Of a stretch of 64,000 bases of DNA, positions 1 through 64,000 are shown piece after piece. Source of the DNA: Microthyrium microscopicum. Lineage: Eukaryota. The notes under the pieces were generated by a model. The model had not been told where the DNA came from and made no database searches. It saw only the letters and a program-made list of their open reading frames with translations. The translations under genes were made by a program, and so were the position numbers. The DNA lies in assembly GCA_010405405.1 (NCBI GenBank), contig MU004241.1, positions 186,001-250,000 on the forward strand, in the 5' to 3' direction. Each line of letters begins with the position of its first letter. The first letter of the stretch is position 1.

Positions 1-2214
1 CAATATTGCACCGAAACTGGTTGCAAAAGCTTTATTACGTCGGTATCTTAGTGGACTTCATATTGTATCCTCTCCGCGTTCTTTCATTCTCTTCAAGACT
101 TTTCGTTCCAACATGAACATTTGATTCAGCGCTCTTTGACTCTAGCCGACATCCGGCCCAGACACCTTTCAGACTTGAATAGATTGATAGGCTGAAGCCA
201 CATTGGAAGATGAACGGCATAGCGGCACAGCCATATTGTATGTATCGTTTCCATGTCTTGTTTCTGGGCCCAGTCCCGGAGTCTTATTTCCCCAGATCTA
301 CCCCAGGAACTTCAACACCCCACAAGCACTAGTTCGCCTAGTGAATAGATCAAGGATGCATGGGATAAGGACTCAGCGCGCTATCACCCACGGCATAAAG
401 TAGTCTGCATCGACCAGCTTGTATATCTTACCTTGGAGTGTTTTTGTCAGCTAATCTCACACAGCTTCACCCTTTGACAATGACAACTACCAAAAACGAA
501 ACCGCCCACTATTACTTCCTATTCGTCTACCCAGCGACTTGTAATGTCGCTATGTCGTGTCATCTGGAGACAAAGACCTCATAGGCCTTGTCATCTCAGT
601 GTAAAATCTTGAGCAGCACAGAATCCTAAGTCGATCTAGCTATAGCGGCCCCAACAATCACTATATCAGCCTCATGGTGGTTCGTGCGAAGCTTTCCCCA
701 ACTGTCTGATTTAATGGCGTGGTGGATTCTGGATGTTTCTTCCTAGGCTATGTTGATGCTTTTCTCTTTATGCTTGCACATGAGTCCACTGGCGATCAAA
801 TTTAGCCAACCAAACACGAAGCTGTCCAGACAAAATTTCCTGCTGCTGGTTGTAACAGGAAATACTGAGATGTGATTTCATAGGATCAAGCAACACAATC
901 ATGAATCTTCTATGAGAGCAGAAGAATTTTGTAGTTCGATTGGTGTCTTTTTGTTTCTTGAGGGAAGTGATGAATTTGAAGACGAAGAGGCCGACGAAGT
1001 ACAGGTGGATGAGCCTCCACGCATGCTATGAGATGTCTTTGGCTCGATTTGCATGCCATTGACTCGACTTCTCGACAGGCTTTGATTATCTGTGAGAGTT
1101 AGCGGTCATATATGCTGCTCACGGCATGGTAGTCGCTTACTAGAGTTGGATTCCTTTGTATTTCTTAGAAGTTTGGAGATTAGGGCAGCAATATCAAACT
1201 GTGATCTATGGTGTGGTGGCCCGATATGGTGTCCAGGTTTCATGGTAAGAATGATGTATAACCATTACTATGATAGCTGATTTTGAAACTTTGTACTGGG
1301 CTCTGTATATTAATCAAGAATACAGTTTGAGCAAAACCAGACAATTTGGAAAGATATTGACACGGAAACTAACTTGATGTGATGAATAGCCACAAGGTAC
1401 CCCGTAATTATATATACTTCATTCCATCCCACTGTACCTACGAAAGGCGATAACTCAGGCAAGGCAATGTCTTGAAAGCGCTGCTCGTCGTTCCCGTCGC
1501 TCGCTCACGTCGACACGTAAACATCATGATATTACCCCTTCAGAGTATAGAGGTGAACAGGGATAGGATGGTTTGAGCAAAATGGTGCAAAGCCGTGATC
1601 ATTACTGGACCAGACTATACTTACCTGTGGCATACCCACGGACTCGGCAGAGAAGAGCATAATTCCAGTCGTTCCTCGCAAATCTCAGCCCCAGAGGCAG
1701 AGAAATTTTCAAGAAGATCCAGATCAAGTAGTATCTGCGCACTTCAGGTTGGTAGAAGTGATAGGACAGAGCGGCATGCAGCGCCGACGACTCAAAATAA
1801 GACAGCTAGATCCGAACTCGTGCTTTGATATATGCATTTCCCTGTTCGTCGTTTGTGTCGCATGCACGTTGATGAACCCTGCATGTTAAGTTGTTACATT
1901 TGTTATGGGGAACTATAATCTGGTTTTTTCTGTTCTCTTAAGTATCCGAGGATGCTGTTCCATTATGCTGTTCCACCATGATAAACACAGAATCAGAATC
2001 GATGTCTTTGCTCCTTCTCCATCGGCCCATTAGCTTCTCTGGCTTATACCTGTATAGAATACCTCTATGTAAGCAAAATAAACTTCTACTGTGATAATTT
2101 GAGTGTTTAACTTTCCCTGTTGCACATCATACATCCCGATGAACGGAAGCCAGTCGCAGGCAAGCCACGTCCCATCTCCCACGTTCGTATAGGAGAGCGA
2201 TCAGAAACGTGCAT

Positions 2215-2294
2215 GGGAACGAGGGGTGCGACGAGGCTGGATGGGAACGAGGGGTGCGACGAGGCTACACGGGAACGAGGGGTGCGACGAGGCT
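2215..2294. repeat. 3 x 28-bp tandem repeat (identical 24-bp core GGGAACGAGGGGTGCGACGAGGCT)
   Basis: Identical cores at 2215-2238, 2243-2266 and 2271-2294 with 4-bp variable spacers; about 360 bp upstream of the Zn2Cys6 ATG. Confidence 0.95.
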
Positions 2295-2649
2295 GAACAA
2301 GAAGTGGGGTTGCGGATCTGACCGCCTGGATTGTGTAGAGGCGAATTAAATGGCGATGATTGGATGTCTCGCCCACTCCTTGATCTCACACGGCGAGTGG
2401 GAAGCAAACTAGACGTCGGGTTCGTCTAGAGCTCTAGAAACCAAAGCAGTACTTTGGGCCATCTGTTGCATTTTCAGTGAGCAACTTCTAGCACAGCCTG
2501 GTGACCATATAAGAGATACTTAGGCTGCGCTCATGCACTATGATACGCAGAGCAGACTGCAACTGGGTTATACACCACATCCTATGCGTCTAGTAATCTC
2601 TTCCCCGAGAATCACTTAACTTCTACTACCAGTGGTCTATCTCACTACA

Positions 2650-4650
2650 ATGCCTCGCCAATATCACACAAAGAGTCGTCTAGGGTGTCTCACATGCAAG
2701 CGCCGCAAGGTGAGATGTGATCAAACGGTATGTGATTTTAATCATATCACCATGCCATGACAAGGAACGCTTACAAGAAACGTAGCAACCAATCTGCAAC
2801 CATTGTACTCGGCTTGGGAAAGAGTGCGTTTATACTGCTAGAGCCTCATCGTCCACAGAACCTGCAGAGAGTAGAAGTACTATCCCCCAGTCGGGTAACT
2901 CAGAAGCTACTCGACTAGATACCGACGAGAATATATCAGACCATGTAAGAGTCCCTTGTTCGACAACATAGCACCAACACAGTGAGTAGTTGACGAGGAA
3001 GGCAACGTCAAACGTGCCCATTTCATGCTATCGCATAGGACAGAGTTGGAGACAAAAGAAAATGCGAATGGATATAGGAGCTTCAATCTTTTCACGTGCC
3101 ATGGTTTGCTGATATTCAATGAGGTCTAATGGCTAGCTGATCAAAAGAACATTCGCTGCGATCTAGGCATATGGAGGCTGACAGACTCACAGGAAGCCTA
3201 TAATCTGGAGCTCATGCATCAATGGATTACGGTAACAAGCATCTCCTTGACCAGTAACGAGACATTACGCCGAGTCTGGCGTGAAGAATTTCCAAAGCTT
3301 GCTTTCAGTTCAGATCAGAATAGATACCTACTGCACGGCATGTTGGCGCTGGCTGCCCTACACAAAGCTCGAACTTCATCGGAAGACAATGTCAATGGTA
3401 AGCTCTTTCCTCGACCGTTTTTGCGTTGATAAATATAGATCCCATCGCTTACTGGGTCTCTCAGCGTATTTCTTGATCTTCAGGGCGACAGAAGTCAGGA
3501 TTATTGCTAACAAATATAGACTACATCCTGCGAGCAAGAAGGCATCATTTGCAAGCTTCGGAATTATTTAGAAGCGCTCTTCAAGACATCAATGAAGACA
3601 ATTGTCACGCCATTTTCGGGTTTGCGACTTTAAGTGTGCAGTTATCATTCGGCCTGATTTCGCGAGAATGCAAAGCAAACTCGAATCGCGAGGATGCCCA
3701 ACAGTTAATCCTCCAGATGAATGATATATTTCACATAGCTAGCGGGTAAGTTCAAGTCTTCTTTCTATAACCCGAAGGATACCTATCTATACATCAGTTA
3801 TCGCCATAGAGCCTGCAAATAGCATGATGTCGAATTCGCACAGTTTCTGACTTTTGCCTGTTGAGATGTGCGACTGAGTTGGTTTTGACCGACTCAATTA
3901 TTACATCGTCATCAGACCTAATTTGTCCTTGTTTTTCAGGATCTATCACATTGTTGGTATCGCTAGCCAGTGGCTACAGGAAGGCCCTCTAGCACTATTG
4001 CTCGAAATAGCGCCAAATCCGAACTCCCACCTACCACGAATGTACGACGAAACATCCGACGCCCTGTTTGCTGCTATCGCGAGAGCTGAAGTAGATGGAG
4101 ATGCCTTTGGCACTTCCGCCGAAGAAAAGGTGAGCAGTGTGGGTCCGATGTGTGTATTATGGATCTGATCTGTTCCAGGTTGTGTGTTATGAGAGTTTAC
4201 GCACGCTCATAGCGCTGAGCAAGTCTCTTTACATGCCCAGTGATGGACGAGATGAGCATATAGTTTATTGGCCTGGCTTGGTGTCCTCTTCTTTCGCAAA
4301 CCTCATCGCGCGAGGATGCCCTATGGCGCTTTTGATATTGAGTTTGTATGCAAACGCAATAACTCGATGCAAACAACATTGGTGGTATGTTCCCACATTG
4401 ATGATTTTCGAGCTTTCTGTTTGGGGGTTTTTTGTATCCTTCGAGAATATCACTTTAAGCTGATGCTGATCAAAATGTAATAACTTCTTATAGGATCCAA
4501 GATGTTGGACGAAAACTTCGCATTGCAACGCGCATCTTGGTCGACACTGACCGCCAAGTACAATTTGGTGCTATTCTATTGACTTACAGTGATTATCTTA
4601 CTAATCTACAGCTGACGTGCAACGACTACAACGCAGCAAAGTTCTAAACT
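2650..4650 (+). CDS. Zn(II)2Cys6 transcription factor, Upc2-like C-terminal domain (multi-exon; 3' end approximate)
   Basis: ATG 2650 gives MPRQYHTKSRLGCLTCKRRKVRCDQT, intron 2728-2785, then QPICNHCTRLGKECVY (complete Cys6 cluster). Later exons give LELMHQWIT, YLLHGMLALAALHKA, DINEDNCHAIFGFA, WLQEGPLALLL, YWPGLVSSSF, PMALLILSLYA, HWW, typical of the Upc2-like fungal TF family. Confidence 0.8.
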
Positions 4651-4666
4651 GAGCTCTCAAGATCCC

Positions 4667-5305
4667 ATGCGGAGTGATCCTGCACTCCAGCTTCCTCCAG
4701 CAAGTTCCCAACAGAATCCAGTTTGGCCAACTCAACTGCAGGATAGACAAACTCCAGAGACTTCAGTCCAATTGAAAGCATCGTCAACAGGGTACCATAA
4801 ATATGGTCCAGTTTTACCTCCGATCACTGGCCTGATACATGATGGAAGGAAAGAAACTCAGCCCAGTGTAATTGATCAAGTTCACGGGCATATGAGCGAT
4901 CTCCCCCAACAATTGCGAGAAACTGGACCTTTTCGGACGCCAGATTTTTCAGCAAATCTCAATTCAATTGCATCGGCTCGTTCCAAAGCCTCACAAAGAC
5001 CGGCACAGACAACCGCACAGCCATTTGTCTTATTTGACAAGCCCCCGACTTCCCAACCAGAGTCAAGGCCTATCACCTTCCCCAGCGATGATAGCCTGCA
5101 AGTTTCAGGATGCTCCTGCCCATTGTGTAGTTGCAAAGGAAAGCTCTTCGACACGCCAATAAAATTACGGCACCACAGACGATTTGCCCACAGAACGTCG
5201 AGTACTGTGGATAAGAGGCCAAGATTGGGACTGACGCCCGAGAAAGCGGTTTCAGGTGCTAATAACCAAGAAGCTACGGATGATTGTGGAATGGAAATGG
5301 GATGA
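4667..5305 (+). CDS. Hypothetical 212-aa protein with a possible single C2H2 zinc finger
   Basis: Open ORF containing CPLCSCKGKLFDTPIKLRHHRRFAH; otherwise low complexity. I found no in-frame splice link to the upstream TF. Confidence 0.3.
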   Translation: MRSDPALQLPPASSQQNPVWPTQLQDRQTPETSVQLKASSTGYHKYGPVLPPITGLIHDGRKETQPSVIDQVHGHMSDLPQQLRETGPFRTPDFSANLNSIASARSKASQRPAQTTAQPFVLFDKPPTSQPESRPITFPSDDSLQVSGCSCPLCSCKGKLFDTPIKLRHHRRFAHRTSSTVDKRPRLGLTPEKAVSGANNQEATDDCGMEMG

Positions 5306-5928
5306 ATACGGTGTGTGTATGCGTGGAAGATACAATCAACAGCTTAGTCTCTAGGAGCCAAAGTCCAATGCGAAATTTCCAATGAATATCTGCAATCAAA
5401 TCCAGGCCTAGATCTGTAAAACAATCTTTATGTCTTCTCCATCCTATACCTGTATTTCAATCCGATAATAGCTCATGATTCGCACGCCTTAGCAATCCCT
5501 CGAGGCAGATACCGCCCAGAATAACAACACACTCATCTCAAGCACACTTAAGCCTACCGTAGCATTATCGACAAGGCAGTCAGGTGAGCAAACAAACCTG
5601 CGTACACCCGCAGACGGATGTACCTTACCGCCCCGGATTCGCACAACGAGGACAGACCAAATACTCAAACTACGGGTGAACAAATAGATGACCCGTAGAT
5701 TGGGCAAGCGGCTAACCTACCGTTTCTGTGCCACTCCAAGTCTCACTAATAGGATGCGTATTCGCAGATAAACAAAATCTGCCTCGTAGAAATGTTCAGC
5801 CTTGCCAAGAGATCTTGACAAGTAGATGGTTTAGCGCAGTGGAGTTTCCATACCAAACGCTTTTCAGCGCGAACACCCGACAGCAGCTGTTTGCAATGGA
5901 TATGTCTGGACCTGGTGGATATAGAGAG

Positions 5929-5951
5929 CAAGGTTGCTAAACTAATTAGTA
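5929..5951 (+). repeat. Left TIR CAAGGTTGCTAAACTAATTAGTA
   Basis: Exact reverse complement of 13499-13521; followed by a dense ACTAGT subterminal array up to the gap at 6113. Confidence 0.95.
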
Positions 5952-6112
5952 GCAAAACTAGTCTAGTCTAGTAAACTAGTCGCGTGACTAGTATAGTATT
6001 ATACTATACTAGTCATGTGACTAGTATAGTATAGTACTAGTTTAGAAAAATTTAATAACTAGTTAGTACTAGTATAAAATATTAAACTAGTTAACTAGTA
6101 TAGTATAATAGT

Positions 6113-6717
6113 NNNNNNNNNNNNNNNNNNNNNNNNNNNNNNNNNNNNNNNNNNNNNNNNNNNNNNNNNNNNNNNNNNNNNNNNNNNNNNNNNNNNNNNN
6201 NNNNNNNNNNNNNNNNNNNNNNNNNNNNNNNNNNNNNNNNNNNNNNNNNNNNNNNNNNNNNNNNNNNNNNNNNNNNNNNNNNNNNNNNNNNNNNNNNNNN
6301 NNNNNNNNNNNNNNNNNNNNNNNNNNNNNNNNNNNNNNNNNNNNNNNNNNNNNNNNNNNNNNNNNNNNNNNNNNNNNNNNNNNNNNNNNNNNNNNNNNNN
6401 NNNNNNNNNNNNNNNNNNNNNNNNNNNNNNNNNNNNNNNNNNNNNNNNNNNNNNNNNNNNNNNNNNNNNNNNNNNNNNNNNNNNNNNNNNNNNNNNNNNN
6501 NNNNNNNNNNNNNNNNNNNNNNNNNNNNNNNNNNNNNNNNNNNNNNNNNNNNNNNNNNNNNNNNNNNNNNNNNNNNNNNNNNNNNNNNNNNNNNNNNNNN
6601 NNNNNNNNNNNNNNNNNNNNNNNNNNNNNNNNNNNNNNNNNNNNNNNNNNNNNNNNNNNNNNNNNNNNNNNNNNNNNNNNNNNNNNNNNNNNNNNNNNNN
6701 NNNNNNNNNNNNNNNNN
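6113..6717. other. Assembly gap (N run)
   Basis: 605 consecutive n characters inside the left subterminal region of the hAT element. Confidence 1.
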
Positions 6718-7270
6718 TTGTATTTAGTTTCTATAATATAAAATAATATATAGAAAACTACTTTATAAAATATAATATTATCTAGTAGGAGATAAGATAT
6801 ATAATAGGTATTACTATAATACTACTTACTAGGAAATACTCTAGAGATTCTTATTATATAAATATATTAATATTATATAATCTACTAATAATATTTTAAT
6901 AAAAATATAAAGTAATAAATATATAATAAATAAATTTAATATCTTTTATTATAACTATAATAGAAAAGTAGTCTTTATAGTTTTTTATAAGATTTATATA
7001 TCGTTATAACGCTTAAGAGTAGCTCTATAACCTTATAGAAGTTTAAAGTCTTATTTATATCTAATTTCTATATAATAAAATAATATATAAAAAAGTTACT
7101 TTTATAAATATATTAAGATCTAGAAGGAGATAAGATATATATTATATATCGTTATAATGAGAAAAAATTACTCTATTTTATAGGCAAAAAAATGATTAAT
7201 TACATAAGCATTAGAATTCTAAAAACAAACTACGGAAAGAAAATAACTAAAATTTCAACTAAGACATAAA

Positions 7271-8179
7271 CTAATTATCTTCTGAAGCTATATCTAGCTC
7301 TTCATCCTCAACATAAGTTAAATTAGAGGAATTACTAGGAGTAGGGCTAGAAGCAGCCAAATCTAGCGCTTTAAGCTCTTTTATTTTCTATATTAAATTA
7401 GTATATAAAAGTAATATTATTAATAAAAACTAACCTTCTAAAAGCCTCGTTTGAGCTCTTTCTCTGCTCGTCGTTCTTCCTTAATCTTCTTATAAGTTTC
7501 TAGTAGCTGTTAGTATCTAATTCGACGTGACTTAGCAGAAGCTTCTTATAATTCAATAAGGTGTTTTAGGTTAGATTTATAAGTTTTTTAAACCTAATCT
7601 TTACTACTATAAAAGGTTAGTATAAGTTAGAAATAAAAGAATGAATATAACTTACCTAGAAGCTATTTTGCTAGTTTTAAAAGCAGTTTCAGTCCAATCT
7701 GCTTATAATCCTTTCTAATTAATTACTAGATTTAGTGAAGTTAATAATTTGGTTTTATATCTACGTAATGACCAAATAGCAATAGGCCTATATATAATAG
7801 GAATAGTAGTTTCCTTGCTATTATATAAAAACACAGCTTTATAGTCTACTTCCTTAATTTCTAAGACGAAGTAAACTATAAAAGATTTAACGTTTCTACC
7901 TTCTAAAAGGGGTAAGAAATTAAGATATACACGTTGAAGATTATATTCTTAACGGATATAAACCAAATACCTAAATTCCTATCTTCTAGCCTATTCTTGC
8001 TTTAAAATAAACAAGTTATATTATAATTTATTATTCGAAAGAAGGGCGTTTCCATAGCTAAGAAATTCATTTATAAAACGTTATAGTTTAACTCATGGAT
8101 CGTATTGAGGGCAAGGGTTAGTTTGAGGCACTATATATTATATTAGTATAATATAATAAGAACAAGGTTATAACTTACT
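7271..8179 (-). pseudogene. RIP-mutated spliced second (cargo) gene of the hAT element, ~254 aa, unknown function
   Basis: Minus-strand GT..CTAAY..TAG introns at 8131-8178, 7607-7655 and 7388-7434 keep one frame from an intron-split ATG (A 8179 + TG 8130-8129, context GCCAAAATGCCT) to TAG 7271-7273. Internal stops fit CAA>TAA, TGG/CAG>TAG and CGA>TGA transitions. Further intron-like segments at 8208-8260 and ~8371-8428 are probably 5' UTR. Confidence 0.75.
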
Positions 8180-8582
8180 TTTGGCTAAAAGAACAAGAGA
8201 AGTATAACTAAAATAAAAAGTTAGAAAAAAAATAAAGTTTAAAAATAAAAGATAACTTACCTAAAAAGGCTAGATAAGACTAGGCAAAGAGACTATTAAA
8301 TAGAGAAAAATTTAGCGAGTTAAATAATATAGAATACTAGTACTAACTAGTAGTAGCCTAGTGTTAGAGACTAGAAAGAAGAAAGTTAAAAAAAAAAAAA
8401 AAAAAAAAAAAAAGGTAATAATACTTACTATAGAAAGTAGAGAAGTATTAAATAAAAAGATAAAAGAGGCTAAGTCTAGAAGGTATAAAGAGCACTAGTA
8501 CACAATAGTACTAAAATGTAAAGTAGTAGTAATAGGTAGAAAGTGTAGTAATTGTTTAAAATTCAAAGATTATTAAGGGAAA

Positions 8583-8888
8583 CTTAATATACTTATATTC
8601 TTTTAATACAAGATTTATGCGCTAAAGATACTATTGTAACCGCCGTGATTTAGGCTTTAAAACGCATATCGTTTCAACTAGTTTAGACGCGTAATATGAA
8701 AGTTATTAATAGAAATAGATAGGGCGCGTAAATATTTCACTAAGCGCCCTATCTAGTTCTATTAATAACTTTCACATTACGCGCCCAAACTAGTTAAAAC
8801 GATATACGTTTTAAAGCCTAAATTATGGCGGTTACAACAGTATCTTTAGCGCGTAGATTCTATATTAAAAGAACATAAGTATATTGGG
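8583..8888. repeat. Long inverted repeat (~145-bp arms, 16-nt spacer)
   Basis: 8583-8727 pairs with 8744-8888 (for example AAAGTTATTAATAGAAATAGATAGGGCGC / GCGCCCTATCTAGTTCTATTAATAACTTT); mismatches are mostly transitions. Confidence 0.95.
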
Positions 8889-9576
8889 TAAACCTATTAG
8901 AATTCTTACTTATCTTAGATCTTAATTAATTACTTTGCTTACACTACTTTAAATTGCACTATTACCTACTTATAGCTTACCTATATCCCCCCTTGTTATT
9001 AAAATTCACTATATATATTTTAATCTATTGCCAAAAATCACTTTTATTTTTTTACTTTTTTAAATATTTTATTATATATAGACCTTTGTCACACAATATA
9101 ATACTATATTCTTCTCTTTAAAGAATTAGCTTTTATAGTCCATAGCTTTTATTACTTTTGCTCTGGTTAGCATTAGTTTATTTAGCTTTTAGAAATAATT
9201 AGACTTTAAGTTTAGATTTTATACTTTTAAATTTCTAAGCTTTTAAACTAGTTACTATAACATTAGTTATTATTCTAGGCTCTTCTTATTAAATACAGAA
9301 TAGCTTAGTTATTTTACTTCTATTACTATATTCTTCTTTAGCTCTATAGTTTATAAATCGTTTAAAAAAATAGAAAAATCTTTATTTATTAAAAAACATT
9401 AATTATTTATTATATCTCTATTCTTTATCTTATTTAAGACTTAAAAATTAAGTTCTAGAATTTAGATAGTATACTCTATATAACTCTTAAGTTAGTCTTA
9501 CTTATTCTAGTTTTTTTTCTATTATATTAAAGACTTTATATTTATTTAAATAGTTTATATAATAGCTAACCATAAT

Positions 9577-11901
9577 ATGCTAAATTCTAGCTTTAATGAT
9601 AGCCAGATATCTAATACTGAGTCTATTAGGCCTCAGGATAGTGTATCTAATATTTCTACTACTGCTTCTCTTAGTTAGCAAAAGTATAATAAACCATACT
9701 TTAGGCTAGACGATAATAATTCTAATGCTTATTCAATTATAAAGGGGCTTATTAAAAGGGAATTACTTCCTATTAATATTACTAAGCCTAGACAGGTTAA
9801 AATTATATGTACTCTTTATTCTTATAGTTAGATAAGGGATCTAGAAGGTTTCCAAACCTCTAATTTTGTAGCACATTATAGAGCTAAACATAAAACTATT
9901 GCTACTAAAGAAGAGCAAGAAATTAATAAAGAAACTGTAAGAGAATACTAAGCTAGAATTAAAGCTAATAGTAATAATCCTAGTAATTCTTTTACTATAT
10001 CTATAGTTAGTAATAAACAAGCTAGAGCTAATACTAGATTAGATTTTAATTTAGATACTGCTTTACATTTAATAGTTAAATTTATAGTTAAAAATAACTT
10101 ATCTTTTAACTTATGTAGCTCTAATTCTTTTAAAGAACTCCTAAAGTATTATAATCGTTATAGTCCTTAAATTAATCGTAATAAGCTTCAAGATCTTCTT
10201 TATTCTAATTATAATAAAGCAAAAGATAAGCTAAAACGTGAATTAAAGGCAATAGTTTCTAGAAATAATTATTTTGCTATAGCTTTAGACGTATAGACAT
10301 CTAATAGTAATCAGCATGCCTTTTTAGGTATAATAATTATATATGCTAATAGCAACGTTAAGTTACAGTATAGATTACTAGGATTTGAAAGATTAACTAC
10401 TAATCACACTAGAAAATATCTTTATAGTATATTTAAAAGTATTATTAAGTCTTTTGACTTAGATATTAGTTATTTTATTAGTTTTTTACAAGATAATGCT
10501 AGTAATAACGATATATTAATTACTCAGCTAAGAACTAAAAAGAATCTAATAGGTTCTACTAAGGATTTCTATAATATTCGTTATACTGCACATATTATTA
10601 ATTTAGTTGCTAAAGCTATTATTAGACACTTTGTAGCTAATTATAATAAGGAAATTAAGACCACTAGAACTAGAGCTAGTCTTATTAGTCAATATACTAC
10701 TTCTGCTTAATTAGATGCTATTTTAGATACTATAGCTTCTAAGAGTCTAATAGGTAGACTTAAAAAGGTAGTTCACGCTATTAAATTCAAGTAAGAACAT
10801 TAAAAGAACTTTAAATTATCTAGAAAGTTATATCTTAAAAGAGGAATACTAGACAAAGATATTAAAATAACTAAAATACCTATAGATAATAATACTAGAT
10901 AGAATTCTACGTATTATACTCTAAATTATCTTTTTAAACTTAAACCTTGTGTTAAATACATCTTTACTAATACTAAAGATAAAAAGTTTAAGAAGTTTAT
11001 ATTTAATGAAGCTAATTAGCTAGCATTAAAGCATTTAAAAAATATTCTAGGCTATTTTGAAACGCCTACCGTTATTTTACAAGGGCAGATTTATACTATA
11101 GTTAATCAAACGCTTTTACATATTTATTAATTATTTAGAAATTTAGAAGATCAAATGCTTGAATTTTCTATATCTCTTAATTCTATTATATTAGAAGATT
11201 ATCCTAAGCGTAAATACTTTATTAATGCTATTAAGAAAGGCCTTAATAAGCTAGAAGAATACTATCCTCGTAAAATTATAAATTAAGAAGTAGTAGAAAA
11301 TCTAAAGCCTTTTATTATAGCTTTAATTTTAGATCCTAGATATAAAACAATACACTTTACAAATAATCCTCGTAGCTTATTATTTCACTATCCTCAGATT
11401 TTAACAGACGTTACTAATTTATTTAAAGAAGAGTATAATTTAGCTAAAATAAAACTAAATCCTACTTCTTTAAATCAAGAAAGTAGTAATTTAGATCCTA
11501 TTTTAGACAATAATGAAAACACGTTTTTTATTCCTATTACTAACAATAATACTACTACTACTAAAGAAGAGTATATTCATTATTTAGAACAAGAACGTAC
11601 GCATCCTAAAAAACATCCTTTAGATTACTAGGTTAAAAACCAAAATCAATTTCCTATTCTATTTCATTTAGCTAAAAAATACTTAATAATACCTAGCACT
11701 TCTGCTAGTACTAAAAGTATATTTAGTATTAGAGCAGATATTATTTCAAATAATAGAAATAAACTACTAGCAGAGACTAGTAAAAGGATTATTTAGCTTA
11801 AAAACTAGAAATTAGCAGATATTAATAAGTTTAAAAAATCATTATTATATAAATCTAGAGATGAGGATAGTAGTGAAAGTAAGGTAGAGAGTAATTATTA
11901 A
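9577..11901 (+). pseudogene. hAT transposase, RIP-inactivated (~774 codons)
   Basis: One frame from ATG 9577 to TAA 11899-11901: SIRPQDSVS, BED-finger relic C-TL-(Y)...TSNFVAHYRAKH, IALDV*TS, DNASNN, R(Y)TAHIINLVA, NTR*NSTY, LDPRYK and dimerisation domain LDY*VKNQNQFPILFHLAKKYL-IPSTSAST(K)SIFS. Conserved W codons are now TAG, C is TAT and the catalytic E is AAA. Confidence 0.95.
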
Positions 11902-13317
11902 TGTAGTAGAGTTAGTTAGGTTTATCTTTTAGGCGTTAGGGAGTTATAGGTATTAGTTTAAATAGAAAATATAAAAAGATTAGTTAAAACTAAAGTATTA
12001 TTATTAAAAGTAAAAATAAGAATAAGTTTATTAAGTATTAGAGTATAGAGTAGTAGTATAGATTTAAGTTTTGTAGTATATAGATTATTTAATATAATAT
12101 AGTAAAAGTAGTTAAAACCCTAATATAAAGAACTTATAAATTTATATATTAATTTAAAGATTTACGTTTAACTTTTGATAGATATTAATACTTATAGCTA
12201 ATTATATTACATTAAAATTTAAGAATCTACTACCTATATTTATTCTTTATAAATTGTATATTAAATAATAGCTTATCTTACTCTAATAAGTAAGTTAATT
12301 ATAAAAGTTTAAAAGACGTATTTAAAATATAACTAGTAATACGTATATATTTAAGAAAGATAAGTTAGGTTATTAGATAGAGTAGGCTTAAAGGTATATA
12401 ATAATATATAGTATAGTTTATAAATATTTAGTTTTAGTAGTTATATAAATAGTTTCAAAATAATAATAAAAGATAGTTTAAAGTTTTACTATATAAAGTA
12501 GTATTTTATATTTTGAATTTAGATTTAAATTAGATAGTAGATATATAGAAAATTCTATATCATTATATAGCCCTAAAATAGCTCTATATAATGATATAGG
12601 TTTTATATCTTAAGTATTACAACTCTTAGTAGCATTTAAAATACTTTTAAATAATAAAATATTTTTTTAAATAGTAAATAAGCTTAGATAAGACAAAATA
12701 GATATATAGTTTTATATAGAATATCTATATACTTATTATATAACTAAAATTTATCTAAAAAACTATAATTAAAAGACTTATTTCTACTATTTACTTACTT
12801 TATTATTATAAATATTAATCTTTAGTACTAATATATTTAATATCTTTTTATTACGTAAGTATTATATAAAACTAATACTCTAAGTATACTCGTTACATTA
12901 TAACGAATCAAAATATATATAGGTTTACTTAAAAATAGCTATTTTTAATATAACTAAGTTAAATATAGTATTTTAGTTAACTTTATTCTTTTTATCTATT
13001 ATATTTATGTTCTTAATTCCTAATTATTTGTATTAAAACCTAAAATAATTATATTTAGTCCTAATTCTTTTTGTATTCTATTAGGCATAATTCTAGGAGG
13101 CTATACTTAAAAAACAAGTACTTAAAATTAAAAACTAACTACTCTAGTAATTATTTAAGCTTTATTTTTTAATAAAAAAAAAAGCTCTAACTTTAAAGTT
13201 AAATAACTCTAGAACTAGTTAACGCCTATTAAAACGAAATACACTATTGTATTCTACGTAAAATACTGAATCGAATAATGTATTTTTTAGCCTATAATAT
13301 TACCTAATCTATTTATA

Positions 13318-13521
13318 AAACTAGTATAGAACTAGTACTAGTATACTAGTAGTATACTATAGTACTAGTCTAATTAGTATTATAAAATACTAGACTAGTA
13401 TAGTACTAGTACTAGTACTGGAGTATTCCTAGACTAACTAGTACTAGTAGCTACTTTTAATACTAGATACTAGTCCTACTAGTACTAGTACTAGACTATA
13501 CTAATTAGTTTAGCAACCTTG
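13318..13521. repeat. Right subterminal ACTAGT array plus right TIR (13499-13521)
   Basis: Many ACTAGT/TACTAG units mirroring the left end, ending in TACTAATTAGTTTAGCAACCTTG. Confidence 0.9.
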
Positions 13522-13529
13522 ATAGAGAG

Positions 13530-14330
13530 TGGTCTAGAATTTACTCCGCCTAGTAAAGTATTAACGCGCCAAGCGCCGCGGAAACTAGATTGTTGACATC
13601 GTGATACTAAAGTGCTGTTGGTGAGGCCTCATATAACCTTTCAAGCAGCACAAGAGATGTCACTCCGTCGCACCAGCCACAAGACCGCGTGCTCGTAGTA
13701 CTGTAGGAAATGATTTGTATGGTTTCGGTGCCTCGGAACTAGATTGCACCCGTGAGGCAGTGCTGGAATAGACTTTCCTGATATAGTATGTTCACGAGCT
13801 GATGTTAAGGACTGGTTGGTGTAGAGGTTGGAAAAAGCTCAGGGTCCAGTACAGACGAAACAGGGAAACAAGTTTGGTGTTTGTGGCAAGGGGGATAAAG
13901 GGTTGTAGTTGAAAAAGTCTTGGTGTACTAAGCCAAGGGGTTCCAGATGCGGCAGTTGGTGAGGGAGCTGCTGGATTTGTCCACTTTTGGCGGCAAAATT
14001 GGAGGCGCAGCGATGTTGAGCTTGTACAAGGAAGCTGAGAGGCCAGTCAGTATTGTTTTCGGGCAGCGCCGAATAGATTTCTTGGTTGCGTTCAAGATAG
14101 GGGAAAACTTGGAATTTGGAGATAGCCTTGGTGTTGAGGTCGAGTTTAAAGGCATCGCAATTGACAAATAAGGCAAAATTTGGAGGCTTGCAAGCGCAAC
14201 GTCGATTTTTAGACGCCACGGCGTTTTGAGGCTCAGGATGCGTTTCACAATTGCAGCCAATGGGCCCCTGAGCCTGAGCGCAAGGTGGAATTCAATGTTT
14301 CGATTTCTTTTTCTGACAAGCGCCAATTCT
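13530..14330 (-). pseudogene. Possible degenerate gene remnant next to (possibly interrupted by) the hAT insertion
   Basis: Overlapping minus-strand ORFs 13928-14326 and 13839-14219 in different frames with coding-like codon usage; no recognisable motif. Confidence 0.25.
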
Positions 14331-16378
14331 TTTGCTAAGCGATGAAACGGTTTGCTGTCACGTCTGTGGAAAAATATTAGAAGCGCAAGCTGTCATGGAA
14401 GACAAAAAGCAAATGCCGCTCTGTCGTCTGTCATGTTGCACTTTGCATTCTTTTTGATTTCAAGATTTGTTAATCGCTGTGGCAAGGCCAAGAGCCAAGT
14501 GCGCGATATTGGCGATTGGAGTGCTGGGCAAGTGTCATAGCAAATGCAGAAGAATGGTCACAGTCGCATGGGCGGCTAGAGCTTTGTGGATTTGTAGCTT
14601 AGCAGTCGTACGGGCCAAGGTACCAAGTATTTTCCAAGGCCTTTGGAAAGTGTATTTGCAACTTGTTTTGTAGAGAAGAATGTCGGTTTATAACTTTATT
14701 TTGCATCTTGTGATTGTCGTTGACGATGCCCAGGGCCGGCTGGGTCAACGGGTAGCTGAGAAGTAGCGCAGGGATGTAGAGCAGATCACATTGAAGTGGA
14801 AGCTGGTTGGCGATTGACATGGTGTGTTGTCTGATAGCAATCCCCGGGACTGGCGCGTGTCTATATTTTGTTTAGGAAAGTGACGGGTTCGCGTAGGACT
14901 GATAGATGAGAGATACTTGGCGCAATAAATAAAGCAATGGAAGACCACGCGTTCGATCAATCGATGGCCAGAGTAGAGATCGCGTTGGCATCTTGATATT
15001 AGGGGAGCTAAGACCAGGAACGCTGGGCACTGGGCACGCAGGCGTAGGCACTGGTAAAGTTAGTGTATGGTTAGAGAAGGAAGTAGCTTTAAAGATTAGT
15101 GGTGAGGCAGAAATGTGTTTTCAATTGACGCAGGGAGAGAGGCTCTCAGAAGCTGTTGACAAACGAAACATATGAAAGAAACATGTTCTGTTGAGTGTTG
15201 GCTGTATTTGATGTTTGAAGGTAGCGGAGGATCTAGGAGTTATGCACGACATGTGTAATCTGGAGGAGGTCGCGATGTTTTATGAAGTCTTGGAAGATGG
15301 TGGTGAGGAAGTTGTATGTACTCTGTCAAGCTGTATGTATTGATTCAATTTGATATCCAAGGCATTCTTGCCTCTTGTAGTGGGTCGATGGGCGACTATT
15401 GGCCCCTGTTCAGTGTTTGCTGGTAAGGAAGGCGCACTTGGTATTTCAGGCCCAACAGGAAAGTGCGATACTGGTCTAAGCCTCCTTTTGCCAAGAGGAC
15501 CTACCAACGTACCTTCCCAGAATCGTAGATTGAATCAAATGCTGCGTGCCGCGCTTTCCTCACGTTTTCACTCTGTAATGCTGCATCCATCTGACCTCAC
15601 CATCGCCTTCTCTTCTTCCAATTCTTTTCTACTCCTCATAGACGGCTTCGTTCTCTTCTTATAACCATCTTAATTCTCCCGTCTCTTCTCTACTCTCAAT
15701 CACCTCCCCTGCACCACCAGAACACCCATATCCCTGCATCTCCAACTCATACAGAATCTCTCCTATGACCTCCTGCTACACCTCAATTCCAGAGGCTAGA
15801 TAGACATGCTACTTCGCTTACCTTCTCCTTCTTCATAACCTTGCGCCAAGCTGCACTGCCTCAACTTGCGCAACCTGCTCTCTCCATCCATTGTTCGCCT
15901 GAAGCATACGAATTAACTGCTCGAATCCGCCTCCTACACGCTGGACCTTTCACTTGGCCTATCAGCCTTGCCCCTTCACCAGCCTACTTGTACTTGGGAC
16001 CGCAATCCAATAATTGTCCGCCAGCAACAATAACTGTTCTCAAGCCCCAACCGCTGACTGGTAGCCTCACCACTTCCTCTTCTGGTCAACCAAATTACCA
16101 ACATTCGATTGGTTAACCTGCTGCGGCACACATTCGACACATCCGACTCAGCTTTCTTTCCAAAATCTCCCTCAGGTTGTCTCACCGGTCGTCATATTGA
16201 TCAGGCTGCCTTCAAATCGCGTTTCTTTTATCTGAGCCCATTAGGCTGAGTTTAGAAGATAGGACGCCTTGAAACCAGATCACAACTACCACAGACGATC
16301 CACCGGATGCCACTTTGTTGACTACCTTTGGAATTTCGTATTTAACGTTGCCTTTCTTGGTAACAACACTTGATTCAC

Positions 16379-19300
16379 ATGGCCGATTCTTCCGGAGGGC
16401 CCAAGCGGCCTCGCGCTCCTACAATCACTGTAGATACATCAGCTGTTAGCGATGCCCCTCATACTGGTACGTTGGGTTTTGATTTAACCTGTCTGAATGT
16501 CACAGCTAACGATATACAGAACCAGAACCAAGTTCTGCGTTCATATCGCCATTAGGTCGCGATACATTAGCCATTCCCGGCCGAGCACGAGGCGATTCTG
16601 TAAACTCGAATACTTCACAATCCACAACCGGCAGTCATACCGTCGTCAATAGCCCTTCACCCTCGCATCGAAACTCAGACGTTACACATATAGCTGACAT
16701 AAAGAGTGAGGACGATGTTTGGAAGCCCGAAGATGAAAAGGAGGGGGCACTTTTCTATGATGAGAATTCTCCATTTGGCGTGACCAGAGGCCATCTATCC
16801 AAATTGCTACCTCGAAAAGACAAACGCGCATTCTACCATTTACGGGGAATTACTGGATTAGCATCCGCGCTTAGGACGAATCCAAAAACTGGCTTGCCAT
16901 CGGACGAGGAATATCTGAAAGGCGAAATGTCATTCGATGATCTCAAAAATGTAAACCCTGGAGAAGAAAATGAACCTACCAAGGGTCTCACACATAGTAG
17001 CACTGAGCGCAGTTCTCCAAAAGACAAGAAGGATACACTTTACGCGGATCGGAAACGTGTGTTTGGTGACAACCGATTACCAACTCGGAAAGCCAAAAGC
17101 TTCTTTGCACTGGCATGGGAAGCTCTCCAGGACAAGATTCTCATACTACTTTGCATAGCCGCAGTCATCTCCTTGGCTCTCGGAATATACCAATCAGTCA
17201 CGAAAAAGGCCTCAGAGGGCGCAAGAGTCGACTGGGTTGAGGGTGTGGCAATCATGGTTGCTGTGATCATCGTTGTTGGGGTCGGTGCATTGAACGATTG
17301 GCAAAAAGAACGGCAGTTCAAAAAGCTAAATGCTCAAAAGGAGGACCGCTTCGTCAAAGTGATTCGCTCTGGCAAAACCCAAAAAGTGTCCGTTTACGAA
17401 GTTTTCCCCGGCGATGTTATGATCCTGGAGCAAGGCGACGTCTTACCTTGCGATGGAATTCTAATTGAAGGCCATAACGTGAGCTGTGACGAATCCAGTG
17501 CAACTGGTGAATCCGATCTCATGAAAAAGTCTCCAGGCGATGTGGTTTGGAAGGCTCTTGACCAAGGCCAAGATACCAAAAAGTTGGACCCCTTTATCAT
17601 TTCTGGAGCACGAGTCTCTGAGGGTGTAGGCACGTTTTTGGTGACCGCTGTTGGTGTCAATTCCAGCCACGGAAAGCTCATGATGGCCCTCAACGAAGAT
17701 ACTGACGCCACCCCACTTCAGTACAAACTCAACAGACTGGCTTCCTACATCGCTAAGCTCGGTAGTGCAGCTGGTCTGCTCTTGTTCATAGTTCTGTTCA
17801 TTGAATACCTGACGCGTCTTAAGAATCCGACTGATCCGGATGGAACAGCTCGAGATGCCAAGAGCAAGGCACAAGATTTTGTTCGAATTCTTATCGTCGC
17901 CGTTACTATCGTCGTCGTGGCAGTACCAGAAGGTCTGCCTTTGGCTGTAACTCTTGCGCTGGCCTTTGCAACCAAACGAATGACAAAAGACAACAATTTG
18001 GTCCGCCACTTGCAATCTTGCGAAACAATGGGAAATGCTACGGTAATTTGCTCTGACAAGACTGGTACATTGACCCAAAATGTCATGACTGTGGTGGCTG
18101 CAACTTTTGGACGAGGATCTGTTCGAGCAGGGGACAAAGACAAAATGCCAACAAAGCAAGGTGCAAATTTCACAGATGGAACCCCTGGCAGCGCATCAAC
18201 AGATGATAGTGGAACAACTGCTGATGGCTCCGTGGAGCTGCCCATCTATGACTTGCACGAACGTCTGGATCGCGATTTTCAACACATTCTTAAAGACTCC
18301 ATCGTAATCAACAGCACAGCCTTTGAAGGCGAAGAAGAGGGCAAACAAGTTTTCATTGGATCCAAGACCGAAACAGCGCTTCTAGATTTCGCCGCTCGCT
18401 GCTTTGAGTTGACCAATCTCCAAAAAGAGCGAGAAGCATCTACTATCACTCAGCTGATTCCATTCGATTCGCGAAGAAAGGTTATGGGTGTTGTTATCAA
18501 ATCTGCCGATGCAAAATACCGCATGTTCATCAAAGGTGCCTCTGAGATTGTACTGTCAAAGTGTACCAAGGTTGTGGATGATCCACTCAATTCGACCCAT
18601 GCGACGGATCTGTCTGAAGAGGATAAAAGTACGCTTGGCTCTATCATTTCTTCATATGCTTCAATGTCATTACGAACCATTGGTATGGGTTACCGGGACT
18701 TTGCGCAATGGCCTCCTCAGGGTGCGAAACACTCACCAGACAATCCCTCGGATCCCGACTTTGACGATATCTTCCATGATATAACTTGGTTGTCTGTGGT
18801 TGGCATTCAAGATCCAATGCGAAAGGGTGTCGCAGAAGCAGTGGCCACTTGCGAACGAGCTGGTGTTCGTGCAATTATGGTGACAGGAGACAACGTTGAA
18901 ACTGCCCGAGCCATTGCAAAGGATTGCGGTATTCTCAAAGAAGGGGGAATTGTCATGGAAGGTCCTAAACTTCGAAGTCTTTCCCCAGCCCAGCTACAGG
19001 AGGTCCTTCCAAAACTTTGTGTTGTTGCTCGATCCAGCCCGGAAGACAAAAAGACACTTGTTCAAGCACTCCGCGGAGAAGGTCATGTTGTCGCTGTTAC
19101 AGGTGATGGTACCAATGATGCGCCTGCTCTCAAAGCAGCTGATGTAGGCTTTTCCATGGGTATTGCTGGAACGGAAGTGGCGAAAGAAGCATCAGACATC
19201 ATTTTGATGGACGACAACTTTTCCTCCATTGTCAAAGCACTTGCCTGGGGCCGTACCATCAACGATGCGGTCAAGAAGTTTCTGCAGTTCCAGATTACAG

Positions 19301-20361
19301 TCAACATCGTGGCCGTTTTGCTAACGTTCATCACCGCTGTCAGTAGTGACGAAGAAGAGTCGGTGTTGAACGCTGTACAACTGCTATGGGTCAACCTCAT
19401 CATGGACACTTTTGCTGCTCTGGCTCTAGCAACAGATCCACCCGCTGGTAGCTTGTTTGACCGCAGGCCCGAGCCTCGCGATGCACCCTTGATTACTCCA
19501 ACCATGTGGAAGACTATTATCGGCCAAACCATCTACCAACTCATTGTTACCTTGGTCATGTTTTTCGCTGGCAAAAAGTTCATTCCTCCATTCAACAACA
19601 TGTCCGCGGCAGAACTGAAATCCGACAAGAATACTCTCCTGTTTAATACTCTGATCTTCAACGTCTTCGTCTGGATGCAGATCTTTGACGCGCTCAATTG
19701 TCGACGGATCGATAATTCCAAGAACATCTTTGAGGGTTTCTGGCGCAATAATTTCTTCATGGGCATTATAGCAATAATGATCGGAGGACAAGCCATCATC
19801 GTCAGCTTCGGCGGTGCTGCTTTTGTCGTCACCCCCATTTACGGCTATCATTGGGCCATCTCTATTGTTCTCGGCTTCATCACATTACCCATCGGATTCC
19901 TCATCCGCTGCATTCCTGACCGTTATGTCCGCATTGATCTCCCCGTCAAACGCTTCATGGCCGCTAATACGCCCGCCTGGCTTCAACGCTATCTGGCCCG
20001 CCGGCGCAAACCACCGCCAGTCATTGAGGCCGGCGACATGGACGACGACCACATCGGCAAGGAGTGGCATCGCGTGTATAACCAGGTGCATGATGATTTG
20101 GCGCTCTACAAGCAACTTCGAGGTCGTCGATTACATGTCATCAAAATGGGCATCCGTCATCCCCGCGAGCTGCTCAAGAGCCATCGCAGTAGAAGTGGAT
20201 CGCGCAACAGCGTGTTGCCTGGTCTTGTAGCGGCTGGTGCTACGCTGGGCAGTGTTGGCGGTGGAATTACACCGGATCGTCGGTCTATCAACTCTCGGCG
20301 GCCGGAAGATGGGGATGCTAGCTCGACTGCGCCGTCAAGAAGAGGAACGGACGAAGTGTGA
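16379..20361 (+). CDS. PMC1: P-type IIB (PMCA-type) vacuolar calcium-transporting ATPase
   Basis: ATG 16379 and intron 16467-16519 join in frame to the long ORF. Motifs TGES, VAVPEGLPLAVT, DKTGTLT, KGASE, TGDGTNDAPAL, QLLWVNLIMDT. Confidence 0.95.
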
Positions 20362-21779
20362 GCGACATAATTGCTATTGCTTGATGTTCTCATTTTTTTT
20401 TGGGTACCGAAATCGGGCCCACTGACATTCGATTGATATCGTTCTGTCACGACATAAGGTAAGCCTTGGCTAAATCGGCCAAGCAAAGGACTCGGCCTTC
20501 TCAGACCGACTTCATCCTGCAAGTTGTGCAACAATTGCACATATAGGATGACTGAGATGGCTAAACCCTACCCACTGGTGCATTGGAAGGAAAGGATGAT
20601 TGGGAGGGCATTTTAACGACTCTGGAAAAAAGTACATACATGTACCACCAGAGCAGAAGCTTTATTATTTAAACACCTGGGCTTCAGAATGAATTAGCAC
20701 AGAGCTTGCGCGGGATACTTGGACGGCTAGACTATACTTCATTCTCTGTACAAGTATATGGTCTGAAGTAATTGCGGATTAACTTTTTGATACCCTACGC
20801 GCTTTTCTCCAATTCCCTACAACACGTTAGGTAATCATGAATGCACAATTTCTAATCTACCCTTCTACATCTGATCGATTCGTCTCAATCTTTCGCGGGA
20901 GTCGACTTCTGCTCTGTGTAGTACGGAGTACTTGTATGTATTTTCTGATCGAGCTGTGTTCCAACTTGACTAATGCAGAAGCTCACAAGCAAAGTAGTCA
21001 AAAAACAATCAACCAGATGGTAATTATCGTCATGACCGAATGTCCAGTAAGAAACTAGTCAGCAGCTTAATAGTACAGTGGTGAAACATAACTCTTCAAC
21101 AGATACAGACTGAAGAAGTTGTATGGATTAGCCAAGCAAGCCACCAATAGAGACTAGAAGAGTCAAGAGACTAGGCAGATCTTCTCCCGTCACTAAGGGA
21201 TAAAATGTCCGTGACTTAGTCATTTCAGATTTGCTTTTTCCTGGTTGCTGAATTAGCACGCGCGCACTGTAGCTGGTCCAAGTTCAAGAGTGGATTTGAC
21301 CGTTGGAGTTGGGTTGTTTTACGAAGTTTACCAAACATGTATCTTGAGAGGCTGGTTTTGTGCGTTGAAAGCATGGCATAGAGCAAGACAGAGTTTCAGA
21401 ATATTCTTTGTAAAGTTTAAAAGGGATTCTGTAACATTGATCAGGCTGATAAACTGTCAGGTACAGAGAAATTTGGGGCAGAATTGTTAGCCCCTGGATC
21501 GGCAACAGGCGCCTTGTCGACCTGCACGACTGCAACACCATCTCCACTGATTCTCCAGGCCAGGTCGGGCTTGCTTCTCTGCTTCTTCTCCTGCACATCA
21601 ATCCAGACATACTACTTCGTCATGCTTCTTGCATACACCATACTGCTTCTTTGATCATCATTTGTGCTTCTTGTTCATTCTTTTCCTGTACCTTTTCGCC
21701 TGTATAGCCTCCCATTATCGCTCATTTGACCCTGCGCAACTCGCGAAACCCCTAATCACCGCTTTCTTTGCACGTTTGC

Positions 21780-24700
21780 ATGCCGAATGATCTCCCCATT
21801 GCCCCCGTCACCACCATGCCTTCGAGAATCTGGCTAGACGGCACCGATCCCAACGGCCCACGAGTTCTCCGTGACGATAAACCCTCCACTCTCCCTATCG
21901 CGCCGCCCATAATCCCTACCCGTCACTCACCCGCCCTCTCCTCAACTTCCGACGCAAACTCGCATGCCACCCGTACACCCAAATCCCGTCCGCGCCCAAC
22001 GCGTCGCGGAAAGTCAGATTCGCGCACGAATTCGCAAGATCCGCAGGTCATTAGCACCCTCATCGACTCGTTCGCTACCATTTCGTTCCCTGATACATTT
22101 CCCGATTCGAGACCGGCTCCGCGGGCGCAGAAACCGCAGCGCACGCAGGCTTGGTTGCGTGGACGGAGCTCGACGCCGGTGGTGAAGCATTCGAAAAGTT
22201 TTGATAGTTTTGCGTCTGCGCATGCGGCGGCTCATGAGTATGTTGCGCTTGCGCTCAAGGATAATTTGGGTGGCATTGATGATGCTGCGGAGCCTCCTGT
22301 AGTGCGGACTGCGAAGCATCCATCATCGTTTGGACAGACGACGCCGCATAAGTTGAAGAAGAGTGGTAGTGGAAGTGGGTTCAATGGGTTGGGGATTTCG
22401 TCGGGACCCGTGAGTCCGGTGGATGGCGATGGAAAGTATTCATCGCTGCTTGGCCAGAATTTTGACGAGGGAAAAGTGCTTGGACACAGCTCCAAGTATC
22501 AACATCACACCAAATCGCCCACAGAGTACAGCTCTGATGTCGACGAGCGAACCAGATCAATGCGCAGTAAAAAATGGTCGTCGCCAAATTTATCGAAAAC
22601 TCGCGCACCCAAACCAGGCCCGCGCACCTCGAGCGTCGATGCAATGGGTGGCTCTGAGGTGCATCTGCATGCAGTAGACGAAAGCGCCCAATGGGACTTT
22701 GGATCAGCGACTCCCAACGCCACCCCGCCTGCAACCTTCCAGGAGCCTATTTTGGACGACTCGCAACTTCCACTTGCCGATTCTGCGCACTCGCCGCTTA
22801 AAGGCACTTCTGGAGCCAAACGTCGCGGCAAAAAACCCGCTAGCAAAAAGACCTCGCCGGCGCTCAGCCAGGGGCCTTCTGTTCCTGACCGTCGATCCTC
22901 CTTGCTCCACCAGGATATCCCTCCCCCAGGCGAATTGGAATTGGAGGATATAAAGTCAATGTCGGATGGCGAGGTGAAAGATGCGTCTGCACCGCTCTTG
23001 TCGCAGAATGAGGAGCCTAAGACGCTCGCGATTGAGTTAGGCGAAGACACGGAAGTTACGAAGCGCATTCGAGAACTCAAGGCCAAGAAAGAGCAGCGCG
23101 AGCGCGAGGCAAGAGATACTCCTACTCCTGACATTGCTGAGTCTACAAATGGAAATTACATCAATGGAAATACGGCGACGCCCAAGCGCTCCAAGAAGCC
23201 AATTGGGGAACTCAAATTTCCTGCGCGCAGACCTAGTGCGCCTGCAAACGACAATCGAGACTCCTTTTTAGATGAACCTCCCAGTCCCTTGACCCCGACA
23301 ATGCTGCCAATAAACTACTCTTTCGTCGTCGACTCGCTCAACGGCGCGCGTCCACGTCCTTCGACTAGCTACGGAACTAGTTACGACTCATCGAAAGACC
23401 CGTCTGATCGCACACAATCCAGGCCTGTATCCGAAGGCGTTGCAGTTGTCCCAGCCGTACCAACTATGCCAACTGCTGCGCCCGCGCCGCCAGCCATTGG
23501 AGGCAGATCGGCCACGTCAAGATCCATAGCATCCAAATCATTCTTCGGGAGGAAGGACAAGGAAAACTCTAAGCGCGCCGAAAGTCCAGACGTGAACGGT
23601 AAAGATCGAACGTCACTCGACGCCGCATCGCAGGCATCCAAAGGTCACCATAGACGGTCCAGCTCTATTGCTTCGCGACGAAACCGATGGTCGCATCCAG
23701 ATCTACCATCCACCGTTGAGCGACGAACTAGTGTGAAAGCTACAGGCATCCTCTCAAAGCGAGAACCAGTACATAAAGAGACGGTACATGAAGAGCGTCC
23801 AGCAACTCCGGATACGGTTGGACGAGCAGTCGAATCGTTTATACATGCACAGCGCTTGTCTCAGAAGATTAGGCATCCTGAGAGTGGCCGTGTAGTATCA
23901 TTTTCGGAAGTCGGCGCGCCCAAGGGCAATGTTGTATTTTGCTGTGTTGGTATGGGCTTGACGAGATATGTTACGGCATTTTATGATGAGCTTGCGAGTA
24001 CGCTCAATTTGCGCTTGATCACTCCGGATCGTCCTGGTGTGGGCGAAAGTCAACCTGATCCCAATGGGACGCCGTTGAGTTGGGCTGGTAAGTTGCCTTT
24101 ATTATCATTGCGTTTTGATACTTATTTTTGTAGATGATGTTCTCTTTATATGCTCCTCCCTGGGTGTCACCAAGTTTTCTATTCTAGCCCATTCAGCTGG
24201 TGCCATCTACGCTCTTGCCACGGCTCTCCGTATCCCACAACATATTCGCGGCAAAGTGCATCTCCTTGCGCCTTGGATTCCACCCTCCCAAATGGAAACG
24301 ATTGGCGCTCATAACGATCCGCCGCCGGAAGTTCTCCTCCCCAAATCACAACGCTTCTTACGCGCTCTGCCCGCTCCCTTCCTGAAAGTCGCAAATTCGT
24401 CCTTCCTCTCTGCTACCAGCGCCTCTCTAAGTCCCAACTTAACTCCCCAATCCCGCAAAAAGCGCAAATCCAATACCGCCCGCTCAACATCACCCGCCTC
24501 ACCATCAAGACCATCCGCCACACGCCGCGAATCAATCCTCCTCATGGACACGCAAGACGTCCCACAAACCTCCCATTCCTCATCTCTCACTCTAAGCGGC
24601 ACACCCGCCCTCCCACGAACATCAGACTCCGCCCTCCATCCATCCGCTCTCGCGCCTCCACCGACACATATGCGCTCAATCTCCGCCCCAATGTCCCCCG

Positions 24701-25125
24701 CCACCGCCTCCTTCACCACCAACACATCCAGCAACCCCACCCTCGCTGCCATAACCCGCGATCCCAACCTCCGACGCGCCTACGACGAACGTCTCACCCT
24801 CGCCATCTGGGCTGCCGCCACCACCCACGCAAATCCCGCCGTCGACCTCCTAGTCTGTCTAGAACGCAGCCAAACAATCGGTTTTCGATACGTAGATATC
24901 ACGCGCGCGGTAGTAGTCCACCATGGCGCGAAGGACTCAAGGGTCCCGGTGGATAACGTCAAATGGTTGGGCGGACGAATGAGACGGTGCGAGGTTAGAG
25001 TGTTGCCGGACGAGGGACATGGGCTTATGGCTAGTGCGGGTGTTATGGGCAATGTGTTGACGGAGATGGCGAAGGAGTGGGATGATTGGAGAGCTGTTGT
25101 TGGAAAAGGGAAGGTTGATGGTTGA
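21780..25125 (+). CDS. Alpha/beta-hydrolase-fold protein with long disordered N-terminus
   Basis: Intron 24088-24133 joins ...LRLITPDRPGVGES...SWA|DDVL. Nucleophile elbow AHSAGA, HHGAKDSRVP, EGHGLM. Start could instead be ATG 21816. Confidence 0.88.
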
Positions 25126-25564
25126 ACGAGAAAGAATTGAAAGTGTCAGAGATTGGTGTAATGGGAGAATAGCATGGTGAATGCGGTAATGATTTGGTCT
25201 GGGTTGGTTACGATGTGGTTGCGTTTTTGGGTTTTGCGTTGCATGGCGTTTTGGGGATGATGCCGTTGAAGGACGGTCATGATATCAGATCGTGCCTTTT
25301 ATATATGTTCCTTGGTAGATGAGTGGGCAGACAGTGCCTGTGTTTGGTTTTGTTTAATAGCGTTGGAGCGTATAGATACCTTGGCGCGTGTAATGACATC
25401 TTGATGTTGTTTTCTTTTGTTGATTATCTGACATTCTGCAAAACTGATCGCTGGTTCATAGAAAGACGTCTTGCTTTAATAATTCATTGGACGTGTATTC
25501 CAGCGCGAAGAATGCATGTCGCCTCTAACTTGTCGTCAGGACGCCGTGATAACAACTACTCGTT

Positions 25565-28011
25565 TTATTCTAAGTCTACCACATCCTCTGGTGGGCTTGA
25601 CTCAATAAACTCTCCATGCATAATTCCCAGCACATACGCCTGTCCTATTAACCTATATCGTCCAAATTCTGTTCGTCTGAGGATGTATGGAACGTCCACA
25701 ATGGGAAATATCACCACTTTGTCGCCAGGTTTCATATGTCGGACTCCAATGCCTACGTAGCCGCTTGATATTGTGAAAGGCGTGTAGTCGGCTACCCACA
25801 GTGACACAACCGCCCGTGTTTGAAGGCAAGTCCGATGATTAAACTCTTTCTCTTCGTCTGATGTGGTGAAGTCAGTGTTTTGCAGTACCTCGTACTCTTT
25901 CTCATAATCTTCAGTGTAGCTCTTCCAATTAGCTTCGCTGACATCTCGCCAGACACCCTTCTTGGCTGGTACAAGACAGTATAGTTGCCAGAGGGGATTA
26001 TCTCGGAGCAGATCGGACACCTCTCCTTCCTCAGAAACGAATTTCTCGATTTGCTGAACGGTTGTTCTTGTAGTTGCCAAGTCTTCCTCATGTGTTCCGT
26101 TCGGCCATTGACTGGGCGTAAGATGGCACACACGACGCACAAGTCCCACTTCCCGGCAAGGCAGCCTCAAAAGGTCGATCGGTTGCTGATACAGTGGTGT
26201 TATCGTAGCTGGACTGCCATTCAGCATATGTCGAGTGCTTGACAGGAAGAAATTACTTTCCGTGACTTGATAAGTATAGGCATGAGCCGCAGAAAAGGGC
26301 CTGGTCACATTGGAGTAACGATCTTTACTAATAAGGTGTCTTTCATCCTTCTTTGCATCGACGGTGCTGTTGAGTGCTGGACCAATATTGACCCACGTAG
26401 GCCACTCTTCTGTATGCTCTGAGGCTTCAAATGACACTGGTAGCTCATCTTGAAGATATTGTAGACCCTGAGTCAAAAGTGTCCTTTTCATGAATGCTAT
26501 TCCCAGCTCTCGAGGAGTAAGCTTGTAATCCACCAGTTTGTTCAAGCTTTCATGATCTGATGACATACTGATGAGGCCAAAGATCTTATCTAAGGGATTC
26601 GTGCTTTCCAAACGACTACACTCTCGCAACATGGAGTGTAGAACATTCCAGCCTTCGTTCGCTGCTTCAGGCAAGTCCTGATTTTGCCTGGCCAGGGATA
26701 TGAATCTCAAGCTAGTGGTCCCGCTGTGGAGGAAGTCGTACAGCCTGCCAATGAGCCTGATGTTTTCAACCTCCTCGTTAGACAATTCTTGTAAAGGAGA
26801 CTTCATGACCTTTAGAATGACGGCGTAGATTGCTTGTAAATATTCAAACCTTGCTGACTTCCTTCCACATTTTAGCATCACAGTATCAGGTAGTACCATC
26901 TCTTGCACCATCCATATTCTTCTCCAGAATGGTCTTGTGAAAAAGTTGTCCCAAGCCCGCTCTGTCCATATTGCCCGTGCTCTAATTGCAGAGCCTGGAT
27001 TAAGAGACAGAAGTATTTCAGTTATCTCAGTCGATATCAACGACGCAAGAAGCTCCTCGCGTACTTTGTCAAGAGTCTCTGTTGACATAAGTTGAGGATG
27101 AAGAATCAATGCAACGGTATCCCTCGTCAGGGCCGTTTGCTCAAGGTCAAACGCACATCTATCATCAAAACTGTCCTTTAATCGCAGTCGATCGGCCGAC
27201 TCCATCATAGAGGTCATCAGATCGGCAGTCGTCTCCTGATCCGGAGCTATTTCTCTGCGCGCGCTATCAACAAATCCTGTGGCGCAAATGCGCAGTAAAC
27301 GAACCCCAACTTTGTTGATGATGTCCATGACACTATTCATCGATTCATCGCCTCTTCCAAGCCAAGCGAGGTTGAGCTTGCAACTGCCATATATGCGGGC
27401 CATTTTCTTGACCTGATCGTTCCGTTCCTCAATGTCATGCTGGTTGATTGAAAGACCATCTGCCCACAGGGGGACAGTCCATTTCTCGCTTTCCAGCTGG
27501 CTAAGCACTTCTCCCAGAGTAGGCGTAATGTAAGATAATGCTCCATTGACATATATTGGAAAATCAAATGTTGGGGGCCCCCAGAAGTATGAAATACAAT
27601 GATACTCTGGATGATCGTCCAGTGACACAATCTCAAGTGCTATACAAAGACGGCCTGGATCCTCACTGCGGCGCGGCTGAAAGTGGAGGACTCGGATTTC
27701 ATTTCTTTCTGGAGCAAGTTTTTGATGAATCTTGGCCCGCGCGGGCTCATCCGCTTTACCATCCAATTGAGGTTTCTCGTTCTCGCTGGATGAAGCTGTA
27801 AGATTGACGGTAAATATACTCGAATCCTCAGCAACAGTTGAAAGATTTCCATCCTCCTGGTGTGATGTGCCTTCGTTAACAGCTTCGGCACTGCATAATG
27901 CTATATTGCCAGATAGGTCACGATCGAGGTACACCTCGTTTTCCTTACAGAACTTAGCGAATATTCTATGATCAATGGGGTTTGCTCCCTTACACTTGAC
28001 GGCTCGCGCAT
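25565..28011 (-). CDS. HET-domain protein, HET-6-like
   Basis: EIRVL, YHCISYFWG, LWADGLSINQHDIEERNDQVKKMARIY, PFWRRIWMVQE, STNPLDKIFGL, and C-terminal GDKVVIF..VPYILR..YRLIGQAYVLGIMHGE. Proposed first exon ATG 28011-27994 with intron 27944-27993 is in frame. Confidence 0.92.
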
Positions 28012-28358
28012 ATCAATGCTACTACCGATCTCTGTTCTGTTCCTCCTTGTATTTCCAATCTTGAATTTGGCGAGAGGGTTGCCCAAACAGCGTGTGGTGC
28101 AGAATCTCACTTGGTCTCAGAGATGCTCAAGGTGAAGTGATCGTGGGGCGTATCTTCACTCAAATTAAGTTCGGCTTGCGCTTGTAGACGAGAGATAGTC
28201 AAACGCTCGTAGTAGAAAGAAGATTTATGAGTTCAAATGCTGCCTAGCTGTCGAAATGGGGCAGTGAGGGGCGAGCTACAGCCTACCGGTGAGATATGCA
28301 GGCGCAACTGGACAGCGAAGTCATTTCCATAACATCTTCTTGAAGGACTTCTGTGGCT

Positions 28359-30372
28359 ATGCCGGCTGATCAACACCGCACGAGTTCAGCCATAGAAATC
28401 GAAACAATCGATGGCAATGCGCCTTGGCCGCTATGCGAAGAATGCAAACAATTGTTCCTGGGCCCCAATGTCACTGCCCTTCTTAGAGGCCCTTCTGAGG
28501 ATGCTCTTCGGATCAAAAGAGGCAATGTTTCCATGCTGCGCTCAGCTGTGAATGGATGCAATCTTTGTCGCGAACTACTTTGCATGCCTTTTAACTTCAA
28601 GTATCAAGGGCAGAAAATTAGGGAGGAATCAGGGGCCTCCTATATCGCCAACTGGCCCATCGGGCCCTGGCAGAATAGATTGCGCCGACAAGAAAAGGAT
28701 GAGAGAGAACTCGAGAAACAAATCGAATTTAGTTTCGAATTATATGATGGAGGTGTTAGAGTGACCCGAATGGGAAAACCAGCGTCAGAGCCTGGATCCA
28801 CGAGTCTGTTGTTCAACATTGGCACAAGCTTCGGTACGTTCCATTCAATCCACTCGTAGCCATCGCTAATTACACATTAAAGATGATGTTGCTGCAGTAG
28901 ACATAGAATTCCGGCATATTCGAGTCAATGTTTTTGGCCAGAAAATTGCCAGTCATGTTCAAACATTGATGACCGAGTGCGATACAGGTCATCAAAGGTG
29001 TCACTCTATGCGCAAAGAAGTACCAAGCCGTCCACCATCACGATTGTTGAATGTTAGCCCCTTATACAGAAACAAGCAGGAACATATAAACCTTGAGGAG
29101 ATCCCCCATAGTTCTCAGGGACTGCAATATGCTGCTCTATCCTATCGATGGGGGGCACCTCAGCCAAATGCTACCAAAACGCAGAACTACAACGTCTACC
29201 TAAATCAAATTCTCCTTTCTTCCCTCCCTCAAGCAATTATCGGGGCGGTCAAGATCACTCGACGGCTTGGCCTGAAATATCTCTGGGTTGACTCTCTTTG
29301 CATCCAACAAGATTCCACCATCGATATAACCAACGAGCTCAGTCGCATGGGGTCGATTTACAGTAACTCGAGTATTACAATCGCTGCCAGTAGTGCCGTC
29401 AATTGTAATCAACAGATACTGAGCCGTCATCTGCCTAAGCGGCCCATGAACTTTCGATACCGGACGTCATCTGGCGCTATTGGCTCCATAAGTCTGTATC
29501 GTAGCGGTACTATCGACTATCCTCTGACTGAACCTGTGGGCAGTCGAGCGTGGATATTTCAGGAATATTTTATGGCTCCAAGAATCCTCATCCTATCCAA
29601 ATACCAAGTTTCATATATCTGCAAGGAGAACAGCTGGTATGATCACAGTCTAGCTTCTATGCACCGTAATAGGCGCACCAAGTCACGACGTGTGGATTTG
29701 AGCTTTCCTGGTGATTGGACTTTGCTATTACAACAGTTTTCGAGACGAGAAATGAGCAATCCTGTCGATAAGTTACCTGCCATAGGCAGCATTGCAGCAT
29801 ACTTTTCTCCACGAGCGAATGGACCTTACTTGGCTGGTATTTGGCAATCAGATGTACATGCCCAGCTACTATGGTCAGCCACCTCGCAAAACGTTCTGCA
29901 GAAACCAGATAAATGGAGAGCCCCATCATGGTCGCCTTTAGCTGTTGATGGCGATATACGTTTTCATGTAACGCGAATAAACTTTCCGGATCTCGAGATT
30001 GTCCGCGCCGTTGTTACACCACTGTCACCCTTAGTTCCCTTCGGTCAGATCAGAGAGGGCTATCTTACTGCCAAAGCAAGAGTCGTCAAAGTCCTACACT
30101 TCCACCCTTTATATGACTCTCTTGACGATGGCTTCAAATTTAAGTCTTGGGATACTTTTATTGGCGAAACGCCGCCAGTTGACCTCCCAAGTGTATTTTG
30201 CTTGCTAATAGGCTGGCAGACCAAGGCTGGTCAAGCTTATGGGCTCTTTGTGAAAGAACTGGACGTTGATTGCTATACCAGACTGGGCCTCTTCATGATA
30301 GATAAGTCAGCATCTGAAGAGCTGATTGCATCTTTCATGAAAGCTGAACAGAAGGTCATTCGACTTGTTTAG
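28359..30372 (+). CDS. HET-domain protein, TOL-like
   Basis: ATG 28359 and intron 28834-28882 are in frame. N-terminal LCEEC / SAVNGCNLC / CDTGHQRC; PSRLLNV, YAALSYRWG, LGLKYLWVDSLCIQQD, MGSIYSNS, SRAWIFQE, DKLPAI, YLAGIW, RAPSWS. Confidence 0.93.
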
Positions 30373-30597
30373 ATTTCTCGCAACTTGTTGATTTATTCAT
30401 GGTTAAAGTCTTATTGAGTAAGGTTGGTGAGGCTCAAATAGCCATTGACCTCGACATACATGATCTAGGGGGAATCAAAGTCTGGGGTACATTATAATAC
30501 AACTAAGTGTCCTTTGCTCCCTAAAAAAGTCCTGACTAGACTTTAGCACAAAGACAATCTAAAATGCTCAAGGTATCAAATTCCGCTATTTCCATAT

Positions 30598-31164
30598 CTA
30601 TGGCTTCCGATATTCTCTGATGGCGGTGGTGTACGCGGTTGTAATACTGGGAACCCACGTGTAGGATCCTACTCCACTGTTGAAGAAGTTTTCTTGATCC
30701 AGAATTGCTTGAACGAAGCCCGCTGCTTCTGCTTGTAGTAGTGTAATGCTGTCAATGACAGCGTTGTGAGCACCGACATAGACTGCCGCCTTCTTGTTCT
30801 TGGTCCAGGTGGTCGCAGCAGTGGAGATGCTGTTTACTATGCTGGTGACAGGTAGGACGATGGAAAGGGCTTGTGCTTCGTATATTCCTTTTACTTGTTT
30901 GATTTCTCCGGTTCCGGCTCGAAGCTCATCGATCAAGATTTTGTTCGCATTCAAAGAGTTCTGGAAGTATGTTGTAGCAGAGCTGCCATCGTTTCCGGGG
31001 CCTACTGCTAGGACTTTGTTGAGGTTGTTGACAGCTGCTGTTACGCGGTCAATGTTGTATTGCACTGGGTCCCGTCTTGCTTGTCGAGACTCTATGTTTG
31101 CTGGTATGGCTGTCGCAATAGTGCAAGCCGCGAGGCTGAACAAGGAAAGTAAAGAAAGCTTCAT
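30598..31164 (-). CDS. Secreted helical protein, HsbA / cell-wall mannoprotein-like
   Basis: Signal peptide MKLSLLSLFSLAACTIATA, propeptide ending RR, and an amphipathic helical mature region of ~155 aa. Family assignment is by pattern only. Confidence 0.7.
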   Translation of the reverse strand: MKLSLLSLFSLAACTIATAIPANIESRQARRDPVQYNIDRVTAAVNNLNKVLAVGPGNDGSSATTYFQNSLNANKILIDELRAGTGEIKQVKGIYEAQALSIVLPVTSIVNSISTAATTWTKNKKAAVYVGAHNAVIDSITLLQAEAAGFVQAILDQENFFNSGVGSYTWVPSITTAYTTAIREYRKP

Positions 31165-31514
31165 ATTGTATGAGATCTGAGTTAGGCACTCGACGAACCT
31201 AAAATCAGATCAACGCTGGTTTTCATTAGGTAGAAACAGATTTGTAAACTTACTGACGGTAAAGACTGTGGAAGATAGAAACGTATAAAACTTGTGGCTA
31301 ATGTTCCTACCTTGGTGGACCGAGAAGATTTCTTATATGAAAGTATCTCCGACGGGGGCCAAACAGCGGCAAAGGGAAAACGCTGATATAGACCAGGTTA
31401 TGCCCAGTTTCGTATCGGGAGCAGCATAGTTTATTGCGTCTTGAGCATGGTAATTTCCTGTCAATCAAGCCCATGTCAATACGCATCCTTTAACCGACCG
31501 GTTCATTCCATTAC

Positions 31515-32088
31515 TATGACGGCTCATAACGGCCACCCTGGCCACTTCACCAAAACCAAAAAGTACAACAAACACAGAAATGTAAAGGCAATTATTACAC
31601 CAAAACCAGCACATATTTAGACATTCTGAAGAAGCCGAAATAGCAAAGTGAATTTTGCATTATTTTTGAGAGCTAGAAAAGTCTCTTCAATTATGGTTGT
31701 TGAAGTTGAATCTTTGATTTAAGAAATATATAAAGATATAAAGTTGAGAAAGGGGTCGCTAATTTAGAGGGTCTAGTCCTTACTAACTTAGGGGGCTATC
31801 TCGCTAATTTAGCGGGTAAGAAAGGGCATCTTTATCAAGCTCCACTTTTTTGTCAAAAAGCAAAAATATCCAAGATTAGGTATGAAGTTGCTCTTACTTT
31901 GTTAAAATACATAGAAATATTATTTTTGAACATTATGAAAATTCAGAAAAATTCAAGTTGCTATTTAGCCTCTTTAGAATCTTTAAATATAGGCTATTTG
32001 TGGTGTAAATAAATGATTTGTGAACACATAGATTTTTGGATTTTGGATTTTGGTGAAGTGGCCAGGGTGGCCGTTATGAGCCGTCATA
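31515..32088. mobile_element. MITE / non-autonomous TIR element (~574 bp)
   Basis: 41-bp perfect TIR TATGACGGCTCATAACGGCCACCCTGGCCACTTCACCAAAA at both ends, imperfect inverted similarity to about 160 bp, AT-rich non-coding interior. Flanked by ATTAC at 31510-31514 and 32089-32093 (alternatively a TA TSD). Confidence 0.92.
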
Positions 32089-34301
32089 ATTACGACCACA
32101 ATTTCCTGCTCATTGCGGTACCTGGATGCGATCGGAAGCATAGTCCGATGCTGTAAATCAGGTTCACCATTATCTGCAGCACTAGCAGCCAGCTTAACAG
32201 ATAAGAGAGTGGCTCCAAGATCACCCGAAGTTGGTCTTTCAGAGCTTAGACCTTATATGTTCAATATCTACAGTTCCAGATTCTTGGTTATCAAACAACC
32301 TTGTCCGATACCTCAAGAAGCGCAAAAAGCTTCCCACACCATGAGAAATATGTAAGTATGATTTCAATTGGACAGAACTCTGTTTGGAAAAAAACAAGGT
32401 TGCTTGTGAGCCTAAAAATGTCCTCAGCCTTCAGAATTGAATGATATACGGAGTGTGGCGTATATCTCGAAATCTCACGAGCAAGCTGTGAAGATTATAT
32501 ATTGCCTACTGATATTTTGTTTTCTCAATTTGGCTATATCTACGAGCTTATATGCTGGGTGCGGTCCAGACTCGGTTAGACTGTCAAAAATAGGTATGAT
32601 AATAACGAAGTTGCTATACATAGACTGACGGGCCACTAGTCAAGCTAGAGTGGTGCTAGCATACGAATGCGGTTTTCCATCATACAAAAGAAGTCCGAAT
32701 TGACTGACTTGAGAAGTAGTAGGGTTAAACATGGCATGTTCACGGTCTGTTCTGAACAGGTGTCCGTGATCAATTTCATGGCAACCCAGGCACCGTGGAA
32801 CTTTGTAGTTGAAGAGCACGGGAACAATGACTGATGTTATAGTCTTGGTGTTCTATCCTACCTTGGAGCTTGGGAGAAGGGCCGAAACTTGGATATTGAT
32901 GTTCCTGTTTCACATGTCTGGCTGATCCGAAAGTCCTATTATGAACCGCGGAGGGAACATCTTGTACTTTTGGACTTGCAACGGCTTTCTTTCTGATTGA
33001 GGCCGATGGTGTGGAAATAAACTTCTTAATTGGGCAGTTTTCAGCATGCAAATCTTTCAGACGGCTTCATAAAATTGCAGTGACTACAGATAGTAAGATT
33101 GCGTGAACACCTCATCGGTCAGTCGGGAGAGACCCTGTTTCTTCCATGCTTCTAGAAAAGCTGCCGGAGCTAGTGAATATTGATCCCGGGTACGGCTTAA
33201 TTGTGATATATCCTTGCGATCATATCTGGATTGTGTGAACCCTATCATTTCTGACAGTCAATCTGGAAAGAAAAAGTCTTGGTTGATTCAAGTGAGCTAA
33301 GAGAAGCTGTTTGTACGACTGCTGCAATTCCTCGCAAGTTTTCTCTTGAATCACAGGTCTCCTAGGATTCAAAATACCATTTAGAAGCTTAGAACTAAAT
33401 CATCCACCGTTCATTAAAAAGCTAGCCATGCTAGCATATTATCAGTGCTCGTTGCGGATCCCGGGTTTCAGGTCAAAGCACACTGTCAATTGCGGCTGAT
33501 GGTAACAAACATCAGCAGTCAAGGGCTTTGTCTTCCATATCTACTTACCTAGTCTTCAGACGCGAATTATAGGAGTAGAATCTGAATTGACCTTCGGAGT
33601 AGGAATTACCATTGAATATTGACCCTTGGAGTAATCCTATTGTACGAGGATCTCAGGATATGATCCGAGAGTGAACCACTGAAGCCAGTTTACATTATGG
33701 TCGGCCAATCCGAGAAATTTCCTAAGTGACCGGAAACAAGGCCGCCTATAAAATGGCACATAGAAACCAAATCAAGAGGCATAAGTTGCGAGAATGCAAA
33801 GAACTGATGAATCGTCCGTACAGTACCCGTAGATAAAAGCACGAAGCTCTCAAGCATACTTGCTCCTTGGTCGTCGAATCGGACGAGTTTTCGGAGGATT
33901 CATAGACTACTTCCCATAACGCTTTCGTGTTGGGATTGATATCTGCTTCCATATTTTTAACATTCGTGGTAACTTGTCGATCATCCGAGGAACCACATGG
34001 TACTACTGTAGGCCAGTTAGTTTCGACAGTCAACACATTTCTAGCCCGATGTCACATCCATTCCCATAGAAGAGACATAGATTATGCTTACACAACAAAT
34101 CGGAACGACAATTGCTGTTCTCACGAGTACTGCCTACAGTAGCTCGTAGAATATTGCAGATTTGAGAAATGATTCTTCTGTACTAGATATCATGGTAGAT
34201 CCTACCAGTCCATTTCTCCCTCACCAGCTCATCGTCTCCACGCTGCGGCAAACCGATGATGTTGATTATTTCAACCACCCCTTTCTCTTCTCACCATCCC
34301 C

Positions 34302-34817
34302 CTACGGCGTAGCACAACTCCCCGCCTTCCCACAAACACCACTCTTCCCATCAAACATCTCACCCTTCGGACACTCCAGCACCTCCCCATACGCACTCTT
34401 GCCATCGCAAACCGCATATTTATTACACCCCGTCGAGAAGATATCCGGCACTTTACCAGCCGGCACAATGCCCGTCTGACTCTGACACGTCGTCGCGTAA
34501 AGACAGTCCGTATAACCCGGCAGTCCGCATTTCTTGGACACACTATTCCATAGATTCTCGCCCTCGCATGATTGGACTTTGGCGCCGCTGGCGGAGCAGG
34601 TGATGTAGAGGTTGCAGTCCCAGGGATGCCAGAAGGAGCCGGAGGTTTTGCCTGCGCAGAAGTCTTTGGTTTGGCGACGGGTGAGGGACTGGGGACTGGG
34701 AGAGAAGGTAAGTTACTGCGACGAGATTAGGATTGGAGGGACTTACGGATTTGTTGGCGAAGCGGTCACTTCAGTGATGATGGCCGCGACGGCCGCGAAA
34801 AGGATCGCCAGCTGCAT
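34302..34817 (-). CDS. Small secreted protein with two tandem CBM14 (peritrophin-A/ChtBD2)-type modules, 154 aa
   Basis: ATG 34817 MQLAILFAAVAAIITEVTASP, intron 34696-34746, Kex2-type RR, then FCAGKTSGSFWHPWDCNLYITCSASGAKVQSCEGENLWNSVSKKCGLPGYTDC and TCQSQ...GCNKYAVCDGKSAYGEVLECPKGEMFDGKSGVCGKAGSC (6 Cys each). Confidence 0.85.
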
Positions 34818-35702
34818 CGTAGGTATCTTTGTTCGGTGTGTTTGATGGGCTTCAAGGAAGATGTGGTTGCGAAAGGATTACTATTGTGGTACTAGTATGA
34901 AGCCGTTCGGAAATTGGGTGAATATGAGTCGGAGATTCCTCGTGTGCAACACGCGGAAATTATAAAGCTCATATTAAAGAAGTCGATAAGATGTATGACA
35001 GACTGGTTTAGAGAATCATAGGTAGTTGTTATTGGTCGCCAATGCTTCTGAAGTAGGCCCGCGCCCTTGCTTAATATATGGTTGTATATTAGTCGTGATA
35101 AGAATCGTTATGTTTGTGCAGAATGGCAAGCTCTTCAGGACAAACAAGATCAAACTTGAGAGAGAAATTGATGAATGATGTTTGTACAAAGTACGCTTGA
35201 GTTCCCTCTTTATCTCGCAGTAAGACTGAACAGAAGTTTGGTAAATATATCTGTTATTCAGTGCCCTTACTACAGCATCAAGATAGCTATAATACTACTA
35301 TAAACAAACCGGAGAATGAATACTCCACAAAATCCACTCTCCTTCCTCTGAAGAATTGGAATCTTGCCACAGAAGAAAACTTTCTGCTGGGCCATAAGAA
35401 CCGGGAAATATAATCAACAACGCCACGCTTAATTATGCAGGACAATACGGGCTGAGGAAAGAGGTGCTACAGTGGATGCTGAGAGGAGTGATAAAGGCAG
35501 GCCAAGGAGCTATGTTACACTGCTGGAGGACTTTGCATGCTTGGGAATGATTCGAATGGTTAAAAGAGGACTCGTAGCAATGACATTTGGATGTGATGTA
35601 TGTCAAATGTCAGGTTGGCGGTGCAGATGAATGGTCCGGGCTGTCGTCAACTTCAGCGGGAATATTGAGGCCCCTATTGGCCGCTTCGAGGAGTTCGTCA
35701 AA

Positions 35703-37946
35703 CTATGAGGTTGTATCTTCAACGAATTTGTCGACTGAAGTAAACACAGGAGTTGAAGAGGATTCGATCTTGGTGGTAGTATCCTTGTTGCTGGCCGTAT
35801 CCTCTGTTGTAGTCGTCTTCTCTTTGCTAGGCGTGGTTGGTTGAGCATTTCCTTTCGATAGCAGTCTCGTTTCGCCTTCTGGCGTGGGCGAGATGCGTCC
35901 ATCTTCGGTGATACCTTCAACGACATCTGGTTCGTCATCTGAAGCCTTCTTGGCATTTTTGCGCTTGAGCTTTCTCGGAGACTTCTTTTTATTGTTTGGA
36001 CTAGCAGGAGGCGACAATGGTTCCTTTGCATCATCCCCAGGTTTTGACAAAGTCGTCTGCTCGACTTGCTCAGGCTCGTGCTGGACGACGGTCGAATCGC
36101 CATTTGATTCCATGGAAGTGTCGTCAAGAGCAGCCTCTTTGTTCGCACTAGGGGAACCATTGACGGTCGCGATCTTTGCGCCGGTGCCATTCGAGTTTGT
36201 ATCGATGGTGCTTGTAGCGCTTGAAATTGGATGCGCTGGAGTGGCTTCCTCTGCTGTATTCGATGGAGACTCGACTTCTGTCTTGTCATGCACAGAATCA
36301 TCTAGCTTAGTGTTATCGTTTTCCACATTGACGGCAACCGTCTCGTCCTTCTTCGTAATGGCCGGGGCTTCAGCCATATCCTTCTTCTTGGGAACTTCCT
36401 GGGTACTCATCGTCTCCTTTACCTGCCCTGTCATATCAACAGAGCCCTGTTCGGCATGCTGGCCTTCATTCTGCTTGGTCACCTCCGTGTTCTTGACGGC
36501 CTTGCGCGCACTTCCACCAGTTCCAGCATCCTTTTCTTGAGCCCGCGAATTTGGAGCCTTCTTCCCAAAACTACTACGAAACTCGTCGTTTTCTTTCTTT
36601 TCAGCGCCTCGGACTCGAGACACCAGATTGCCCATCGATTTCGTTTTGACAACCACAGGACTCTTTTGCCGGACGCTCATTCTACTCGCGACTCGGCGAG
36701 TTGGTGCTGGTGGAGTTGTTTGGTTATCATGTATTTTGCTAGCACTGCTTGCAGTTGGGCGCATCATGCGTTGAAGAAAACTACTTTCTGGGGCACGAGT
36801 ACTAGGCTTGCTCTCTGGCTCCGGCGCGGGTGTAGTCTTTTTGCGAGGTGGAGGGCCAAATGTTGCGCTAGGCTTGCGGTTGGCAGGCGAGGTGGTTTGG
36901 ATTGATGGATGGGAGGCACTGCTCAATGTAGAAGTTCTGCGGCTTCGTTGATCGGTGGTAGGGGGAGCAGCCGGTGCGCCGGCCTGAAGTTTCGCAGCTG
37001 AGGATGCAGTGGATGCAACGAGATGGGCTGGGAGGACAATTGGGCGGGTTGGTGATTTGGGTCGTGGTTTTACGAAGCCTGTGGCGGAACGAGTGCCACC
37101 ATTGGAAGTTGTCGAAGTGTTACGCATGGCAGTGCCATGACTGTTAGATGTAGAGCCACTCTTGGTCTTCGAAGCATTGCTTGCTGTTCCTCGCGCAAAG
37201 GATGGCATCGATGCAGCATGTGAAGGAGCTGGCTGAGCTCGTGGTTGTGGTTTTGGTGCAGCTGTCTTTGAAGCAGCAGGCTTGGCTTTGGTAGGCGTTC
37301 TCACTGTAGACGACTTGGGCCCTGTAGCAGTATTTACTCGTGATTTTTGCACATTGATGGCGGCGGGTTTCGACGTTGTGCTTTTGGGTTTTGGCTCGCT
37401 TGTCGTAAGCTTAGTACTCGGGGCGGCAGCTTGCTTCGGTGGGCTAGCAGTCAATGATACATTTGGCGCATCGTCATTGACAGCCTTATCAGGTGTGATA
37501 GTTGAATTGGACTCGCCCTTGGGCTTTTTGAGAGTTGATGCAAGATTGTGTAGAAGTACTGCCGCTGGCTGGATAGGAGCATCATTTGCCGTGATTCCTT
37601 TGGATGGTGTACCATTGACGACTCCATTGTCGCCTCCGGTGTCCTTCATACTTGAGCCATTGACAACAGAGGTTTTGTCTGACTCTTCAGGGATGGAAGA
37701 ATCTTCATTGCTCTCCCCGCTAACATTTCGCGACGTCATTTTTCGAATGAGCTTCGGGCTGGGTTCAACTGGAACGAAGGCAGTGCGTACACGAGAGATA
37801 GGGCGAGGCGATTCGGATCGTCCAGGAGTACCAGGTGTACGACCACGTTGATCGGGGTCGGTGGAGGGCGACGAAGAATTCGCGCTTTCAAACATGGCAC
37901 GTAAGTTCTTGACGCCACTAGAGGAGCTTGCGCGCTCGGTCGCCAT
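35703..37946 (-). CDS. Largely disordered S/T/P/K-rich protein (~747 aa)
   Basis: Long open ORF from ATG 37946 (MATERASSSSGVKNLRAMFE); basic middle with repeated T-A-S-x-A-x-K motifs, acidic C-terminal third. Confidence 0.75.
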   Translation of the reverse strand: MATERASSSSGVKNLRAMFESANSSSPSTDPDQRGRTPGTPGRSESPRPISRVRTAFVPVEPSPKLIRKMTSRNVSGESNEDSSIPEESDKTSVVNGSSMKDTGGDNGVVNGTPSKGITANDAPIQPAAVLLHNLASTLKKPKGESNSTITPDKAVNDDAPNVSLTASPPKQAAAPSTKLTTSEPKPKSTTSKPAAINVQKSRVNTATGPKSSTVRTPTKAKPAASKTAAPKPQPRAQPAPSHAASMPSFARGTASNASKTKSGSTSNSHGTAMRNTSTTSNGGTRSATGFVKPRPKSPTRPIVLPAHLVASTASSAAKLQAGAPAAPPTTDQRSRRTSTLSSASHPSIQTTSPANRKPSATFGPPPRKKTTPAPEPESKPSTRAPESSFLQRMMRPTASSASKIHDNQTTPPAPTRRVASRMSVRQKSPVVVKTKSMGNLVSRVRGAEKKENDEFRSSFGKKAPNSRAQEKDAGTGGSARKAVKNTEVTKQNEGQHAEQGSVDMTGQVKETMSTQEVPKKKDMAEAPAITKKDETVAVNVENDNTKLDDSVHDKTEVESPSNTAEEATPAHPISSATSTIDTNSNGTGAKIATVNGSPSANKEAALDDTSMESNGDSTVVQHEPEQVEQTTLSKPGDDAKEPLSPPASPNNKKKSPRKLKRKNAKKASDDEPDVVEGITEDGRISPTPEGETRLLSKGNAQPTTPSKEKTTTTEDTASNKDTTTKIESSSTPVFTSVDKFVEDTTS

Positions 37947-38942
37947 GGCTATGACTTGGGCGGGGAGTCGAAAAGAAGACGGTGATGGCAGGAAGAAACA
38001 GACAGACAACAATCAATGAAAAAGAAGGGCCAAACGCGGTGCAAAGGAGTTGCGAGTGTAGTGTTTAGTTATGGTGGGAGAAGTTGAGAGTTGAGAAGTG
38101 TAAGGTGTATCACCAGAAAATTAATGAGGCTGTCTCGTCCAATTAATCCTTGCCATCTATGCCCCAGAAAATACCCCTGACTCCCGCCCTTTTGGTCCTT
38201 GATTCTCTCCCAAATATGACATCTCCCACCATACCAATAATAACATTCTAAACTGAGGTATGTCATCCCAGAAACTCGCCTATGAACTTCTCGACCTATC
38301 TACGCTCATTCTGGCGGTCAACACGATCCGTCATAATGCTAATGCAGCCCATCTAGATCCATATGCACTCTCTGCATTGGCTGTTCGCCAGTGGCGTTCT
38401 CCTGCAGTAACGCGCTCTCACGTGTAGTCGTGTATGAAAAAGTACATGTAAATACACTGCTTCTTTTAGCCACGGACTGACATGCCGTGGCCCGATGCGT
38501 TTGTAGTAGCCGATGGCTACCTCGAGGCTCAGATCGAGTATCGTGCATCAATCATCCGTTGTGACACGATGTCTGTCATGTCAAGTTACACCATTTCCAT
38601 GAATCATTTTCTTATGTATTGATCTAATACTAGGGGCGCCTTCACTCCTTGTCTGTATATGACGCTGACAGGCACGGCAGGACAGCCAGTATGTAAACCT
38701 ACTAGTACTCACTGCCATGTATCGATGGCAAGCAACATCAAGCATGATAAATTTTGCCAGGTAAGTATATCTCATGTTTACCTATTCCCAAGGTAGTTGC
38801 ATTAATTTGCCATTGTGGAGTTGTGGATGACACTAGACAGAAATTGAAATGAACCGAATTTTGAGCATTCCCAGAGATATGCTATGCTAGTCACTAGAAA
38901 AGCCAAGTATTCATACACATTAGAAGTATCGAATGGAAGCAA

Positions 38943-40695
38943 TTACACCTGCAGCGCTGCCAGAGTGCCTGCCAGTGTAGTATCAGTATTCTTCAGCCTC
39001 TTCTTCAACTCCTCCACCAAATCCTCCCGCTTCACGAGGATACCTTCTTTCTCAGCATGACCCTCTGGCAACCCCATCTCCTTGATCTTCACTTCGCCTC
39101 TCGCCAACTCATCCTCGCCCAGGATAACCGCAAATGGCACGCCGCCATTCTCCGCTGCCTTGAACTGTTGCGGCAGCTTTGGCTTGACCTTCCACGAGAA
39201 TTCGGCTCGTAGACCTGCATCCCAGAGCTGCTTGGCAATCTGCATACGTTCCGTCAAACATCCTTTACCGCCCAATGCCATGATATAAACATCTGTCTCT
39301 GTGGCGCGCACAATGTCCGTTGAAGTCTTTGCGTCCTCAATCCGACGCTTGATGATGCTAAAAATGCGATCCACACCAAACGAGATGCCGACACACGGGA
39401 TCTGGCCCTTCTTGCTAAACATGCCGACCAAGCCGTCATATCTTCCACCCGCTGCTATACTGCCGATGCCCACCGATGGATCCGAGCTCCGGTCCTCGTC
39501 TGCATCCACCACCTTCTTAGCTCTACTGACGTTCTTGCCATTCGTCTTAGTGGGTGCCGAGCCTTCAGAGATGACTTCGTAGATTACGCCAGTGTAGTAG
39601 TCAAGGCCACGTGCAAGACTCATGTCGAGGGCAATAAAGTCGAGGCAGCCCCAAATGTCGAGGTAAGAGAGAAGTGTTGTGAGTTCGTCGATGCCAGCTT
39701 TAGCCACAGGGTTGGCCATGAGGTCCGCGTTACTTTGTAAGGTAGCGAGGACTTTTTTGGAGCGCTCAGCGCAAGGGGCGCCGATTTTGAGCTCATCTTC
39801 GTTTTTGACGAATTCACCAATTTTGTCTGCTACCGTGGGCTCGAGACCTTTTTCTTCGATCATTTCTTTGCGGACTTCTTCCCATGGTGACTAGAGCGCA
39901 AGTTAGCATGGATTCCGAAAGAGTTGGAGTTCAACGTACCTTGTCTAACTTGTCGACGGCACTACTTATGGCACGGATTTTGTCCTCCGGTACGCCGCAG
40001 ACTTGGAACATGCCGTCTAGCACCTTTCGGTGGTTGAGTTTGACTGTATACTTGCCATTGAAGCCCAAATTGGCAAAGACTTCAGTAATAATCTTGAGAA
40101 TCTCCGCATCCGGCAGAAGAGGATCATATACACCAGCGATATCGAAATCGCACTGCATGAACTCTCTCATCCGACCCTTCAATATCGCCGGATTATCTCT
40201 CCGCCAGACCTTCGCAATGTGGTATCTTTTTATGCTCTGCGTCTGAGGGTTCATCGCTAGCCAGCGAGCAAACGGCACGGTCAAATCGTATCGTAGCGAG
40301 CATATTTCTCCACCCTGATCAGCCAAGTCGTATATAAGTTTTGAGTCCTCGCCATATTTTCCCGTCAGAATTTCCTTGAGCTCAAAGACTGGTGTATCGA
40401 TTGTGACCCCGCCGTGCTTCTTGAAGACTTCTGTGATTGTCGCAAACACCTTCTCTCGCAGTACTACGTCTGTTCCTTGCCAATCGCGTGTGCCTTTGGG
40501 GACTTTGAGCGCGACACCCTTTTCTCCCTTGTCTTTTGCCATATCGTTGGTGTTGCCTGTGCTGATTGTTTGCTTCCAGGTGAGCTGGGTTGTGGTAGAT
40601 GAGGGGGTCAAGCGGGCGAATTTGAATGCTGCGATAACGGGGCGGCGCGAATTGGTGGTGAAAAGTCTGGCAGACGCCAGAAAGGCAGATTTCAT
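38943..40695 (-). CDS. HTS1: Histidyl-tRNA synthetase (mitochondrial and cytosolic forms)
   Basis: [51 protein letters not shown]; intron 39891-39939; second in-frame ATG at 40542. Confidence 0.97.
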
Positions 40696-41061
40696 GCAAG
40701 GTGATTATAGCGAGGTTATGAGTCAATTGGTTGTCAGGTTGAAAATGTGCATAAAATTATATTGGGCCGCATCGGAGAGCTTCCTTAACCCTAGCCCTGT
40801 AACGGATCACTCTACTTTCGTTCTTTCCAATTATAGAACTGAGGTCAACAAACCATGCTCACATCAATAACACCGCAATAGTCTCCTCTTCATGCTACCT
40901 TACTGTAGTTCCTGCCGGACTGGCTACTTTGACTACAGTCATAGCTGTCAATATCGTCAGGCATTAAGGTTGGCCATGATCTCTTGACGCGAACTCGATG
41001 GAGGCGGACCTTACGCGTTGACGTTTCTCAAGCAAGAGTACGATCTAGTTCACAAGATATT

Positions 41062-42907
41062 CTACAGCCTTGCCTTGCCATCCGCCATTGCTGCCTCTTC
41101 CTTCTTGACCAGAGCTCGCAGGTCTTTTCGCAGAATCTTGCCTGATGGCGACTTTGGGATAGCATCAAGATAGACGACGCCACCGCGGAGCTGTTTGTGT
41201 GAAGACATTTTGTCCTTCACAAACTGTTTCACTCTATCAGGCGTCATCCTGTTCTTGTCAGCAACGACATAGGCGCGCGGCGCTTCGGTACCCTCCCATT
41301 CAACACCAATGACAGCAGCATCTGCAATCTCGGGGTGTGACAGCAATAGTCCTTCGAGCTCTGCAGGAGCCACCTGCATTCCCTTGTACTTAATGAGTTC
41401 TTTCTTTCTGTCCACGATGAAGAGCAATCCGTCTTTGAAGCATCCAACATCGCCTGTCTTGAACCAGCCATCGCGATCGAATGTTTCGGCCGTCGCTCCA
41501 GGATTCTTATGGTATGAGTTGAAGATTACTGGACCCTTGAGATAGATCTCGCCTTCCTCCCCTGGCCCAACATCTTGTCCCTGTTCGTCGACAATTCTAC
41601 GCGCAATCAGAACTTCTCGTGTATGGAATTGACCATTGCTCACCTAGCAGACATATTGGGAAGCAATCGACTGACGCTTCCCAGCTCATCTTTCTCATCC
41701 ACATTCAGCAACGTGGTGCTACCAGTGCTTTCACTCAAACCCCAGGTTTGCATGATGAACACCTTGCCCTTGCCGAACTTCTTTGAGGCAGCTTCCTGTA
41801 GCTCTTTCTTCATGGGCGCTGCTCCAGAATACGCAACCCGCAAATGGTCAAATTGATCGGTAACTTCTGGCGTCTTCGCTATGAGCAGATAGATTGGAGG
41901 CACGGTGAAGAATATTGATATCTTATACCGTCGATTATACTCGAGGAATTTGAGAAAGTCGAATTTTGGCATCCAATAAGTTGTTCCACCCATGAACACT
42001 GGATTAACAAAATAGCCTTGCATGCCTGCAATATGCGCCACAGGTAAATGCGCGAGCGTCGTGTATTTGAAGTTGGGCTCTTTGGCGAAGATCTGTTCCC
42101 GTTGCATCTGACATGAGATGAATACTTCTGCGACCATGTTCATATGAGAAAGAGTTACACCTAAGGCACTTGTCAGCACAAGGACAAGTCTATTAGCATT
42201 GGCTAAGGACCTTTTGGCAGTCCAGTGGTACCAGAGGAGTATATCAGACAGCTCGGCGTCGACTCCAGCTCTTTCTGGGAAGTGATTCTTTTCCAGTCTA
42301 GCATCTCCGATGTCAAAACATCCTTTCCGGTTGCACTCTCCCTCAATGCAACATTTGGAGCATCGATTAGCAGTAGTCGGTCTGCCGGGATGCCACACTC
42401 TTTCGCCGCAGCTATCACCACATCCTTCGTATCTTCATTATAAATTACAACATCGCTGGGAGCACCCTTGATCAGACGAACAAGCTCATCCACAGTTGAG
42501 CTTGAACTAACAGAGGAAAAGATTCCACCTGCTGCCAATACACCATAGAACATGGTTGGCATGACATAGCTTCCACTGGCGATACATGTCACGTAACTTG
42601 GCTCTGTGCCTGCACCGACGCCATATCTGTGACGCAGGGAATGCGCGACTCTCTTCGTCAGATCTCGAGTTTCTGCCTTGGTCAACTTCAAGTTGGGATT
42701 TTCTGCATCGACGTGTAGAGGTTGTTGTTCTATTGCTGTTGAGTGCTTCGATTCTAGAAGATCTTAGCATCTTTACTTTGCCTTCAAAGCGATTGTGGAC
42801 CAACCAAAGAGCAGTGTCAAGATGTCGAGTTTCGGTATGTCATAGGTAGTGTTACATCGGTATATGATCGAAGAGCCATCCCTTATGGTTTCAGTCTGGA
42901 TGGACAT
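41062..42907 (-). CDS. 4-coumarate/phenylacetate-CoA-ligase-like AMP-binding enzyme, peroxisomal
   Basis: YSSGTTGLPKG, QTWGLSE, GWFKTGD, DRKKELIKYKG, PKSPSGKILR; three introns; C-terminal PTS1-type ARL. Confidence 0.92.
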
Positions 42908-43424
42908 TGTCAAATATGACCGGTCGTATCGGATATTGACTTGCGTATATTCGTTGAGGTAAGTGAGAGAAAGCAATATGAGCTTGTTCAACGAAAGTAC
43001 AAGAAATTTCACATTGCTACGACGCTCTCTTGCGCTGTCAGTACCGTTGACCTGACCCTCTTTTGATATCCTCGGCGAGGATGATCGTGTGGGGTAGCTA
43101 CAAAGAACTAATACTCTACGAAAACGCCACCAGTTCACTACTAGCCTCCTTTGCAAGTATTCCCCGCACTTTTCCGGGAATACTTACAATAATAGGGAAA
43201 GCTTAAACGCTTAAACGCTTAAGGCCTTAAAGACAGTCGGAGACTTAGAATGATTGTGGGGTGCTTAGAGATTGTTGGCATGGATCCACATGCCAGGTCT
43301 CTAGAGGATTTAGCACATTTTCATGGCAGCTTTCTTCAGCCTTGTCAGGGATAGCTGGAAACTTGGGTGATTATCGAAGGCTATTGATGGCTAAAAGATA
43401 CAGCTGGATTCTCATTCTACAGGT

Positions 43425-45009
43425 TTATCGACCGAGTCCAAGCATGCCCAGCAGTCCACCACTTTTAGCTTTGGCAGCGGCAGCATCCGCAGCAGGATCA
43501 GGTTTGAGAGCCATACTGAAAGCAATAAGGCCCATCTCTTCGGCTTCACCACCTCCAGAAGTACGTCTGTGTTTCGTCAGTTTCTGTTTAGGGCCTTTGT
43601 GTACACATCAGGGGTAACTTACGCTGGATGAGCGTCAAGATCATAGTTTGCCGCCAGAGAAAGGACATCACCTTTCTTTACTGGAATCAACTCGTCACAA
43701 GTGCTCATCTTGTTCAAGGCTGCCCAGGTTCCTTTGGCGTCAGACTTGTCCATGTATGAGGCTTTGGACTCGCAGACCGTCTTGTTGTTGATCATAACAG
43801 GTATACTGACCCCTCCATCGTGTAGATGACCGCGAATACCAAACATGTAGCCGTCTCTTTGGAAAGTCATTCCCTTGCTGGCAACAGAAAACTTCTTCTG
43901 GCCTTTCTCAGGCCGGATACCGATGCTCCCATCACAATTGGTAACACTCAAGTTTTCTGAAGTCACTTCCAATTTGCCTTTACCTGGAAGGTACTCGAAG
44001 TCTACTTTTGCGTAAACCAACTTCTTCTCGTTGGTATAGTTGACGAGTTCCGCTGTGAGGTACATGATATCTCCCTTTGCAACATAGTAGCCGCCGTCGA
44101 AGGTTGGGTCATCTTGAGCATAGAGGTATTTGCCACCATCCTCACCAACTGCTAAGAAGACAGATATTGGGAGGGTGAACTTTGCTTTCTGATTCGGGCA
44201 AGAGACCAGCGCAACTGGTCGCTTAGCAGTATCCGCGAAGACTACGTGGTGATTATAGACTCCAGTGTTGACGTCTGCTGGGGATCCATCTTCGTAGACT
44301 AGACTGACACTGCCTTTTAGTACAGTCATATCACCAGGGAAATTTTCGGCTTGAGTGGCGAATGTCGTGCCTGCAGGGTCCATGCCTTGGAGATTTGAGT
44401 TTGGTGTCTTCTTCCTGTCCTATAGTCATATTGTTTAGTAAGATGTCAATGCCATTGGGAACAGTAGTCATACCGCGGCAGTTACGACGTCGAATGGTCC
44501 ATACCAAAGTTGCATCCTCTTCACTCCCGGTCTCTTCATTGTAGCTTCTGCTGCCATCGTTTTCGCTAGCCTCGTCTTCTCCATGTATCCTATGGACATT
44601 TGAAGGAGTGCTGGGGTTGCTTCTGACTGTAACATGTAATCGATAAGTCCTGGGGGAGAATCAGATGGGTTCTCAAAGAGCAGCATGCTTCAGATCAGTA
44701 TGCGCGCAGTACATAAACTGTTGTGCTATGATTCTTGCCCATATCAGAGATAAAACACTGACTTACCTCCAGACATTCCGCTGGTCATGCCACCCATTCC
44801 TCCCATACCACCCATTTCGCCTCCACCTGGGCTTTTAGCATCCTGTGGTTGACCTCCATGGCCTCCATGTTGAGGCTCTCGTCGATCTAGTTTCTGTCAG
44901 TACCAAGTTCAAAACACTTGGAGGAGAAAGGCCACTGACGCAACGTCGGCGAAGCAAAAGCACTCTGAACACCAATAGCCACCGCTGCTAAAAGAATATT
45001 TCGACGCAT
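43425..45009 (-). CDS. Secreted protein with PHM/DBH-type copper monooxygenase-like motifs
   Basis: Signal peptide MRRNILLAAVAIGVQSAFASP, RR site, QHGGHGG and MGGMGGMGGM segment, YNHHVVF, LVNY, GHLHDGG, VKKGDVLSL, and last exon (after intron 43567-43622) RTSGGGEAEEMGLIAF; stop 43425-43427. One internal splice junction near 44690-44765 is uncertain. Confidence 0.75.
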
Positions 45010-47753
45010 GTTGTCGACGACTCTTAAATATTCAAGGTAAAACTGAAAGGCATTGATTCAATGTTTAGTACACAGGAAGCTATATGTATTCTCAGAAACC
45101 AAACATTCCATCTTAGCATTTTACGCCACACCACGAATGGTTCCACGGCCCCAAAAGGCAATGAGAAAATCCATGGGATGAAAAGCTTGTATAGATTGTT
45201 TACCAAATCTTCGAACGAGGTAGAGCAAAGTAATACAATTCTACTGGCCAGGTCAAGGTCGTAGCTGTTTATGAAAGCCTCAAATCGCAAGTAATGGCGA
45301 GTTCATTGTAGCTATAGCACCTTATGATCTGAGCCAAAGCATAACAGGGTAACTTAGAGTAATACGACAACCTACGACTGTGGCTGTTGAAAGGGCTGAC
45401 CGGCCAATAAGCATAAATTCTACAACTAGTAGGCTAGGTAGTTGTTCTGTAGTAGCACGAATAGGTGACCCATCCTCACGCCGTCCAGACTTTGACTTGT
45501 TCAGCCTCCTCGTCAATAAGGGTTATATGTGCCAAGTTGTTGAAAGACAGCCGCATCGACAAAGGCCTCAATACGTGTCTAAACAATTGCACATAGCTTC
45601 AGTGTGTAGGTAGACTGACAGGATCACTGGTATGTGTGATGTCCTTGACACTTCGGAGGACTAGTAGAAGCAAAGTTGGAATTATTTGCATTCACCGTGT
45701 GAAAAAGTTGGACATGGGCAGGTCAGTCGATGCCTTCAACGAATATTTTGTTGACAACATGATCACCGATATGGTAGCAAGGGTAGTCATTATTGTCGGA
45801 TCAGATTTCCGAATCAACTATAGTCAAGGATCTTGAATCATAAGAGGGCACTGGCGGTTTCGAGTTCTCGAATAGTTAATATAAATCTTGCTAGTGTACT
45901 TTTCACACATCCACGCAGTCACAGAGACTGAGCGTCAACTACTAGGGTATCGCAACTTCAAATTCAGAGTCTCCCCTTGCGAGCTGTCCGGGTCTTTCTA
46001 AAGACCACTTACTGTCATTGTTTTCTTGGGTTTGCATTGTAGAAAGTTCCATGACTTGCGCGCAGAGTAATTACCTTGGTCTCTTTATAGACTACGGCAA
46101 CTTATATGAATCTTTTGACACTAAGCAATGCAAGTTTAATGCTGCAGCAGCTTATAAACTGGAATGAGCCCATCATTACTAGACTTTGACCCAAGACTGC
46201 TGAGCATGAGAAGATCATCTCCTGGTTTAAGATCATTTCGAGGAATTCTTCCTTCCGAAGACTTTGGCGGCCGTATGCCGGCTGGGCGGCCGATTGATCT
46301 ACCCGAGAGGGTCCCTAGATGATCTTAGCGGGATACCGTACGTTAGCAAGATGGGAAACGCCATCGTCTGTCAAATGTGATGTCCCATGAAGATGATGCA
46401 ATCGCGAAAGCGAGCTCTGGTAGAAGTGCCAAAAAGTTCAGATGCACCGTGTTTAATTTGCAAATCCAACCTCTGTGTGTAAGGCGAGGCTCTAGATAGT
46501 TGTTATTTTGGTCTTCCGGGACGAGGATTCCTTTGGTCTCATAGGAATTTAAACAAAAGACAATTTGTCTTCTCGCGCGGTCAGTGAAGAGTTCATCGAT
46601 TACTCAATATTTAAGCAACGTGGATCAGTAACCGTATCAATCCAGTATAAGTGAAAATAGATTACTGTACTAAAGGGGGAAGTCAAAGCATCTCTGTTGA
46701 GCCAAATACCGAAGGAAATTGTATTTCATGTAGATATTTAGCCCAAGATCTTGTCAATATTGACATCAGGCTTCCGAAATTAAGCTACTCCTGGTCTTAT
46801 CGTGATCGACTTCACTGACTATTGTACAAAGAGATTATTGACACCATCTGATGTCACCAAGTTCTCGAACATGTGATAATATGACCGCATTTGAAAATGT
46901 TCACTGATTGTTGAAGCGTTGATCTTGATGTCAGTTTGCTTCTTCAAGGGCTTGCGCTAAAGTCTCGCAAGGATAAAGAACATCTTCCAAAAAAAAATGA
47001 CATCCATTTCCATCTGCCTTATCACAGAGTTGGCTGTTTAATGTCAGCGTATTCAGTTTCTCTGCTTCGCCATTGGCCTCACAGAAGCCATTTCCTACAT
47101 CTGGTAACAAATATACCTGTCATGACCAATAAGACGGTTAAGACCCTTACTTAGCTTCAGCACAAATTCGATGTATAGGGCCAATAGTAATAGCAGTACA
47201 GTATAGTAACGACCATGGGCCCTGCATGCGTGTATGAAACAACTACTTGACTAATCTGCACATCTCAAGTAGAAGTGAAGTAGGAAATCTCCCTTCAGTA
47301 ACTTGAGAAATACCAATTGCAGAATACCATCCAATAGCAGTGATTTAGTGGACATGAAGTACTTTCTGTTCGTCGTCTCGGCAATGCAAAGTAGCAGAAG
47401 GATGCATGGGCTAGATTGATATCTGGCATTTCCCTCTCTCAGTATCTTGATGGACGTCAGGATTTGGTGCTAGAGAAACCACATGAATAGGGTTGCTACA
47501 AAAAGTTATACCCATGAACCAGGTCAAGCCGAAGAGAGCACGAGGAGCTGGATATATTAAAAACATCGTGGCCCAGCGATCGACATGACATGACATCGGC
47601 ACAGATAATTATGCGAGATATCCAGGACCTTGAAGGTATAAGAAGTCTGGCACAGCCTCGTCGTTGTTTATTCATCGATATTTACTTTCATACTTCACAA
47701 ACTGAGTCTTTTGTAATACCGTGTATTCTATCCTTTCAGATATCAACATCAAT

Positions 47754-48600
47754 ATGAAGTTCTCTCTCCTTGCTCTATCAGCTGCCAGCCTTGCTGTCGC
47801 TGCTCCAACGTAAGCTTCAGAATTTTGGAATGGATGTCAGTAGCTAACTGTTTGGAAGTATTCTTGCTGAGCGTCAAGTGCCAGCAACACCAGCCCCTGG
47901 AAGCCCGGAAAGCTTCCAACAAGCCAGCTCAATCATCGGCGGACTCGCTAAGGGCCTCGGAGGATCTCCCGGCGGTGCGGGTATTGGAAGTATTCTTCAA
48001 GGCCTTGCCGATGGCATTGGTGCAGCTGGAAAATCTGGCAAATCCGCCATTGTCGCCCGTCAAGTTCCGGCCACACCAGCCCCAGGAAGCCCAGAAAGCT
48101 TCAAACAAGCCAGCTCAATCATAGGTGGACTTGCAAAGGGCTTAGGAGGAGCGCCAGGCGGCGCTGGTATTGGAAGCATTCTTCAAGGCCTTGCCGATGG
48201 CATCGGTCAAGCTGGCAAATCCGCCATCGTTGCCCGTCAAGTTCCTGCCACACCCGCTCCAGGAAGCCCAGAGAGTTTCAAACAAGCATCTTCAATCATA
48301 GGCGGTCTAGCAAAAGGTGTATCGGGCTCTTCCATCATCCCTGGGGGCGCTGAGATTGGAAAATTGCTTCAAGGTATCGCTGATGGTTTGGCACAGGGAG
48401 CTACAACAGGCAAATCCAACATCGTGGCACGTCAAGCTCCAGCAGGCAGCCCAGAGAGCTTCGCGCAAGCAAGTTCAATCATTGGAGGGCTTGCAAAGGG
48501 AGTTTCTGGCTCTACCCTCATTCCAGGAGGCTCTCAAATTGGAAGCATGCTTCAAGGAATTGCTGATGGTCTGTCGCAAGCAGGCAAGGGCGCTCACTAA
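47754..48600 (+). CDS. Secreted four-repeat peptide precursor (Kex2-processed repeat protein-like), 265 aa
   Basis: ATG 47754 MKFSLLALSAASLAVAAPT, intron 47810-47858 in frame. Repeats start at Gln codons 47875, 48061, 48238 and 48433, each preceded by ER/AR. TATAAG at about 47637. Confidence 0.9.
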
Positions 48601-49523
48601 ACGGAGAAAGTAGTGAATACAATTCCACGCGCCTTTATGTACAATACGTGGTTGACCAACCAGGCTGCCTTAATTTTGTTAACAAGTCGAAAGGTTGAAG
48701 CAGAAGATAGCAGTATAGTTAATAGTTGAGATTGGATAGACAACAAATGTCTGTTCTTCGTTACTTCAGAACATCTTGCAGCAAGTAGTAAAAGATGATC
48801 AAACGGCTTTAGCTCGTGTCTCAAGATGTAGTCCGTTTGAGGCAGCAAATCTGTACTAAGTAGCTGGAGAACGTTTTACGCTCTTGGTTCCCATCACTCG
48901 CCTACTGGCCACCTGGTGATAATTACGGTTTTCTACCCAGCTGAGCTCTACGATCCGATGGATCGTCCATGAGACATGTGAAATGACCAGGGCGTGAAGG
49001 GCTATATATTGGGATTGGAGGATCTATCGCTACTGTTCATGCTGAGACAGTCAGCCATTTTGTAATTAAACTCGAAAAACTATATCGTGTCTGACACTGT
49101 ATGATAGATCTTGGGTCTGTTACCCGAAATGGTTACCACTAGGACGATGAAGAAAGTGATACAAAGACCAAGTCATAGAGTCACATTCTTGATTCTTAGT
49201 GTAAATTTGCATGGGATATACAATATAATCTATACCAAAAGCCCCGTCTCCAAATGGTTTCAGAGTGATCTCAACAACTAGTGACCAATAGGCGCCGTCT
49301 TGCTCAAGGCAAGCTCCTACAGGGCCGATAGAAGCCCACAACTTGATCCACAGAGCCCTGACCTGTCACAGATTGTCTTAGTACTTCATATTGCTCGCCA
49401 TAATAGTGTTTGTTAAGGGACTTGGCAACCTCAACCACCGCAAGCACGTTTCCATCTTTACTGAGCCGATGAGCCAACAGTTATACTGGCAAGAATTGTG
49501 TAGCAGCCGAATCCACGACCACA

Positions 49524-51537
49524 ATGTCTTCACCCAATCAGCCGGTCGCTGGTTTAGAAAGCAATGAAGTTACAGCAGCAGGGTCATTGACCGTTTCCGA
49601 CCCACCCCCCGGGCTCAAGAAATCACGAGCGAGTAAACCCAAATCAAAGAATGGTTGCTTGACATGCAAGTAAGCTCTTTGATGGAAAACCACCAATCAT
49701 TAAAGCAACTAACGTAGACAGAAAACGCAGAATAAAGTGTGATGAACGCATGCCAGAGTGTGTGAGGTTAGTATTCAGCAACCATAGTCGCCTTCCTTTT
49801 CATAACCTTTTCATAAAGTACTAAGCCTGGTTCAGATGTCTGGGCATGGGACTTCGCTGCGCCGGATATGGCATACCTTCAAGATCAGCAAAACCTCGCT
49901 ACAAGACTAACCAATCTCCGGGATCGCCATGTTCTCCTTTACCTCTAATGAGACTCTCTTCAAGTTTCCCAGTGAGGAACTCTCTGGAATCACGCGCTAT
50001 TGAACTACTACTCACAACGATCTCGCCTAGGCTGGGTTACTCTTATCGTTCTTTTTGGATCAAGGAAATGTTCCAGGTCGGATATCAAGAACCTGCAGTA
50101 CGAGATGCCATGATCTCACTTTCATTATCGTACGAGCATAACAGCATTCAGGAAGGTCTTATGGGCTCCGAGAAGGAACCAGACAAGCACTCAACTCTGC
50201 ACTACTACAACTCCGCAATTCGTTATCTTCACAAACAGCTTCAAGACCCATCGTCCATACGAGTTCCGCTCACCATATGTCTCATATTTGCTTGCATAGA
50301 CTGCATACGGCGCGACAGCGCGGCAGCTCTCAACCACATCAGAGGCGGCGTCCAGCTCTTAGAGCTCTGGCGCAACCGCAACCAAGACAGTGATGTCAAC
50401 GTCAACGGTTCTAGTTTCGAGGCGAGCGAGTTTGCCGCCATCGAGGAAGTAATGGTTCCCATGTTCACCTGGCTCAACATGGTGTCCACAACTTTCGGCG
50501 CGCCCTTGCTCGATCTCTCTACTAGCAAGCACACTGAAGACCCACTGCCCGTCTTCCTCAAAGCAACAGCTCACATGAGCAGCTTCGCCGGCGCCATACA
50601 AAGCATGCTCAACCACGTCGACGTCTCCTTCCGCTTCTTGCGAGCATACGGTTTGACAAAATACGAAGCCACCATAGATCCCTTCATCGCCACGCAACAG
50701 GCTAATCTGCTCGCCAACCTCGACTCCTGGCGCCACGACTTTGACGTCTTCGTCGCAACTGGCGCCGACAAGGCCAACTGTCTTCCCTCCACCGTCGATC
50801 TAATCCTCTCCTCCTGGCTAGCAATCCGCATCTGGCTCGAAAGCTGTCTCGAACCCACCGAATGCGTCTGGGACAAATACAGAACCGAATTCTCACAAAT
50901 TCTCGAACTCGCCGCCAACTCCGTCGACGACACGCAGCGCTTCCCAGACGCGTTGAGCAGAAGCTTCACGTTTGAGCTCGGTTGCATACCCGCCCTGCAA
51001 TTCGTCGCATGGAAATGCCGCTACCCACACATCCGGCGGCGCGCCCTACGTTTGCTACGCCAGTGTCCGCGCCGTGAATGCATCTTCGACAGCCGCTACG
51101 GGACCATGCTATACGAGCGCGTCATGAGCATTGAAGAAGCCTCCTTTGGCCTACGACGCGGCGAATTACCGCTTCCCGATCTCCTGCCACCCGAATCGGC
51201 GCGAGTGCACAATATTGATTTACCACCACTACCAGCAACCCGGCACGGAAAGCCAGTGAACTTTTTGACGAAGCCGCGCGGTCCACTAGGCCCGTGGGAC
51301 GTCAAGGCAGAGTACATGAATCTGAGTGGCTTTGAGCTTTTACAGTGGTATGCTGTGGTGGGACGGGATCGGGAGAAGACGCCAGAGGTGATGCGGATGG
51401 AGGAAGTGACGAGTATACCGACGCCGATCAATATTGATTGGAATACGAGGATTGATACTTCTGGGCCGCCGGTGGGATGGCATGCGATTAACCATGAGGC
51501 TGAGCTGGCGGTGGAGATACCAGTATCTGCTACTTGA
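49524..51537 (+). CDS. Zn(II)2Cys6 transcription factor
   Basis: ATG 49524; KSKNGCLTCK | intron 49670-49721 | KRRIKCDERMPECVR | intron 49767-49835 | CLGMGLRCAGY; C-terminal SFTFELGCIPALQFVAWKCRYPHIRRRALRLL. Confidence 0.92.
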
Positions 51538-52387
51538 GGATAGAGAGACATCAGAGCTTAGTCGTTGAAGTACGTGAGCCATTGAAATGGATGTTGGCAT
51601 CGATTTCATTGCCAGCCATTACTCCTTTTAGTCGACTACCGTAGTACGTTGCCATCACAGTCGATCCTACGATCAACACCCGTGCATAGTATGGAAAATA
51701 TACCTAGCCTTCCATAGCTTGTGGAGCATTCTGCCAGCTACAAATCATGGGATACTCTGTCAAAAAGACTCACCTAGTCTGACGCCTTAAAGATCAGCCG
51801 CATTTAATTAGGGATGAGCAAGAGTAAGTAGCTTACATGCCAAGAGAGCAAAAGTCGATGTATTGGAGGGAGTCTTCAATCACAGACAACATAGATCTTA
51901 TTTATCTTTGCACCATTGGTACGGACAGCGTTTTCTGTTGTAAAGGGGAACTATCAAACCTATATAGGTTAACATAGACGTATCTGCCTTGAGAAAAGCA
52001 TAACCATGGGCAGAAATCGGCGACATCTCAAGATACATAGTCTTCATAGTCAATGTGACGAAAAGGGCTATTATTTTCGGCAAACGTTGGCGTGCAAGAC
52101 TGCCGGATCAAGTTTACGGAATCTTGAAACGCAAAAGATCAGACAATGAATGCTTTGGCCGCATTCACATTGGCAGCCACTTTAGATAGATTAGTAGCCT
52201 AGGAGCTGATGAGGCTGTGAGAAGTGAGCTACGAATAATGAGACTCACAGGCTTGTTTTTGGTTGCAGATTAGCTTTAATGTGAAGACGACTCGAATCGC
52301 GTCAACAAACTTGAATCACAGCAAGAAATCCACCCCTGAAACGTATTCAACTACATTCATCTACCAATCCAACTACCTCTTCCTAAC

Positions 52388-55300
52388 CTATGGTGTTCCG
52401 ACAGGTGCTCGCAACGCTCTCACCCGCTCTAGCACCGACCGTCTCCGCGCTCGCACATCTACTACCCAAGCCGTCCGTCCATCTTCCTCCTCGTCAATAC
52501 GGTCTACAACACCATAACTCTTGCCACGCACTGGACTACCTTTCAGACTGCTCACGCTAGCATCCATAAATCCAAGTTTACGCAGCTGAACTTCGAGTAC
52601 ATCGACATCACCACTGCGCTTCTCTACCATTCCCGTCATCTTGCGTATCGTACGCTCAACCGCCTCCACGCTCGGTGCATTTTGTGCATCTGCACGTACA
52701 AGTTTTGCATGCGCCATTGCGAGTGCGGCCTCCGCTTCTGCCACACCCTTGCGGAATTGAGCAAGCTGATTGTTCAAGTTACGCTGAAGTGTAGCAGCAG
52801 CTGGATCCAGAGGTGCTGCACGTCGACGTTCACGCGCAGATGGATCAGTGTGCGCGGCGAGAAAAGTTCGCATTTTGCGGGCGTCATCGCGCGCACTGCG
52901 TAGACTCCGGTTAACAGCAGCGAGGGGTGGTAGGAGAGAGAGGATGTTGTCAACAGATTCTTGGACGAGATCTTGATCCAGAGTCTGTTCAACGTGTTCC
53001 AGATGAGTGACTTCGTCGAGGGTCCAGACGCGGGAGTGGTCGGAGAGATCAGTGCCGTCAGGGAGGGCGTCTGAGGCCAATTCGGTGTGACCCGCAACAA
53101 ATGAGGAAAGGGAACGGGAGTTGCGGCCAAGTGTGTCGATCATGCTGTTGATGTCGCGATAGACTCGCTCTGCATTGCCAGCAGGGCCATCCATAGAGAC
53201 TAAACCAGCGTAATCTTGATGTGCGATGAACGGCTCCAAGGCGAGAGTGGGTTCGATTGGCTGAGCGAGAAGAGCGCGGATTTCTTCATCAGCGTCATCA
53301 TGGAGATCAGAGACAGCATCATTTCGAGGAGCTTGTTCGGGAAGAGGTTGTTCTGATGATCGAACAATATGGGCGGGTTGAGGAACAGCATTTTGTTGAG
53401 CTTGGCTCATGGAAGGTGGAGGGCCTGAGATTGGAGGACGAACTGGAGATGGTGATCGGGGTGAGTCCTGTTCCTGAGGAGGTGGGAATGAATATGGTGG
53501 TATTCCAGAAGGAGTTGTGGATGCGCCTAGATTAGGGAAAGTTCGAGGAGGGCCAGACATTGGTGGTGTTGGCACTGGGGGCGGTATGCCAGAACTCTCT
53601 CCCAATGGAGACGACGAGTATGGTTGTTGGCCACGTAGCCCTTGAACGGACTTTGGCATTGGCGGAGTATTCGAAAATGGTGTGCTGACTGGTTGGAAGG
53701 GAGAAGATCCAGTATCTCCACTGCCTGGCGGTGATTGATTCATCCCCATTCGAGGCGGTGTTACGACAACCTCACTCGTGTGATTACTGTCCTCTGGTTC
53801 CGGTGATTCATCTTCGAACTCGTCCTCTTCATCCTCTTCTTCGTCTTCCTCCTGGCTGCCATCTTCATCGTCTCCTTCTCCATCGTCCTCGGCGTCATCA
53901 TTCTCTATTGATCGCATGACACGCGGCTCTTTAGTGGATGATTCTTCGGAAGATGGACCAGTAGCTGGAGACGATGCGGGTTTCGAAGTGACCTGTGGAG
54001 GCTCCGGTCGTATGGACTGCTTTGCTTCGGGTGACGCTGGAGTTTGCGTAATTCCTGGTTGTGGTGATCGACTAGTCGATGCTTCTGGGATATCAAACAA
54101 ACCTCTCTTGGGCTTGTCCGGGTCCTCTTTGACAACAGGACTGAATAGTGATCGCTGTGGCGCATCGGCCTTTGGCTCTTGATTTGAAGAGCCAAGACCC
54201 AAAGATCCGAATCCCATGTTACTGAACGAGCTCTTTCCATCCGCCTCATCTTCAGTACCTTTTTCTTTTGCTGTCTCGCCAGGTATGAATAACGAAGGAG
54301 CTTTGAACGGGCTCTGTTCCCCGAATAGCTTTGGTCGAGTTTCGGGCTGAGGTGTTGCATCATCATCCATCTCTTCTTCTTTTGATTTGCTTTCGCTCGG
54401 CGCGGGAAAGGATGACTGTTGACCAAAAGGTGTTGCCGCCGCCGACGGAGCCCCGAAGCTTGAATTGCCGAGCAGCGATTGGTTAGCAAGCGTCGAGCCA
54501 CCTGTACCAGAGTCAATCGACACTGTGGAGCCAAAACTAGGTTGTGAACTCATACCACCAAAGTTAGATGTTTGTGTAGATGTCAGAGGTGCACCACTGG
54601 CAAACGCCGGCTTGGCAGCATTGCCACCAGCAGCTGCAAAAGGAGATGCCATTGGGGATTTCGTTGTTCCCATTGACCCAAACGGCGAGGATGCTGCCGT
54701 AGGAGACCCAAACTTTGCAAAGCCAGACCGTTGTGATGCATTGCCTCCAAATGGAACTGCAGGTTGAGCCATGGTAGTAGGAGAAGCAAAAGAACTAGGA
54801 GCGGATGGCTTTCCAAAAGCTGCAGCCCCAAAAGCAGGCTGTCCAAAAGCAGAGGCTCCAAAGGCAGGTTGTGCAGGTTTTCCCATCTGGGATGGCTGAC
54901 CAAATGCTGCTGAAGCTGCTGCCGGTTTTCCAAGCTGCGATGGCTGGCCAAACGCTGCGGGAATTGTAGGTTTTCCAAACGACGAGGCTCCAAAAGCAGG
55001 CTGTGCAGGCTTTCCCATCTGTGATGGCTGACCGAATGCTGCGGGGGCTGCTGCCGGTTTTCCAAGCTGAGAGGGAGATCCAAATCCTGTAGCTCCAAAT
55101 GGCGATTGTGCTGGTTGGCTCGCAATTGGCGATATAGCTTGCGCTGGCGCGTTCGATGTTGCTGCGCCTTCAGGAAAAGCCAGGCCTGGACATGGAATGG
55201 AGTTTTGAACAGCTGCGTCGTTGACAAACCACCATGATCGGAGGAAACCTTCGTAATTAAGAACGGTTAAAGCAGGCAAGGTTTTAGACGATTCATCTAG

Positions 55301-56567
55301 AGTATCGTCTCCAGGAACAGGATTCCGGACTTTCTCTTTGCTAGAATAATCCAGTGACATGCCGATGGGGTAAGTATCGGAGTCCCCTGACTGAGCGTAG
55401 GGTAAGGTAGCGCGCCGAACTTCTTCTTCCATTTCAGTAAAGACGTAGGTATTCGTTATTTCACTGGCTTCTCGATGAGTGCTGAGTGGGCTTGTTGACT
55501 TGGTAAACAGGCCAATGTTTGATGCCGCAGTGGTCGTAACGAAAACAGCATCTTTCAATGGCTCCCATTCACGTATGCGGGCAGTCAAAAATGCTGCAGG
55601 AAATCGCTGATGCACGCCAAACGCGGGTTCTATCACAGAAAATTGAAAGTCAAATTGACTTCGATCCTTGTTTGTTCGCACGTAATGATAACACGACACA
55701 GGGGGGTTGTCCAAGTCTGGGTTTGCTGGGCAGTGCATTGTTAGGAATTCATCATTCGCAAGCCATACTATAGATGCCACTGGCAAGAATTAGCACATTT
55801 CAGAAACGACATGGGATCAATCGATACTTACTGTAATTTCCCGATAACATGCTTGGAGGTTTTGGTATTGTAGCTTTGATGTTGCCATTCATATCAATCT
55901 GGACCGCAGTGCCATCTTCAAGTCCAGCGAGGAGTTGTTTACCTCGGACGCTCCACGCAACGGATGTAACCCCGTCTTTGATAGATGATCCGAACTTTTG
56001 TTCTTGAAAATTTGCCAACATCAGATGACCATTGGCCATCAATACTGCAACAATATGTGCAAATTCGGGTGCTGGATTTGGAGCCAAGTTCTTGACCGCT
56101 ACACCATCGGTGGGAAGCTCAAAAGCAGGCTCGGTTTGTTTATTTATTAGCGCTTCAACACTATGCGCAGCCAATCCACCTCCAGATTCTGCTGCCAGTA
56201 TCAAACAGGATTCATCTGACGTGAATGCAACATGAGAGAGACGCGGAACTGGCATGACAAGGTCTGGGTCCAGATCGCTGATTTCTTGCTTTGTTTCGGC
56301 TGCATCTTTGAAAGCTTTCCGTATACGATCTGTTGATGTAAGAAGAAGACTGCTTGGACCCGCAGCTGCAAGCAAGCTTTTCCGTGAGGCTATGCTCAAT
56401 AGAGAAGATGTGGTCAATGGTGGTTGATCCTGGGGCCATGCTACTGGGAGCTTGACTTTAACGTCTCCAGCAAGAGCTGTAAAACCCAGACTGGTAACAT
56501 CGATTTCAGGAATTGTAGGACGTTCGGGGCCGCCTTCAGGAAAAAATGGATCCGATCCGAATGACAT
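52388..56567 (-). CDS. NUP159: Nucleoporin Nup159/Nup214
   Basis: N-terminal beta-propeller-like region, intron 55780-55831, AFG/SFG/PFG repeats including a duplicated AFGQPSQMGKPAQPAFGAS, acidic linker, C-terminal coiled coil (YRDINSMIDTLG, PSVEAVERTIRKMTGMVEKRSGDVDVLE). Confidence 0.92.
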
Positions 56568-57225
56568 TTTCGCGAGAATGTGCCTTGTATTACGCCCAAA
56601 GGGCAGGATTATGTCGTGTCGTTGACTAGGCTTTCAAAAGTCTAGTGGTTCATTGAGGATTGCGCCGGAGTTTTTGGAAGCGCAACGGATTGTGGAACGG
56701 CAAGACGCTGGGGGGAAAACAAAGCCGCGCTGTAAAGATATCAGGCCCGGGAAGGACAGCAATTCGCAGGTTGGTTTGCCCAGTCGAGCGCTAAGGCAGG
56801 AATTTGTAGAACGCCGCAAAATAAGGTAGAGAAGACAGTCCTAGATTGTGTTAATACAACAACGACTTCTCAGGGAGCATTCGAAACACTGACAAAGTCT
56901 GAGGATTATAGGCGGATTCTGTGGACAAAGATGCAAGGTGAGAATGAGAGATGGGAGTTGGCAATGAAATGTCGCGATGCATGAATTAGGCGCGTCGTTG
57001 GAGGTCTTCTCTCAAGTCTTGGCAGGCACACTGATTGGCCAGGCACAAGGGAGCTTGGGGCGCCAGGGCTAGGGTTCCTTGAGCAAGGCGACAGCCAGCT
57101 TCATCATCCAACTCATTGTGTGAGCTCCCCAACAACCACTCCACCAAACCTGTAACTCATCAACTCTTCCGTCCTTCTCCCATATCTCCCGACTCATTCT
57201 AAACTATACCCGCCAGCTCATCATC

Positions 57226-58087
57226 ATGGGAGGATTCGACTTTAGCAACCACAACAGAAATGTTGCTCTTCACGCCAAGGGCATGCCACTTCCCAAAGCC
57301 ACAAGCACCGGTACAACTATTGTCGGATGTCTGTTTGATGGAGGAGTAGTAATTGCTGCTGATACAAGAGCTACAAGTGGTCCTATTGTTGCCGACAAGG
57401 TATTGCATGCCAGCATGTGACCAATGAGCTGAGGACTAACCATAATAGAACTGCGAGAAGCTTCATTACATCGCTCCCAACATCTGGTGCGCTGGTGCAG
57501 GTACAGCTGCCGATACAGAGTTTACCACCGCTCTAATGGCATCCAATCTCGAACTTCACTCCCTCTCCACCGGCCGCAAACCACGTGTCGTTACATGCAT
57601 GACTATGCTCAAACAACATCTCTTCAGATACCAAGGACACATTGGCGCATACCTAGTTGTCGCCGGATGCGACCCAACAGGCTCTCATCTCTTCACAGTT
57701 CACGCTCACGGCTCGACCGACAAACTCCCATACGTTACCATGGGCTCTGGATCATTAGCGGCCATGTCGGTGTTTGAAACATCATGGCAAGGCAACATGA
57801 CCAGAGACGAGGCTGTCAAATTGTGCTCAGAAGCTATTATGGCTGGTATCTTCAACGATTTGGGATCCGGAAGCAACGTTGACGTGTGTGTCATCACCCC
57901 GGAAAAGGCGACTCTTCTCCGCAATTACATAACACCTAATGTGCGAGAAAAGAAGTTACGCAACTACAAATTCCCCAAAGGCACGACGGCGGTATTGAAC
58001 GAGAAGGTGATTACCAAGGAAGACATCAGCAAATATGTGACTGTACACGAGCTCCAGGATGATGAGGCTATGGATGTGGATTCGTAG
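57226..58087 (+). CDS. PUP1: 20S proteasome subunit beta type-2
   Basis: Propeptide ...PKATSTG followed by catalytic TTIVG, AADTRAT, intron 57400-57448, [21 protein letters not shown]. Confidence 0.97.
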
Positions 58088-58845
58088 GTCGTGGTTCACA
58101 CGTAGAATACCAGGCCAGGGAAAGGGTCCCACAATGCAGGTATCAAATAGACCCCGAAACGGGTTCATTTGCAACTACATGATAACGAAAAGGAATCGCA
58201 ACAGCCAAAGTCAACTTGCTTTGGACAGGATTCTTTGTAGTACATACTCTCAAAGCAAGTAGGACTAGTCGATTCAGCAATCACATGCCAAGTCAATGCA
58301 AGACCCTGGATCAAATTGTTTGCTTTGTTATGTTTTTGTAGAACACAAATAATTGTGGCACCGCCTGTCAACCAACAGTTTTGGAGCCCAAGGACTCGGT
58401 GGTATGATCAATCCATGAATACATGCTAAACATCAATTCAATCATATTGATAGCCCAATATTCAGATATCTTGATGGAAAGTGTCAGTGAGTAGGGAGTA
58501 TGTTGGAATTGGCAGGTGTCAGGCTGAACAACGTCAAGCGCAACCAACCCCACCTTACACCAATCCTGATGTTCAACCAACCACCCATACTTCTATCTCA
58601 ACTTTAGACACTTTCCTCTTTTCTTGCTTCATTGTCTATTCTATAACTCCTCAACTGATCAAGCTTGATTGTTTATTCTGTACGCTTCGCAATCTTCGCC
58701 TATGTCTCTGTGACCTCACCGAACCTACAAAGTAATCAGTCCACAATCAGCTCATACCCCTGTTGATCACAATCACCTCCGTTGACCTTTTGTACCGCCA
58801 ATTCTTCTATCTACACCTGGGCTGCCGCATATATTAGTCGAAACC

Positions 58846-60561
58846 ATGAGCTCCGATCATCCTCCGCCAGGAATTTCCCCTTTGCAGCCAACAACATCAG
58901 CTAGTAGCTCAAACTCAGGCACAGACAAGCCCAATCCTCCAGCTAGTCCTCGACTCAACACCACCCGTAATCCCTCCATGTCTCTCGCCGAATCATTGCG
59001 AAATGCACCACTCTCGCCTCGCGCACATCGTTCTAGCTCCATTCTGAATCCAGTAGCTATCCAAGACATTCTAGATAACCCGCCTGGAGCCGAACATGCC
59101 AATCCAGTCTTCGAGGGGCGCGATTGGCGCACTGTTCGTGTGGAGGAGATCATATCTGAAGACACTGGCAAACCTCGCTGGGTGAATCTAGACGAGAGTG
59201 TAGAAAGAGCGACCGAGGTAGACACAGTACAGCCTTATAGACTACTCAGCTAACTTGTACCAGGTCCTTGTATCTTCCGGTTCCCCTAACGTGGTTCTAC
59301 TCCGAGACGATTCCGAGGCTACATCTGTCGTTGGAACCTTTGATTATAGCGACCTAAATGCTTACCTGCTTCTTGTTGTTGGACTGGCTCATCCCGAAGA
59401 GCATCAAGTTGCGCGATTCAAGGAGCTTGCGGCCAAAGGAAGAGAAGGAAAGCCAATTCCTATGCGCGATGTGAAGGACTTGGGACCCAAGGAGCCAATC
59501 GTACCACTGATTGGGGCCGCTCCTTTGACAAGAGCTGTTGAGATATTTGGAAGCGGAATCCATCGAATTCTCATTACCACGGAAGATACTCATGAGGTTG
59601 TTGGAGTTTTGACACAACTGAAACTAGTGGAGTTTTTCTGGCGAAACGGACGGCACTTTTCACAAATAGAACCTCTTTTCCAAAAGACGATGCGAGATCT
59701 GGATATTGGGTCACATTCTGTGATTTCTATCAAGTATGACATGCCATTACATGTTCTAACCCCTACTAATGCCAAACAGCGGCGATAAGCCATTGACGGA
59801 GGCGTTGGAAATAATATACTCGCAGGGCATCACATCACTTCCAATCCTTGATAGCCACCGAAATGTAGTTGGCAACATCTCTCATGTCGACGTTCGAGTA
59901 AGCTATCAATCATTTAGCCCAAACTATGACTTACTGACCCTGTCCAGCTTCTCACAAAAAGCTCGGCTTCCACTCTCCTCCGCGGCACCTGTCTCCAATT
60001 CATCAGCGTCATACTCAACGAACGCGGTATTGAAGATGGGAAAGATGCATATCCCGTCTTTCACGTCAATCCATTTTCTACCCTCGCCCACACAGTTGCC
60101 AAACTCGTCGCCACCCGTTCCCACCGGCAAGTCTCCTCTCCTCTCAATCATCATCCTATTAACACTTTTATAGCATGTGGGTAGTCGATTCTCCCTCTCC
60201 TGCTTCCTCAGGCCCACCCACGCCTGCAATCGTCCCCGCCACACCAGTCACTCAACCCTCGGCCACACCATTCCTGCCAGCCGCAGCACCATTGACACCA
60301 GGTCCGAGTGCAAGCAGCATTGCATCAACAAACATGTCCGGCCGACTGACGGGTGTCGTAAGTCTTACAGACATATTGAATCTGTTTGCACGTGCATCAG
60401 GTCTCCATCCGCTAGATCCTGCGCGGGTGCGCAAGGCGAGGAGGCGAAGTAGTAGTACGAGTGTAAGGAGAAGTATGGAGAGCAGCCGAAGCGAGAGTGT
60501 TAATAGTGGAGCGGGTCAGGGAGACTTGAGTCGAAGAGGTAGTGTTAGTGGGAGACGGTAG
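58846..60561 (+). CDS. SDS23: CBS-domain protein Sds23/Sds24
   Basis: [68 protein letters not shown]; introns 59218-59263, 59734-59779, 59898-59947 and 60127-60173 (GC-AG). Confidence 0.92.
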
Positions 60562-61031
60562 CGCTATGAAGTTCCAGCACTGGGCTAATGGGGCAAGGAG
60601 CGGATCATATGGAAGTATGGAGGTATTAGATTGGGCGGTTTTGAATGTTGTATTGACACCATGGTGTGTGGTTTGCTTGTGCATATCAGCAGTTTAATGC
60701 AAAATACTTATATTCAGGGGCGATGTATCGCTTGTGAGAGGGTTTGGATGACCACTGGGTTGCTTATTTTTCTTAGGCGCTGCTAATCTCTCCAGTGACA
60801 CCTTGAGTTGATTGGAATATTCCATGGGAGTCATATTCTTTGTCCACTTCGAGGATGAGATGAACTCAATGACAACGTCAACAAAGGATCTTCTAACAAA
60901 TGGGGTTACCACCAAGTTCCATTGTCTACAAGACCAACAAAGCCTACGAACCATAGCTGCGATAGCAAAGTACAAGTCCTACAAACTTCCAGTTCATCAC
61001 CATCACACTATCACCATACCCAACCTCGTAG

Positions 61032-62234
61032 TCCGACACCTTACCAAGAAGACCACCACGATGGACTGGCACCGCCCTCTCCCTCCACAACTTCCTCCGC
61101 CTTAGCGGCAACACCAACATTTCCACCTGTGAGCACTGCGCCCTCCGCTGCACCCATTCCACCGCCTACCGCATAAAACTCGCCCAGACTGCTTCCCCAC
61201 AGCCTACACCGCGCTGCGCGATATGCGTAAACAAATGCCCACATGATCCGGTGGCGCGGTCAGCGCGTTTACTAGTTGATAGTCTGCCGCAAAGTGTGCT
61301 GGGTGGTTGCGCGGGGAACCTTATTGATGGGACGGTCCTTGGGGCGGGCACTAGAGAAGGTTCATTGCTGGATGGAGATCGGTGGCAGAGTGAGAATTAT
61401 GGTTATAAGAATATACCGCGTGTACGTGTAAGATATGTATATTCAGCTGACGGACTTATTGAGGCGCTGAAGATGGAATATTTTGGAAATCGTATGCATA
61501 ATGACTACCGCTACCTCGTCTTCCGCAGTCGACCGGAATAATGCCCACTGCGCGTGGAATATTCACGGCATCTATCTAGCAGCGAGATCCTCTTCGAGCT
61601 AGACCTCGTTCTCGCTCGCCGCTTTTGGCTGTGGAATTCATTCGGTGGCATGAGTACCCAGCGCGGAGCGAGTAACTTCGCAGGCGGCACTGGAGCGCCC
61701 AAGAACCATATCCAGTATCTACAAATCAACATCAGTTGTACATGGGGCGTCATTTCCGAGCGAAGGGGCATGGGCGAAGTGTCATTCCAGAGTTTCATTA
61801 ACAACACTATGCTAGACGAGCGCCTGGCTCGCGTGGCCATATGGGCGAGTTAATGAGACTGTTGCGCCGCATTCTACGCAACATGCAGCATTTGAAAGAG
61901 GTATTTTTTCGTCCTGGGGAACTTGAGGGACTGTGATTATGCGAGTTGGAAGGATATTCTGGACCAGATTGAGGAGCTTAGGACTTGGTTTTGGGAAAAG
62001 GGTGAATATGTGCGTCTTGTGGTAGGACGCGTTACGGAGCATCCGGAGGAGCAGGATTTGACTTCTTGGGATAGAGGTGTTTGTCTGGTACAGTGTATGA
62101 ACGATTCGGCTGGGCACTGGTGACCGGGGGAAGAGTTCTATTCACCTGATAATTCGGATCACTCGTATGCGACGAGGTATGGAGAGTATTCGGTCACTGA
62201 ACGGCTGGGGGGGCAACTGAGTTGGTATCGTTGA
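61032..62234 (+). pseudogene. Possible nonsense-disrupted gene of unknown family
   Basis: ORFs 61251-61541, 61554-61853 and 61923-62123 and their flanks share one frame broken only by isolated TAA/TGA codons; N-terminal CEHC..C...CAIC..C pattern. Confidence 0.35.
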
Positions 62235-62595
62235 TGATATAATAGTCATGGTGACTGCCTGCTTGACTGAAGGACTTTTATATCGAAATTGCAGCGAGAC
62301 CGCAACGTTACTTAATTGGGTTTATGTATGTATCGAATTAATGAAGTCACCATCCTACAAGGAATCTTCAGGTTTTGGACTTGGAGCGAATTAGTTTTTG
62401 ACTACTACCTCGCTCCTTAACACCCACTATTCTTTGCACCATCATACTTTTACAGCACGAGACGAGTGGCCGGACACAGGCATCCTGTTGGGAGTCCTCA
62501 GAACTTAGTCCGATGCCCCAACGTGACTGGCTCAAAGGAGCAAAGCCTCGACAATATCCGTGTATGTTTTCAAGACTTTTGAAGCATCGCATCTG

Positions 62596-63189
62596 ATGAA
62601 TTTTGCTAAGCATAACGTAGTCCGCAAGCGTCAAGTCGCAATTGACGATGAAATGGATGATGACAGTGACGGCGAGCTCATTGAAGACATGTCGGAGCTA
62701 CCAGAAAAACCCATGACAGATCCAGCGACAGCACCTTGGGGACTTCCCATCAGCAATACGGATTTCCAAAAACTCAAAGTTGGCTACCAGCCGAAATCTT
62801 CGGACGACAAATGGGGTATATATGCTTCAAATCTGGATGATGGGCAAACAACCAAAATTACGATAGGTCGAGGTTGGAGAGGCATCAGACACTATATATT
62901 CTACCTCAAATCTAGAGAAAGTGAGAGTGGGATGGTGATTGAAAGCCTCGAATGGGATCAGAACAAAGGCGTTGTCTTCATTTCGGAGGAACGAGGCAAA
63001 GCAGAAGCGGTGGTTCTTTGTCGAGAGCTTTTGAAGTGCGAGTTTAAAGGGCTCCCACATCATGACTGGACGATTACACATGAGTATCCTGAAATTACAG
63101 TCGTGAATGGACAGGTTGTTCCAGATTATCAAGCACAGAAGAAGGCTCATTTCTCTAAGCTGGAGAACAACTCGTCGAGCGCCATGTGA
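62596..63189 (+). CDS. Hypothetical fungal protein
   Basis: Open ORF with globular-looking core (ISNTDFQKLKVGYQPKSSDDKWGIY, IGRGWRG, IESLEWDQ); start uncertain. Confidence 0.65.
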   Translation: MNFAKHNVVRKRQVAIDDEMDDDSDGELIEDMSELPEKPMTDPATAPWGLPISNTDFQKLKVGYQPKSSDDKWGIYASNLDDGQTTKITIGRGWRGIRHYIFYLKSRESESGMVIESLEWDQNKGVVFISEERGKAEAVVLCRELLKCEFKGLPHHDWTITHEYPEITVVNGQVVPDYQAQKKAHFSKLENNSSSAM

Positions 63190-63377
63190 GGAGGATAAAT
63201 TGAAAGGATTGAACCGAGTCGCAATGAAATATACACAAGGATGGAACTTAAAAAAAATTTCATAAGAATACTTGCTATTGATATTTCGATTTGAAATCAA
63301 CACCTTGCTTATTCGAGCCATACACCTGAAAAAGTGATTGTTGATGGCCACTCTTTGACAGAGTCGTGAAGTACAAC

Positions 63378-64000
63378 TTAACGGCCTCCATTATAGTAGC
63401 GAGCCTCTTCGTCGATCTTAGCACACATGTCTGGCTTGGCTCGCCTGATCTGTTCAGCCAATCCAGCCGCTGATATACGAGATCGATGGTCTTCTAGCAG
63501 ACTCAAATCCAACATATTCTTGAGCTGTGTGGAGTAAGTCCGCATCCAGGACTTTTTGGCACAAGACCTTGCAGTGTTCTTTTCACGACTCTGAGGAGGT
63601 GCAGTGATGTCTATGATACGATTAGGCATTGACGAGGACCAATGCACAAAATCTTCGTTTCGTTCTTTTTGCCGATAGATCCACACTGGTGTGTCGCCAG
63701 AGGTCATTTCGTGTATAATGCTACCGATGCCGTACACGTCTTGAAAAGTGCCTCTGAGACCGTATCTACGTTCCGGCCCACAATAGGGGAACGAGCCAAC
63801 GCAGCAATTATGATCGTAAGTACCAGAGCCGTCATCGAGCTCGGCGACACCGAAATCACCCAGCTTGAGACGCAAGCCATGGTAACGAGGCTCTGGATAT
63901 TGTTCAACAAAGATGTTGGCAGATTTGATGTCGTGGTGGATGATTTTGACCCAGTAGGATCCATATCGAGAAGTGCCATAACCTTCGTGTAAGAAGCCAA
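63378..64000 (-). CDS. Ser/Thr protein kinase-like gene, 3' part (continues past the window edge)
   Basis: Frame open to the edge: FLHEG...IIHHDIKSANIF...LKLGDFG...VGSFPYCGPE...DVYGIGSIIHEM...HRSRISA. Confidence 0.85.
   Translation of the reverse strand, partial: GFLHEGYGTSRYGSYWVKIIHHDIKSANIFVEQYPEPRYHGLRLKLGDFGVAELDDGSGTYDHNCCVGSFPYCGPERRYGLRGTFQDVYGIGSIIHEMTSGDTPVWIYRQKERNEDFVHWSSSMPNRIIDITAPPQSREKNTARSCAKKSWMRTYSTQLKNMLDLSLLEDHRSRISAAGLAEQIRRAKPDMCAKIDEEARYYNGGR

Follow-up and report, generated by a model that had tools for sequence, protein, structure and literature searches.

In Microthyrium microscopicum, a hAT transposon degraded by RIP carries a second gene, gene 2, opposite its transposase. 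We consider it very probable that gene 2 has long belonged, as an accessory gene, to one clade of fungal hATs, that it sits in a central cassette and that it was once under purifying selection, with every copy here now RIP-dead. The cassette comprises gene 2, a long inverted repeat and then the region up to the transposase start. The element lies in a window of 64,000 nucleotides (contig MU004241.1, positions 186,001 to 250,000), and the evidence on gene 2 comes from one genome, the M. microscopicum assembly. Gene-2 copies were collected by a DNA search (11 matches) and two protein searches (19 and 18 matches), giving 21 distinct loci in four subfamilies, with 4 in A, 6 in B, 8 in C and 3 in D. 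The window copy is of subfamily A.

A hAT element with a divergent second gene

The window contains a complete hAT element of 7,593 bp with 23-nt TIRs and an 8-bp TSD. Base composition along the window shows it as an AT-rich block at ~5930-13520 between flanks of ~45-50% GC. The left TSD (ATAGAGAG, 5921..5928) recurs as the identical 8-mer at the right end (13522..13529), and the left TIR (5929..5951, plus strand) is 100% complementary to the right TIR (13499..13521, minus strand), the two ends pairing as an inverted repeat. The transposase occupies a single frame at 9562..11901 (plus strand) that is broken by RIP and has ATA in place of its first Met. With stops read through, this frame matches PF05699, the hAT C-terminal dimerisation domain (E 7e-15, 55 bits versus a cut-off of 21.4). 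Of the putative DDE triad, the first two aspartates are invariant in a seven-row transposase alignment and the last glutamate is intact in locus L019 and mutated in the RIP direction in others; a presumed CxxH is visible in the transposase family reconstruction. The element belongs to the hAT superfamily. An assembly gap covers 6113..6717 in the window copy, where the intact copy C1 has tandem repeats of ~330-340 bp in its left part. RIP indices are 1.52/0.38 for the element versus 0.63-0.72/1.33-1.34 for its flanks, and C>T or G>A changes account for 421 of the 429 differences that separate four close copies from their reconstruction, a proportion that is partly due to how the consensus was built.

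A sequence-only reading of this DNA had proposed a hidden second gene inside the transposon. The gene is real; it lies on the minus strand and is divergent from the transposase. Three canonical introns of 47-49 nt had been described, and all three are present with GT, branch site and AG, but the total is five, with two more upstream. Removal of 8178-8131, 7655-7607 and 7434-7388 yields the spliced frame as it had been quoted. In the direction of the gene, all on the minus strand, intron 1 (8371..8428, 58 nt, poly-T) and intron 2 (8208..8260, 53 nt in the window copy), both absent from the earlier description, flank a 110-nt exon 2 (8261..8370) that is probably 5' leader and has no codon-position signal. 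There follows a 29-nt exon (8179..8207) that ends on the A of the probable start codon, and intron 3 (8131..8178, 48 nt, phase 1), which interrupts the ATG in subfamily A. The main exon (7656..8130, 475 nt) encodes a conserved alpha/beta core domain. After intron 4 (7607..7655, 49 nt, phase 2), exon 5 (7435..7606) encodes a linker and a basic, charged helix with dN/dS ~0.38, and measures 172 nt in subfamily B as well as here. Intron 5 (7388..7434, 47 nt) has phase 0, as it does in B, C and D, and the last exon (7259..7387) supplies the end of the basic helix, a Ser/Pro linker, the acidic tail and the family stop at 7259-7261.

The length of 255 codons assigned earlier followed the right frame but ended on a stop made by RIP. 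Position 7271-7273 is a sense codon in copy C1, the family stop is level with the subfamily B stop, and the true protein has 258 aa. Of the 258 codons in the window copy, 14 are premature stops; 8 of these are sense in C1, and the remaining 6 are TAA or TAG in all four subfamily-A copies.

A start codon split by an intron had also been read from the window, and it exists, but only in subfamily A. Its A lies at 8179 and its TG at 8130-8129, and the split A|TG reads ATG in two of the four subfamily-A copies and ATA in the other two. The same junction in subfamily B is a lysine codon, and the in-frame start is found 11 codons before it, as ATG in two of six copies and as ATA in four. In subfamily C the start falls on the second base of the small exon, as ATG in four of seven uninterrupted copies and ATA in three, and the first residues of the protein are similar to those of subfamily A. 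The corresponding site in subfamily D is ATA in 3/3 copies. In each of subfamilies B, C and D, an in-frame start of its own, either ATG or an ATA produced by RIP, precedes the intron 3 equivalent by 11-15 codons.

We also considered an upstream coding extension, in which the two upstream exons and the 29-nt exon would form a hydrophobic N-terminus in frame and the split ATG would be internal. It was dropped as the main reading because exon 2 lacks a codon signal, the A-B alignment of exon 1 needs frame-shifting gaps, and B, C and D have start sites of their own. The 110-nt exon is equal in length in A and B and joins in frame; between these subfamilies its transversions fall 8/9/8 by codon position, with dN/dS of 0.58 in frame and 0.59-0.85 off frame. 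The codon-position test has little power on fast-evolving exons, and exon 5, which is coding, likewise shows no bias (10/10/12). The upstream exons are probably a 5' leader and the split ATG the start in subfamily A, as far as these sequences indicate, and the upstream exons may yet have a coding role.

Pairing, selection and exchange of the cassette

The sequence-only reading had asked whether homologues always sit opposite a hAT transposase. When coordinates were compared with transposase matches, all 21 gene-2 loci were head to head with one, and none (0/21) lay outside a hAT. Four of them are 10-27 kb from the transposase through insertions, and shared TSDs show that two of these four are single elements. 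Among transposase loci without a gene-2 match, the three inspected have an N gap at the gene-2 position and a fourth is a 1.1-kb contig. An 8-bp TSD also flanks copies C1, C5, B' and D. A subfamily-C element is apparently nested in the transposase of a subfamily-B copy (C5:84348-114400; L021, L077). We note that sequencing run X5, from organism B, contained pieces of the element at depth 2-8, several of them equal to the window sequence; carry-over is suspected and they were left uncounted.

Main-exon identity is 73% between A and B and 28-37% between A/B, C and D. The order of intron phases, 1 and 2 around the main exon and then 0 for the last intron, is kept in all four subfamilies, more than chance would give, and subfamily C has one extra intron. 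All four proteins (~260-330 aa) consist of the core, a Ser/Pro-rich or low-complexity linker, the basic helix and then the acidic tail. Copies lacking the segment, a closed frame after de-RIPping and a separate nested element had been named beforehand as grounds for rejecting the gene, and none of these three checks counted against it.

RIP cannot produce transversions. Across 104 ungapped core codons compared between A and B, transversions number 6/1/17 at codon positions 1/2/3, and dN/dS, calculated on reconstructions, is ~0.14. Over the whole main exon the A-B transversion rates are 0.079/0.026/0.219 at the three positions, versus 0.104/0.094/0.178 in the transposase. The second-position rate of 0.026 versus 0.094 implies that the core is on average at least as constrained as the transposase. 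These patterns indicate that the core exon was under purifying selection during subfamily divergence, while the elements were active; neutral decay after capture is not what dN/dS of ~0.14 and the 6/1/17 distribution show. Of the two origins offered earlier, that of an accessory gene of the hAT family is supported by a core under purifying selection and by 21 of 21 loci divergent from the transposase. The other, a captured host gene, lost support at least as a recent event, since the subfamilies are deeply diverged and no intact host copy turned up. Among the genome matches, of which the search scored the best candidates only, all 21 loci carry stops.

Between the divergent genes lies an internal inverted repeat (8586..8885) with 145-nt arms at 8586-8730 and 8741-8885 and a 10-nt loop. 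An equivalent repeat separates the genes in every subfamily, with arms of 145 nt in A, 105 in B, 76 in C and 215 in D. Mismatches between arms are mostly transitions, with transversions in 2/16 (A), 5/17 (B), 2/7 (C) and 9/28 (D). Compared with each other, the four subfamily repeats have nothing in common beyond short, weak matches that do not exceed 33 nt. A near-perfect repeat within each subfamily, together with so little similarity among them, implies that the shape was kept while the sequence turned over. Symmetry in subfamily A ends sharply after ~150 nt. In the family reconstruction, donor-like GTATGT sites stand at the outer edge of both arms, at 8594 (minus strand) and 8877 (plus strand), and could be the start of mirrored leader introns. 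The subfamily-D palindrome at L069:3681-4321 has three arms, one of them duplicated in tandem. At L029:1345-2346 the subfamily-C palindrome region is doubled in tandem ~827 nt apart, beside a 10-N gap, and may be an assembly artefact.

In the transposase tree, C4 and C18 (B') stand apart from the remaining subfamily-B copies, and C falls into two lineages. Yet gene 2, its repeat and the stretch reaching almost to the start of the transposase differ by ~0-3% transversions between B and B' and between C1 and C2, with 5-6% towards the 3' end of gene 2 in the B-B' comparison. The transposases across these same splits differ by 10-27% transversions and are ~53-56% identical, and the left ends and TIRs differ as well. 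The shared tract in C is ~2.4 kb; in B the right breakpoint lies ~250 nt before the transposase start and the left breakpoint is hidden by a gap. The breakpoints of the two swaps are unlike. We read these tracts as two exchanges in which gene 2 and its repeat passed, as one cassette, between backbones whose ends and transposases are not the same. Occurrence of the same cassette with such different transposases suggests that the protein need not match one transposase, yet it travels with its repeat.

Relatives of the transposase and of the gene-2 protein

The nearest database transposase, P0006 (KAK0384767.1, labelled Sarocladium strictum), is 32% identical over 85% and shows 29-33% identity to the genome's own transposase copies. 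A metagenome scan confirmed 144 transposase relatives, of which 80 loci were kept. The gene-2 profile had no match in these 80 loci (best i-E 4), many of which have less than 2 kb upstream on short contigs. Complete ends were found in 3 of the 18 metagenome loci examined (L086, L090 and L097). These relatives have a similar TIR start and an 8-bp TSD, and 736-834 nt separate their left end from the beginning of the transposase match. Two of them, L090 and L097, are 3.1-kb elements in which no gene 2 was detected. Since such close relatives transpose without it, gene 2 is dispensable for hAT chemistry. The subfamily-D TIR (L069:851) is nearly identical to that of the compact 3.1-kb relatives (L090:2115) over the first 14 nt. 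In a quick tree of 67 rows, in which RIP skews composition and from which rows covering fewer than 330 residues and some split own copies were left out, a branch with SH-aLRT 99 sets the 17 own-genome transposases apart from all other rows. A single gain of the cassette in the ancestor of A-D would be the simplest reading.

HMMER against 1.84 billion representative proteins gave one match to gene 2, P0005. Word-index searches returned no homologue among 7,999 candidates of 276-2000 aa and P0005 alone among 1,563 candidates of 83-275 aa. P0005, a hypothetical protein of M. microscopicum, was rejected as an outside homologue: it is 100% identical to part of copy L018 and, being a gene-caller prediction from that DNA, offers no independent evidence. 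PDB sequences gave 0 matches, viral contigs gave 0 confirmed among 179 pattern matches, and Foldseek against viral models gave none at E ≤ 0.001. No Pfam family matched gene 2 at its curated cut-off. For the main exon of 20 RIP-damaged copies, Pfam gave no TET/JBP dioxygenase match, sub-threshold NPCC in 3 and otherwise nothing. RIP-destroyed repeats can hide protein families that are missing from protein databases.

Two AlphaFold models with pLDDT of 45 and 49 agree on a helix, three strands and a helix for residues 3-72. The top row of both fold searches is an unrelated racemase (Z 5.8 and 4.9). Hjc, YraN-like and tRNA-endonuclease (EndA-like) chains recur at Z 3.3-5.7, with rmsd 2.7-4.8 over 62-101 aligned residues, for models of pLDDT below 50. 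Every match falls below the background of Z 7-8 for unmatched models, a result that speaks neither for a new fold nor against one. By eye there is no PD...(D/E)xK motif, and under RIP D becomes N and E becomes K; two glutamates are common to the four family reconstructions. An RRM (PF00076), suggested by eye, was discarded after hhalign against 30 RRM domains of the genome gave a probability of 0.7% (E 0.08, 19 columns); no nucleic-acid-binding motif emerged. With the probable start there is, by eye, no obvious N-terminal hydrophobic leader. The role proposed earlier, a transposition regulator or anti-silencing factor, was inferred, and no sequence or fold match assigns a function.

Possible roles, known systems and other features of the window

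The four protein-repeat pairs offer a built-in comparison of matched and mismatched partners. Gene 2 was kept under selection across elements whose transposases are ~40% identical; a subfamily-specific palindrome accompanies it in every case, and the two are exchanged together. The inverted repeat may serve as a mirrored promoter or control region that would drive joint, outward transcription of gene 2 and the transposase. The gene-2 product would then be a nuclear helper that binds nucleic acid or chromatin, acting on its own cassette and not on the transposase, and keeping the element expressed against host silencing. It would work like VANC, without being claimed as a VANC. Ectopic recombination or gap repair may carry the cassette from one backbone to another, and the palindrome might promote this. 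We give the core of this proposal, a mirrored control region with an anti-silencing helper that acts on the cassette, a little less than an even chance. It draws support from exchange across transposases that are only about half identical (~53-56%), which speaks against a tight transposase partner, and the travel of the protein with its repeat would fit a protein-target pair of the kind reported for VANC (PMC5735166). Against a protective role counts that every copy was killed by RIP, so RIP was not stopped.

A bolder reading, which we think rather unlikely, takes the orphan protein family and a palindrome rebuilt from new sequence in each subfamily as an exchangeable plug-in among hAT backbones, in which the protein would recognise or cut its own palindrome to license expression or spread the cassette. 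If true, this would be a counter-silencing or homing system of fungi that is specific for sequence and is built on a new fold or on a nuclease fold put to another use.

Harbinger, CACTA and MuDR elements encode second proteins, and gene 2 might similarly assist transposition as a cofactor, by binding to the transposase or to the ends of the element. Its constant coupling to the transposase in one geometry, gene-2 subfamilies that largely follow transposase clades, and a charged helix that could be a protein-binding surface all favour such a partner. We nevertheless regard it as unlikely, given two independent cases of one cassette beside transposases ~53-56% identical with different TIRs, and the 3.1-kb sister elements without gene 2.

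That gene 2 is selfish or host-facing cargo riding the element (drive, incompatibility, toxin-antidote, or a trait aiding the fungus) seems quite improbable to us. Orphan status, cassette exchange and long retention are compatible with selfish cargo, and host-facing cargo on fungal hAT-like elements is known from ToxhAT (PMC6737239); however, the gene resembles no known family, never occurs outside the element and, judged by eye from the probable start, has no evident hydrophobic leader.

We are more than usually doubtful that the core is a restriction-endonuclease-like domain (PD-(D/E)XK, Hjc/EndA) that recognises or cuts the cruciform of the repeat and so makes the cassette recombine and spread. 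Both weak models do bring up Hjc, YraN-like and tRNA-endonuclease chains, a long palindrome accompanies gene 2 in every subfamily, and accessory nucleases exist in DNA transposons, as described for KolobokE and KolobokP (PMC9587614); but all Z scores are below background, the racemase tops both runs, pLDDT is under 50 and no PD...(D/E)xK motif is visible.

Passive capture of a host gene, or nesting of a separate element, without any function for the hAT is largely refuted and highly improbable: the cassette does move between backbones, and capture of a host gene with RIP decay by a fungal hAT is documented for histone H3 (PMC6710886), but no intact host original was found among the best-scoring candidates, selection acted during subfamily divergence, 0/21 copies lie outside a hAT, the 25 longest inverted repeat pairs listed for the window include none that flanks gene 2, and the B and C breakpoints differ.

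The compact relatives (P0006; L086, L090, L097) are of the same transposase lineage as the present element, and gene 2 was not detected in the metagenome loci among them. VANDAL21 of Arabidopsis is a plant Mutator-like element. Binding and demethylation by VANC21, with tandem target repeats, are demonstrated (Hosaka 2017, PMC5735166; PMC8616336), and the first of these reports gives a precedent for an accessory protein that co-evolves fast with its target repeats. As here, a DNA transposon combines an accessory gene with non-coding repeats that vary from one related element to the next (PMC5735166); VANDAL21 has tandem repeats, whereas the present system is a fungal hAT with inverted repeats, known from sequence alone, for whose protein database searches found no outside homologue.

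In the Puccinia TET+ hAT7 elements, a TET/JBP gene is exchanged passively between elements and an anti-silencing role is proposed (Kojima 2025, PMC12730594). Both cases are fungal hATs with a second, non-transposase gene upstream of the transposase that passes between elements without a terminal structure of its own. TET+ hAT7 carries a recognisable TET/JBP dioxygenase and has a 7-bp TSD, in contrast to an orphan gene and an 8-bp TSD here, and the cited hAT7 families have their accessory gene in the same orientation and no palindrome at the ends of the shared region, whereas here the genes diverge around a long inverted repeat.

The hAT of Pseudocercospora fijiensis that carries histone H3 (Dhillon 2019, PMC6710886) is likewise a RIP-killed Dothideomycete hAT with TIRs of ~20 bp, an 8-bp TSD and an extra gene amplified with the element. 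It captured a housekeeping gene, and the host still has the original; in the present case the best-scoring genome candidates included no such original, and divergence took place under selection within the elements. ToxhAT (McDonald 2019, PMC6737239) resembles the present element as a fungal TIR element with a hAT-like transposase, extra genes and internal inverted repeats. It is a 14-kb composite of eight genes for which no TSD was found, unlike the two-gene, 7.5-kb multi-copy family with TSDs described here.

The earlier statement that hAT elements normally encode only a transposase has published fungal exceptions (PMC12730594, PMC6710886 and PMC6737239). Their extra genes are, in those accounts, mostly recognisable (TET/JBP, histone H3, ToxA), and gene 2 is an orphan. 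Extra genes in fungal hATs are already published; the orphan protein and the unusual cassette set this case apart. Among the papers listed by the literature searches, none describes a hAT with a divergent orphan gene and a central palindrome.

Four further features were noted elsewhere in the window. A 1,283-codon open frame at 16510-20361 (plus strand) encodes a P-type cation (Ca2+-like) ATPase. Short repeats at 54807-55112, read on the minus strand, resemble what we take to be FG-type nucleoporin repeats. Two pairs of direct repeats of 141-169 nt at 47872-48583, with a spacing of 183-186 nt, are probably a repeated protein domain. A MITE-like element of 574 bp at 31515-32088 has TIRs with a 48-nt core (~150 nt in relatives) and an apparent 6-bp flanking direct repeat. 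It has twelve near-full-length genome matches including itself, at 70-100%, and its end sequence is also seen on C1, C2 and C7 in pairs with a distance of ~11.4 kb, possibly marking the autonomous partners.
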